Assembly (NCBI GenBank): GCA_951406725.2
Contig: OX597825.1
Coordinates: 39,680,001-39,744,000, forward strand
Reading direction: 5' to 3'
Length of the DNA stretch: 64,000 nucleotides
Source of the DNA: Octopus vulgaris
Lineage: Eukaryota
The position numbers and the translations under genes are program-made. Positions 1-64,000 of this stretch are shown one piece after another; position 1 is the first letter of the stretch; every line of letters begins with the position of its first letter. The notes under the pieces are model-generated. The model saw only the letters and a program-made list of their open reading frames with translations. It did no database searches and had not been told where the DNA came from.

Positions 1-127
1 TTAGCCCTGCGGTGACACCAAGAAAAAGCGCAGTGGCTACACCAAGAAAAGGGAAGGAAGAGGAGGTAGGTGAATTGGCACAGCCTCTCCCCAAGTTTCA
101 AATGTAAGTAAACTTTTATTTCTGCCA

Positions 128-2490
128 TGGCGATTAAGTAAGGGTGCATAAATATGCGTGGGCTGGGGTCGAAATGGAAGCAATGTTGTCTCCTGGACGA
201 CCTCAGGTCACAGGATATAGACGTTTACATTGTCACGGAGTCCAAGATGTGTGAGCCAGAAGCGTTCTCACCTCTTCTACTAGAGTGCTATAATCTAGTA
301 GACCGTTACAGACACGATGAGCCGATCGTTCCACAATGGACGTGGAGTAATAACGACGGCTCACGCAGATCTTACATCGAGTATTCGTTAGGGAAAGAGA
401 TAGGAATACTTTTAGCTGTCCACAATTTTGTATTGTGCCTTACACAAATTTGTGACGTGTAAGGTACATATATATATAAATGCCATAGACAAGGACCCGG
501 GTACTGGAAGATGAATAAATCTATTTGAACTTGTTAAGCATTCCGTACCAGGATTAAGGGTTTAGCACAGAGGACATTATGTGGCGCCATCATTAATAAT
601 AGATGGTTACACGCCCTCAAGATGGCCATTCGTTTAGAGTCTGCTAGCTTTAACAACCAGCTAAGTTCAGATAGATCTAGAATAGAAGAGGAACTAGTTA
701 AGAAATTAGACGACGCTTTGGAATCTGGCTCTGCAGAGAGATTGCTGGCGGCGAGAACGGTCTTGTACCGTCACCTCAAAGCCGAGCGCGAAGAATGCAG
801 AGTTATATGTAAGTTACATGCAGTGGGCCGAGAAGATACTAACGTTGCCGGGCGGGCTCGTCGTGTGGATTGTCAGAGGAGCAAAAAAGTCACTAAGTCT
901 TTAACTGAGGAGCAAGAGTGTAAGATCTATGAACAGAAAAAATGCAAGAGGCCTTTCACCAGCATTTCGCCGTCTTGTTCGGACAGGTCGACTCGCTTGA
1001 GAGTGAGGAGCCCTTAAAGGACTTCCTCGCCGGCATGTGAGGTTAAATGCAGTGAAGGACCGATTACACTTGTGGAGGTCAAAGAGGTTTTGGCTGAGTG
1101 CGCCGGAGATAATTCGCCGGGGCTGGATGGTCTCCCCTATGAGTTTTATCGTAGCATGCCGGACTTCTTAGGAGACCTGCTAGCGGGCATCTACACAAAT
1201 TGGCAACAGAATGGGAGGATTACCTGCCTTGTGAGTCGAGAAATGGTAGAGTTAAAAATTTTGGTCAAAATGTTAGCAAAAAGGGTGACGCGTGTTGTGG
1301 AGAAGCTTGTACGGAAGGTGCAGACATGCGCCATTCCGGGCAAGTCGATCCAGGACAATTGTCACCTTATACACTACACCTTAGGCAGGGTTGGTAAATT
1401 AACCGGCAAAGGTGGGGCACTGTTCCATTTAGACCGAAGTGAAGCGTTTGGTAGACCACCAGTACCTGGCGGCGGTTCTCGAAGCGGCTGGGCTGGGACT
1501 GGACTTCTGTAGGTGGATCTCCACAATGTATAGCAACATCCAATCCACCATTCAGATAAACGGCTACCTGTCGTAGCCGTTTTCGATCAAGGGTGTCCTC
1601 TATCCCCCTTCTGTTTGTTTTGGCTTTTGAGCCATTTCTGTGGAAGTTGAAGAATTTGGGACGCACCCCCATTGAAATAGAATGCGATAAGTCGGCCTCT
1701 GCTTTTGCAGATGACGTCACCATCATCATGTCCAATGAGGCTGAGCTACCTTGTGTAGAAGACGCTATCAAATTATACGAGTCGGTTGTAGGAGCAAAAG
1801 TGAACAAGGACAAGTCCATCGGCTTGCGCCTCGGAACCTGGAGGAGCAAACCGGTATTTTCCAGCGTCGCGGGTTACTGGACAGATGGCCTTGTTAAGTT
1901 GCTTGGTGTTTGGTTTTGACCGGACTTTCAAACGGAGAAGAATTGGAGCGAGGTGGCATACAGGGTGGAAGCTCAAGTTCGGATTTGGTCCGAGCGGGCT
2001 CTATCCCTGAAAGGAAGGGTGGAGGTGTTTATTGCATCTATAATCACCTACCGCCTCACCGTTATCCCTTGCCCCAACTCTTGCTAAACACGTTGGAGTG
2101 CCTCCTTCTCCGCTTTTTGTGGAAGGGAAGAAGGCCACTTGTAAGGTTCTCCGTCTACTGCTAGGGATGCCCTGGCTTATGATGTGCAGACATGCATTAA
2201 GGCTGAGCCATCTCTGGTGATAACAGAAAGGTGATAAGGTGTGGAATTCGCTGGCGGAAGAATTTTTTTCACGACCAGTCTCCTTAGAGAGGTTTAAACC
2301 TGGTTCTATTAAAAAACGGAATCTGATGGGAACCTTCATCTGTAGCCCAGGATTGCTCACTTATTTCAGATATCATCTGAAGTGCCACCATGGGGTGGGG
2401 AGGAGACGACTCTCGCGAGATGTGTTCGAGAAAAGATGGAAGGATGTGGTAAGGAAGGTGGGTATAAGTGAAACGGTTAATCTACATGGA
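128..2490 (+). mobile_element. Degenerate L1/Tx1-clade LINE ORF2 (APE endonuclease + reverse transcriptase), many stops and frameshifts
   Basis: ORF fragments carry APE motifs (NMRGL, DIDVYIVTESK, WTWSN...SYI, GPGYWKMN) and RT motifs (SPGLDGLPYEFY, QTCAIPGKSIQDN, PLLFVLAFEP, AFADD, VNKDKS, LLGVWF), ending in a Tx1-like C-terminus (FEKRWKDV). Confidence 0.9.
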
Positions 2491-2689
2491 GAAAGATAAA
2501 GGCATAATCGCTGGGATTTACGCTCATCAGAGTGAATCCTTCAGCCAAGCAATAAAATGTTCAGAATATATTATAGTATATAATCATCAGAATTTTAAAG
2601 TTTCATCGGAACTCACTGTAATATTTGTCTGCTTGTTCTGTCTTGCTGGTCCGTTCTGTGTCAGATATTATCATCTTAATAAAGAAATA

Positions 2690-2920
2690 TAACGCCAACC
2701 GGTGGTGGTCACACGCTGATGACTCGTCAATACTCAGAAATCCTGATCTGTGTGTATCACATCAGGCTGGGGATTCGAATGATCACTTCCCTTTGCAAAT
2801 ACTGATAGGGCACAGAAAGTGTGTCAATAGCCAGCTGGTGGAGATGTCTTCCTCAGGCTACAAGCTACAGTAGCATCAACCCTTAAGTGTTAGCCACATT
2901 TAAGTGGCAAATATACTACA
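2690..2920 (+). mobile_element. Non-coding element ending in (TA)n, same family as 48783-49247; contains CTGATGA...GAAA
   Basis: Shares GATAGGGCACAGAAAGTGTGTC-ATAGCCAGC and GGCTACAAGCTA-AGTA-CATC-ACCCTT...TGGCAAATATACT with 49129-49247. Both copies end at the same point in TA repeats. Confidence 0.7.
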
Positions 2921-3068
2921 TATATATACATATATATAATTTATGTATGTATTAGGTATATGTTTACATGGAGATGTATCTATGCATCTATATATATTAG
3001 TTTGTATGTATATGAATGCCAAATTGTATATAAACTTGTGGACGAAAAGAATGGAAATGAGAGTCATG

Positions 3069-3131
3069 TACTACACGTATTTCAGAAGACTACTAACCGC
3101 ATAATTATTTATTGTTCTTTTTCATCAGGTA
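3069..3131 (-). ncRNA. Degenerate type I hammerhead ribozyme motif
   Basis: Minus strand reads TAC-CTGATGA-AAAAGAAC...GTCTTCT-GAAA-TACGTG-TA-GTA, giving stem I TAC/GTA, an imperfect stem II and a near-palindromic stem III. Confidence 0.6.
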
Positions 3132-4689
3132 TTTTCCTCTGTTAGACATGCTTTGCAGTAATGACTTCACAAACAGAAAACTGGAAAAAAGATTTATACA
3201 TTTTTACGATTGGAATGAGAATGGGAAAGGGACTTGATCAATAGACAATAATGTGCCATTTCTGCAAATAAATTCATTGAAGATGAGTGTGGTTTTAGGA
3301 GTGTCAGATTTTACTCTGTATAATTTGATTTATTCAGAGAGGTTAATTGCTTTCTTAAATTTTCTGAAGGAAAACACATTATCCCAATGTCTTGTCCACA
3401 TAATGGCTAGATGAGTAATTTTAGCAAGACTTTTTGTAAGGGCTATATTATTGCTACCCATTTTATTTTATAAGATAAAAATGTTTGGTATAGGTTGATG
3501 GTTGCCTTACGGGAAGAGGTTTTCCTTAGGTAGTCAAGTAAATTTCTTCACCTAAAAAGCCCAATATGAGATTGTGTTGAGAAACCTGTACACCTTGACT
3601 CCGTTACATGCAGGTTTAGGTATAGAAAGTTAATTTTAATTGTGACAAGTATTGTGGAGAGGTGCATAATTCTATCTGAAGTTGAAAGAGTGTTTGTGAA
3701 AAAAACAAACAGTTAAAGACAGATAAGTAGCGGGATGAAGAACAGAAGTGGATAAAAATGAAAATGCAGGAAAAATTGAAGAAAATTAAAAACGCGAGGA
3801 CGAGGAAAATGAGAATGCAGAGAAGACGATTAGGAATAAATAAGAATGAGCAGAAAGAATAGTAGGAGTAGGAATGTTGATAGAAGTAAAGGAAATAAGT
3901 CTTCTGGAGCCGATAACCATTTCAATGAATGTTTCGCAGATAATGGCGTCAGTGTTGAGTCTAAGTCGTTCTTTTGAAATTTTGAGTAAAAATAAACTTG
4001 TCTCCCATGATTAGAAGCTGAATTGTTGGAAGCACAACAATCACACGTCCGTAATACGTAGTTCTGTAGCAAATGTATATGTAAACAGTGTATCAATAGC
4101 GATGGTACAAGTCTTGTTGCTTTTGACTGTGTTAAGTTGCTGTTCAATATTTTCAATCTTGAAGCTGAAAGCGTCAGCGTTGATATTGCGACTATACTTA
4201 TACGACGGTTTGAAATGAATACAAACAACGAGGTTGTGTTTATACTGAAGCTATAAAAGATTCAGTTAGGAACTATCTTTATCATTAGCGAACGTACATT
4301 TCTATATGTCACTTATCGGAATATATGAACTTAAAGCTCAGAGTATTGGATTTGCTCAAAATTTTATGTATTGGCTGAAGACGGTATGAATTGTGGAAGA
4401 CGTCTTTTAATAAGCTATAGTAAATGCTGCAATGTTAGAAACTAGCTCAATTATAGTATTCCCTCAGGTGTATGTTAATCACCCCACCAAAATCTTTCAG
4501 AAATTACTTTGACATCCGATCTGAAGTAATTCTTCCAGATTTTGAATAGCTTCAATGCGTTTGTAAATTTCGACTGTCTTAGACGTAATACTACACGTGA
4601 AGGTCAGTTTGAATAAAGCGTTATCAGATACAGTTATTAAAATAATTTCAAAGCAAATATACATTATATATACTTGCACACGGGGGTAT

Positions 4690-4706
4690 GTGTGTGTGTG
4701 TGTGTA

Positions 4707-4752
<46 letters not shown>
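4690..4752. repeat. (TG)n microsatellite
   Basis: Direct reading. Confidence 0.95.
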
Positions 4753-4755
<3 letters not shown>

Positions 4756-7047
4756 TAAAGAAGATTTCAAACAGTTTTCACTACTCTGTGGGAGTGTTAC
4801 CACTGAAACCACACTACGCTCATAGCTCATAACTTCACACCTGAGCATGGCTGAAATTACTATATTGTTTTGCATATGTTATGTGTACGTTGATGATTTT
4901 ATTCAATGGATACCTTAACATAATTCGTAAGAAGAAGTATTCAAAAATTGTATTTCATGCCAAACACATATATGGAAAGCGAGATTTTTATATTTCTAGA
5001 AAATAATCAAGAAGGGCAAGAATAGAAAGCGCTAGCTCTTTACACGAATGAAGCTAGTGAATTAAACAGATGAACGTTGTTTATTAAAACACAATATAGT
5101 TACACAAGCATTAGATATTACATATACAAGTGCACGTAACAGCATATCTCCATAATGAGAAACGTTTTGACTGTTCAAATTGTATCCTTTTGAACTACAT
5201 AGAAAAATTAGTTTTATAAATTGTGGCACCTGTCAACTTTTTCAATGAAATCAATTCAAATATAAATCAATTTTTTCTTCTCACTTATATCTCTTCTAAG
5301 TCACATCCGAACTAATTTAGAAGTATTACTTGTATCAGTATTTATATATTTCTTCGTAAAACTAGAAAAATGATAGATAGTTGATTGAAAAGAAGCACCG
5401 GTAGCATGAGACACCGTATCTATAATATTGTCCTAATCGTGGGAAACGCTAAGCATTGATATTGCGTACGCGATTTGAGTGACATAATCAAAGTATTACA
5501 CCAATAATTTCGTCATTAGACGAAATGAGAAGTGCCTAGTGTTTTGCATCGAAAGTATGAGTCACACTGCATAACTGGAAGTATAAGTGACTTGCAACCA
5601 TTGAATAGATAGAAAAATTCCAATTCCAATGTAATGAGGAATTATAGCAATACCGACTTTAAAATAGAGCTTGCGGTTTTCACTTCTGTGTGCGTCTGTG
5701 TTCGAGAGTGTGTACGTGTGAGTGAGTGTGTATGTGTGTATGAGTGTGCATGAGCGTGTGCATGTGTGTGTATGTGTGTGTGTGTGTGTGCACGCGTGTA
5801 AGCAACGCAGCTGGATTCTCCTGAGATGCTATTTCAAACAGAATATTTTCAGGATGACTCATCGCAGTACAATCTATCTTCTTAGAAAGGCATCCGTTTG
5901 ATAGTAAGAAAGAAAAGCATAAATATAATAGCTTTTTAAATTAGAGTTGAAATGTGGTCAAACTGTTTTCAACCGATACATATATTTAGCCAATACATGC
6001 ATTCAAACAATACATATATTGCCCAAGCGCACGCGCGCTTAAGTGCATATTCATCCGCATGATGTAGCTAACACTCAAATATACGTTTTTTTCAAATCAT
6101 TACATGCTCTCAATATTTTATGTTGGTTAATGTGCACGTAGCTACGTTATCACATGACATGTTAGAATATTTGCAATCATAGTCTACTGTCATAGCTTAT
6201 TTGTATAGTTGAACAGAATGACAACTATATAGTATTTACAGCTGCTATATTTATTAGTTAAGCCTGCTTCATATCACAAACAGTATTTGAGAAAAGTTTA
6301 CTTAGGTAATTATGTTGGAAAAAATTTCCTACACATAGGGATAAAGCGGTATATTCATCATTAGAATATATTAGTTGATAGAGGTGTTATGAAATAGATT
6401 TACTACAGACAAATTGCAATAGAAGGAAAGAAAAGCAGTGCGCAAAACAAGAAGCCACGGCAATACACTTACTTGAAATGCAATAATCCTTGGTTACACC
6501 ACGTGCACAATTGTGTGGAATATGAATATAATGTCTTGAGGGGATAATTAATGTTTTATGCCAGACACTGGAAGAAAATGCCAACAATTTCAAACAGATC
6601 ATACATGGCATTTACCACTAGAAGCTCAACATACGTAAAAATTTCCCGTGGCTAAAACTAATATATGGTTTAATGGATGGAGAGCAATGCAAAGGACGAA
6701 GCTAATCACATTACGCTGGCGAAATTCGGTTGAATCGGTTGAAATCTGCGTCAATAATGTCTTGGTTTGAACTTGTTCTTTATCACTTGTTTGTGAGCAT
6801 TTAAAGATGGCACAAAGCTTTAACAAATGTGTATTTAATGCAAAGAGATTGATATTTTCAATAAGAAATTTGATGTTGACTTAGATATCTGAAACAAAAT
6901 CGCTGTATCCTTACTTAAATCTGCACTGTTGTGAAGTATATTTGTGTCTTGTCACGAGATGTTGCTCAGCAGAAGGTGAAGAAGGACCTTAAAGCAATTC
7001 ACCGCCTTGCAACACATCCTTCATTCGTGGGTGTAGTGTAGCAATAC

Positions 7048-7277
7048 TTCTTTCTTTACCACCCACAAGGGGCTAAACACAGAGGGGACGAACAAGGACA
7101 GAAAAACGGATTAAGTCGATTATATCGACACCAGTGCGTAACTGGTACTTATTTAATCGACCCCGAAAGGATGAAAGGCAAAGTCGACCTCGGTGGAATT
7201 TGAACTCAGAACGTAGCGGCAGACGAAATACTGCTAAGCATTTAGCCCGGCGTGCTAACGATCCTGCCAGCTCGCCG
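7048..7277 (-). mobile_element. SINE with Nin/Deu-like central domain (family A)
   Basis: Reverse complement reads GGCGAGCTGGCAGGATCGTTAGCACGCCGGGC...TTCTGAGTTCAAATTCC (B-box-like)...GTCGACTTTGCCTTTCATCCTTTCGGGGTCGAT. Related copies lie at 8030, 9953, 17520, 27640, 42060 and 46700. Confidence 0.85.
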
Positions 7278-7779
7278 ATATACTAACGAGCGTGTTTGTG
7301 TGTATGTGTGGAGGGGATGAAATTGGTATCAGTGTTGTACATATGCCTGTTTGTGGTTATATATGAGCTTGTATAAGCGTAGGAAAGGGGACATGTGAAA
7401 GTGCTGTGTGTATCAAGTATGCGTAATGTGGGTATGCTTTTATTTGTGAATGTGACAAAATGGTACGTGAACGACTATGTGTATGTACGTTTCTGAATGT
7501 GTTTGTATGTGTCTGAATGTGCGTAAATGTGAGTGAAAACATGTGCAGGCATTTGTACATCTAGATATGGTCATCAGAGACATTGTCGGAACAGAGGGGG
7601 CATGGATGTTAATTTCAAGTTACTCCCTCTAACACACCTTCAACTCGCAGGTGATATCTACGTTTCCGAAAAAAGAGATCAGTTGTAAATTATGATGAGA
7701 GCTGGACACCCATAGCTCAACAGTTGGCCACAAAATTTCAGAAAATACATGTCTGAAACTACCTCATGGCCAAATAGAG

Positions 7780-8010
7780 CTGACAACTGATGAAATCGAG
7801 GATTTAGTGCCATATGTCTGTTTGAATCGCATGGTTAATATGCACCGAAATATGAACTTTGAAATTTCCATTAAAATAAAAACAGGATGGAAGGGATTTA
7901 CCTCAATAAAAGATGTATTGTAAGCAAATCTTGACCACACTCTTCGTACGTGTACTTTAAAAACTACTGCCTAAGTAACATTTATACGTAAGCCAGAAGT
8001 GGATTATCAA
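7780..8010 (+). mobile_element. Possible RTE-type LINE C-terminal fragment, heavily decayed
   Basis: Translates loosely to EI..KIKTGWKGFTSIKDVL...LP...Y..E.W, typical of RTE post-RT regions. Confidence 0.4.
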
Positions 8011-8029
8011 TAATAGCATATAAATAATA

Positions 8030-8220
8030 CTTAGCGGTATTTCGTCTGCAGTTGCTTTCTGAGTTCAAATACTGCCGAGGTCGACTTTGCCTTTCATCCT
8101 TTCAGAGTTAATTTAATAAATTCCAGTTACGCACTGGTGTAGATTTAATCCACTGAATCCCTTTGTCTGTCCTTTATTTGTCCCATCTACGATTGACCCC
8201 CTCTGGCAATAAAGAAATAA
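8030..8220 (+). mobile_element. SINE family A copy, 5' truncated
   Basis: TTAGCGGTATTTCGTCTG...GAGGTCGACTTTGCCTTTCATCCTTTC...AATAAAGAAATA matches the 7048-7277 copy. Confidence 0.8.
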
Positions 8221-8692
8221 TAGCATATGAATATTCGATTGAAAACACTTCTGGATTTACAAAAATGTGAAAGTTGCGCGTGGAACTTCAACCCAGTAAT
8301 GACAGTCGTTTTTGCCATTGCCCCAAAGTAATCCTTTGCAATTCTCTATTCCAGGACAAATTTTCTAAAATCAAATATCCCATACATGTGTACCTAGGCC
8401 ACTGTATACTCAGTGGATATGTACCTTAGAAAATATGAGTTACTTCGGATGCTCCTTTATCCTATAAGATGGCCACATACACATTGATATTGTTGATGTC
8501 GCTGACTCTTCAGTTTGGCTTCAGTTCTGTCAAACCTCGCGTATATTCTCTCACATCACAGTATTCTTCAGTGTGAAAAAACTATCAGAGAATATGCGAA
8601 ATGCCGAAAACTGGCTATAATATTATAACTAACAAATGGTAGAGAACTGGCAGAGCCAAATACTTTTCGTCTGTCTTTAAGCTCTGATTATA

Positions 8693-9950
8693 CGAGGGGC
8701 GTTCAATAAGTAATGCCTCTGACCCACTTCCCATAGCAGTAGAGCAACGAAACTTGGCACAGCTATTAGTCTTTTTCTACATGGGAACCACCCAGAGATA
8801 CGCATTTCTCCCATCGTTTGATGCGGATCTGGAGACCATTTTTGTAGAAGAACCCAGCTTGGTCCTCCAACCTCAACGTGACTTCAGAAATCAAGGCTGC
8901 ATCATCTGGGAAACGCTTTCCTTTCAAAAACAACTTCATGACTGGGAAGAGGTGAAAATCAGAGGGTGCAAGGTCAGGAGAGTAGGGGAGATGGGGAGGA
9001 GTTCATAGCCATACGCCTGTGCTTCTGATCTGGCGACAAGCGAGTTGTGGACCGGTGCGTTGTCCTGCAGGAGGAGGATGCCTTTGCTGATCTTGCCCCG
9101 CCTCTTGATTTTGATAACTTCTCTTAATTTCCTCAAAAGTGAAGCATAATAGGCTCCTGCAATTGTGGTAACCTTTGCCAGGAAATCTGTCAACACTACT
9201 CCGTCCTGGTCCCAGAAGACAGTGAGCATGACCTTGCCAGCGGAGGGCTGCACCCTTGCCTTCTTTGGAGGGGGTGAGTCACGGTGCTTCCACTGCATTT
9301 ACTGGGCTTTGGTCTCTGGATCATCGTGATGGACCCAGGTTTCATCCTGTGTAATCAGTCTTTTGAAAAATTTTGACTCATCTTCTTGGCACATCTCCAA
9401 ATTCATCCTCGAGCACTCGACGCCTTCTTGCTTCTGGAAAGGCGTGAGCAACCTGGGAATCCATCTGGCAGACACGTTTTGCATATGCAAATGGTCATGA
9501 CCTCATGGGCTATTTGGCGAATAATTATGCGTCGTTCTTCCAAAATGGCAGCCTCAACTTGACGGACAGATGCCCCATCAATGGCAGAAGGGGGGCGACC
9601 AGATCTGGGAGCTGTTTCCACAGAGTTCCGACCATGTTTGAATTCACGATGCCAGCGTTTTACAAGGTCATATGATGGGGCATCATCACCATAAGTTACT
9701 TTCATTTCATCAAAAGTCTCCCGTGGTGTGCGTCCTTTCAAATACAAAAACCGGATCACTGCTCGACACTCAACAGGCTCCATTTCACACTTGACTCGGT
9801 TCAAACACCTGTAAATCAAAAACCACAATTAATTCAGAGCTGTAATTTGCCACTTAATTTATAGAAATATAAACGATCGTACATGCAAAATTTCATTTAG
9901 GTCAATCAACTGCAAGCGGGTCAGAGGCATTACTTATTGAACGTCCCTCG
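8693..9950 (-). mobile_element. Full-length mariner (DD34D) transposon with TIRs and TA target duplication; transposase disrupted
   Basis: TIRs CGAGGGGCGTTCAATAAGTAATGCCTCTGACCC and GGGTCAGAGGCATTACTTATTGAACGTCCCTCG, flanked by TA at 8691-92 and 9951-52. Motifs: WIPRLL, ITQDETW, LLQDNAPVH, YSPDLAPSDF. Confidence 0.95.
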
Positions 9951-9952
9951 TA

Positions 9953-10085
9953 CATTCCGCCGGGCTCTACTTTGTCTTTCATTCCTTCCAGGTCGACAAA
10001 GTGATTACCAGTTGATTACTGGGATCGATATTATTGAATAAACAAATACCTAGAACATGCTGGCCTTGTGCCAAAATTTAAAATA
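9953..10085 (+). mobile_element. 3' part of a SINE family A copy interrupted by the mariner (5' part at about 8660-8690)
   Basis: TACTTTTCGTCTGTCTTTAAGCTCTGA on the left joins ATTCCGCCGGGCTCTACTTTGTCTTTCATTCC on the right to rebuild the SINE consensus. Confidence 0.7.
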
Positions 10086-11411
10086 TATATTATTTAACTA
10101 CTAGGTAGTAGAATTACATTTACATACCTGTTACTGCTAAATTAGAATACTATAAATGTGGAGGTTGCATCAAATATTAATACAATTTTTGTTATTTGCA
10201 ATTTCACTCCCTAACGTTGCAACTTCAATATAATGAAATTATGTCACGATGAAACTATTAAAGATAGAAAGAAAAGAATTTAGGAATATTGTAGCAATTT
10301 TCAAGATCGTTTTCTAAGCATGTTTCGAAATTTGTAGTTCTATGATACTTATGCATCAAGTGGTGTATTTTGTTTTGTTTCTTCTCTCTATCTATCCATC
10401 TATCTATCTATCAATCTATCTATCATTCCTTCTTTCTTCTTTCCTTCCTTTCTTCCTTTATTTCTTTCTGCCTTACTTTTCCTTACATTCTTTCTTTCTT
10501 GCCTTCATTCTTTCATCTTTTTTATTTTCTTTCCTTTTCCTCGTGTATCTAACATAAAATAGTTGTGTGTACATTTCCTAAAAAGATTTTTCTATTCTCC
10601 ACAATTATTAGCTGATATATTATAACACTTGTTGAATATATTTATTTCAAAAGTAATTATTTCCTTTCTCTCTTCGCCATTGATATGTAGCACTAGTTCA
10701 GCTCACACTAGCACTTGAAGTTTTTCATGCTTGTACCGGCTTCAGCTACTTGTACTATAAACGAATCTTTTAATTACACATCAAGTATATCTTCCTGACA
10801 AATATACTCTACAATATTCCAAGAATGCTCAATAAAATGTTTCCGGTTAAGGACTCCTGGATACAATGCTGTACACAGACACTCATCATTAATTGAAATT
10901 TGCCACTCAGACAATTAGACGTCCTTTGCATAGTGAAGTCTTATCGACCTAACGGATCAGCGGGCGAAACTGATTAGCTACACAGAAAGAATTATGACAA
11001 GCATTTAATAAATCTCATATCGGAATTTCAAGACAGAAGTGTTTCGAATTAATTGAATTAAAATATATTATTTTGCTTTATTTTTAGTACAATATTCAGT
11101 ATTGAGGTTAATGACCCAACATAATTAAGGCTAATTACCCTCAAGATACATTATCTCATAATTATGCAAGTTATAAATAAATAAAATATATAATTCGTTA
11201 CATTTTTCCATTTTCCTTTACGGAAAAGGCTTCCCAGTTGATTAGATGAGCTTCGTTATTCAACAATATGCTGATAAAATTCAATAGACCAAAGTATTTC
11301 TATATTTGGCATGAAAATGCTAAATACTAGCACTAATTTTTGATAAAGATTATGTTTCAAATATTCTAGTGAATCACCGACATCAAACTGCCGGCGTGAC
11401 CTCGTTTTATT

Positions 11412-11601
11412 TCAGTTTTATATTTAAGAGATGGGCAATTACATACAATATTTACAATATTTGCATTTGACGGATATTTGTTCTAATCTTCATCGTTCGG
11501 TAGATATAACTTCCAACTTTTAGCAGGTGTCTTGGGGAAATTTCGAACCTGGATTCTCATTCCTAAGGTATTTTTCAATGTTGTTGTTGTTGTTGTTGTT
11601 G

Positions 11602-11636
<35 letters not shown>

Positions 11637-11945
11637 GTTATTATTATCATTATTATATTATCGTGGGCGTATGGGGTAGTGGTTAAGAGCGCGATTTACT
11701 AACCCCACGATTCCGAGTTCGATTCCAGGCAGTGATCTCAGTAATAATAAGAATAATATAATAATGATAATAATAATAATAAGAATAAGAATAACAACAA
11801 CAACAACAACATTGAGAAATACCTTAGCAATGAGAACCCAAGTTCAAAATTTCCCCAAGACTGGTATATCAGCCGAAACGTTGTGTTAAAAACAATGAAG
11901 ATGAGGACACAATTATACGTCAAATTAAATAATGTAAATAATGTT
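11412..11945. mobile_element. tRNA-headed SINE-like element with (AAT/AAC)n linker and HHR-like tail, preceded by an inverted copy of its own tail
   Basis: Head 11663-11740 has A box (TGGGGTAGTGG) and B box (GAGTTCGATTCC) motifs. Tail 11810-11945 is homologous to the reverse complement of about 11445-11583 (AAATACCTTAG-AATGAGAA-CCA-GTTC-AAATTTCCCCAAGAC). Confidence 0.7.
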
Positions 11946-14639
11946 TGTTTCATTTTCACAGGGAAAACAATTTGAAATACTAGTTGTCTGTAATAAAGTT
12001 CCCGCATTACATGCTGTATACTGGATACATTATACTTATACGATATATTCATCTTATACAACATAATAATTTTGCTTATCATATATTATTAACTTTGAAA
12101 GGAATGAAAGCCATGATTTCTATTATTATCAAATTTCTGTAGAAATTTATATAGTAAAATAATACAGTTAATGAACCTATTTCATGAGGTGCAAATATTT
12201 TGGGATGTGTCAATATGTATGTTATATATATTGTTAATATAGTTTATAGGGATACACATATACACTGTTCCCTATATCTTTCGCTGTAAGTTGACACTGT
12301 ATTTTCCAAATATTTATGATGTCAAATATTTATATAATGATTAATATTCTGGTATATGGAAAGCCAGCAAAGTTGTCATAATATAGTTATTTCAGGAGTA
12401 GACTTCAAAGTTTATTGATACATGTGGCTCTAGAATCAATCGGCTCGACTGATTGGCATACACACGCGCGGATGCGCATATACGCACGTGCATATATAAA
12501 TATAACAGATACAGTAGAAAAGGTCCAAATTAGACAGACTACAATTAAGCCGTACTTATACGGGTTTAACTATGATAGAATAAGAATTGTCCAATCTGAA
12601 ACATATATTGATATATTAGACATATAAAGATATAGAAATATAAAAATATAAGAATACTAAAATTATACTGGACATATACATATATAGATGTGTAAACATA
12701 ATAATAATTGAATATAAATAAAAAATAATGAAATATAGAAAAATGACTTTTTTTTTAAATTCAGAGATTTTACCAAAATTTTTGGATACCCAAAAACGAG
12801 ATTTGGGTAACAAGTTAGAGGAAGATTTTCCAACGATTGTTTCAGGGGTAAATTCGTGTAGACTACACATGAAGGGACTATATGCAAATCTAGCGTAAAC
12901 ACTGTTTTTTCCTGATGATTGGGATATTCTATGAAAATAAATCTTAAGATTTATATGTAATTTGAACGAAGGATTGACCGCGAAAGAAAGAACATTTTAA
13001 GTCATATCTATGTTTATAAACAAAAGTGTATAAGATAATAAATGAAAACTCAAAAAGTTAACTTGCTCTGCGTAATGCATACTTATTATTTAAATATTCG
13101 GATGCGAAATAAGAAATATTAATTGTCTTCGATCCAAAATCCAGTTTTTTGTCGAAAGAAAAGTAAAATTGTAATTAATGATATTCTGGTAGAATATCTC
13201 CGAGTAACGTCTAGATTAAAATGCGCGTCGAGACAGATTTACATTTAGACGAAGATAATCTTTGAATCTCATAGTATATTTTAAGATATGATGAATATAG
13301 CTTTAGAGGGCGATCACAACCTTACAGTCCCTGGTTAGGATAAGTTTTAAAATTCATATATATATAGTACTAGTAAATTACATAAGTAGGATGTAGAAGC
13401 ATGTCCTAACCTTCTACACGTCATATAGAGTATCAACAGAAACGTGCAATCTCAAGTGCCTCATATTCTTATTGTATAGCAAACCGATGTTGAAGAATTT
13501 ATTTCGAAAATTACATCCGCATTATGTCACTCAGCACAATGTGTGTTTGTGTATGTGTATGTGTCTGTCTGTGTTTGTGCATGAGCGCGTTCGATTTTTG
13601 TGTTCGTGTATGCATGAGTGTGTATGCGTGGGTCTATTTATGAGTGTGTGTGCATCTGTGTGTGTGCATCTGTGTGAGCGCACAACTGTAGGTGTGTTAT
13701 ATGCGTGTGTAGGCGTATGTGTATGAGTGTGTTCCCGATAACGAACCCAAATTCTTAACCTACTATTTTATTACTGCGCAGTTATACATCTGATGTGTAT
13801 TTAAGAAGAGTAATATATTTCAATTAATCACAAGCTCATACGCAGTAACAGGCATACACAAATATATGAACAAACACGCACACAGCGTACACATACGCAC
13901 GCACACACGCACACATGTATACAGAATGTTCGGGATAAATTTGACGATAGTTACTACTTTTTTTAGGAACAGCTTGATGTAATATTGAACAGACAACGAA
14001 CAGCATTGTATGACCAGACATGTTACAGTCTGGTCATACACCCAGAGGAAACAAATTAGCTGACATGGAGGAAGCCACCAGGATATTGGAAAAGAGTTAA
14101 CTGCATCATGATGATTTGTGTCTGAAAATGCCTACGATATGTTTCTGAATAATCTCTATAGAACACTATAAATGAGGTATTACAGTGGAATACTTCCTAA
14201 TATCTCTAACACTACAGATAGATTTTGCATAAACATGGAAATCTAGGTAAAAGTTAGGAGATATCAAATAGTTCAATTTGTAAGTCCATAATTCCGATAA
14301 TAAGTTATGTTTTCAGTGTAATATAAGAAAAGGTATATATAACGGGATTCCTACATTTGTTTATGTGTGCATTCTAGACTTATACCTGTTTCGGATATAT
14401 TCCTTTCGTAATTTAGAGGTTTCATGGGTCCAATTACTCAATCGGTCGATTGATCGATTTAAAAGTGTAAAAATCCTACGTATAACTATAACAATAGCGA
14501 CAGAAACAACAACGACTACAACAACGAAAACAATAACAACAATAATGATAATAATAAAAGTAATAAATGAATGCACTGATACAGTACTAAACAGTGGCTC
14601 TCGTGGATGTTCATCTTAATTGATTGGAAGTTGTATTAT

Positions 14640-14815
14640 GTACATGGTTTGTATTGGTATAAAAGATAGGCTACAACAAATATTCTGCTCAATACCACAA
14701 GATTTGCTTGCCAATTGTTTGACATAATTTAGTTGAGCATGTCCCTTTGTGGCTGACGATATGTGCATCCCTGATCACGAGCAGAAGTAGTAGGGGAACA
14801 TCATAGCCATTTGTT
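14640..14815. mobile_element. SINE-like repeat fragment abutting the LINE 5' truncation point
   Basis: Non-coding GC-richer block (AATATTCTGCTCAATACCACA...TGAGCATGTCCC...GATCACGAGCAGAAG) recognised from memory as a dispersed repeat. No second copy in this window. Confidence 0.4.
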
Positions 14816-17340
14816 GAGAACGAACAACCAAAAAAGGAGTATTAAAACAACAAACTCAGCATCTGAGCAACTTTGGACCCCCATAACAACTGAAGAGGTC
14901 ACCCAGGCATTGCAAAGACTAAGCAAGGCACCTGGATATGACAAGATCCCCAACGTCTGGTTGAAATATCTAACAAGAATGCATAAAAAGCTGACTGAAA
15001 AATTTAACAACATACTGGCAGAGCCAGAGACAATGCCTGAATGGCTCACGAAGGGGAAAACCATCTTAATTCCCAAGTCAAACGAGACAGCAAAACCAGA
15101 AAACTAAAAACCTATAAACTGTCTCCCTACAATGTACAAAACATTTACTGCAGTGATATCACATAGATTGAACAAGAACCTGGACGAAAACAACATGTTT
15201 CCAGAAGAGCAGAAAGGATGCCGCAAAGGCTCATATGGCTGTAAAGATCAACTAGTGATCAATAAAGACATAACTGAAGACAGCTACAGAAAGAAGAAAG
15301 GCATCAGTATGGCCTGGATCGACTACAAAAAGGAGTTTGATACCATCCCAGACACACGGATCCTCGAAACACTAGCCATTAACAAATTTGTACCAACATT
15401 TATAAAATACATAGGACACTCTATGAATAAATGGCAGACAGTGCAACAGCTCCAAACAAAAAAGGGACTTGTGAAAACCAAACCATCCCCATTAGAAGAG
15501 GGATATTCCAGGGAGACACGCTCTCTCCACTCCTTTTCTGCTTGGCACTGTCACCTGTATCTCATATGCTAAACAGAACTGGATGCGGATATACAGGTTA
15601 CGGCAAAACGATCAGCCACATTTTATATATGGGTGACCTAATACTATACGCCACAAATGACAAACAGCTGGAAACACTATTAAAGACAGCTCATGGATTT
15701 ATCAAAGAAATAGATATGAAATTTGGATTGGAGAAATGCGCCAAAGTAACACTGAAAAGAGGAAAACTAGTTAAGAGTAGCAACATCACACTAGTTAAAA
15801 CCAATGAAATAAAAGTATTAGACCAAAGCCAAACTTACAAATACTTAGGAATCCATGAACTAGATAAGACACAACACACACAAATGAAAGAGAAAATGAA
15901 AAAAGAATATTACAGACGAATTAGAGCAATACTGAAAACAGCTCAATGCTAAAAACAAGATAATAGGTATCAGCACTTTAGCCGTCTCAGTTATAAGTTA
16001 AAGCTACAATATCCTTAACTGGACACTAAATGAACTGACCAAAATAGATAGGAAAACAAGAAAAATAATGACAGGATCTAGGATGCATCATCTGACATAG
16101 AAAAGCTATCTATACAACGTATAGAAGGTGGTAGAGGCCTTATACAGTTGGAAAACCATTATAAAATAACCACCATAGGACTGTAAAAATATCTACTTCA
16201 GAAGGAAGGTAAACTGATACAAATAGCGGCAAAACACGAGCAAAACAATAAACTGTTCTCAGTATTTAAAGAAGCTGACAAATAGAAACAAGAATTCATA
16301 CCACCTAACAAATAGAAAGAAGAAGAAGAAGAAGAAGAAGAAGAAGAAGAAGAAGAAGAAGAAGAAGAAGAAGAAGAAGAAGAAGAAGAAGAAGAAGAAA
16401 CAACAAAAGCTATAAAACAAATGAAATCCAAATTAAAAATAGAACAGCAATGAACTATGATAAAACGATGACAAGAAAACCCCTTCATGGCAAATACTGG
16501 ACTAAACTAAATGCATAAGAAATAGACAAAGAAAAATCCCAGCAATGTTTGAGAAGCACAGGACTCAAAGCAGAGACAGAAGGATTTTTAATTGCAGCAC
16601 AAGACCAAAGACCCCACCCCACCAGAAATTATCAAAAACATGTAATGAAAAGAAATATAACAAGTAACCGCAGTATATGTGGAGATGGACAAGAAACAAT
16701 AAATCATATTATCTCTGGCTGCCCAGTCCTGGCTAAGAAGGAATATATTCACAGACATGAAAGGATCGGGACCTATATACACTGGAATCTATGCCAACAT
16801 TATGAAATAACAACAGAAAAAAGGTGGTATAGGCACACACCAGAAAAGGTCACAGAAAACGAGAAAGCAACCATACTCTGGGATATGCCAATACACACAG
16901 ATAGAGAAATTAAGGCCAACAGACCAGATATAGATATCAGAGATCATGAAGAAAATGATGCTTTCTAAATGATATATCCATACCAGCAGATGACAACGTG
17001 TCTCTAAATGAAATGGAGAAACTTTCAAAATACAAAGACCTGGAAATAGAGGTAACCAGAATGTGGAGTCTAAAAACAGAAACAATTCCTATCATAATAG
17101 GTGCATTAGGCATGATTAATAAAATATTCAGACAAATACATAACAGAAATACCAGGACTTACAAACACATATAACATATAGAAAATTGCACTACTAGGCA
17201 CTTCACACATCCTCGCAGAACACTTTCAATACAGTAACCATCAGAACATCACAACAAATCACAGCACATACCCAAGGCACACAGAACTGCGCTCGGTAGT
17301 GAAGTGAAAACACGTTATAAAAATAAAACTCCTGAATGAT
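14816..17340 (+). mobile_element. 5'-truncated RLE-type LINE (R4/Dong-like): RT + CCHC knuckle + restriction-like endonuclease, tail into (AAT)n
   Basis: KAPGYDKI, EEQKGCRKGSYGCKDQL, AWIDYKKEFD, RRGIFQGDTLSPLLF, LYMGD (YMDD), FGLEKCA, YKYLGI, C..ETINHIISGC, RH, WD, RPDI. The 3' UTR ends AAAATAAAACTCCTGAAT followed by (AAT)n. Confidence 0.9.
16319..16399. repeat. (GAA)n expansion inside the LINE ORF
   Basis: About 27 perfect units. Confidence 0.95.
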
Positions 17341-17359
17341 AATAATAATAATATTAATG

Positions 17360-17431
<72 letters not shown>

Positions 17432-17519
17432 GTAATAATAATAACTAGGTGAACACATGAAAAATTCACAAAAAAATATGTAAGTACCTGTAAGCAGTAT
17501 ACTGGTGTTATGAGAAATG

Positions 17520-17675
17520 TTTGTATATTATGACTATATCTTTACGTTGTGAGTTCAAATTCTGCCGAGTTTGACTTTGCTTTCGACCTTTCGGGGTCGA
17601 TAAATTAAGTACCAGTTTTGTACTGGAGTCGAGCCAATCAATTGGCCCCCTCTCCACAAAAACTTCAGGTATAGA
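17520..17675 (+). mobile_element. SINE family A fragment
   Basis: GAGTTCAAATTCTGCCGAGTTTGACTTTGCTTTCGACCTTTCGGGGTCGATAAATTAAGTACCAG. Confidence 0.75.
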
Positions 17676-17849
17676 AAAGTATATTGTGACTGTTACGGTA
17701 TATAGAATGTAATGTAACACCAGTGACTATATAATCCAACCAAAATATCTCAGTTACACAAACGTAAACGGAATTTCTATTTAACCTTATATTACATCAT
17801 ATATATTCAAAGAAACTTCTTGGTTTAGTGGCACGGAACGTTTTTCTGG

Positions 17850-18025
17850 TATTCTTTTATTCTTTTAATTGTTTCAGTCATATGACGGAGGCCATGCTAG
17901 AGCACCACCCTTTAGTCGAAGAAATTGAACCCCGGACTTATTTCATGTAAGCCTGTTGCTTATTCTATCAGCTCCTCTTCTGCTGAACAGCTAAATTACA
18001 GGGATGCTAACGCACCGACATCGAG
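17850..18025 (-). mobile_element. SINE family B fragment
   Basis: TTGTTTCAGTCA...GGCCATGCTAGAGCACCACC...TAAGCCT...TTATTCTATC, shared with 27895, 52260 and (inverted) 27450 and 31900. Confidence 0.7.
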
Positions 18026-18949
18026 AACGAAATGATAAATGGATTTATGAATGTAAGTTTGGTAATTGCGTTTATTTCCACCTCGCGACACTTATTATAG
18101 CAAACCTACACACACACAGAAATACATTCATATATATATGCCTCGAGCTGTAGCTGTAATTCACAGGGTCTGGCCTTGTCATATTCTGAGTGAGGCTGAA
18201 TTTTCCTGAACACAACGTTAATGTTATGCATTTTTGTGGAGTACTCAGCCATTTGTGGGTTAATTTTATCCTTGTGTGCTAATGAAAAGTGAAAATTACA
18301 GCCAATATCTGTTGTGTCCATGCATCTATATATGAACTCTTCTTTGAATTTATGAATCTACTGTCTCTCTCACTTTCTCTCTCACTTTCCCTCTTTCTCT
18401 TACACTTCTTTTGTGACCCACTTCCTCTTCTCTCGCACCTTTGATTTAACAATGTGTGTGTGTATCTATTATCTACTTCTCTTGCGATGTGATAGACGTT
18501 TAAAAACACAAAATGAACGCTGTCACCACACACTGTCTCTTTCACTTTCTCTCTCTCTCTCTTTCTCTCTCACTCTCTCACTCACTCGCTTTCTCTCTTA
18601 GTCTCTCTTTCTCTCTCCCTCCTTCTCTTTATTTCTCTCTTAGTTTTCTCTGTCCTCCTCTCTCTCTCGATTTTTCACTTTTCTGAAGTAAGTGTGACAC
18701 ACATATGAGGTACGTACAAAGACAAAAAAGTGTATTAATATTATTGATAATAATATTTACAACAACAACAAATTCAGTGATACTCAGGACGAAAATAAGA
18801 ATTGTAGCAGTAACGTTCCGAAATAATGTCCTTTAAATAAACAGTATTTTATCATTTTATACGAAGATGCAACGGTTTTCAAACTGATTTCATAACCATG
18901 TTTAATCATTTAGATTTAGAAAAAGGAAAATGTGATATAAATTAATAAT

Positions 18950-19365
18950 GTAATTCCTGCCTTAGGAATAACAGAAGTATTTTGATTTAGAGTGGTCGAT
19001 ATTCAATATCGACAATCAAACTTACTTCTCTCAGAATATAAAATATAGCACGCATCAAAAACAAGATGCGTATATTTCCTAGAAGAATCAGGCTTAATAT
19101 ATATACTTCAGAGGATGACATCTTAAATAAAAGACATGAATTAATAGCATGGTATAAACATTTCTACCATAAAGCATTTAGACTGGTCCCTCCTAAATAT
19201 ATAAGAATTAATCAGGTGAGGTATTCGGACAAGATAAAACCCGTAAACAATGATATAGACCTCGTAAAAATTGTGAAGTTGATGTCCTTAGTTCTTAATT
19301 ATTTACTTTACAGGAAAACCACCTTCACATCAAACCTATATATTTTTAGAGGAATGGAAGTTCCC
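18950..19365 (+). mobile_element. Possible decayed Penelope-like 3' fragment ending in (TA)n
   Basis: DDILNKRHELIAWYKH resembles the LNKRSELISKCRH C-terminus of PLE GIY-YIG domains. Confidence 0.4.
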
Positions 19366-19368
19366 TAT

Positions 19369-19464
<96 letters not shown>

Positions 19465-19503
19465 AAAAAAGGTTTGAAAATGCAATTTAAACGATGTTTA
19501 TTT

Positions 19504-19544
19504 ACTTAACCGGTTTCACTCTTTGGTAAAAGATTGTCAAAAGT
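19504..19544 (-). ncRNA. Decayed minimal hammerhead ribozyme in the PLE 3' end
   Basis: ACTT-TTGACAA-TCTTT TACC AAAGA-GT-GAAA-CCGG-TT-AAGT. Stems are intact and the core is two transitions away from CTGACGA. Confidence 0.6.
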
Positions 19545-20085
19545 TACATTTAAGGAAACATTGAATAATATGGGTTCAAAAAAAGTTTTTTACATAATTG
19601 TCACATTGAATATTATGCATTCAAAAATGTTTTTTATACATAATTGTCACATTACATGTATAAATATAGTGTTTGGTAACAGAGAAGTTCAATAGTGTGA
19701 TGAGAATATTTGGGAAAATTTGGCAGAAAAGGATAAAACAAATATATTATTGGGAATTGGTTGCGTTAATTATTGGTTGTCGCAAATTGTCACATTACAT
19801 GTATATATATACAATCTTTGGTATATATATACAGCCTTTTGACAGCAAAAATTAAAATGGATTTTTTATACATCTCAGAATATTTTAAGTACAAGGCGAG
19901 AATATGTTTTTACTGACCTGTCGGTATTAGCAGAAAGGCTGAACTGAGAGAACAGAGGAAGTAGCCAATGTGGTGTATACTTCCCTTTATGCATGAATGA
20001 TTTTGGGGTTATCAGGAGGTTAGTATGCGGGTGTGAATAGATGTGTCCGTGCCTGCTGGTCAGATAGCGTCTGTTTGTCACACAC

Positions 20086-20122
<37 letters not shown>

Positions 20123-20307
20123 ACAACACACACACACGCATAGTAAACAAACACACACCACATACAAACAACACATACACACACACAGAACACACACACC
20201 CACACACAACGCACCCACATATATCACATATACACACAGCACACAAATATAATATGTATCTATATATAACATACACAGATATATAACACACATACACACA
20301 CAACACA

Positions 20308-20340
<33 letters not shown>

Positions 20341-21224
20341 CACACGCACACATACATACATAATATAAATATCACACAAATACACCTAGCATATATATAC
20401 ACACATACAATACACACATACAGCATGTAAGTAATATACATACACAATATATGCATGCAATATACATACGCAGTACATACATATAATATATATATAGACA
20501 ATGCATATACATATATACACATACAGCATGTAAGTAATATACATACACAATATATGCATGCAATATACATACGCAGTACATACATATAATATATATATAT
20601 ATATAGACAATGCATATACATATATACACATATACATATAAATAGTGTTTACATACACATACATAGATGTACACACATATACACACAATACACATACATA
20701 CAATGCATACACATACACGTACGCATACATATAATATATATATACACACACACACATAACATACATACACAATGCATACATATATATACACGCAATGCAC
20801 ATACATGTATTCATGCATATATAGCACACCTACAATATACATATATACAATGCACACATACACACACACCCGCACACAGTGCACACACACACACACATAT
20901 ATACACACGTGCTCACACACACACACAACGCGCGCGCACACACACATATACACACACACGCACACAGTGCACACACACACACATATATATATACACCCAC
21001 GCACACACACACACAACGTGCACACACACACACACACAACACTCACACACATACATCACCTACATATATATAATGCATGCATGTGCATGCCACGTATGTG
21101 TGCGGTCAATGCCCGCTAGTGTGTCCTATGCGTGCCGATGCGCGCATGTGCCCGCCCGCACGATATGCTGTGAGCGTGCACGCGTCCCTGTGTGCTTGCT
21201 CTGGATGTGTTTCCAGGGGGTATG

Positions 21225-21524
21225 TTAGAGTATGTTTAGTTGTGGTCTGTATTTTTGAATAAGATTACTTTCCTTATTTATTCGTGTTTGGTTTGTGGTG
21301 TTGTCCGAGCATTGATATAGTGGGAAGACTAAGAATTTGGGGGACTTATTGTGTGCACAAAGGTCTAAGTGTCCACTTAGTGGTATCTGTCTTGTGGAGG
21401 GGTCCCTCAGTTGTTGTCGGTGAACTGTCATTCTGTCTCTGAGGGTAAGGCTCGTTTGCCCTATGTAGTCTTCGTGGCATCCTTCACACCTTATGACGTA
21501 GAGTAAATTTTTTTTGATGCGCAC
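21225..21524 (-). pseudogene. PLE GIY-YIG endonuclease
   Basis: LLYVIRCEGCHEDYIGQTSLTLRDRMTVHR...RINKESNLIQKYRPQLN. Confidence 0.9.
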
Positions 21525-21755
21525 GTGAAATTATTTTTTATGATGAATGTGTGTCCCGAGTGGAACTTGTACGACGATCCCTCAATGAGGTGGATGCAGG
21601 TCTTGCAGTTGGGGCGACCACATTTTTTGATGGTGGGCGGTGGGTTTGTGTTGTGTAATTTTGCGTTGGTGAGGAGGTTTTTTAGGGATTTAGGTTGTCT
21701 CTTACTTTTTATTATTTTATGAGCTGCCAGTATTTTTTCAGGCGTGGGTCTTGAT

Positions 21756-22777
21756 TTAGTTGTGGAATGTTGTTGTATATAATAGTGTAAGCTTCTGCAT
21801 TCCTTGGGTTGTGTGTTGAGAGATAAGGAGGCTATTGACTGTACTGTGGATGTGTTTGGGTTTTCGAAGGTCTTGAATGTTGATTGATTTGGCCCGTTCT
21901 ATTCCGTTGTCTACTAGTGATGCCGGGTAATGTCTTTCGAGAAGAATTGCCCTTAGTTCCCGGAGTCTTCTATTTCGTATTGTGTCATTTGAGACAATAG
22001 TGCAGATTCTTCTCGCTACGTTGAAGGGGATATTTGTCTTTGTGTGTTTTGGGTGATTGGAGGTGAATAGAAGGTATTGTTTAGAGTCAGTGGGTTTGTA
22101 ATGGATGTCAGTTTCAATGTTGACGCCTTTTTTAATGATTAGGATGTCAAGAAAAGGGAGTTGGTCCTGACTATATTCCATTGTGAATTGAATGTTGTTA
22201 TTTACACTGTTGATAAGGTTTTTGAAGTATATAAATTGGTCGAGTGTGTGGGACCATAGGATGAGGCAATCATCTAAGTAGCGTTTCCAGTTCTCCAACA
22301 GGTATTTGTGGAAAGACTGGCCGTACTTATATTTGGATTTTTCATAGATATGTGATTCCAGGTAGGCCATCGCCAGGTTTGCATAGGTAGGTGCAACTTT
22401 CGTACCCATTGCAGTTCCTGAGACCTGTCTGTAAGTGTTGTTGTGGAAATACATGAAGTTGTTTTGCAGAATAAATTTGAGGCCCTCAATTATGAATTCA
22501 TTTTTAATTCTTTCCGGGATCTCATTGGGATATTTATCCAGCCAGAATTTAATGGCTTCCAGTCCAAATTCATGTGGGATTGTGGTGTAAAGATTAATAA
22601 CATCAAAAGAAACGATTAAGGTGTCTTTATCGGCATGTTTGGGGAGATGGTTTAATAGGTCCAGGTCATCTCTTACAATACTTGGAATGTGTTTCAGTAT
22701 TGGCTTTAAGATGATATCTATAAAGTTGCTAAGTCTGTGTGTTTCACAACTTGGGCCTGCCACTATTGGTCTCAGTT
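21756..22777 (-). pseudogene. PLE reverse transcriptase, N-terminally truncated
   Basis: 335-aa ORF with intact RT core motifs including YLDD. Confidence 0.9.
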
Positions 22778-22813
22778 TATATATATATATATAATTAATA
22801 TATATATATATAA

Positions 22814-22867
<54 letters not shown>

Positions 22868-23158
22868 AATATATATATATAATTAATATATAATTAATAT
22901 ATATATATAATTAATATATAATTAATATATATATATAATTAATCAATATAGGGTGGCAAAAAATTTCGTAGAATTTTTTTGCCACCAGCGGCCTAGTGGG
23001 AAAAAATTAAATAGTCATAGACCATTTGTAAATTCAACAGCAAAATCAAGGAACGGCCATAATAGGCCATTCACCCACTAGAAATAACAGGCAAAGCTTC
23101 AACCGCAAAACAACATTAATTCCGCAAACCAGGAGAAAATTAAAACATTTACCCTGTA

Positions 23159-23264
23159 GTTCCTTATACGATGACCGTTTCATCTATTGTTTAATGGTAA
23201 ACTAACCTGATTAAATTAAATCAAGCTAGTCTTCCATAGGCCGATAGATTCGTCAGTAAAGAAC
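23159..23264 (-). ncRNA. Type I hammerhead ribozyme (array 1, inverted arm)
   Basis: Same as 23781-23887 with a 1-nt deletion in stem III (CGGTCATCG). Confidence 0.8.
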
Positions 23265-23780
23265 AGCCAGATCGGAGCAGATAATTACACGAGGCACTTC
23301 TATCACTGTCTCGGCAACATCTGACCTAAAATTTTCAAATCATCGCACTCGCGCCAAATTTATCGGCAGCAAATATAAGCCGCCGATTCCATTACGGAAT
23401 TAACCAGAAAATTCATAATTAATCAATATAGGGTGGCAAAAAATTTCGAAGAATTTTTTGCCACCAGCGGCCTAGGCGGCTGGTGGCAAAAAATATGACC
23501 TATTGTGGGCGTTCCTTGATTTTGCTGTTGAATTTACAAATGGTCTATGGCTATTTAATTTTTTCCCACTAGGACGCTGGTGGCAAATAAATTCTACGAA
23601 ATTTTTTGCCACCCTATATTGATTAATTATGAATTTTCTGGTTAATTCCGTAATGGAATCGGCGGCTTATATTTGCTGCCGATAAATTTGGCGCGAGTGC
23701 GATGAGTTGAAAATTTTAGGTCAGATGTTGCCGAGACAGTGATATAAGTGCCTCGTGTAATTATCTGCTCCGATCTGGCT

Positions 23781-23887
23781 GTTCTTTACTGACGAATCTA
23801 TCGGCCTATGGAAGACTAGCTTGATTTAATTTAATCAGGTTAGTTTACCATTAAACAATAGATGAAACGGTGCATCGTATAAGGAAC
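23781..23887 (+). ncRNA. Type I hammerhead ribozyme (array 1, unit 1)
   Basis: GTTCTTTA-CTGACGA-ATCTAT...ATAGAT-GAAA-CGGTGCATCG-TA-TAAGGAAC. All three stems pair. Predicted cut after A23879 (GUA). Confidence 0.88.
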
Positions 23888-24263
23888 TACAGGGTAAATG
23901 TTTTTTAAATTTTCTCCTGGTTTGCGGAATTAATGTTGTTTTGTGGTTGAAGCTTTGGCTGTTATTTCTGGTGGGTGAATGGCCTATTATGGCGTTCCTT
24001 GATTTTGCTGTTGAATTTACAAATGGTCTATGACTATTTAATTTTTTCCCACTAGGCCGCTGGTGGCCAAAAAATTCTTCGAAATTTTTTGCCACCCGCT
24101 ATTGATTAATTATGAATTTTCTGGTTAATTCCGTAATGGAATCGGCGGCTTATATTTGCTGCCGATAAATTTGGCGCGAGTGCGTTGAGTTGAAAATTTT
24201 AGGTCAGATATTGCCGAGACAGTGATAGAAGTGCCTCTTGTAAATATCTGCTCCGATCTGGCT

Positions 24264-24370
24264 GTTCTTTACTGACGAATTTATCGGCCTATGGAAGACT
24301 AGCTTGATTTAATTTAATCAGTTTAGTTTACCATTAAACAATAGATGAAACGGTGCATCGTATAAGGAAC
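24264..24370 (+). ncRNA. Type I hammerhead ribozyme (array 1, unit 2)
   Basis: As unit 1. The stem II variant ATTTAT/ATAGAT keeps pairing through U-G. Confidence 0.87.
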
Positions 24371-24746
24371 TACAGGGTAAATGTGTTTTTAATTTTCTCC
24401 TGGTTTGCGGAATTAATGTTGTTTTGCGGTTGAAGCTTTGGCTGTTATTTCTAGTGGGTGAATGGCCTATTATGGCCGTTCCTTGATTTTGCTGTTGAAT
24501 TTACAAATGGTCTATGACTATTTAATTTTTTCCCACTAGGCCGCTGGTGGCAAAAAATTCTTCGAAATTTTTTGCCACCCTCTATTGATTAATTATGAAT
24601 TTTCTGGTTAATTCCGTAATGGAATCGGCGGCTTATATTTGCTGCCGATAAATTTGGCGCGATTGCGTTGAGTTGAAAATTTTAGGTCAGATATTGCCGA
24701 GACAGTGATAGAAGTGCCTCTTGTAAATATCTGCTCCGATCTGGCT

Positions 24747-24853
24747 GTTCTTTACTGACGAATCTATCGGCCTATGGAAGACTAGCTTGATTTAATTTAA
24801 TCAGCTTAGTTTACCATTAAACAATAGATGAAACGGTGCATCGTATAAGGAAC
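24747..24853 (+). ncRNA. Type I hammerhead ribozyme (array 1, unit 3)
   Basis: As unit 1. Predicted cut after A24845. Confidence 0.88.
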
Positions 24854-24998
24854 TACAGGGTAAATGTTTTTTTAATTTTCTCCTGGTTTGCGGAATTAAT
24901 GTTGTTTTGCGGTTGAAGCTTTGGCTGTCATTTCTAGTGGGTGAATGGCCTATCATGGCCGTACCTTGATTTTGCTATATATATATATATATATATAC

Positions 24999-25110
<112 letters not shown>

Positions 25111-27281
25111 TTCCTGGTTGTTTCCTTTATTACTTTTGTTGTTTCCCCTCTTTGTATTTTATATTATTTCTTTCTTTAAATTTATAATTTTCTTTCTATA
25201 TTATTGTGTATTTGCACATATCAATCACATTATTAGGCAACGGATTTTTGCTGTGTCACTATGCGTTGTGTGAGTTTAGATGCTTTAGCTCATTGTATTT
25301 TAATTAAATGCATCATAGTATATCCTTTACTTCATTGTATCTCATCCTGTTTACTTTACTTCATTTTATCTTATTCCATATATTTACTCTAGTTATTTTA
25401 TTTTACCACCGTTCACTTTGGTTTTGATGTTCTTTTCTTTTAACTTTCCTGTCTTATTTTTTATTCTTCTATTATTTTAATCATGTTATTCTAGTTAGAT
25501 GTATTTAGGCTTAATTTTATTCTTATTTCTTTGTTATGTACTCTTTTATTTTTATTTAAAAAACCCTAAATATATTCCTCTACTGAAATTTGAAATTCCT
25601 AGGAAAAGTTATTTCCCTTTGATATATACATACTAGCAACACCATGCATCAACAACAATCATGTAGTAATAGTTCACAAGCAATGACTTCGACATCGTTA
25701 ACTTTCACCAAAAGATAACCGCTAGAGGATTTGGTGAAAATCAAATTTCATTACACAATGCCAATGCTTTTCAATCATAGTAACAACCAACAACAGAGAA
25801 AAACTGATAGCTTCAAAAAGAATGACCTAGTGTTCCGTATAAACACAACTGTGATAAGATTACTTATATTCTCCTTCCTTTAACTCTTGGTTTCTTCTTT
25901 CTCTTGGTTATTTTCTCTCTATCTATCTTCCTCTTCTCTCTTTGTCTCCTCTTTTATGTTTTCTTCTGATTGCTCCTCTTTCGTTATTTTTATTAGTTTT
26001 GTTTACCTTTACTTCGACATGTGATTTACTGGGAACTATGACGATAACATTTTTAAAGTCATTCACCTTTTTCACTCGATCTTCCACCGATTGAGTAACA
26101 AAAACCATGAACGCACCTAAAGTACGTATCATAAACAATTTTAAATCTACAATGCACAAATGAAGAAATGTAGAATTTGCATCATTTATGTCTTTGTGAT
26201 CTTTGTGATATTTGTTGCTGTCTACAATTTTATTCCACTTGATTTCTAATTTGGTATATGGATGAAGTTTTGTATACTAATTATGAAATTAAAATTCATT
26301 TATCCTATAAATTCATAATTTAAAAAAAATAGCCTTTAAAACTTGCAACATTTTGGTATACCCAATCAGACGCTAGTATTTTACAAATCATCGTGGCGAA
26401 GAACTCTGTTTCGTTTAGTAAACAAGCCAACGAAGCACTACGTGTTCCATAGCTGAATGTGATGAACACCGATTCCATAGAAACCAAAGATGATGCGCAT
26501 GCACACAAGAAGTGTAACCTCCACGTCTTCTATAATTACTTCTTTTCATAACAGATGGGACACACGCTCAACAAATTGAAAGTATCTGGGTTTCTTTAAA
26601 GCGTGGAAACAAACGCCAGTGTGCGAAACACTGTTCGGTGATTGACTCATATCTTTGTGAATTTATGTGGAGAAGGAGATATAAGAAAGATAATCTATTT
26701 TATAAAATCCTAGTTTTATTGCAAACTTTCGTCCTATCATATTTTAAACTAATGAATGTATGTTGTAAACAATGTTTTGACTGTTATTTCTAGCAAATCC
26801 TGTTGGTTTACTTTAGCTTTTAAATATTTGATTTACTCCCGAATGTTTTGGGGTTTTTCACTGTTTTAGCTGTTAAATTTGCTCGTGTATGCTGTAATGT
26901 TTTGACTGTTTTCTTTTTCTTCAATCCTGTTCATTTCTGCATAACATTTAAATAATTTGCTCGCGAAGGTTTTAATTTTTATCCACTGCTTACGCTAACT
27001 AGTTTAGTGTTTTGACATGACCGTACCTCATCTCCCCTGATGATGAAAGAGGCAGCGAACACACTGATTTATGATTGGTTAAAAATTCTGAAAATTTGTA
27101 CACCTGTAAAATCTTCGCAAAAATTTTCTAGAATAAATCGATAACAAATTCGGATTCAGCGTCAAAAATTACATCTATACGATACATTAAAAAAGAGTTT
27201 TTAAAAGAGTTCTATACGCAGTGAGGAAAACCACTAAGATCCTGTTTTTTACACACAGACAAAGACAACGCATGCGAGCAC

Positions 27282-27360
<79 letters not shown>

Positions 27361-27449
27361 GAACACACACATATATAAGGGCAGGAGTGGCAATGTGTAA
27401 GGGAGGCTGACTCCCAACTAAACGGTTCCAATTGCGTGTCAGATATTGT

Positions 27450-27630
27450 CCTCGTCCCCATCGCTTGACAACCGATTTTGGTGTATATACGGCACATAAC
27501 TTAGCGGTTGGGAAAAAACTGATTGAATAAGTACTAGGCTCACAACGAATAAGTACTGTTGTCGATCTCTTCGACAAAAGGTGGTGCTCCAGCATGGTAG
27601 CAGTGAAATATGACTGAAAGACATAAAAAC
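27450..27630 (+). mobile_element. SINE family B copy
   Basis: CGCTTGACAACCGA...AATAAGTACTAGGCTCACAACGAATAAG...GGTGCTCCAGCATGG. Confidence 0.75.
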
Positions 27631-27639
27631 AAGAAGGCT

Positions 27640-27868
27640 GTTAGCTGGCAGAAACGTTAGGACGCCGGGCGAAAAGCTTAGCGGTACTTCATCTGCTGCT
27701 ACGTTCTGAGTTCAAATTCCACCGAGGTCGACTTTGCCTTTCGTTCTTTCGGAGTCGATTAAACAAGTACCAGTTACGCAATGGGGTCGATATAATCGAC
27801 TTAATCCGTTTGTCTGTCCTCGTTTGTCCCCTCTCTGTGTAGCCCCTTGTGGGCAGTAAAGAAATAAG
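27640..27868 (+). mobile_element. SINE family A, near full length
   Basis: High similarity to the reverse complement of 7048-7277. Confidence 0.85.
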
Positions 27869-27894
27869 AGGTAAAAACAAGAATTATTTATAAA

Positions 27895-28075
27895 CTCTTA
27901 CTCTCTTGGTTGCTTCAGTTATTTGATAGCGCAATGCTGGAGCACCGCCTTTAGTCGAGCAAATCTACCCTGGAGCTTATTCTTTGTAAGGCTAGTACTT
28001 ATTCTATCGATATGTTTGGCCGAACCGCTATGTTACGGGGACGTAAACACACCAGCATCAGTTGTCAAGAGGAAC
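27895..28075 (-). mobile_element. SINE family B copy
   Basis: ATGCTGGAGCACCGCCTTTAGTCGAGC...TAGTACTTATTCTATC...GTTACGGGGACGTAAACACACCAGCATC. Confidence 0.75.
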
Positions 28076-28239
28076 ACAAACGTACATACACATACACACA
28101 TATATATGTAAATATATAGATATATATATATATATGTACCTAGATATATAAATGTATATATATATACATATATATATATATTATATGTAGAAAAATACAA
28201 ACTGGGACAAGAACGTAAAACATTTAGAATACGATACAA

Positions 28240-28288
28240 AAAACACGGACGGGTCATTCGAAGCCTTCGAATGTCCCGTCCGTGTTTT
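28240..28288. repeat. 24-bp-arm foldback palindrome inside a TA-flanked repeat fragment
   Basis: AAAACACGGACGGGTCATTCGAAG-C-CTTCGAATGTCCCGTCCGTGTTTT, one mismatch. Confidence 0.85.
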
Positions 28289-28981
28289 ATGAGAGTGTTA
28301 TACAACACCAGTTTTGCTATAAATAAGAGTAAAAAAAAACTCATAGCCACTATAACGTGTTAGAGTTTTTGTATTTAGTATACAAATGTACGCTTATGTT
28401 TTTCACTGTGTATGTGCATAGGTAAACAATCTTTGTTTCTAGAAACGTTGGTTTTTTTTTTGTAAGTGGATATCATAAAAAAACTTGCATTTCCTTTTCA
28501 TTAAATTTATTTTACTATTAATTAATTTATTGTGGGTTTACATGTTTTTCCTTCTAAATACAGGTATGTTTGAAATTTTAAGTTTTTATTAAGGTTTTCT
28601 TCTATTTCACATAATATGATTTTAAACCAATCATCATTGATTAGAAAGAACGGTTAGTTGCAAGGACCAATGAAAGAGATCAATTTCGAATATGCATCGG
28701 TTAATATAAATTGTATATTTTATACATACTAACTTTTTGTTTCATTTTCAATCTAAACTGCCCAACATAACGAAACTTGAAACTCTGAGTAGCAGAATTT
28801 TCTCTGATATTTTTGTGATATAATAATTTACAGCTTTAATAAACCATATTATTATACCTCCGATGTTTCAGTACTATTTTCCCCACTTTGCTTTACATGT
28901 ATATGCTTACTTTGGTATATGTGTGTGTGTGTGTGTCTATCTGTCTGTCTGTATGTCTGTGTATGTTTGTGTGTGGTGTAT

Positions 28982-29385
28982 ATCATCATCATCATCATCA
29001 TCATCATTTAGCGTCCGTTTTCCATGCTAGCATGGGTTGGACGGTTCAACTGGGGTCTGGGGAGCCCGAAGGCTGCACCAGGCCAGTCAGATCTGGCAGT
29101 GTTTCTACAGCTGGATGCCCTTCCTAACGCCAACCACTCCGAGAGTGTAGTGGGTGATTTTATGTGCCACCGACACAGGTGCCAGACGAGGCTGGCGAAC
29201 GGCCACGCTCGGATGGTGTTTTTATGTGCCACCGACACAGGTGCCAGACGAGGCTGGCAGACGGCCACGCTCGGATGGTGTTTTTATGTGCCACCGACAC
29301 AGGTGCCAGATGAGGCTGGCGGACGGCCACGATCGGATGGTGTTTGTTACGTCCCCAAAGCACGGAGGCCAGTCTATGCGGTACT

Positions 29386-29388
<3 letters not shown>
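28982..29388 (-). mobile_element. Retroposon 3' end with (ATG)n tail and three internal 62-bp tandem repeats
   Basis: (CAT)n at 28982-29007, then GGATGCCCTTCCTAACGCCAACC. TATGTGCCACCGACACAGGTGCCAGA starts at 29161, 29223 and 29285. Confidence 0.75.
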
Positions 29389-29451
<63 letters not shown>

Positions 29452-29499
29452 CATACCCTCAACCTTAGGTTTTAAACAGGTAGAAAAGTATATGTAGTC

Positions 29500-30960
29500 A
29501 ATTCAGTAAACAGGGGAAAATAAATTGAAAAAAAGCAAACGAACAATTGGTTGTAGCACACGCAATGTGTTAATAAGCGCTCAGAGAAGAAAAAGAGTAG
29601 TAGTTTTAAATTTCGGGCATATATTTTCTTTGTATGGAGGAAAAACAGGAAAGTTGTAGACGAAGGAGGAAGGAATCGCTAACAATCACGTGAGGTTACA
29701 TGTTTGAAGTGACCGGAACTGGATGGAACGAAGAGAAAGTGTTTTCGAGAAGTGTGTGAAAATTATCAGTATGAGGTAGCGTGTGAGTGTATGGTAGCGT
29801 GTGTGTGCTGAAGTAACTGCATATATAGGTGTGTGTGCTTGGTAGCCTGTGTGCATTTGGTGGTAAGTGTGTGTGGTGTATGTGTGCGTGTGGTATTAAC
29901 TGTGTGCTTTTATTTGTGTGCGTAGTTTGTTTGAGTAGGATATGTGTGCCTGTGTGCTGAAGTCGATCTGAGATGTCAGCAGCTATAGTGTGAAGTGTGT
30001 GTATGTGTATGTGTATAGCGTATGTGTGTGTGCGGTTGTATGTGATGCATAGACGGAATGGCTATCAATACGTGCATATGTGTGCGTGCGTGTGTTTTTG
30101 CGTGAGAGTTTTGCGCGAGTGTGTGTGTACGTGCGTGAGAAGGAGAGAAAAGTGATATGGAGTGTGTAGCTGTGTTGGCGTAACCGCAGGTGTGGTTCTT
30201 ATGTGTAAAGGCGCATGTGTGTGTGTGGGGGTGGTGGAGTACGTGTGTATGTGTGCGTCTGTACGTTCATGCGCAGATGTGTCCACCTGTTCGCACGCGT
30301 ATGTTTGTCCATGTGTGCGCGCGATGTGTGTGTGGTGATTGGTATAGGAATATACAAAAATGAAAGACAATATACGTAAATAGTTAAAAATAACTATTAT
30401 GGATAATAGTATTAAATAATAATAATAATACAAATAAAAAATGAAAAATAAAAAAAAAAGTCATAAAAAAACAAATATGAATAAATCTGTATGTGAATAA
30501 ACCAGAAACAAAAGGAAAAAAAAAATCAAATTCCGTAATACAAATAGAATCTGAACAGAAATAATTAAAAATTACTATTATAAAATTACAAAAAAAATAA
30601 ACGATTAACAAATATCAAATAAATTTCTAAAAAATGGTGTATGGGGAATTTCACTCAGTGGAGGGGTTTGTGTTTAATCCTAAAGGAGTTTGAGTACATA
30701 GAGCTAAAATGTAACACTGATCTAAGCAGATTCTAGAGTTGGTGGATCCATGTTGTAGGGCAAAGCCGAAGACGATGAGATCTAAATTAGCGTTGCCGGC
30801 TAAGCGAAAACGACAAGCGACCGGGAAGTTCTTACGCAGAAGGCGTTAGGTGAAGAGTTCGGCTAGCTGGCGGCCCCTCTGACCAACGTCAAATTTAATT
30901 GCAAAATTTACACTTGATGCAGTAAATGACGCTTCAAGAGGTGCAGCAGTAGGAGTTCCT
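29500..30960 (-). mobile_element. Decayed Penelope-like 3' part (GIY-YIG remnant + CA-rich 3' region + terminal repeat)
   Basis: Minus strand 30650-30950 gives CTS*SVIYCIKCKFC..FDVGQRGRQLAELF..PVACRF..LGLN. The terminal region 29500-29720 resembles 45840-46055. Confidence 0.7.
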
Positions 30961-31129
30961 AATGTAGAGGGTGTGTTGTTAGGATCTAATGAAGGAGGTG
31001 GATTTCGTGATGAAGGCGTAGCTGTGCGAACGTGGACTGGAGAAAGGGAACGATCCAGGGTGGGTTGGAATGGAGGAACGAGGGAGTACGGACAAGATCG
31101 TGTAGGCTATATATATATATATATATATG

Positions 31130-31680
31130 TACACACACAAACACGACTCATACATGCACCTATCACCATAGCTGCTGGTCTTTCACTACAATAATAAGAC
31201 ACACACAAAGACTACCCTCGCAACACAAACATATGTAAACAGTTAATACCACACACACCACATGCAGACACACACACAGAGTTACCATCATACGCGTACA
31301 TGCTACCACGCACACACACTGCCATTCACACAAGTCGCAATACGTACACGCTCACACACACATACTAACACTCACATGTACCAACCATTCTTTACAGTCT
31401 CCTGTCCAGTTCCACTTTCTCTTTGTCCATCTACTTCCAGTCATTTTGAAAAATATAACTACACGTGAATTGTTAGCTATTTTTACTTCTTTCTTCCTTC
31501 CTTATCTTTTCGACTTTCTTATATTTCTGTTTCCAGAGAAGCTCTATGCTTGGAACGTAAACCATCTACTCTTTCCCAGTCTGAGCGTCTTATTAATACG
31601 TTCCATGTGCTACATCTTCGCGTTGTGGTTTTATTTCTTGTTATCTGTTTCCTCAGTTTTTTAATTAATTATGCATTCTT
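31130..31680 (+). mobile_element. Opposite-orientation copy of the PLE terminal region, with decayed HHR at about 31530-31562
   Basis: GAAGCTCTATGCTTGGAACGTAAACC...CTGAGCGTCTTATTAATACGTT...CTTCGCGTTGTG is homologous to 29530-29640 and 45860-45980 (reverse). Confidence 0.55.
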
Positions 31681-32112
31681 TTATAGTTTTATACTTTTTT
31701 CTGTTTTACTGCGGCTATGCTGGAGCAACGCTTTTTTTCAAAGGAATTGACCAAGGACTTGGAATTTGGTGGACGGAATTAAAAGAAGCCCCTCATATAT
31801 ATATATGTCTGTGCGAGTGTGTGCGTGTGCATCTGTTGGATTTTGTGCATGTATTTTTGCCCCCACCATTGCTTCACAATAAATGTTGGCGTCTTTACGT
31901 CCCAGTAACTTCGCCAAAAAGATCGATAGAATAAGTATTAGGCTTACAAAGAATAAGAGGGTCTTGAGGTTATTTTCTTCGACTACAATCTTTTCAGGTT
32001 GTGCTCCAGCATAGACGCAGTCAAATTACTGAAACAAGTAAAATATAAAACAATAAAACAATACATATGTATGCATAAGTATGCACACACACATACACGC
32101 ACGCACAAACAT

Positions 32113-32151
<39 letters not shown>

Positions 32152-32170
32152 CACAAATATATATATATGC

Positions 32171-32211
<41 letters not shown>

Positions 32212-32219
<8 letters not shown>

Positions 32220-35212
32220 TAAGGGCTCCTAAATAAAGATGCCGAGTGCTGGGAACACAAAAAGGGGATGAATTTATCGAGAGTGAAAATCAAAAACGTT
32301 TACCGATAACTTTAACAACTCGTACCGCGGTTTCTGCTTCTTTCTAGCAAAACACAGAATATGTTTGCTAAGGCTGTCCTCATCAGCGAGTCGCCTGAAT
32401 TTAATCGAGGTCTGCAGCGATGTGGGGCTATATGTTAAACCCGACTGCTAGCAGATCTTAACTTTTCAAATCTCTGCGCAGACGCAAAATTTACACGGGC
32501 ATGCCGGGAAGAATTTTACGAATAAATTCATCATGTAGTATGCGAATATAAGCAAGAAGGGTAGTAATATTATTTACTACCAGGTGCCCAGCACAAAAGA
32601 CGAATTAGTCATAAGACAAAAATGTTATTCATATAGAAAAATATTATTCATGTGGTTATACAATTAAGGGCTCTTAAATAAAGATGCCGAGTGCTGGGAA
32701 CACAAAAAGGGGATGAATTTATCGAGAGTGAAAATCAAAAACGTTTACCGATAACTTTAACAACTCGTACCGCGGTTTCTGCTTCTTTCTAGCAAAACAC
32801 AGAATATGTTTGCTAAGGCTGTCTTCATCAGCGAGTCGCCTGAATTTAATCGAGGTCTGCAGCGATGTGGGGCTATATGTTAAACCCGACTACTAGCAGA
32901 TCTTAACTTTTCAAATCTCTGCGCAGACGCAAAATTTACACGGTCATGCCGGGAAGAATTTTACGAATAAATTCATCATGTAGTATGCGAATATAAGCAA
33001 GAAGGGTACTAATATTATTTACTACCAGGTTCCCGGCATGCCCGTGTAAATTTTGCGTCTGCGCAGAGATTTGAAAAGTTAAGATCTGCTAGCAGTCGGG
33101 TTTAACATATAGCCCCACATCGCTGCAGACCTCGATTAAATTCAGGCGACTCGCTGATGAAGACAGCCTTAGCAAACATATTCTGTGTTTTGCTAGAAAG
33201 AAGCAGAAACCGCGGTACGAGTTGTTAAAGTTATCGCTAAACGTTTTTGATTTTCACTCTCGATAAATTCATCCCCTTTTTGTGTTCCCAGCACTCGGCA
33301 TCTTTATTTAGGAGCCCTTAATTGTATAACCACATAAATAATATTTTTCTATATGAATAACATTTTTGTCTTATGACTAATTCGTCTTTTGTGCTGGGCA
33401 CCTGGTAGTAAATAATATTACTACTCTTCTTGCTTATATTCGCATACTATATGATGAATTTATTCGTAAAATTCTTCCCGGCATGCCCGTGTAAATTTTG
33501 CGTCTGCGCAGAGATTTGAAAAGTTAAGATCTGCTAGCAGTCGGGTTTAACATATAGCCCCACATCGCTGCAGACCTCGATTAAATTCAGGCGACTCGCT
33601 GATGAAGACAGCCTTAGCAAACATATTCTGTGTTTTGCTAGAAAGAAGCAGAAACCGCGGTACGAGTTGTTAAAGTTATCGGTAAACGTTTTTGATTTTC
33701 ACTCTCGATAAATTCATCCCCTTTTTGTGTTCCCAGCACTCGGCATCTTTATTTAGGAGCCCTTAATTGTATAACCACATAAATAATATTTTACTATATG
33801 AATAACATTTTTGTCTTATGACTAATTCGTCTTTTGTGCTGGACACCTGGTAGTAAATAATATTACTACTCTTCTTGCTTATATTCGCATACTACATGAT
33901 GAATTTATTCGTAAAATTCTTCCCGGCATGCCCGTGTAAATTTTGCGTCTGCGCAGAGATTTGAAAAGTTAAGATCTGCTAGCAGTCGGGTTTAACATAT
34001 AGCCCCACATCGCTGCAAACCTCGATTAAATTCAGGCGACTCGCTGATGAAGACAGCCTTAGCAAACATATTCTGTGTTTTGCTAGAAAGAAACAGAAAC
34101 CGCGGTACGAGTTGTTAAAGTTATCGGTAAACGTTTTTGATTTTCACTCTCGATAAATTCATCCCCTTTTTGTGTTCCCAGCACTCGGCATCTTTATTTA
34201 GGAGCCCTTAATTGTATAACCACATGAATAATATTTTTCTATATGAATAACATTTTTGTCTTATGACTAATTCGTCTTTTGTGCTGGACACCTGGTAGTA
34301 AATAATATTACTACTCTTCTTGCTTATATTCGCATACTACATGATGAATTTATTCGTAAAATTCTTCCCGGCATGCCCGTGTAAATTTTGCGTCTGCGCA
34401 GAGATTTGAAAAGTTAAGATCTGCTAGTAGTCGGGTTTAACATATAGCCCCACATCGCTGCAGACCTCGATTAAATTCAGGCGACTCGCTGATGAAGACA
34501 GCCTTAGCAAACATATTCTGTGTTTTGCTAGAAAGAAGCAGAAACCGCGGTACGAGTTGTTAAAGTTATCGCTAAACGTTTTTGATTTTCACTCTCGATA
34601 AATTCATCCCCTTTTTGTGTTCCCAGCACTCGGCATCTTTATTTAGGAGCCCTTAATTGTATAACCACATGAATAATATTTTTCTATATGAATAACATTT
34701 TTGTCTTATGACTAATTCGTCTTTTGTGCTGGGCACCTGGTAGTAAATAATATTACTACCCTTCTTGCTTATATTCGCATACTACATGATGAATTTATTC
34801 GTAAAATTCTTCCCGGCATGCCCGTGTAAATTTTGCGTCTGCGCAGAGATTTGAAAAGTTAAGATCTGCTAGTAGTCGGGTTTAACATATAGCCCCACAT
34901 CGCTGCAGACCTCGATTAAATTCAGGCGACTCGCTGATGAAGACAGCCTTAGCAAACATATTCTGTGTTTTGCTAGAAAGAAGCAGAAACCGCGGTACGA
35001 GTTGTTAAAGTTATCGGTAAACGTTTTTGATTTTCACTCTCGATAAATTCATCCCCTTTTTGTGTTCCCAGCACTCGGCATCTTTATTTAGGAGCCCTTA
35101 ATTGTATAACCACATGAATAATATTTTTCTATATGAATAACATTTTTGTCTTATGACTAATTCGTCTTTTGTGCTGGGCACCTGGTAGTAAATAATATTA
35201 CTACCATTCTTG

Positions 35213-35219
<7 letters not shown>
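32212..35219. repeat. Hammerhead-bearing 445-bp tandem array with divergent inverted arms (retrozyme-like), flanked by (TA)n
   Basis: CTGATGA at 33154, 33599, 34044, 34489 and 34934 (+) and at 32380-86 and 32825-31 (-), all 445 apart. Junction at 33030. Units differ by only a few substitutions. Confidence 0.93.
33145..33226 (+). ncRNA. Type I hammerhead-like ribozyme (array 2; repeated at +445, +890, +1335, +1780 and twice on the minus strand)
   Basis: GGCGACTCG-CTGATGA-...TAGCAAACATA TTC TGTGTTTTGCTA...-GAAA-CCGCGG-TA-CGAGTTGTT. Stem I is 9 bp and stem III is palindromic (ACCGCGGT). The base of stem II is not Watson-Crick paired. Confidence 0.75.
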
Positions 35220-35262
<43 letters not shown>

Positions 35263-35764
35263 ACTATGTGGATAGCTCTAGTGCTAAAAATAGCTCCGTT
35301 AGTATAGCCACAGAAAAGATGTTTCTAAGTAGAAATAACATTACATTTAACTGAAGGAAAGTGAAAAATAACGAAAAAATAGAGTGATCCTGAACAATTG
35401 TTTCATTACTAATGTAATATGTAATTTTACTTACATAGACATATATAAATCATCGGCAGAGGTTTGTCTTAAATACAATTTATTAGACCTTCACGAGCGT
35501 CAAATACACGTGCGGTTTAATCGATTGCATTTGTAGTTATGCTTCAAATTCCACACCAAAAGCATGCTAAGACTCATTGGAAACGAATACTGCATGAAAT
35601 ATTTACTGCAGCATAATTAAACTTATAAATTTATAAATAAGGGTGAAAAAGTTGATATTTTGACTAAATTTTCTATACGCTAGTCCACTGGAAGTATACA
35701 TTTCTAAAATCTTTATTACCCTGATATCATTACATATATACATACATACATACATACATACATG

Positions 35765-35811
<47 letters not shown>

Positions 35812-35888
35812 GTCCTCGCACTGTTGTATTTTCTCTTTGTGTTTTCATGTTTGGATTAACTATATATATGTGTATATATATAACTATA

Positions 35889-35957
<69 letters not shown>

Positions 35958-36017
35958 ATATATACATATATATATATATGTATGTATGTATATATATATA
36001 TATATATACATATATAC

Positions 36018-36052
<35 letters not shown>

Positions 36053-36074
36053 TATATGTATATATATACATATA

Positions 36075-36840
36075 GAGCAACATGTGGCCGGAAAATGTAT
36101 ATAATATTTCCGTTCTCCAAATTACACAGCCCAAGTGAAATTGAGAGGAGAATCAGAGAAAAGAATTGTATTGATAAATTCGAACCCAAGCTAAATAAGC
36201 AATAATAATAATACTTAGATGTACTACTTCCACTGCTACGACCATGACCACTAACAACAACAACAATACTAAAGGTGATCAAGATGAAGATAGCAAGAAA
36301 ATTATCTTATTTAGGGTTAAAAGTTATATTGCCACCACCATCACCACTAGCAACAATAATTAAGGTGCTGACAATGATGATGATGACAATTGAAATATAA
36401 AAATATTAAAATCTCTGACAAAGGATATTTACAACATTTCTAAAAATAACCCAACAATTGCTGCTTCGGCCAGGGTCAAGATACAGGACTCTTGACATGT
36501 CCAACAAAGCGTGATGCCTAAACCAATCAGCTCAACCAACCAATCAGCTTAAGTAACTGAGTGATACTACACACTGATTGGTCAGAATACAGTTTGCAAA
36601 ACCTAGCACTGTGGAGCCTACCCAGCTGTATTTATAGCAGAGAATCAATGATCTTGCTACAGTCAAAATTGTGAAGCATGACTGTCACCACTACTACATG
36701 AACCCGAAGATTGCAGAATTCAATGCATGAAAGTACTAGTTCAATCAGAATGAACATTTAACATTCTACTATTTCATTTTATTTTATTCAATTATAATAT
36801 ATTATCTTATAATATATCATTATAAGATTATAAATAAAAC
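36075..36840 (+). mobile_element. Severely 5'-truncated Penelope-like element between TA tracts
   Basis: [41 protein letters not shown] parallels the C-terminus of the 21225 GIY-YIG ORF, with an HHR motif downstream. Confidence 0.75.
36699..36743 (+). ncRNA. Minimal hammerhead motif with one core change
   Basis: TGAAC-CCGAAGA-TTGCA GAATTCAA TGCAT-GAAA-GTAC-TA-GTTCA. Confidence 0.65.
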
Positions 36841-36927
36841 GTGAAAATCAGACAAGGTTGGAATTCCTTTTATTAATATATTCTTCTATACACAATCACA
36901 TACACCCATATATATATATATATATCT

Positions 36928-37001
<74 letters not shown>

Positions 37002-37013
<12 letters not shown>

Positions 37014-37300
37014 TTAGAGACAAAACCACTATTTTGCAAATCAAACAAGGAAAGACTTAATCAATACATAAAAAAAAATTAATATAAAGTAAATAAATCG
37101 CCACTACAATTGTTTCCTGTCTTCAAATGATATTCATCAGGTGGATTTCGTATCTTCTATTCAATTTTAAAGTTATGAAGTCTTTACGTTTGATTTGCAA
37201 AATAGTGGTTTTGTCTCTAATTAATATTATATAATATTTTACTATAAAATTGGATTCAATCCTAAATCTGATTTTTCCCTGTAAATTTGGATTTATTCCC

Positions 37301-37310
<10 letters not shown>
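37002..37310. mobile_element. Short TA-flanked element with about 45-bp inverted arms and an HHR
   Basis: 37002-37046 is the reverse complement of 37188-37232 (ATAATATTAATTAGAGACAAAACCACTATTTTGCAAATCAAAC). Confidence 0.8.
37095..37148 (-). ncRNA. Minimal type I hammerhead motif
   Basis: AAATCCAC-CTGATGA-ATATC ATTTGAA GACAG-GAAA-CAATTG-TA-GTGGCGATTT. Stem II is degraded. Confidence 0.7.
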
Positions 37311-37349
<39 letters not shown>

Positions 37350-37436
37350 GTCTCGAAAAAATGTATACGCACTTTAGCAGCTAATGACTCAACTGAGGTT
37401 TTCTTTTTAGTCCATATTAAAGCATTTGTATTAATG

Positions 37437-38060
37437 ATGGCAGTCAGACTAAGCTTTGAACAAACGAAATTCATTCTAAAATGCTACTGGAAGTGTAAAA
37501 ATGCCGTTCTATTGCAAATACAATTTACGAGTGAGTTTCAAGCTGATCCATCACTCGAATAGCAGATACGTGTGAAGTTGATGGAACTGTTCAGAATGTC
37601 CACGGGAAGCATTCTGGAACCCCACGGACATCGACTACTCCAACAATGCAAGAAGGAGTGCTTAAAACGTATCACAAAAGTCCAACAAAATATGTGCGGC
37701 AAGAGAGTCGTGAGGTAGGTATTTCAAAATCACCTGTCCAACATATTTTGGAGAATTTCAAATGAAATGTTACGTTCCATGATGAGTCCATGCTAGTAAT
37801 GACGATGATCCAGACCAAAGTTTGTAGTATTGCGAGTGGTACTTGACTCGATGTGTAAAATTTGCACACTTTACAACAAAGATTGAGTGGAGTAATAAAG
37901 CCACATTCAAATTAAATGGTTCAATTAACCGCCACAATTGAACGTACTGGAGACCTGAGAATCCGTCCATTATGGTGGAATACCATGTTAATTTACCAGC
38001 AGTTACAGTGTGGTGTAGTTTATCTTCAAGAGGATTAATTGGACCATTATTTTCTTTCAT
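37437..38060 (+). mobile_element. Decayed Tc1/mariner-superfamily transposase (DUF4817 HTH, rosa/DD41D-like), 3' truncated
   Basis: MAVRLSFEQTKFILKCYWK...GTVQNV...SGTPRT...SPTKYVRQ...[23 protein letters not shown]...[13 protein letters not shown]. Confidence 0.8.
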
Positions 38061-38215
38061 GATAACATTATTAATTTATATTCGTTATTTTAAGTCATTT
38101 GTACCTTCTTGCATTTCTGAGGTATAATCTGCCAACAGAATGCTAAAAATGACTTAATCGTGACGGAACAAAACAAAAACAAACTAACGATGATCTAGCA
38201 TTGTTTTCGACCCTC

Positions 38216-38310
38216 ATCACCTGAAGACGGATATTAATACATTAATGTGAATATATGTATAATTCAGCAATTACACACTCATGTTGAAGAGTTGAAATAG
38301 TTGTAGTGAT
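38216..38310 (+). ncRNA. Degenerate type I hammerhead motif
   Basis: ATCAC-CTGAAGA-...-GAAA-TAGTTG-TA-GTGAT. Stem I is a perfect 5 bp; stem II is long and decayed. Confidence 0.6.
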
Positions 38311-39508
38311 TTGTAATGAAGCCTGATTATTATTTAATATGTATATTATTTATTTATATCATTTAATATTTACAAGTATGTACAAAGAAACACACACACG
38401 CACGCATATGGAAGAGTTGGTTTTGTGGGTTGATAGTGAATCTGAGTCTTTAAAAATGTGCTAGCTTCAAATTTTTAATATATTTATTAGAATACCAAAC
38501 ACGTTTCGATATTTTCCAAAGATTAATACGAAAGGTTGTGGATAGACTGACAGTATAAACAAAAACGTCAGAAAAATATGCTTAAAAGATCAGACGTTCC
38601 AATAATCAATACGTTTTACCGAGATAGATAGCAATACCAGTTCAAGTGTTCGATTGATTGCATAACACACATACAGAATGGTAAGTTCAGTAACATTGAG
38701 TTACATTATCAATTAAACACGTTGATGTTTTAAAATAGTTACAAAAAAGAAAGACACCAGATATTTTTACAATTTTATTTTTAAAAATTTTTGTAATGAT
38801 TTAAGTTAAAGATTCAAGTTCTTATTTGTTGTAAATTCAATGAAGTAAATTTTCTTTGTCCGGGTGTAGTCTCTAGTATTATAGCAGGCTTAGTGCATTG
38901 ATATATCATATGTTTATCGAATGTTCTGGTCGCATATTTGATCACAAGTCCAACGTTTTCTATGATTTGAGCTCTTGATTTGTGTATTGAGTATTTGATT
39001 TGGTTGTGACCAGTAGAGATCCAGTGCACTGTGTGGCTGATATTCCGCATACATAATTTGCCTTTTTGAAAACATCTTGGTAACTTGTTTTTTGTGCGAT
39101 CGTCCAGCGTTCAGATTGTTTAATTCCTTTATGAGGGCACGGGTTTCTGTCAGTTCAATAGTTGTGTGTTTTGTTTTTCTGCCTGTCCAGTTTTGACCAT
39201 AAAATATATAATTGGTTGATACTAGGGCAATGTTAGCTGCTGGTATTTGACAAGCTGCAAGGGATTATTTTACAAGAGTTCACAGTGAAAGTTTTGGTTC
39301 CCAGAGGCAGCCCCTTACTTAAACTTTTGATATATGTCTACCGTTTCCTGTCACTTATTTGTACATAAACTGAACTTTCCCATTTTGGTGTTATACAATA
39401 TTTAGTTGTGGTATACATTTCTTAATAAGTTTGGAATGGCCTGAAGTGTGTCCGGTGCATTGACATAAAGGGAAAATTTGGTATTTTCTATATTTTATGT
39501 TTACGCTA

Positions 39509-40706
39509 CGAGGGACGTTCAATAAGTAATGCCTCTGACCCACTTGCAGTTATTTGACCTAGCTGAAATTTTGCATGTACACATATTTATATCTCTAAAA
39601 ATTAAGTGGCAAATTACAGCTCTGAACTAATTGTGGTGTCTGATTTACAGGTGTTTTAACTGAGTCAAGTGTGAAATGGAGCCTGTTGAGTGTCGAGCAG
39701 TGATCCGGTTTTTGTATTTGAAAGGACGCACACCACGGGAGACTTTTGATGAAATGAAAGTAACTTATGGTGATGATGCCCCATCATATGACCTTGTAAA
39801 AAGTTGGCATCGTGAATCCAAACATGGTCGGAACTCTGTGGAAACTCTCCAAGATCTGGTCGCCCCCTTCTGCCATTGATGAGGCATCTGTCCGTCAAGT
39901 TGTGGCTGCCATTTTGGAAGATCGACGCATAACTATTCGCCAAATAGCCCATGAGATCAAGATTAGTGCCGGGTCTTTGGAAGTTATCATTCATGACCAT
40001 TTGCATATGCAAAAGGTGTCTGCCAGATGGATTCCCAGGTTGCTCACACCTTTCCAGAAGCAAGAACGTGTCGAGTGCTCGAGGATGAATTTGGAGATGT
40101 GCCAAGAAGAAGAGTCAAAATTTTCAAAAGACTGATTACACAGGATGAAACCTGGGTCCATCACTATGATCCAGAGACCAAAGCCCAATCAATGCAGTGG
40201 AAGCATCGTGACTCACCTCCTCCAAGGAAGGCAAGGGTGCAGCCCTCCGCTGGCAAGGTCATGCTCACAGTCTTCTGGGACCAGGACGGAGTAGTGATGA
40301 CAGATTTCCTGGCAAAGGGTAGCACAATTACAGGACCCTATTATGCTTCACTTTTGAGGAAATTAAGAGAAGCTATCAAAATCAGGTTGCGGGGCAAGAT
40401 CAGCGTGTCGCCAGATCAGAAGCACAGGCGTGTTGCTATGAACTCCTCCCCCATGCCCCCTACTCTCCTGACCTTGCACCTTCTAATTTTCACCTCTTCC
40501 CAGCGATTAAGTTGTTTTAGAAGGGAAAGCTTTTCCCAGGTGATGCAGCCTTGATTTCTGAAGTCACGTCGTGGTTGGAGGACCAAGCTGGGGTCTTCTA
40601 CAAAAACGGTCTTCAGAGCTGCATCAAACGATGAGAGAAATGCATAACTCTGGGTGGTTCCTATGTAGTTAAATACTAATAACTGTGCCAAGTTTCATTG
40701 CTCTAC
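39509..40706 (+). mobile_element. Second copy of the 8693-9950 mariner family; 5' TIR intact, 3' TIR lost
   Basis: TA-CGAGGGACGTTCAATAAGTAATGCCTCTGACCC and MEPVECRAVIRFLYLKG. Similarity stops at GCTCTAC (40706). Confidence 0.93.
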
Positions 40707-40739
40707 ACATGAGTTTGATGCTTGAATACCGTCGTTCTC

Positions 40740-42050
40740 TTCTGATAATTAACATGAGTTTGACGCCTGTATACCATCGTTCTCTTCTTCAAAGTCAAAT
40801 TTGACCTATGTGATCACCACCACATCTGGGTACATAAATTAAGTTCCTCGCTGATCAGTTGAAGTGATTTTATGGTGAATATTAAACCTGTCTTGCAGTC
40901 ATATGTTGAAATTCATCAGTTTGTGCAGGCTTTTCAATTACGATGGTTCATTTCTTTTACTGTTGGGGATGTATTGTCGAAGCGTAATTTCGTGTTAGTA
41001 GGTATCCATTTTAGTGATTTCGGTTGTCTGTTACTTTTAAGAATTATATTTTTCGAATTCTTTTTTCTTTTACGCAGACCTTTCATCAACAGGTGTGTAT
41101 TCAAATGGATAATGTAGTATGGTTCCATATGTCTTGAATGGGTTGTTAATACATAATGTAGATATTTAAATCTATTATGGCTTTCCTTGCTTTTTGTAGT
41201 TCGTTGATGTCTATTATTTTGGAGCGCTCTATTTCGCTATTTAGGAAACTGAGTGGGTATTGTCTTTTGAGTCATATATTTTTATGTCCTTGGCGTCATT
41301 TTTCCTGTGTTTCGGGATTGCATAAATCTTTGCAAATGATTGTTACTAAGTTAAAAATTATTGTTTTACGTGCCCTTTAAATCACAGGTAAAGAGTAGCA
41401 GATTTTCTTTTTGCGTTTGTTGCTTTAAAGTATATGTTGGTCACAATGCTAGTATCTTTTTATATGATTCGGATGTCCAAGAAATGATGGTGCGCTTGAA
41501 AATTCCATTGTTAATTGGTTACTGAAGATTATGTTATCCAATGTTAAAACTCCAAGAGAATATGCAACCAGAGATTGAAGCAGTCGGTGAGTAATTATTA
41601 TGAAAGCTATCGTCAGATTTCAATCTGACGTGTTCGTGTATTTGGATTTCTAATTGTCATGACAAGCTTTGCAGAAGTGGAGAATACAGTCGCTCTTAAT
41701 GTAGTCCCATATATTTGTCTGTAGGCGCTGTCCTTCATTTTAAAGGCTGATCTTTAATCCTTCAGTTATATACACTTAGCCAATTCGGTCAAGAATGTCT
41801 TTGGGAATTTTTTTCCATCCCGAAGTCTATAGATCGAATTCTGTATTTGTATGGAATCGAGGTGTAGCGATTTATTCGAATGGGACAAAAAGAGTGTCCA
41901 GTGTTGTTCTGGCTCGGTGGATGGTTCAAGAAGTCCAAGTTTTCTCGTACGAAGCTCGGTATATCTTTAAGTATGGGTTTTATAAGTACGTGAGTAAAGT
42001 TATTAAATTCATGTGTCTCATAGGACGGACCTGCCACAATTTTCCGTATT
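40740..42050 (-). mobile_element. Heavily decayed Penelope-like element related to 19463-22777
   Basis: AGPSYETHEFNNFTHVLIKPILKDIPSFVRENLDFLNH and ILKSNRQPKSL parallel the younger copy. Confidence 0.8.
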
Positions 42051-42059
42051 TTGATTTCC

Positions 42060-42255
42060 TTACTTTCCTATCACGGCCGGCAATTTTGGGAGAGAGTTAA
42101 GTCCATTACATCGACTCGAGTGCTCAACTGCTACTTAATTTTTGGACCTCAAAAGGATGAAAGACAAAGGCGACCGCAGCGGAATTTAAAATCCGGCCGT
42201 ATAATATGCCGCTATGCATTTTGCCGGGTGTGCCAACGATTCTGCCGACTCACTG
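42060..42255 (-). mobile_element. Diverged SINE family A copy
   Basis: AAAGGATGAAAGACAAAGGCGACC...GGAATTTAAA...TGCCAACGATTCTGCC. Confidence 0.65.
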
Positions 42256-42935
42256 TCTTGTTGATGACGACGACGACGACGACGACGATGATGATGATGT
42301 TGATGATGATGATGATGATGATGATGACAACGACGATAACGCTAATGATGATGAGGTTTCTCCCGTCGATTAGGTATGAGTGTTTGAAGGAAAGTGGTAA
42401 AAAATGATTACAAATAGAAGACGCTGCATCTATTTGCAAAAGATGTGGAAAATGCAATTTGTGTCTAGGTATGAAATTTGCTATGAACACATAATCGAGA
42501 TAATGATAATTTCGACTTTGACTGATATTGGACAAATGTGTACATTGACAGTAGGATACAAGTCTTTCATTTTTTCTGTTTCTTCATTTGAATGTGTTTA
42601 GATTCAACATGATACAGAATACGCTACTCTGATCGATTTAGGTATTAACCTTCCTAAGATGTTAAATTAAGCTGTAGGGATTTTAGTGATTGTTTCAAAC
42701 TGCTCTTATATTTCCGGGTCAGCCTTCGTTTACCGTAAAATCACTCTATTTGCTAGCGAAACAAAAGCATTTTCGGAATGCGATCACCTTGCATTCGAAC
42801 ATGTCCTACTAAACTGAATTGCGTTCTCAGCAGCATGCTTTCAATACTGGAGACATCATATCTATCTAAAATTTTGACATTCGATAACTTATATTATCAT
42901 TTTATGTTGCTGATACGGTATCTATTTAATAATAT

Positions 42936-42962
42936 TAATAATAAATAATAATAATAATAATG

Positions 42963-43041
<79 letters not shown>

Positions 43042-43054
43042 CGACAACGACAAC

Positions 43055-43088
<34 letters not shown>

Positions 43089-43382
43089 ACAACGACAACA
43101 ACGACAACAACAACAACGACAACGACAACGACAACAACAACGACGACAACGACAACGACAACAACGACAACAACAACAATAATAATAACGACAACCTCAA
43201 CATTAATAATAACGACAACAACAACAATAATAATAACGACAACAATAATAATAATAACGACAACAATAATGATTATAACGACAACAATAATGATAATAAC
43301 GACAACAATAATGATAATGATAATAATAATAATGATAATGATAATAATAATAACGATAATGATAATAATAATAATGATAATG

Positions 43383-43414
<32 letters not shown>

Positions 43415-43630
43415 AATGATAATGATAATAATAATAATGATAATAATAATAATGATAATAATAATAATAATAATGATAATAATAATAATGATAATGAAAA
43501 TGATAATCATGATGATGATGATGATGATGATTTCATTTATTTTCCACAATAATAATAATAATAATGATAATAATAATAATGATAATAACTATGATGATGA
43601 TGATAATAATAATAATGATAACAACAACCA
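42936..43630. repeat. Compound trinucleotide array (AAT/AAC/GAC/GAT)
   Basis: Direct reading. The poly-T/I/M/V ORFs are artefacts of it. Confidence 0.95.
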
Positions 43631-45839
43631 TAAGAACGATACCGTTTCTTTTCTTCCGAGAAGGGCAACAGACGGGGACATTACAATACGAGTATTGAAA
43701 ATGTTTGGAGTTTACAAAAAATCATGTATCAACAAGCATAAAAAAAATTGCAAATTGATATAAAAATGAGACATAATAATAACATGTATAAGAAGAAGAA
43801 GATTGTTACGTGTATATTTTCTAGTCTATTACTTCTTACTTACATAGCTTTTATGTCGTTTAAAGAGAAAGTAAACATGGCATTTTCAAACATAAGTAGA
43901 CATTTTTTTCTTATTCGGACGAATAGTTTGCTTTGAATAATGAAGCCATACGCCTGGCTAGACCAGTAGTCTATGCAAAAGAACGATAGAAAATAAGACA
44001 GAAGCCGATATAGTCGTTTAATATTTACATATTCACTTCTAACTCTGGCTGTTTTAATGATACTGGCGGCTAGAAGAGAAAATAAGAATTATATTACATT
44101 ATAATTCCTAACATACTCACATTATTTCTACCATTGTGCTGTTTGTGTACAAGTACTACTACAGAGGGAAAAAGTATGTACATACGTGTGTATCCGGTTG
44201 CTATATCCAGTTATCGTTTGATGCCGTTCTTTCGTTTATCTTTTCTTTGCCTGTCAACATTACACCTCAAATTTCTTTGGCATTCCTGTGATGCCAATGT
44301 AAAGTCTAAAATGTCCGATATCCTTACTTGCACAAACGAAATTATACATATATGTAATTACAACCCATTACCTTTATTTATGCTTGTGTGTATACAGAGG
44401 CACATGCAGACATATTACAAACACACACACACACACATTCATATATATATGAGTAGAGAAACTGATAATGCATTAAGAGACAAGAACAGTCTTCTGAAAC
44501 CGATGCCATTTGATTTATATGATATATGACTAGAGAATACTGATTATGATATTCCAAATTATTCCATGAAATATCTCAACGAGGAAATAGTGAATTATGG
44601 TAGCCATCTGTGCTTGAAACTTATTCTACATGCCCCTTGTATAGGAGTGTTTTATTAGTGACAGTCATTAATCTGCCACCTTGCTGATGACCCTACCTAA
44701 ATAGTATATCTAGTATATATTCTGTCGGTTTCTTTTACGGGCACGTAACCAAACCATGAGCGGTTTTGAAGTATTCAATTCCCATAAACATAAAGACACA
44801 CACACACATACACTTACACACGCACACACAGACACATAGACACACACACACACAGACACATAGACACACACACACACACGCGCGCACACACACACATACA
44901 CACACACACACACGCAAATCCCCCACTCGGTCGGGGGCTATAACAGAAAGTTCCTGACATTGGACTGAAGCCGGAACCATGTGGTTTTCACGCAGGAATA
45001 ACTGAAGAAAGGTAGAGTGACTACCACAGGTAAACCACTGATAAACAAAGAAAATGCATCCATACAAAATATAAACCAAAACTTAACAAACATTAAAAGA
45101 GTACATGCTCAAATAACTATTCACACACAAAGCTCATTCTGCTACTTAACTTGAGAAATTTGCACTACTAACAACCCATACTTTAGGCACTGGATTACAT
45201 ACAAACTGACTCCTGCCTACTCTTTCACCTAGCAGATTAAATTTAGAGTGCCTTGTCTGTAACTAAACGTGTTCACTCAAAAGTGTCGAGCTTAATTTTC
45301 GGCGCAAAATAAACTGCAACGTAAGTCTAACGTACGAAAGCAGCAGGAAACGAACAAAATTTTCTAAACTTTATCACGTTATTACTTTCTAGAACACTTA
45401 ACGGAAAGCATTCAGAGCATTGATTGTTTGGTACTGTCGCTAGTCATATTCCTTCAACCGTGTCAGCCTAAACTTACGATGCCAAACATTGTCACACAAT
45501 ATTAACACACAGACATAGAGGGGAGTCTACAACAATTTCTAAGAACTGTCATGTGACTATCCTCTATCAATCAAGTCCTATCCAAAACATATACTAATTT
45601 GAGTCATATATTACGTATAAAAATACGTCAGCATAACCGAAGTCTGTCAATCAAATTCTGAATATCAGTGTAAACTGAGAAAACGCTTAAATCTTTAAAT
45701 ACAATAAATGATTATAACTATTCTCAGTGCATTTTCAACTTCTGTCTATTCTATATGCCTACCCGTGTGAAATTGTTTTATATACATACATAGATATATA
45801 CATACATATACATACGCATATATATGTATGTATATATAT

Positions 45840-46055
45840 ATAGTTAATTCAAACATGAAAACACAAAGAGAAAACACTACAACGCGAGGACGTGGAACAA
45901 GCATAGTGTTATTGGACGCTCAGGAAAGGAAAGAAAGAAGGGGGATTTAACATTTTGAGAGGAGCTCTTCGTCAGAAACGTAGGAAAAATAATGATCCAA
46001 AGAAGGGAAGACGGAAGAAAAAATCGTCAACGATACACACGTGGTCATATTTTGC
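45840..46055 (-). mobile_element. PLE-type terminal repeat with CpG-decayed HHR (45947-45978); the 3' end is also present at 35812-35862
   Basis: Minus strand TTT-CTGACGA-AGAGCTCCTCTC-AAAA-TG-TT-AAA. The end GTCCTCGC..TTGT..TTTTCTCTTTGTGTTTTCATGTTTG-ATTAACTA then (TA)n is shared with 35812. Confidence 0.7.
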
Positions 46056-47259
46056 ATACATACATATCTATATTTGCATACATGCATGCACACACATATA
46101 TATATATACATATTTATAGACATTAATATATGTACACACACACACACACACACATATATATATGTATATGTGTGTGTGTGTACACACAAACACATATATG
46201 AAGAGGGAAGGAAAAAACAACACCTATATGTATATACCCATAAACATATTGATAACACTTGCTGTCCCGATGTTATATATCTGAGAGTTTACATGCATGC
46301 GATTTCCTTTGCTTTCAATGACATCGAACTACTCCAACATAAATAAGCATATAGTTCCAATGAATTTCAAGACGATTCTAATCATCTTGTGCGTAAATTA
46401 AAAATGGTTAACGTTATGAATGGCATAGTAATTATCCTCTATCATTTGTCTTCAAAGATATTAAAATTTTCTGTTTTTGACCGCTGTAATTGGAATCACA
46501 ATTTTCGGGATTCATCCAGATTTATCCACGAAAATTGCATGCAAAGTTGTTTCAGATACATTTTGATAAATTTGCAGCAACAGCAATATATACATATGGT
46601 ATCGGTTTTGCTTAAATGTTTATTAAGATGGCAATATACGTATCAAGATGGACAAAATGTTTCGCTGCATTTCGTTCTATTGTACGATGAAATTTCAAAT
46701 CCCACCGAGGTGGATTTAGCCTTCCATACTCTCAGTGTCGTTTATATATGCACCAGTTAAACACTGGGATCTATGTATACAACTGGAAACAGTCTCCAAA
46801 AATTCATATCTTCTTTCTATCGCAGCAAGGATTATTGTAATTCATTACACACTATATATATATATATATATAATTCCTGATTTTTTGTTTCCACTTCCAA
46901 AGCTCAAATCCTGCGTTCGGCAGAATGTAGCTTCCTTGAAGTTTAGGAACACTGGAACATAAAATATAACGCCCAACCACACCGGGAGGCATAACATTTT
47001 TAGTTATAATGCTCCGAACGTAGCTGATGTAGGTTAAACTTATGTTGCAGTGCATCCCACTTACCTTCATATCTCTACTTTTCTCAGCATATTTTGAGAG
47101 GTTTTCTACGTTCTTGTCTATAATTATTTTGCGTAACAGTAATATTATTGTTCGTACGTGCAATTCTAGATATTATAGCATTCAGTAGGTAGAGTGTTCA
47201 ATAGTTCTATCTCTGTCGTGATATCAAAAACATATATTTAGGAAAACCTGCCTCGATAT

Positions 47260-48122
47260 GTTTACGGATAGATTTCATTGTACAGAACACAGTAAATTTA
47301 ACTCAAATATTTATGAGTATTTGCCATTCCATACTGTGAAAATAGGCTTAGTATATTCCATTAGTGCAACCTGTTTCCTGAAGAGGTGGAATGAATACCG
47401 TTGCACTCTAGGCTAGTGTTAAGAGCAATATCACAACGTAGATAATTCAAAATAAGATGAATATATGTAAAATCTCACTCTGATTGAAATTAAGTTACTT
47501 GTGTTCCATCACTGCATTCCGGAAAATGCTGAACTACACTAAAATATGACACATGATTTTCTTTTGCAATGATCAATAATGTCATTAGTTTCAATAGCAG
47601 GCAGATGAAAAGGTATATCAACAGGAATATATATGAAAGCCATTACAGTGCTTTACATACTGTAGGCAAATTTATAGGATGTTGCTACTGTGACTTTCAA
47701 TATTGGGAGGAAGATATTCTCACTATGCAAAAACATTAGCAGATCAAATTCAGATCAATTATAATACAAAATGACTATTTCCTACATTTTTGAATTTCAC
47801 TCGTTTCAGTTCTAAAGTTTAAGAATCGCTACCTTAACTATGAACGAGTTATTAATCTCTGTTCTCCCTCTGTTGTGACATCAAAACCATATATTATATG
47901 ATTCTTGTTGCTTAGCAACTGTCTGGAAGTTTGCCTCATTACGTTTACGGAGAGATTTTATTGTAAATACCATAGACATTTAAATGAATTCACTCACGTA
48001 TTTGCTATTCCATCCCGTGAAAATAAGGTCAGAATATTCTATTAGTGTGACCTGTTTCTTGAAGAGGTGAAATGAATATCGTTGCGCATTCGGTTAGTGT
48101 TAAGAGCAATATCACACCTTAG
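47260..48122 (+). repeat. Diverged direct repeat of about 180 bp (47260-47440 and 47943-48122)
   Basis: GTTTACGGA.AGATTT.ATTGTA...GTATTTGC.ATTCCAT...ACCTGTTTC.TGAAGAGGTG.AATGAATA.CGTTGC...TAGTGTTAAGAGCAATATCACA in both. Confidence 0.8.
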
Positions 48123-48671
48123 GCATATGAACGCAACGCATCCCTGAGGATGTCCCTTGAAGTCAGATATTCAATGGTATTATCTTAATACGAAAATGTT
48201 CTTAAGTATAATAATCACTGTATATAACCAATGTAAACGAAACGAAATTTCAATACAATAAAGAAATATTTATAGACTGGTGTTTGCTCAAAGAATTTAA
48301 ATTTCCTTTCTATCTGATCTGCTTCCCGGTATGTGTATCTAGTTGTTATATTTGTTATCTGTTTACGTTTTCGTTTCTTAAGTATTCTCGAATTTCTCGC
48401 CGGTTTCTCCGCTGAAGAGTCAGTTCTCGACCATGTGAATCCTTGTGAATACCCAAACATTACACTTTAGGCAGTAGAACATTAAAAGAAAGTGTACCTC
48501 GGATTCATTTCTCGGACGCTTTGTCGTGGCATTGTGTGACATCAGTAGCTTTGTGAAATCGTTATAACTCAAAATAGAGACTTAGTGACACAAGAATGAA
48601 GACTTGCTCTTTTTATATGGCATTATATCTTTTATCTAGAAAAAGCATATTACGGCCTCGATTGAATTTGC

Positions 48672-48895
48672 ACACTACTGGAAAATGCAAGACATTATAT
48701 TGCAAGATATTATATCGAAAACGGCGGTTTTGTTAATATATCACCTAAATATGGCTAACCACTAAGGGTGGATGTTACTGTAGCTACAGTAACATCCACC
48801 CTTAGTGGTTAGCCATATTTAGGTGATAAATTAACAAAACCGCCGTTTTCGATATAATCTCTTGCAATATAATGTCTTGCATTTTCCAGTAGTGT
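48672..48895. repeat. 224-bp spacer-less palindrome (112-bp arms, 2 mismatches)
   Basis: Centre TAG|CTA at 48783/48784. The arms were checked base by base. Confidence 0.93.
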
Positions 48896-49246
48896 CAGAT
48901 GGCAAAAATACTTCACATTGCCGTGCAGTTACTGTTTATACCTCGTTCAGAGATTAGTTATTGCTTGTATACACTTTTTCAAGATCAGTGACGAAAAGTC
49001 ACTGGAAAAAGGATATAAATATTTGCATTGGGACACTTCCATCGAAAATCGGTGATTGTCGTGCGCTGATGACGGGTCAATACGCAGAATCTGCAGTCCG
49101 TGCGTATCACTTAGGTCGACGAGGGAAGGATAGGGCACAGAAAGTGTGTCGATAGCCAGCAGGAGAAGATGTTCTTCTGGGGCTACAAGCTAAAGTAACA
49201 TCCACCCTTTGTAGTTAGCCCTATTTAGATGGCAAATATACTTCAC

Positions 49247-49486
<240 letters not shown>

Positions 49487-49555
49487 GGTTTTTACACGCA
49501 GGATGAAATATAGGAAAATTTGTTGTTGAAAATGCACCTATACTTGAAAAACTAG

Positions 49556-49896
49556 TAATTGTTTAAAATAAATTTATTTACATATATACCAAACTAATTT
49601 CAACAATATATTTAGTTTATCGATGGTAACATTTTAGAATTATGAATTTGAAAAACATGTTTAGATGTTTCAACGTTGACAAGTTTAAATCTTCATAACG
49701 GACAAATCTAGAATTATGAATTTGAAAAGCATGTTTAAATGTTTCAATGTTTACAAATTTAAATGTTCATAGCAGTCAATAATTAAAAAAACTGTGCATC
49801 AATTCATAATTACAAATTGATACCATTTGATAATCTAAAAAATATTGTTGAAACTAGTTTGGTATACATCTAAATAAATTTATTTTAAACAATTAC
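49556..49896. mobile_element. AT-rich foldback/MITE-like element with about 95-bp inverted arms and an internal duplication of about 70 bp
   Basis: GTAATTGTTTAAAATAAATTTATTTA...TACCAAACTA matches the reverse complement of TAGTTTGGTA...TAAATAAATTTATTTTAAACAATTAC. TAGAATTATGAATTTGAAAA occurs twice inside. Confidence 0.7.
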
Positions 49897-52259
49897 GAGC
49901 CCATGCAACATACGTAACATCTACCAAGTGGTAAAATATTCTCTAGTATTAGCTCTGTGGCCCACAATTTGTTGTGCTGTCACAATTATGGGATAACTAG
50001 ATACTGCCTTGTGAATTAAAGTAATGTATTTCTTTTGTATATACCTCATGAACATACAACATACATTACCACATAAAACATGCGTAACCATATCATTTTT
50101 ATCAACAATGTACATGAATTAATTACGAATTTATTCAGGAATTTTCATGATTTCTTTATTACAATATTACTCTTTTGTTAACTTAGATGATAAACTGAAT
50201 ATTCTTTGAAATTGAAACATATTTTCGTAGTGTGATATGTCTTTTAATTGTAACCTAAATGTTTTCCACGGCTTTCCCTCACTTCTTATTTCAATTTTTG
50301 AGAAATTCAGTGAAACGTCGGCAGCTGACGATGACATAAAACAATTTTAAAACACTAACACTGTATTTCATTAATAATTTTCATGTTCTTTGTTACGTAT
50401 ACACTAGCATCAAGAGCAATGAGCTTCAACATTTTTACGTGCAGGCATATTGCATTTCCGTAGAAATAAGCTGGAAACCTAAACTAAATTATTAATATGC
50501 AGCTATATGTATATTGAATAATATTTCTTAGATATGTTAAAATAGTGGCGTTTGAATTTCTATGACGAGAAATGATCATTGTATTATCTGGATTGATTAG
50601 CATTTCTGCTCACTTAAATTCACAAGAACATTAGTTGAAATTAACGCATTTATCAAACCTACAAGGGACAATAGCCCTCATTCTAATGTCAATATTGTGT
50701 ATACATTTTATTTATTTTTGTGAGTTACTGTTATGTTTCAAACAAATCAGAGTAAACATAGAAAGATTGGCGCAGACATTTGGATTCAAATCATGACCAT
50801 TTATTGAACTAGGTTCAAAATAAGTTACATCTATAATCACTATTGTATCTATATGTTATTTAGTGCTTGGAACGAAAGGTGTGCAATTGCTTTTAGATTA
50901 CGGCTGTTAGTATATTTCCAGCATTATAAATGATGTGAAAAGTGAAAAACACTAAACGTTATCACATGTATAGTCATGGCGAATAAAACTTTCTCTTTTG
51001 GTGAGCAAAGAATGAGAGGCACCGCTTTGTCATGGATTTAATAAATGTTATTCTGCCAATCTCAAGATAGTTCACAAGATGCAAACGTATTTGAGGAAGG
51101 TGTAAAACCTAAAGCTCTTTAATTTAGCAACAAGGAATAAACCAATTACCTAAATATATCAAAATATAAATATGAGAAAAAAAGATTCCCGTTAACACTT
51201 ATTTACTCAATTTCCAACTAAATTGCTATTCATGTCGACTAACTACTATAAAACAGTCTGCTATTCCACATACACTGATTTTAAATATCTATAAACATAT
51301 GCATATTTAGGAAAGCTGAAGAATTAGAACATCTGTATATAAACCGCGTATCGTTATACAAATGAAATACATTTCTCCAGATTACATTTGTGGAAAGAAA
51401 GAAAATAAATAGGACTAGCATGTTATAGAGACTGTGCGTGTTGACCGATAAATGTATCAGAGAAATTATTCCAACAGTTGACATTATACATGTGAATTAT
51501 AATTTATTATAGAAACATTACAATGTATTTCTCAAAAGAATGTGCGCTGAACAGTTTTGCATATCCGCATATACATGTATATTTACGCATATACGATTAG
51601 AATATTATATAAATATCTAGATAGCTGAATGCTGTGTCCGACAATCTCTATGTGTGTTTTTTATTCACTACTGGCGTCATCATAAGTTTAAATATTAAAC
51701 TGGCGTTTGGTAGAATATATTTCTTCACATTAATGTTGCATGCGTCGTGTATTAGAGATATCATCTTAGTTCGCGTCACTGTTAATTAGTTTAGGATTAT
51801 CTAGACTGCATTACATTAGCAAAACGTTTCGAATATACTGGCTTGAATGGTAATTTGAATTTGGATTTACTTATCATAAAATGAGGAATTACGTTGGATG
51901 TTATGTTTTTTTACTAAATAAATTTATTGTTATCTGACTGTTGGATACAGTTAACCACGTTCATTTAATACTGAGTGATTACTAAATGTTTTTTTGTATT
52001 TATTAGAGCCATATTCAGGTGTCGTTGCACACTCGTGCGCGTGTATATTCATAAACCCAAACACACGCGCACATGTATGTATTTCTCATAAGAGATGAGG
52101 ATCTTTCTTACAAACGTTTCTGGGGATGTGCACCATCAGATTTTTATATATGTATATATATGTGGATGTTTGTGAGTGCATCTGAGCATTACGTTATATC
52201 CTTATAAGATATGTACAGGTATATATCCCAAAACACTTCCATGCGCAAAAGTGCATATT

Positions 52260-52650
52260 TCTTTATTTGTTTTCGTAATGTGAGAGTGGCCATGCTGGAG
52301 TACTATTTCAGTCGAACAAATAGACAACAGAACTTATTATTTGTAAGCCTAGTACTTATTCTCTCTATCTCTTTTGCTAAACCGCTAATTAAAGGGGACG
52401 TAAACACACCAACATCGTTTGTCAAGCAATGGATCGGAGACAGACACAGAGACACACACGCACACACACGCACACACACATATACGACAAATTTCTTTTA
52501 TTTTCCGTGTACCTAATCCATTCACAAGGTTTTAGTCGACCCGAAGCTATAGTAGAAGACACCTACCAAAGGTGTCACGCAGTGGGACTGAACCCGGAAC
52601 CATGTGATTGTGAAGGAAGCTTCTAATCACACAGATACTCCTGCGCCTAT
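52260..52650 (-). mobile_element. SINE family B, near full length with tRNA-like head
   Basis: Minus strand head ATAGGCGCAGGAGT...GGTTCCGGGTTCAGTCCCACTGCG; body matches 27895-28075. Confidence 0.8.
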
Positions 52651-53409
52651 ATGGGTATTTTTATTATTTAATATTTAATTCAGAAACTCAAGATATATGC
52701 ATCAGAGAACTACACTAAATTTCACACTTAGACTTTAGAGTGACCGGATAGGTTTAGTACATGGTATATAGCATATTATATACTAAGTTGCAGTCCTTCA
52801 GGTCAGCATGACTTGTCCCTGAACATAATGTGATATAAAATCAAAAAATTAACAAGAGAGAATAACAGGTGAGAAGAGGAATTGCACGTTAGGAAATGAG
52901 AAACGGTTTGTGCTTCTTTTACTTTTTAGTAAGAGACATCAACTGCTGAATATTTACAGATAAATATTATCAATGTTCTCCTTCTAAGGTATGAATTATG
53001 TGCCACATTTAACTCAGTTTTTCTCCAACTCTTAATTTTCTGGTTTTATTTTGCCGATTCTCAGAGAGCCACCTTGTTATTTTCAGTCAGATCGATTGCA
53101 AGACAACATGCGTGTCCGATCGTTTCCTGCACTAACGGAGCAACGTATGGCCGTTCGTTTATAAATTCTATATTTATTACATAGCACTTGTATCTTGCTA
53201 GATGTTCTACAATTTCCTTGATAGCATCAACAACACCTTACATTTACCTCATCCACACACATAAATATACATACGCATAAATACATATGCATATGTACAT
53301 ATATATACATGAATACATGTGGATATATATACTTGAATACTTGTGCATATATATATATATACATATATACATACTTATACACACACAGACACAGACACAC
53401 ACAGACACA

Positions 53410-53447
<38 letters not shown>

Positions 53448-54214
53448 CATATATATATATATATAATCTTGTGTCTGAGGAGAGTAATTCTCTTTTAGTG
53501 CTTTATAATTTAACACTCTCACCGGTAAAATTTCCACTCATTTATTTTTCTAAAATTTTCGTTGTCTTGCAAACATGTTGAATAGTTCTTCTGCGCTCTC
53601 TTTGTTTGGTGTGCGCATATCTGTGGGTCAGTATGTGAGTGCATACACACGTATGTTTGTATGCATGTATGCCTTATGCATGTAAGTGTGTGTATGCATG
53701 TATGTTTGTGTGTGCGCGTATGTATATATGTATGTATGTGTGTACGTTTCTATGTATGTATTCTGCATATTCATGTGTTTGTATGGTTGTGTCTGTGTTT
53801 AATTGTTTTTATGTGTATGTGTAACTCTGTCTCCTCGTGTGTGAATGTCTGAGTGTGTCTCTGTGTGTATGGGCTTTTGAGACTATATATGTTTCTGTGT
53901 ATATGGATGTGTATCTCTATACATGAAGACGTGTGTCTCCATATATGCCCTTGTGTGAAGTAAAGCGTATGTGTTTGTATGGTAATGTGTTTCAGTCTTC
54001 ATTTGTATATATGTGTGCATGTGTGTTTTTCTGTTCATATAACCTATGCACGTATCCGTCTGTATGTCGATCTCTGTACTTTCATATTCATATGCCTACA
54101 TACATGCGCATGTACATATGCACATACACACACACACACAATTATCTATATAGCAGTCCACTAACTATTCTACCTCTATATAAATATAAACTGTTGGTAT
54201 GGGGGTATGATTAA

Positions 54215-55400
54215 CTTCTACTTATATTTCCTATTTAGTACTGGGGATGTTTCATTTATGAGGACTTACTCCTGTATTTTTCTGAGTGCTGGGTCCTTTC
54301 GTTATTTGGATAAAATGCAGATGTCAAGGTGATCCAGGTTGCCCCCATGCTAGTCCTTGGCATGTTGGTAGACTATAGAGAACAGTTTTTTGTCGTGATA
54401 TTGTCTCAAATGAGCATTTAGTCTTTCCGCAATGCACCTAGATGTCTCCCGCATGGATGTCATGTACATGACTTTACAAGAAGCTGCTATGTATCTTATG
54501 CTGTAGATTACACTTCTATTTGTACAGTTAATGCCACGGCTAATCCTACATCCGATGCAGTTATTATCGTTGCATATGTTATTCTCAAAGGAGTACGTCC
54601 TACATGGCTGTGATCTGATGGACTTCCCAGAATTTTCAACAATATTAACGTAGAGTTTGCTTTCCTTTAGAGCTTTCCTAAATCAACGGGCTAGTTCTCC
54701 ATGGCCTGTGGCTTCTAAAAACACCACTCCTTGATATTTATACCACGCGTTCACCCCGTTTGATTTCTTAAATCTCTTTGTATCATATCCCACTCTTTGC
54801 TTTTATATCTAGGGTAGGAAACACTACTTACATTACATATAATGCTAAATAAATTCTTTCTAGCACCCCTGTATATTCGAACCCTATCTTTCTAATCATA
54901 TCCATAGAATTGCATGTTTCTTCCTTTCATAGGTTTTGCATAGTGGGTACACGTTGTTCATTATCTTAAGTCTGCTATCAATGTGTTGATTTTCATGTTG
55001 TGTGACAGAGCCGAGTTCTTGTGAACAAAATATTTCGAAGTTATGTGTCACATGTAACAGGAGTGGATGGGCTACACTCTGTTGTTTACAGTCTCTAACC
55101 AAACTTTCAGTATCAAGGACAGGGAGTCTATTGATGGGTTGCCAAGTGGGGTACTCTATAATTACCTTGATAATTTGATGGATGGAGTTAACTACTTGCT
55201 GGATGCCCTCAGTTATGTTGCTCTGTTTCTACATTACCATTATTACAGTTGGTCTTAACTATGAAATTAAAGTCATCTACCGTAAAGTAAGTGGAGATGT
55301 GGCCGATTTCTTCATGACCTGGAGGGACAGAAAACATAAGCAATCGTTGGCAGAACAGTCCAGAACTCAGTAGGTATGTAGATGATATTAATATCATAGT
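54215..55400. mobile_element. Decayed Penelope-like fragments in opposite orientations (EN/thumb on - at 54215-55060; RT piece on + at 55090-55400)
   Basis: Minus: VIYSI...RETSRCIAERLNAH...LRKIQE.VLINETSPVLNRK. Plus: DGLPSG, YRK, YVDDI. Confidence 0.6.
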
Positions 55401-56163
55401 TAGTTAAGACCAACATAGTTAAGCGGGCTTCTAACCTAGATCGAAGGCTCCGTCATTGGAATTTCAACATCAGCAACAGGGTATTTTTTGTATGTATGTA
55501 CATATGTATGTGCATATTTGTATTTTTTGTTTCATGTACGTATTCTCATGCATATAGTTGCATATCTAGACATTCTCATTAATATTTATATTATAAACTT
55601 CCCGAAAGTTTTTACAGATTTTTACAGTTACAGCGAGGGTTTTGATCTGTGGTTTTCGAATTAGCTTTCTCCGTTCTAATTTTGAGAAGCCTAATTTCTC
55701 AAGATTGGTATTTAGATAGTGTGGATCTATGTATTTATGTAGTGCGTGTGTGCATGTATGCATGTATGTATGTATGTATGTATGTATGTATGTATGTATG
55801 TATGTATGTATGTATGTATGTATGTGTGTGTGTGTGTATGCATTTAACACAGACACAGCCATACAAACACATTAATATGCAGAATACATACATAGAAACG
55901 TACACACATATACATATATACATACGCGCACACACAAGCATACATGCATGTATGAATGTATGCACGCATGTATGTATGTATGTATGTGTATGCATGTATG
56001 TATGTATATAATTTTTTGGACTAATGGGTATTGTGTTCATTAGTGTGTTGATTGCTGTACGTTCGCAGTTTAGGCCACCTGTGTCATCCATGGTTTGGGT
56101 ATATTTCCGCTGGATCTATGTCAGGAACTCCGTAGTGTTAGTTAAGATAATAAATTAAGGAAA

Positions 56164-56554
56164 CGGAAGATAGATTTAGCTCTAGTCTTTATTCAGTACA
56201 ACAATCGTTGCGACTCATTCTGTCACTGCCTGTCATGGGTAAGATTTTGTGCTTCTAACAGTGTTGCATCAGAATCAGTAGTATCACATCAAATACATGC
56301 ATAAGAAGATGATGTTCCGCTAGACATACTGAGATGTCCTAGGCATGATGCTCATGCCCGCTTTATTTTTGTTATGACCAATTACAGTTGCCCGTGAGTA
56401 TATAATATAAAGTTAAAATCCTACAATATGAAAATATAGAGGGTACAACTTATCAAAGAAAGATAACATGTAATCCTACCCATTAGGGGCCGTTGTAGGA
56501 TGGGTCGAATCGATCGTCGTACTGAATAAAGATTTGTGCTGAACCTATCTTCCG
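56164..56554. repeat. Old inverted repeat (about 88-bp arms, 56164-56251 and 56467-56554)
   Basis: CGGAAGATAG..T.AGC...TCTTTATTCAGTAC versus GTACTGAATAAAGA...GCT.AA.CTATCTTCCG. Confidence 0.7.
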
Positions 56555-59500
56555 CTAGATTCACCAATTGAAATTATATATAAATGTATATGTATATGTG
56601 TGTGTGCGGGCGTGTGTGTATAGATTTGTAAATAAATAAGTTAATCAATATATACATATATACATATGTATAAAATGAAATAAAAATGAGACAAGAACGC
56701 AAAACATCTGGACAACTAGGTGATACAAAAGAGAGAGAAAAAGAGGAAATTCAGACGGATTTTTCACAATAAACTATTCTGGCGAGCTAAATAATTTAGC
56801 TTTGTGTAATGACTTTCTTTTTGAAACGAATGTATGTTATGAATGAAACGTGTGCAGTTCTACTTTCCAAATTTATAATTCTTATTATTACTAGTTATCC
56901 AAAACTACTCACTAGTATTTTGTCTGCCTTTACCTTCTCAGTTCAATTTTCTCTGACAGCGAAATTAACTTTCCTACTTTGGACGTCGATAAAATAATAA
57001 TTACAAATTGGGAGCTATGATCACTGCAAAGAACTAGGCCCCACCCCAAATCGCCATTTCTTGTGTTTATAGCGGAGAGAATTATTAATATTAAACTAGT
57101 GAAAGTCAGTTAGCAACTCCAGATGAAATGCTTAGCAAAATTTCAGGCATGTACATAATAGTAAAATTACTGAGCCGGTCGAGAATGATTTCGATATTTC
57201 TTCGCTAAACATATGTCTGTATAGTTCGACTTCTCAGTTTTGCACATTCACTTCTCCTGAAATTGTAGAAGTTCAAAAAGAGATGTAGAACAGCTATTTT
57301 ATTCTTGCAAATGCTATTTTAGAGTCACCCGGAAAATTATTTCCCGGTGAATTATAAACAATTTTTTTTCAATAGTGTTGCTGATTTAAAGAAGCCACTG
57401 TTTTCTGAATATCTACGTATATCCTATTCGCATTAGAAATATAATATTTGATTGCAAAATGCGTATCTTCATTTGCCCATTCATTTAAGGATGAAATTGA
57501 TACTTCACATGAGTAGAAAATATTTATAAACCTTTGATTATTAAACAAAAATACTCTACAGCGTTTTCCCCTTTATATATATATATTAAACGGAAACTTC
57601 TTTTGGATTTTCGCTAAGTCATTACACCTTCTTCAAGTATTTTCAAGAGAAACTCGTATGGAATTCAACAATGTCAAAATAGAATTGACTTAAGAGATAA
57701 GGATGAAATTATATCCGTTCAAGTGACTTCCTTTCAACGAACAACGTCGTCTCAGCCTTAGGTTACTTATACTGAGGAAAAATTATAAAGATTTCGCGAT
57801 ACAAAATAATGAAGGCTTCTACAAAGGTTGTGAAAATGTAGACAAAGGTGAACACACAGAAAGTGATAGAATAAAACACTTTCTTCCGAAAGATCTAAAC
57901 TTTTTCAAACGCACTAAATTAGGTTTCAAGACATTTTCCATACATCAAAGAATTGACGATTTTAAAAAGAACGGGATTCAAATACACTACCTGAGAATGG
58001 TAAATTTTCTAAATTCATGGCATTCATGTGGTTGACTGAATGAATTTCATGGAACTCCTACAGAAAGTCTTTCTTCAATTTGTTTTGTGGAACTTGTAAG
58101 GTGTATTTACTACCCCTTCCCCGTCCCACTCACTTGTTTAATAATTGTAAACGTCAGCAACACGATTTTAGCTTCACCCTGCGCAGGCATGACGGACACT
58201 AAAGAAGAAATTGCAATGCATTAAGGACATATACACATACAATTCCTGGTTGTGTTTCCCATCGATTACCTTCACATTTACTCGCCGTGGTTAAGGTTCT
58301 TTGTCCTAAATTCAGAAGATCTGAATATGAAAAATAATTTCAACAAATACATAAACCAAGTAGGAAATGCGTCTGGAATTATACCTCATTAATCTAATAG
58401 ATTATACCTCATTAATCTAATATTATTCATGATTTGAAGAATCTCATTTCGTTAGTTTATACTAGGAATATCATAGTGAAATGCATTGTAAAACCAGAAA
58501 AAATGTCAACAATACCTCTTCAGCACAAAAATGTTGAAGTCGATATCCTCAATACAGTAACATTAAAAGTATTTCTAGAAGATGAAAAGGTTCTGCATAA
58601 TCATGAACAAAAATAGGTTAACCTTTCAGAATTCCTTACAGAGTCCTTAAATTCACTCGCTGTTTCAGGTTTTCCATCACACACATTATCATTGAAGACT
58701 AATGCTATTATTATCGCCCTACAAATGTGAAATGTGTGATTATACATATTCATTGATTCAAAGCATCCAAGAAAAATTAATTCAGAAAAAAACTGACGTC
58801 TCTCGTTACATAGTTTAATTTTAATCTTCTGCAGTTAATTTGAGTGAATTTTACAAAATAAAAACGTGTTATACTAGACAGAGAAATGTGTCTAATCCTC
58901 TACAATGTAATGTGGACTGATGTAATAGGCTGAGTAGTGACATTTGTTATTCAAGTGTGATATTTATAATTATCATGTCTTTTATATTTATCACGAACTG
59001 TTTATTCACGTATTCGTTGTTGATATACATATATGAAGAAGTATATATTCACATATTCGTCGTTTATATACATATATAGATAAGACTGGGTACGTGAAAT
59101 TTTATTCATCTAACACTCTAGCTTTCATATTTGGATAATTGTTCAGCTTCCACCTTGCTCAGTTAAAAATTTATCTCTGTTTTGAAAGAATGTATGTATA
59201 AAAGAGTGATGTTATATGCATGCCTTAAAAATCGAGTTTTAGCGACTTTTGGAAAAGTAAATCTTTGAATGCCAGTCACCAAATGCGATATATCGTCACG
59301 CAACGTTATATATTTGTGTGTCCCATGGAAGTTACCCATTTCTTTGTGAAAGCAGATACAAATACACTTTCCAAGACATACCTACAAAGACATACCTACA
59401 AAGTAGAGTAGCTTACAATGAAGTTTAATAGACTAAAGTCAGTATATATGCGTATGACGACCGTTTATCTTTTGGGAGGTATTTACTTTTCTGTGGCTTT

Positions 59501-60794
59501 TTTCTGACTAAAATTCAATCGAACTTGCACTCCAGAAAAGGGAAAAGCACTATCATAATTTATTAGCCACTAAGTATGTTCAAATAACCGATATATTCAC
59601 CTTAATTCTATAAATGGTATGCTGGCCTTTATTTATATTAAGTATCAAATACAGAATTACTTTCTCACTTATTGATCACAACACTGGCAGACCAACGGCT
59701 GCTAAGCTGCACGGCGTTGAAAATTTTGAAAATATTTGACGGTGATGTCATTGATATTTCGTCTTATGCTGAAAACAGATGCTTGCACATCTAAAAGCGC
59801 ATAAATCAATAAAGATAGCTTTTGAATAGATTTCAAAAATATCGTGTTATATCTTCGCTTCGTGCATTAAACGAGAAACAACGTTTTCATTGTAAAATGA
59901 TATTTATCATTCCTCAGGAACTATGCTATCTTTTTGCAAACTTCATACAATATCAAAATAAGTATTATTCTTCGAAGTAAATAAACAATATTTGATGCGA
60001 TTAGAGTGTGTATTGTTATTCAACAGAAGCGGATTTGTATGAAGATACTCTATGATGTGCTACAGAAATATTTTTGATCTCTGAAGAATAGACATTTAGT
60101 AAAATGCTCGATTAGTTCTCTGCAATAATGTAGCTAGCTGACTAGAAAGCTTGGTTGTACTTTAAATATTATTTATTTTACTCTATTATTGCTTCGAAAG
60201 AAAATGGAATTCCATACCTGAGAAAATAAATAGAATCGGCTGGTTTTTTAGTCTTTTTAAAGACATATGTTTCGAAACATCTATGAATTTTAAAGGCACG
60301 TTAATAATTAAATATTTTTCTATTAACCTGGGTACAAATTATGTAATTAACAATATGATTGCAACGAATTCATCAAAAAAGCGGCATTTCTACTTCTACA
60401 TTGTCATAAGTGGAATGTGGTTAGTCTGTCTACTCACCGTCGAATGTATCTGAAATTAATCCGTAAACAAAATACAGGCTTGTGTATGATATACAAACAG
60501 ACTTGTATGTTAATATGTACCGTGAATATACGAGCAAACTTCCTACACCTAAGGTCAAAAAATATATACAAATATTAATCATTAATTCTTCGCCCATTTG
60601 AGTGCTACAGAAAATATACTTACCCGATTTCTTGCACGCATTAACAAACATACACGTTAGTAAAACTTAAAATATTCTCAAACACATATATTCTTAGAAA
60701 TAAGAATGATTTTAACGGCGATAATACACTAATATTTTTTATACTAATTTTTTAAATCAAACTAAATGAAAACCAATCTTACAGTACTTGGAGA

Positions 60795-61735
60795 AAACAT
60801 ATTGGCGATATGAGGGCGGGCCTTGTCGGGCAGCAGAAGAACTCCATGTTGTCGGTTAGGTATTTTCTCTTGAATAGCCGTGTTGAGACGTTCCCTTTGT
60901 TGAACATAGAGTTCCACGTTGACCGTTTGGTTCATTTCAAGCAATTCGTAACGGATAATCCCTTCCCAGCTCCACCATACGCACAACATCGTGTTACGCG
61001 GATGAAGACCTTCTTCCACGCATGGTGTCGCTTGTTTACCGGGGATAAGCCATTCCTTACGCTGCTTCATATTGATATACATGCACCATTTTCCGTCGCC
61101 AGTAACGATTTGGTAAAGAAATCGTTGCTTGTGTCCATGAGTAGAGTGCCTACGAGCAAGCAAACGAGCGGAGATTGTGGCTCGTTGATTTTTATTGTTG
61201 TCACTTAAAGCATGCGGAACCCATGCGCCATACTTCTGAATTTTTCTCATCGTGTGAAGATGCTTCTTTATAGCAGTGTGGGAGCATTCCATTTTCTCTA
61301 CCAGTTCTCTTGTTTGAAAAGATTTTTCGTGCAAAAGTTGGTTTGATAGCTCTTCATCGAACTCAACTGGACGGCCAGAACGAGGTGCGTCTTTGAGATC
61401 AAAATTCCCATTTTTGAACTTGGCATACCAATCACGAGTGGTTCTTTAAGCTATGGCACCCTCGCCATACACAGCACAAATGTCGGGAGCAGCATTGGCG
61501 GTCTTAGAACAATGATTACAAGCAAAATGAAGGAGGTGTCGAAAATACTCATTTGTCTTAACTTGACATTCCATTTTAATGATATGAAAATAAACAAAAA
61601 TTAACTAGAAGACAAATAGGTTCCAAAATGATTCAGAAACAGAATTCTCGAAAAAAATAGATTCCCAAATTTAAAAACGCAATCAATTCCAAATTTTAAA
61701 AAAACATACGGCGGCTGAATTATTTGCCAGCCAAA
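60795..61735 (-). mobile_element. Mariner of a second family, 3' truncated, transposase disrupted
   Basis: Start ATGGAATGTCAAG at 61574. Motifs GAWVPHALS, IVTGDGKW, MLCVWW, LLPDKARPH. Decayed TIR-like end near 61710-61737. Confidence 0.88.
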
Positions 61736-61799
61736 TATTTACAGAGCAGCACAGATGCACTACTTATGACAGTAAATAAAGAACATGTGATCATCCGAG

Positions 61800-64000
61800 T
61801 GATAAGACAAAAGTAGAAGAAGGAAATGCAAACAGAGCACGTCAGACAGATTGAAGAAAAAAATGGCCAATTTCGGAGAGTCAGTGAAGATTTATGTGGA
61901 ACAAAATCCTGGGCTTCATATATAAAGGGGCAATTAAAAAATAAAGAAACTTTGCGCCTTATTGTAGCAGCCCAAGATCAAGCAAAAAACAAAACTATTT
62001 GAGAAAAATATCTGAGAAAGTGTGTTAGAAAAATGTACAGACTGTAGAACTTGGAACGAGACAGTGGCACAAATTGTGGAAGAATGCTCCAACTTGGCAC
62101 AGGAAGAAAATAAGAAATGGATGCATGACAAGTTTGTAAATGTTATATACTGGAAACTCTGACAGAAATACAGAAACAAATAGTACAATCATCGAGTTGA
62201 AAGTGGACTGGAGTCGGAGAAATGAAAGAACTTATTGGACTTTAATATTCAAAGAAATTAGAAAATAAGAGACCAGACATAACAATTATACATAAGGAAA
62301 ATCGAAAATGCTTACTAATTGAACCATCATACCCGTTTGATTCCAAGATCGTAAAGTAAGAGGACGATAAAGAAAAAGGATATAATCCCTAAAAGTTTTG
62401 CATTGGAAGAATTTGGAGCACGGAAACCATAAAGAGCGTGACTATAATAATTGATGCGTTAGAAATGATTGAATGAGATTAGAATAGTATGCCTGATACA
62501 GTTAGAAAACTATTATAAAATAACCACCATAGGTCTACAGAAAAACCTACTTTAGAAGCAAGGAACATTAATAAAAGATATAGCCACAAAACATGAACAA
62601 AACAACAAAAAAGTTTTTATGGACGCTGACATATGTAAAAAAAAGTTATAGTACTTAACAACTATAAAGAATAAAAAGAAACAAAATCCAAACTAAAACT
62701 TGAACAGTAATAGATAATGATAAAACGACGGCAAGAAAAGTACCTTCATTAAAGTAAACAGAGAAAAATAGACAAAACATAATCCCAACAACGGCTGAGA
62801 ATTTCATGCCGCAAAGCAGAGACTGAAAGATGTTTTAATTGTCGCACCAGAAATTACCAAAAACACTCAATAAAAAGAAATAAAGTAACAGCAGAATTTG
62901 TGGAGATAGAGAAGGAACAATAAATCATATTGTTTCTGGCTGCCCCGTCCTGTCTATAAAGGAAAGAAGTATATTGACATACACGAACAAGTTGGGACCT
63001 ATATAAACTGGATGCTATGCCAACACTCTGAAATAATTACTGAAAGAATGGAGGTATAAGCCCATGCCAAAAAAGGGCGCTGAAAATGAGAAAGCAAACA
63101 TAAATTGGGATATTTATGACACAATGATGAAATTGACCTCGAGAAATGTGGAAAGCTACTTTTATCAAAGAAAATCTGACAGAAACATACAATGTTAATC
63201 TTCACGTGCAGAATATCATAAGGTAGTTCGAAACAGCGGATAGCTACAAATACCTAGGGTTACTTGAAGGTGATGTAATTACATATTCAATGATGAGGGA
63301 AAGGATCAGAAGAGAATGTTATAGCTGGGTAAGGACTATACACAAGACAGAGCTGAATGCCAGAAATTGGATCGAAGCGATCAATACTTTAGCCATATCG
63401 GTCGTAAATTACAGATTCAATATCATTAACTGGTCAATTACTGAAATATGAAATCTTGACAGAAAACACGAAAATTTTGGATGATGCATGGAATGCACCA
63501 CACTGAAGCAGCTATAGAACGAGTTTGCCTGCCAAGAAAAGAGGGTAACCGTGGAATTTTACAACAGGAATTAACAATGATGATTGCCACAATTGGCATA
63601 AATACCTTCCTGAAAAACTGTGATGACTGGATGAAGAACCTTTTTCAAAGCATGGAAACAAGAAAGTATCATGCTCTGTAACAAAACAGGCAAAGGAATA
63701 TCTAACTGAATACTAAATACACTGAACCCAGAAATAGACGTAGTGGAAACAAGCACAGAATGCTAAGCATATATAAACCCGTGCTTAAACTGCTGCCTTA
63801 GATATTCTGACAGATAAATGAAACATAAACAATGAGAGCTAATATTGCCGATGCTGACAAAACACTCACCCATCAATGGTTAGTGTGTTCTTCATAGCAG
63901 CACAAGATCAATGCGTACATAGAAGGAGCTACCAGGCCATCATATTAAAGAACAGCAGCAGCCCAACATGCCATGTATGTAAACAAAACAGTGCCACCTT
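61800..64000 (+). mobile_element. Cluster of three decayed R4/Dong-like RLE LINE fragments (about 61800-62480, 62490-63125, 63140-64000)
   Basis: Repeated AAQDQ, C..ET..HI..GC, WD and RPDI motifs plus YKYLG and LPRKEG.RG. The middle fragment aligns with 16140-16890. Confidence 0.8.

Follow-up and report, generated by a model that had tools for sequence, protein, structure and literature searches.

The window analysed here is a stretch of 64,000 nucleotides of Octopus vulgaris DNA (contig OX597825.1, positions 39,680,001 to 39,744,000). It contains a non-coding repeat, Array 1, built from 483-nt monomers and lying between two (TA)n tracts (Table 1). As the original prediction had described, a minus-strand arm and a plus-strand arm point apart from a junction, and the 3′ ends of both arms run into (TA)n; the junction measures about 19 bp. 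TRF reported a period of 483 repeated 3.1 times in the tandem arm.

Table 1. Array 1, its parts, its neighbors and other HHR families. Positions are those of the window unless preceded by a locus name; monomer positions (+n) are nucleotides counted from the predicted hammerhead ribozyme (HHR) cut.
Feature	Position	Strand	Description	Basis
5′-truncated, frameshifted PLE	19463..22778	-	neighbor, outside the Array 1 element; RT + GIY-YIG, long 3′ UTR, common TA tract	
Left (TA)n target tract	22778..22937	.		TRF
Inverted arm	22935..23475	-	541 bp; monomer +173, through one cut site, to end B (+234) in (TA)n	self-BLAST
Tail	22935..23038	-	about 104 nt between ends A and B, present at just one insertion end	
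Hairpin GGTGGC...GCCACC	22952..22986	-	directly upstream of end B; compensatory changes in related families	
Type I HHR on inverted arm	23159..23264	-	predicted cut after 23167; core intact, stem III palindrome without one G	
Junction	23476..23494	.	about 19 bp; joins two 5′-truncated ends	sequence read directly
Tandem arm	23495..24976	+	1482 bp, 3.07 monomers; +100, through three cut sites, to end A (+131) in (TA)n	TRF, self-BLAST
Type I HHR copy 1	23781..23887	+	stem I 8 bp, CUGACGA, 68-nt stem II domain, GAAA, palindromic stem III; predicted GUA cut after 23879	
One cut-to-cut monomer	23880..24362	+	483 nt; predicted linear/circular RNA unit	
Type I HHR copy 2	24264..24370	+	predicted cut after 24362	
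Type I HHR copy 3	24747..24853	+	predicted cut after 24845	
Right (TA)n target tract	24976..25106	.		TRF
Array 2	32185-35219		445-bp HHR monomers, same divergent inverted layout in (TA)n	
Related HHR family	L070:8345-8640	-	1831 candidates, 82-91% identical; CCATGG palindrome, about 90-nt tail, same paired ends	
Further HHR family	L189:5085-5520	-	about 430-465 bp, inverted pairs; 3943 candidates for the query	

The junction is a short fold-back copy of neighboring monomer sequence, that is, a templated insert, and was presumably made by end-joining. The monomer has a GC content of 37-38%, and its circular fold scores z about -3 against 40 doublet shuffles. The longest ATG ORF in a monomer dimer is 25 aa, which bears out the earlier view that the monomer holds no credible coding sequence. 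The hairpin in the tail is a candidate RT-recognition element. The internal divergence of the window array is 2.9%, its shared variants form a patchwork, and the array is older or mixed.

Several other features were seen in the window. The left TA tract is interrupted by seven ATAATTAAT units identical to the first bases of end B, which either microsatellite slippage or repeated RT starts could have produced. A disrupted RT of LINE type and two fragments of mariner-type transposases occur at 14284-15952, 39997-40554 and 60762-61445, and a GC-rich 62-bp tandem repeat (3.1 copies) lies beside a TA tract at 29153-29345.

The motif in the three plus-strand copies combines a CUGANGA / GAAA / UH core with stems I, II and III and is open at stem I, as in a type I HHR. 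The expectation of a complete ribozyme in every monomer therefore held for these copies and fell short by one stem III base in the minus-strand copy. The GUA cut sites lie at A23879, A24362 and A24845, exactly where they had been placed. The HHR region folds with z = -4.9, a value equaled by none of 200 shuffles (window). The 10-nt stem III palindrome gives -17.5 kcal/mol as a dimer compared to -0.2 kcal/mol as a monomer, and a dimer arrangement with palindromic stem III has been described for metazoan HHRs (PMC4209133). A search with the Rfam hammerhead models, proposed earlier as a check, returned no match in the window, array included, at the gathering threshold or at E<=10, and none in two PLE loci either. 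A likely reason is the long 68-nt stem II together with the palindromic stem III.

Array 1 belongs to a large family. A first look at the animal's own genome (2.8 Gb) gave 1339 candidates, of which 40 were scored; full copies are 92-97% identical and are spread over more than 20 contigs. One subfamily's HHR 3′ half has 922 exact occurrences compared to none for the reversed control, and exact junctions of end B with (TA)n occur at least 949 times compared to none in the control. For the end-A junction pattern the count uses 329 forward-strand matches only. The tail motif is present in 3277 copies (8 in the reversed control), and 91 of the first 100 are members of the family; two outliers sharing this pattern were considered as partner candidates and proved to be chance matches. 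The dispersed, TA-flanked arrays that had been anticipated are thus real, and at least 949 junctions on this many contigs rule out both a local satellite and an assembly artefact.

Cut-to-cut monomers of the family measure 481-499 bp. We mapped 162 distinct loci. Of L025 and L026, which lie 220 kb apart on one contig with identical insertion and flanks and represent a segmental or assembly duplicate, L026 was excluded; seven complex loci were kept outside the table of pairs. An arm is long enough to hold two HHRs in 55 of the 162 loci, and the window has three in succession. An LTR layout was sought in all 162 and none was seen; a target duplication is unreadable inside (TA)n. Doubt about the inversion itself was addressed in the assembly sequence: it recurs in 110 of the 162 loci with different junctions and is therefore not an artefact. 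The sequencing runs that match the monomer do so as contigs only, none of them recorded as RNA. The contigs of four runs (three guessed to be RNA, one of unknown type) cover the monomer, and one spans a head-to-tail join, which is present in the DNA tandem too.

Across 95-97 loci, the 11 core columns of the ribozyme hold one minor allele in 1055, compared to 3.5% elsewhere, while N7, a free position, is found as any of the four bases and the cut base is A or C. Counted by column the contrast is not significant (0 of 11 versus 73 of 436, p=0.22), because few columns vary and the copies are related. Within the family one stem II pair switches from A-U to G-C. Pair 10.1-11.1, an A-U, is frequently mismatched, which speaks against selection. 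Stem III variants mostly retain the palindrome; one variant with five copies weakens it.

Similar observations were made in related families. The family represented at L070 is homologous to Array 1 (nhmmer E 1e-7 to 1e-17); it keeps the core, has a different palindrome and shows a compensated G-C/A-U switch in stem I. Array 2 (1028 candidates) aligns in phase to the monomer with a score of 193 compared to 126 ± 9 for shuffles, none of 300 reaching it, with a profile E of about 1e-3. It too has the tail hairpin, with two compensated pairs, and in about 13 of its listed loci a short end is matched with a long one; it is probably a distant relative of Array 1. The stem II base of Array 2 is unpaired. 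The family at L189 showed no similarity to the Array 1 profile. Taken as sequence evidence, these comparisons support selection on the ribozyme, and the related families do so more strongly than the core columns. It is likely that the family self-cleaves its RNA. Two published results weigh on the other side. Among predicted Xenopus retrozyme dimers, eight of nine did not cleave in vitro (10.64898/2026.07.22.740005). For an anole PLE, HHR cleavage was dispensable in vitro and no reads ended at the hammerhead site (PMC11167929).

The arms of the insertions end at two fixed points, A at about +126 to +133 and B at +234 after the HHR cut. In the first 102 loci, 165 of 179 arms ended at A or B, and 167 of 179 ended in TA. 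Adjacent divergent pairs (n=110, from the 162 loci) comprised 98 that joined an A arm with a B arm, none with two A ends, one with two B ends and 11 with one damaged end. The single BB pair is an artefact in which a hairpin self-match hides an A arm of a few bases. Ends chosen independently would have given AA or BB in half of the pairs. The A arm is longer than the B arm in 40 of the 98 AB pairs; simple fold-back copying, in which one arm would be the template of the other, was therefore rejected. At the junctions we found 50 overlaps, 4 blunt joins and 44 inserts, the inserts often reiterating local sequence, and 13 of the 98 pairs join their arms in the same phase compared to 4.3 expected.

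This anatomy resembles that of PLE insertions, in which a truncated copy is inverted and one end carries a tail of 30-40 bp (PMC8557442). At AT-rich DNA, a PLE protein was shown to cut both strands and extend them, and the tail is the stretch between two internal RT start sites (PMC11167929). The Array 1 family shares this tail signature, but its tail is about 104 nt compared to the 30-40 nt published. Insertion into TA repeats by a PLE-type enzyme is accordingly a likely reading of the ends, and the family would function like a non-autonomous PLE.

The form of the RNA template can be judged from where the arms stop. This was assessed in the 90 loci that head the end-B list, which had been selected regardless of the HHR. 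Of 128 arms that reach +1 to +40 on the first pass, 34 stop there; 40-nt bins elsewhere hold 118 stops per 1775 (Fisher p=3e-11). When the same interval is reached on a later pass, 5 of 63 arms stop, which is background (7.9% versus 6.6%; first versus later, p=0.002). The result persists with B arms alone, one per locus (17 of 67 versus 71 of 1057, p=5e-6; first versus later, p=0.04), and both arms stop in this interval in 12 of 63 pairs compared to 3.3 expected. The stop points lie at +2 to +40, with none at +1. Since this stretch is T/A-rich and no arm starts at +1, microhomology contributes and some trimming is needed. A pile-up confined to the first pass is as expected for run-off from a linear RNA cut by the ribozyme, and provides indirect support for the cut.

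Many arms do not stop there. The cut site is crossed by 94 of 157 arms, which extend up to 3522 bp, and monomers differ by 0.76% within an arm and 0.90% between the arms of a locus, compared to 6.0% between loci; both arms therefore derive from one template sequence. Read-through and homogeneity together fit a template without ends, which was likely circular. A monomer circle would be the simplest such template, and uncut multimers transcribed from young, uniform arrays would fit too. For the window array, with its 2.9% divergence and patchwork of variants, pure copying of a single circle is insufficient without later conversion or duplication.

It could be argued on this basis that the same element and the same PLE enzyme are at work while the templates of the multimers are linear read-through transcripts that were left uncut, circles being uninvolved. 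We regard this as unlikely, although it deserves serious weight. Heterogeneity of up to 3-3.6% in the window array and a few others speaks for it, as does the finding that RNA left unprocessed is the main substrate in vitro (PMC11167929). On the other hand, long arrays are nearly uniform (0.1% over 11 passes at L243, 0.09% over 8 passes at L190) against 6% between loci, and most variants within a locus are private or uncommon (334 of 429 occur in 0-2 other loci). Partly cut multimers, moreover, predict stops at later cut sites, where the 5 of 63 represent no excess. The RNA template was thus, on the evidence of the arrays, probably often circular.

Another possibility is that the pile-up at +1 to +40 marks a transcription start, or a hotspot of microhomology or pausing, and that the HHR is weakly active or kept for some other step. 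The lack of any arm beginning exactly at +1, the many junctions in the T/A run from +19 to +30 and the general tendency of pairs toward same-phase joining are all in keeping with this. A hotspot of sequence or structure should, however, recur on later passes, and the later-pass rate is at background; one arm also commonly extends to +3 to +12, a position upstream of the T run. A promoter would require a start site that falls within 10 nt of the cut by coincidence. We consider this explanation quite unlikely, and an RNA end at the cut the better account of an excess seen only on the first pass.

The source of the enzyme is a separate matter. As originally predicted, a PLE lies across the left TA tract, with RT (PF00078, E=5e-8) and GIY-YIG (PF01541, E=1e-5) domains; a search for protein homologues confirmed a PLE-type protein and added nothing further. 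Its family is young, with 99% identical copies, 3461 candidates, a 5.83-kb unit with two ORFs and a tail of 48 nt, and the tails of the sampled PLEs are about 45-50 nt. In one copy (L073:1673-7641) an upstream ORF of 480 aa, without NCBIfam match, overlaps the 776-aa RT-EN ORF, and the 3′ UTR of about 2 kb is rich in microsatellites. Minimal HHR motifs of the U3-A8 type were also seen, by eye and by motif scan, about 60 nt before PLE 3′ ends (window 19504-19544, minus strand; L188, L197 and L328-L345).

Similarity to the monomer as a terminal repeat was found in none of 49 loci of the adjacent family and none of 30 GIY-YIG loci, and 3′-end similarity to an autonomous family in none of these 79 PLE loci, which come from few families. 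A profile search likewise yielded no partner. Among 138 Array 1 loci screened with tblastn, none has an RT + GIY-YIG ORF joined to the monomer. A PLE RT/EN fragment lies within the fetched stretch at 10 of the 138; nine are separated from the monomer by TA tracts and the tenth is more than 5 kb off, so adjacency reflects a common target. The adjacent PLE belongs to an unrelated 5.8-kb family that shares only this target, and its position is therefore no proof of partnership. The original prediction of a non-autonomous HHR retroelement with PLE-type insertion thus stands on copy number, TA targeting, the A and B ends and conservation of the HHR. Like other TA-targeting PLE families, the adjacent PLE may still be the trans-acting enzyme.

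These screens also bear on the idea, named at the outset as one that could overturn the interpretation, that the monomer is the pseudo-LTR (pLTR) of an unsampled autonomous PLE and the arrays its 5′-truncated insertions. It has precedent, as PLE pLTRs contain HHRs (PMC4209133) and, among 57 families of Xenopus retrozymes, 24 match Repbase transposable elements, nearly all of them PLE termini (10.64898/2026.07.22.740005); our partner search, moreover, sampled few PLE families (148 listed of 6136 GIY-YIG candidates, 30 examined). We nevertheless find it improbable, since arms run upstream into further monomer, up to seven in succession, and since, at the 138 loci screened, PLE fragments are so rarely near and never joined.

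In L1 twin priming, the inverted piece derives from the same RNA, of which it is the upstream part. A satellite spread by DNA recombination or rolling-circle DNA, or a LINE-mobilized element inverted by twin priming, would suit the tandem layout, the signs that parts of the window array were locally duplicated or converted and the LINE RTs in the genome, but is made highly improbable by ends fixed at two points in TA, 5′ ends at random positions, strict pairing of A with B, the lack of a poly(A) tail and arms that, unlike those of L1 twin priming, both carry the 3′ end and point apart.

The most likely explanation, to which we assign a probability of roughly 0.78, is that Array 1 is one insertion from a dispersed family of non-coding HHR repeats, classed as an animal non-LTR retrozyme, and that a PLE RT/endonuclease acting in trans likely copies this family into (TA)n, likely from RNA processed by the ribozyme. 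Arrays would be transcribed into multimers, in which two HHRs would pair through their palindromic stem III and cut after GUA or GUC, yielding linear monomers of about 483-493 nt, some of which may be ligated into circles. A PLE protein would then nick both strands of the TA repeat and prime two cDNAs at A and B, about 104 nt apart; this step is modeled on the observed fixed ends and strict A+B pairing. With cut, linear RNA as template, the two cDNAs would run off close to the cut site, and on a circle they would give homogeneous multimers, in keeping with the end statistics and homogeneity observed. Joining of the cDNA ends by microhomology or templated inserts, as suggested by the junction types seen, would produce the divergent inverted layout. 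A fuller version holds that the entire retrozyme cycle in a germ line is recorded here: the HHR would cut in vivo, circles would be reverse-transcribed by a rolling-circle mode, a two-subunit PLE enzyme would, at every insertion, prime both target strands at two sites of the RNA about 104 nt apart, and a clan of related ribozyme RNAs in this genome would share the tail hairpin with no coding parent left. This we offer tentatively, at somewhat less than even odds.

On sequence, the family agrees in every respect tested with animal non-LTR retrozymes. Like those of coral, mussel and axolotl (PMC7229834) and of vertebrates (10.64898/2026.07.22.740005), it consists of tandem non-coding monomers with one type I HHR each, a GC content below 50%, dispersed copies and PLEs in the same genome. 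Its 483-493 bp exceed the 150-450 bp of PMC7229834 and fall within the 51-972 bp of 10.64898/2026.07.22.740005. In contrast to the published retrozymes, its HHR combines a 68-nt stem II domain with a 10-nt palindrome and escapes Rfam. For them, cleavage and circular RNA were shown experimentally; for the Array 1 family both are predicted. A circRNA template and PLE mobilization have been proposed for animal retrozymes (PMC7229834, PMC4209133), with support from co-occurrence and pLTR trees (10.64898/2026.07.22.740005).

With the EN+ PLEs Penelope/Poseidon, Neptune and Naiad (PMC8557442, PMC11167929), the family shares 5′-truncated tandem and inverted insertions, a tail at one end, two internal RT starts, AT-rich or microsatellite targets and an HHR upstream of the starts. 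It differs in lacking an ORF, in a tail longer than those published or that of the adjacent PLE, and in a canonical C3-G8 core where the PLEs sampled in this genome have U3-A8 minimal HHRs. Like the non-autonomous Chlamys PLEs such as MRC1 (PMC8557442), which are PLE-mobilized, it would be non-autonomous, and it is multicopy and head-to-tail. The Chlamys elements, as described there, match autonomous families at the 3′ end and belong to a clade without canonical HHRs; the Array 1 family, unlike them, has an HHR with a canonical core, and no matching autonomous family was found.

The class and its link to PLEs are already in print; the strict A+B pairing, the long tail and the run-off at the cut site appear to be new. 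Inverted A+B insertions, (TA)n targeting and cut-site run-off are absent from the accessible text of PMC7229834, where the word "inverted" does not occur, and from the main text of 10.64898/2026.07.22.740005. A literature search covering few subscription papers gave no paper on strict end pairing, a tail of about 104 nt or cut-site run-off in retrozymes.

Two questions are open in print: whether PLE machinery mobilizes animal retrozymes via circRNAs, and whether the PLE hammerhead cuts in vivo. The strict A+B pairing, the first-pass run-off and the uniform read-through multimers provide genomic evidence on both that can be counted. For in vitro work, the family now offers a 483-nt substrate whose start sites are mapped. 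Finally, because the ribozyme is invisible to Rfam, families of this kind are likely under-annotated.

Follow-up and report, generated by a model that had tools for sequence, protein, structure and literature searches.

The window (the whole stretch of DNA analysed, 64,000 nucleotides) was found to contain array 2, a tandem array of a 445-bp unit, at nucleotides 32212-35219. The array consisted of an inverted arm and a forward arm placed head-to-head between two (TA)n runs, and its units carried a predicted type I hammerhead. Unit positions were numbered from the first base past the predicted cut, so that position 1 is nucleotide 33218. The features of array 2, and of a second array in the window (array 1), are as follows.

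32133-32215, no strand: left (TA)n target run, overlapping the arm end by TATA
32212-33030, minus strand: inverted arm, 819 bp or 1.84 units, from unit position 183 (33030) to site P at position 111 (32212)
33030-35219, plus strand: forward arm, 2190 bp or 4.92 units, from unit position 258 to site D at position 222 (35219)
33145-33226, plus strand: type I hammerhead of the first forward unit (predicted fold), with a 9-bp stem I, the core CTGATGA at 33154-33160, and GAAA
33163, plus strand: variant 391A (C in the family), in 7/7 units on both arms, disrupting the lower C-G pair of stem II
33287-33398, plus strand: predicted long-range stem CCCAGCAC / GTGCTGGG (predicted fold), enclosing site P and a small hairpin
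33316-33328, plus strand: site P motif CCTTAATTG followed by TATA, inside the predicted long-range stem
33361, plus strand: variant 144C (T in the family), in 6/6 covering units on both arms
33368-33377, plus strand: small GTC-TTAT-GAC hairpin, inside the predicted long-range stem
33402-33439, plus strand: CTGGTRG hairpin (GGTAGTAA / TTACTAC), with site D about 17 nt further on; the motif is common to array 1 and other lineages
35215-35260, no strand: right (TA)n target run, overlapping the arm end by TATAT
22940-24976, no strand: array 1, a 483-bp unit judged to be a distant collinear relative, with the inverted arm running to D (234) and the forward arm to P (131)

The CTGATGA cores were present at 33154, 33599, 34044, 34489, and 34934 on the plus strand and at 32831 and 32386 on the minus strand, with a spacing of exactly 445 bp inside each arm. 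An earlier, sequence-only reading of this DNA had described seven cores spaced 445 bp apart within arms diverging at 33030, with 1.8 inverted and 4.9 forward units, near-identical units, and (TA)n on both sides. The core positions, the arm ends, the measured arm lengths, and the two TA runs bear out this description; 14 of the 445 positions varied among the seven units, which were near-identical and not identical. Tandem Repeats Finder (TRF) gave a period of 445, 4.9 copies, and 99% matches for the forward arm. A single base was common to both arms at their junction, and no open reading frame of 120 aa or more was found within 32212-35219. Elsewhere in the window, the broken fragments at 538-1512, 15108-16968, 8936-9828, 39665-40554, and 60762-61445 were presumably derived from LINE-like reverse transcriptases (RT) and mariner-like transposases. 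A GC-rich 62-bp tandem repeat (3.1 copies) at 29153-29345 lies probably inside another repeat element.

Stem I of the predicted hammerhead contained 9 bp (GGCGACUCG / CGAGUUGUU, G-U pairs included), stem III contained 2 bp with a CGCG loop and formed the palindrome ACCGCGGT, and stem II contained an A.A mismatch at the base followed by a long hairpin. The cut was predicted after the GUA triplet ending at A33217, the position expected by the sequence-only reading, and also after 33662, 34107, 34552, and 34997 on the plus strand and after 32768 and 32323 on the minus strand. The same reading had proposed that the palindromic stem III suits cleavage as a dimer. This was supported by the computed energy of the palindrome duplex (-16.1 kcal/mol), and dimeric hammerheads, as described in the available text of PMC4209133, are in line with it, as is PMC7229834. 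Stems I and III formed in the fold prediction when the core was held open. The A.A at the base of stem II was found in all covered units of the family except for one A389G unit, and was followed by a G-C and a C-G pair, of which the latter is broken by 391A in array 2. Stem II of array 2 was thus modelled as weak, and the isolated motif gave low predicted pair probabilities in array 2 and in two family copies. A search of the window against Rfam at the gathering threshold gave no match, so the hammerhead call in array 2 rests on motif and fold. Because of the weak stem II, the low pair probabilities, and the lack of an Rfam match, self-cleavage of array 2 is predicted to be plausible at most. 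The core was nearly invariant over about 124 units of the family, save for its free position. The axolotl hammerhead HHR_Amex2 contains a mismatch at the base of helix II too (U.U there, A.A in array 2) and is described as cleaving better as a dimer (PMC7229834), and in Xenopus one of nine retrozyme dimers was reported to be cleaved in vitro (bioRxiv 10.64898/2026.07.22.740005).

The genome assembly searched for further copies contained 2.8 Gb in 227 contigs. The search with the unit gave at least 146 matches from the best 40 of 1028 candidates; an 18-mer at stem III had 138 exact matches in the assembly and a 23-mer near site P had 216. We parsed 69 loci, namely the window, 39 loci from the unit search, and 29 new ones among the first 100 listed matches of the 18-mer. 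Later, 12 further loci were parsed, giving a total of 81 on many contigs. The divergence of units was 2.5% between loci and 0.5-0.7% within a locus. A TA run was found at one or more ends in 67 of the 69 loci and at both ends in 53, compared with 323 of 3450 control 30-mers (9.4%). Thirty-five loci were two-armed and head-to-head, and 34 were classed as single-armed. The sequence-only reading had inferred a general system with a common integration mechanism, not a one-off duplication, and had held that other copies without TA flanks and inversions would speak against it; TA flanks were found at nearly all of the parsed loci and inverted arms at about half of them, and the repetition of this design across many contigs, at dozens of loci, agrees with the inference. 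As far as the DNA sequence tells, array 2 is a young insertion of a dispersed family of animal non-LTR retrozymes. Pieces of the family also occurred as contigs in independent sequencing runs, and no run listed as carrying them was recorded as RNA. Four runs guessed to be RNA contained family contigs, which shows neither expression, strand, nor ends, and in four larger independent runs no contig bridged the array 2 locus. A subfamily of array 2's family with units of 452-454 bp (L060, L064, L065, and L190-L201) was about 91% identical and had unchanged P and D ends.

The 5' ends of the arms were scattered and the 3' ends were concentrated at two sites, P and D. Of the 103 outer 3' ends of array 2's family, 31 fell at P (105-113, with a mode of 111), 55 fell at D (211-232, with modes of 222 and 229), and the remaining 17 lay at other positions; the P and D intervals that contained these 86 ends were set after the data were seen and cover 7% of the 445-bp unit. 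In array 1's family, with P at 126-132 and D at 224-234, 51 of 57 outer 3' ends were found in intervals covering 3.7% of the unit. The two ends of a locus were mostly of different kinds. Among the 35 two-armed loci, 21 had one end at P and the other at D, one had both at D, none had both at P, and 13 had one end outside the intervals. Pairing of P with D in 21 of 22 loci has P=5.5e-6 at even odds, a value against which the post hoc intervals and the 13 of 35 loci with an outside end have to be set. The 12 further loci contained four P/D pairs, no D/D or P/P pair, four loci with a non-standard or borderline end, and four single arms. The 32 loci of array 1's family contained 21 P/D pairs, no P/P or D/D pair, four loci with one other end, and seven single arms. 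In the window, the left end of array 2 was at P and its right end at D, and array 1 had the opposite order; the longer arm in two-armed loci can be either one. Both P and D were found downstream of a predicted hairpin and a CCT..TTG-like motif in array 1, array 2, and a 473-bp lineage, and the two may be equivalent sites. There were few unit differences by which P could be placed in the unit of D or in the next one. The arm ends in array 2's family showed 2-5 bases of overlap with TA. In the sole D/D two-armed copy (L065:2059-3940), the inverted arm of 35 nt looks like a short fold-back at the hairpin.

The two arrays of the window had been regarded in the sequence-only reading as unrelated, independent families with no similarity beyond the ribozyme core. 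This part of the reading did not stand. Global alignment of array 2 and array 1 units gave z=6.1 relative to 200 dinucleotide shuffles. For the two parts that lie outside the ribozyme, z was 4.5 and 3.5, above every shuffle; units had been phased on a common motif before alignment, which favours the first part. The similarity of array 1 and array 2 was undetected by local blastn. Array 2 against the 473-bp lineage gave z=5.4 and against a 492-bp lineage z=5.9, both above 200 shuffles; outside the ribozyme, five of six part comparisons beat every shuffle and one did not (z=2.1). The blocks GGTAAA (just past the ribozyme), GACTA, the CTGGTRG hairpin before D, and TTGAAAA were found in conserved order. 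A degenerate pattern of the hairpin had 3462 matches, against 1 for the reversed control. Among the loci retrieved, the matched stems paired fully in 102 of 107 cases, mostly array 1-like copies, with G-C/A-U swaps between lineages. When nine units were aligned with MAFFT, both hairpin and core were misplaced between lineages. Arrays 1 and 2 are accordingly described here, on their aligned units, as distant collinear relatives. The 473-474 bp lineage (L156, L157, L160, L163, and L164) was about 73% identical to array 1, and its P and D motifs were the same nine letters. A third lineage with a unit of about 492-497 bp (L057:1400-2070 and L150-L155) contained stem III ACCATGGT, the core CTGACGA, GACTA, and the CTGGTRG hairpin, and its ends were found directly past the hairpin.

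A 5'-truncated, frameshifted copy of a young Neptune-type Penelope-like element (PLE) family was found at 19463-22778 on the minus strand (RT frame 21756-22778), and array 1 sits in a TA run at its 5' end. The family has many intact frames of 776-876 aa elsewhere, and two more young PLE families had frames of 753 and 784 aa. All three appear to be Neptune-type by the C-terminal endonuclease and the CxxxxCxxC linker, following the criteria in the available text of PMC8557442. Among 40 stretches of these families, 18 head-to-head pairs had both ends readable, of which 17 were P/D and one was D/D. The P-D tail was about 35-48 nt in the three PLE families versus 103-118 nt in the repeats of array 2 and array 1. 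Earlier descriptions of PLE copies note a 'tail' that is often present at one end only (PMC8557442, PMC3846280), and the origin of the inverted-plus-tail structure is described in PMC8557442 as unresolved. According to the text of Frangieh et al. (PMC11167929), purified PLE protein, which is predicted to be dimeric, cuts both target strands and extends them, and it has two internal RT start sites, to which the tail has been tied; it used unprocessed RNA, ribozyme mutants left insertion unchanged, and the start site shared no homology with the cut DNA.

No sequence match of the 445-bp unit to a PLE was found in the 40 stretches of the three young families (frames of about 750-880 aa). Searching the 876-aa PLE open reading frame by tblastn against 99 array loci and the window gave only separate neighbouring fragments, and the repeat itself contained no RT or GIY-YIG open reading frame. 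PLE fragments beside the arrays in L101, L156, and L165 were considered as the partner and set aside as separate older elements. In PLE 3' UTRs, a GAAACCGGT-like motif was found about 50-110 nt before P (L076:2306-2450 on the minus strand, and the 3' regions of L170, L179, and L189). In L076 the motif comes after TTGACAA and a short stem, an arrangement that looks like a U3-A8 minimal hammerhead. Several PLE 3' UTRs contained GCATTTT shortly before P. An old, decayed PLE RT-endonuclease fragment with 30-45% identity to the young family was found at 40760-42058 on the minus strand, and in L187 (G000:C37:133239-133469, minus strand) a PLE endonuclease-linker match was overlapped by an open frame of 1861 aa.

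We consider it rather probable that array 2 was formed by a borrowed Neptune-type PLE RT/endonuclease that primed both (TA)n strands on one RNA, likely a circle. A source array would be transcribed, and the hammerhead, probably as a dimer, would free 445-nt monomers, which would be ligated into circles; circle formation by retrozyme RNAs is described in PMC7229834. The Neptune-type enzyme would nick both (TA)n strands, after which P would be primed by one 3' end and D by the other, in either case through a short UA match directly past a hairpin. Both cDNAs would then be extended toward the 5' side of the RNA for a random length, in many copies for more than one round, and their far ends would be joined, mostly via 0-3 common bases, giving head-to-head arms. 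Several observations count against parts of this proposal. No partner of array 2 was found among the three PLE families, which lacked a match to the unit and had the shorter P-D spacing. The TA overlap at the ends does not agree with the non-homologous start of purified PLE, and the weak-looking ribozyme, the single cleaved Xenopus dimer out of nine, and the use of unprocessed RNA by purified PLE weigh against a circle.

The substitution pattern within and between loci bears on the template. At 27 polymorphic sites in array 2's family, the disagreement between units was 14/997 on opposite arms, 74/2729 on the same arm, and 62296/214802 (29%) between loci; in array 1's family it was 8/710, 9/791, and 23343/54016 (43%), respectively. 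Array 2's family contained 17 rare variants that were fixed at a locus, in every unit covering the site, and 8 of them were present on both arms; the corresponding numbers in array 1's family were 20 and 17. The variant 144C had seven matches in the genome, six of them in array 2, and 391A had eight pattern matches, six of them in array 2, where the seventh unit has an adjacent change. The pair 144C+391A was found in all covering units of array 2 and in no other place in the assembly. The lone other 144C match, L190, was rejected as the source of array 2; it belongs to the 454-bp subfamily and does not have 391A. Of 101 arms, 55 exceeded one unit and 16 exceeded two, and 5' ends lay within 10 nt of the predicted cut in six, against 4.5 expected. 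A cut linear monomer copied without jumping was rejected as the template, since no pile-up of 5' ends was found at the cut. The uniformity of haplotypes and the read-through of the cut fit a single circle that was copied repeatedly. RNA circles cannot be proven by reads across the cut, because the genomic tandem has the identical junction sequence.

Private variants in only some of the units were also found, five in array 2 and six in array 1. The five in array 2 are not predicted by one monomer circle, so that homogenisation or local duplication also occurs; more broadly, local duplication, conversion, mixed template, or assembly polishing must act too, and any of these could mimic fixation. 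The two arrays of the window (22940-24976 and 32212-35219) exceeded all other loci examined in the number of private variants found in only some units, which could reflect conversion, mixed template, or assembly polishing. The same enzyme and the same two priming sites may instead have acted on an uncut linear multimer read through from the source array; long arrays and shared private variants would then come from the source or from later duplication or gene conversion, and the hammerhead would be weak or unneeded. The PLE double-priming step is common to the circular and the linear template. We regard the linear multimer as unlikely, though with a good deal in its favour: purified PLE used unprocessed RNA and ribozyme mutants had no effect on insertion (PMC11167929, available text), stem II is predicted to be weak, variants were partly shared at seven sites in two loci of array 2's family and at ten sites in four loci of array 1's family, and a homogeneous source would likewise yield uniform haplotypes. 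It is opposed by the lack of a 144C+391A source in the assembly, although such a source may have been lost, by the rare variants fixed per locus, many of them on both arms, and by a core that is almost invariant although the family is young.

The junctions bear on how the inverted arm was made. Among 51 simple two-arm junctions, 29 had an overlap of 0-3 bases, four had more, and 18 had 1-19 unaligned bases. An inverted arm made by fold-back self-priming of one cDNA, or from an antisense template, is quite improbable, even if fold-back was proposed for head-to-head Penelope structures in PMC3846280 (available text) and a few junctions resemble short fold-backs. The two arms started at most 30 nt apart in the unit at 11 of the 51 junctions, whereas about 6.8 are expected by chance, and the arm starts were unmatched at the other 40; on these counts fold-back was rejected as a general cause. 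In array 2 itself the arms start at 183 and 258. Fold-back also does not agree with the finding that either arm may be longer, and it leaves the stop of the second arm at the other fixed site unexplained. Very little credence can be given to two independent insertions in one TA run, to a simple local satellite, or to an expansion introduced by the assembly: nested insertions do gather in TA runs (L057, L101), array 2 was not bridged by a contig of the four independent runs, and the window arrays are the richest in partly shared variants, but one haplotype occurs on both arms together with P/D pairing, copies of this design are found at dozens of loci across many contigs, 14 sites vary among the units, and family sequence is present in independent runs, the unit count being as assembled.

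Priming of both strands by a Neptune-type enzyme on one circular RNA, as favoured here, can be carried a step further, albeit only tentatively. A Penelope-type RT dimer may dock on a single RNA circle at two hairpin-plus-CCT(W)..TTG sites that are equivalent, prime both nicked (TA)n strands simultaneously, and roll round the circle. If true, such docking would account for the inverted-copy-plus-one-sided-tail structure of PLEs generally. On this view, the families of 445, 473-492, and about 492-497 bp would represent a single old radiation of ribozyme circles that are recognised in trans through the shape of their RNA, and would not be recent pLTR fragments of a living PLE.

The class to which array 2 belongs is already known, both as non-LTR retrozymes and, for the inverted copy with a one-sided tail, in PLEs. 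Array 2 resembles the animal non-LTR retrozymes, as they are described in the texts of PMC7229834 and bioRxiv 10.64898/2026.07.22.740005, in the short non-coding tandem units with a type I hammerhead each, the low GC content, the dispersed dimers to multimers, the palindromic stem III, and the co-occurrence with PLEs. Its 445-bp unit compares with RNAs of 170-400 nt in PMC7229834 and with a consensus range of 51-972 bp in the preprint. In Xenopus, 24 of 57 families with TE homology match the PLE pLTR (same preprint), whereas no such match was found for array 2. The prior case for PLE mobilisation of animal retrozymes consisted of common ribozymes, co-occurrence, and pLTR phylogeny, and a PLE origin was argued from the last two by Li, Clavereau and Pollet (2026, bioRxiv 10.64898/2026.07.22.740005). 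Term searches of this preprint found no mention of tail, head-to-head, or initiation, and those of the 2020 paper (Cervera and de la Pena, PMC7229834) no mention of inverted, orientation, or microsatellite. Neither these searches nor the available text of the two papers yielded inverted arms, fixed ends, or microsatellite targets; the supplements and figures of both may bear on novelty. Among the titles and abstracts listed in searches of non-subscription literature, none was on paired fixed ends in retrozymes.

Neptune-type PLEs (Craig et al. 2021, PMC8557442; Arkhipova et al. 2013, PMC3846280) are described as having an inverted, 5'-truncated copy beside the main one, a 'tail' that extends a single end, and a microsatellite target, as in array 2. 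They differ in that array 2 contains no open reading frame and both of its arms are tandem multimers, and their tail is 30-40 bp, against 103-118 nt in repeats of the array 2 type. The Poseidon PLE of Anolis studied in vitro (Frangieh et al. 2024, PMC11167929) is similar in having two internal starts downstream of the hammerhead, cutting and extension of both strands, and an AT-rich target; it differs in its non-homologous start and its unprocessed RNA, and pairing of the two sites within one insertion is not reported in the available text.

Array 2's family is a non-coding repeat that carries the PLE footprint in a countable form, beside intact young PLEs in one genome. It leads to the prediction that both RT start sites known from in vitro work are used jointly on a single RNA, with one of them serving each target strand. 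The model can be tested with a 445-nt template, the two start sites mapped here, and three candidate enzymes. Nothing points to a host function for the family. The value of the family lies in the countable PLE footprint and in the model of one RNA with two primers, and not in a new class. In L1 twin priming, the RNA that is being copied is also primed by the second nicked strand, which produces a head-to-head inversion with microhomology at the join; the second site is variable, and the arms cover different parts of the RNA. In copies of the array 2 type, in contrast, neither site varies, and the arms overlap one another and are repetitive.
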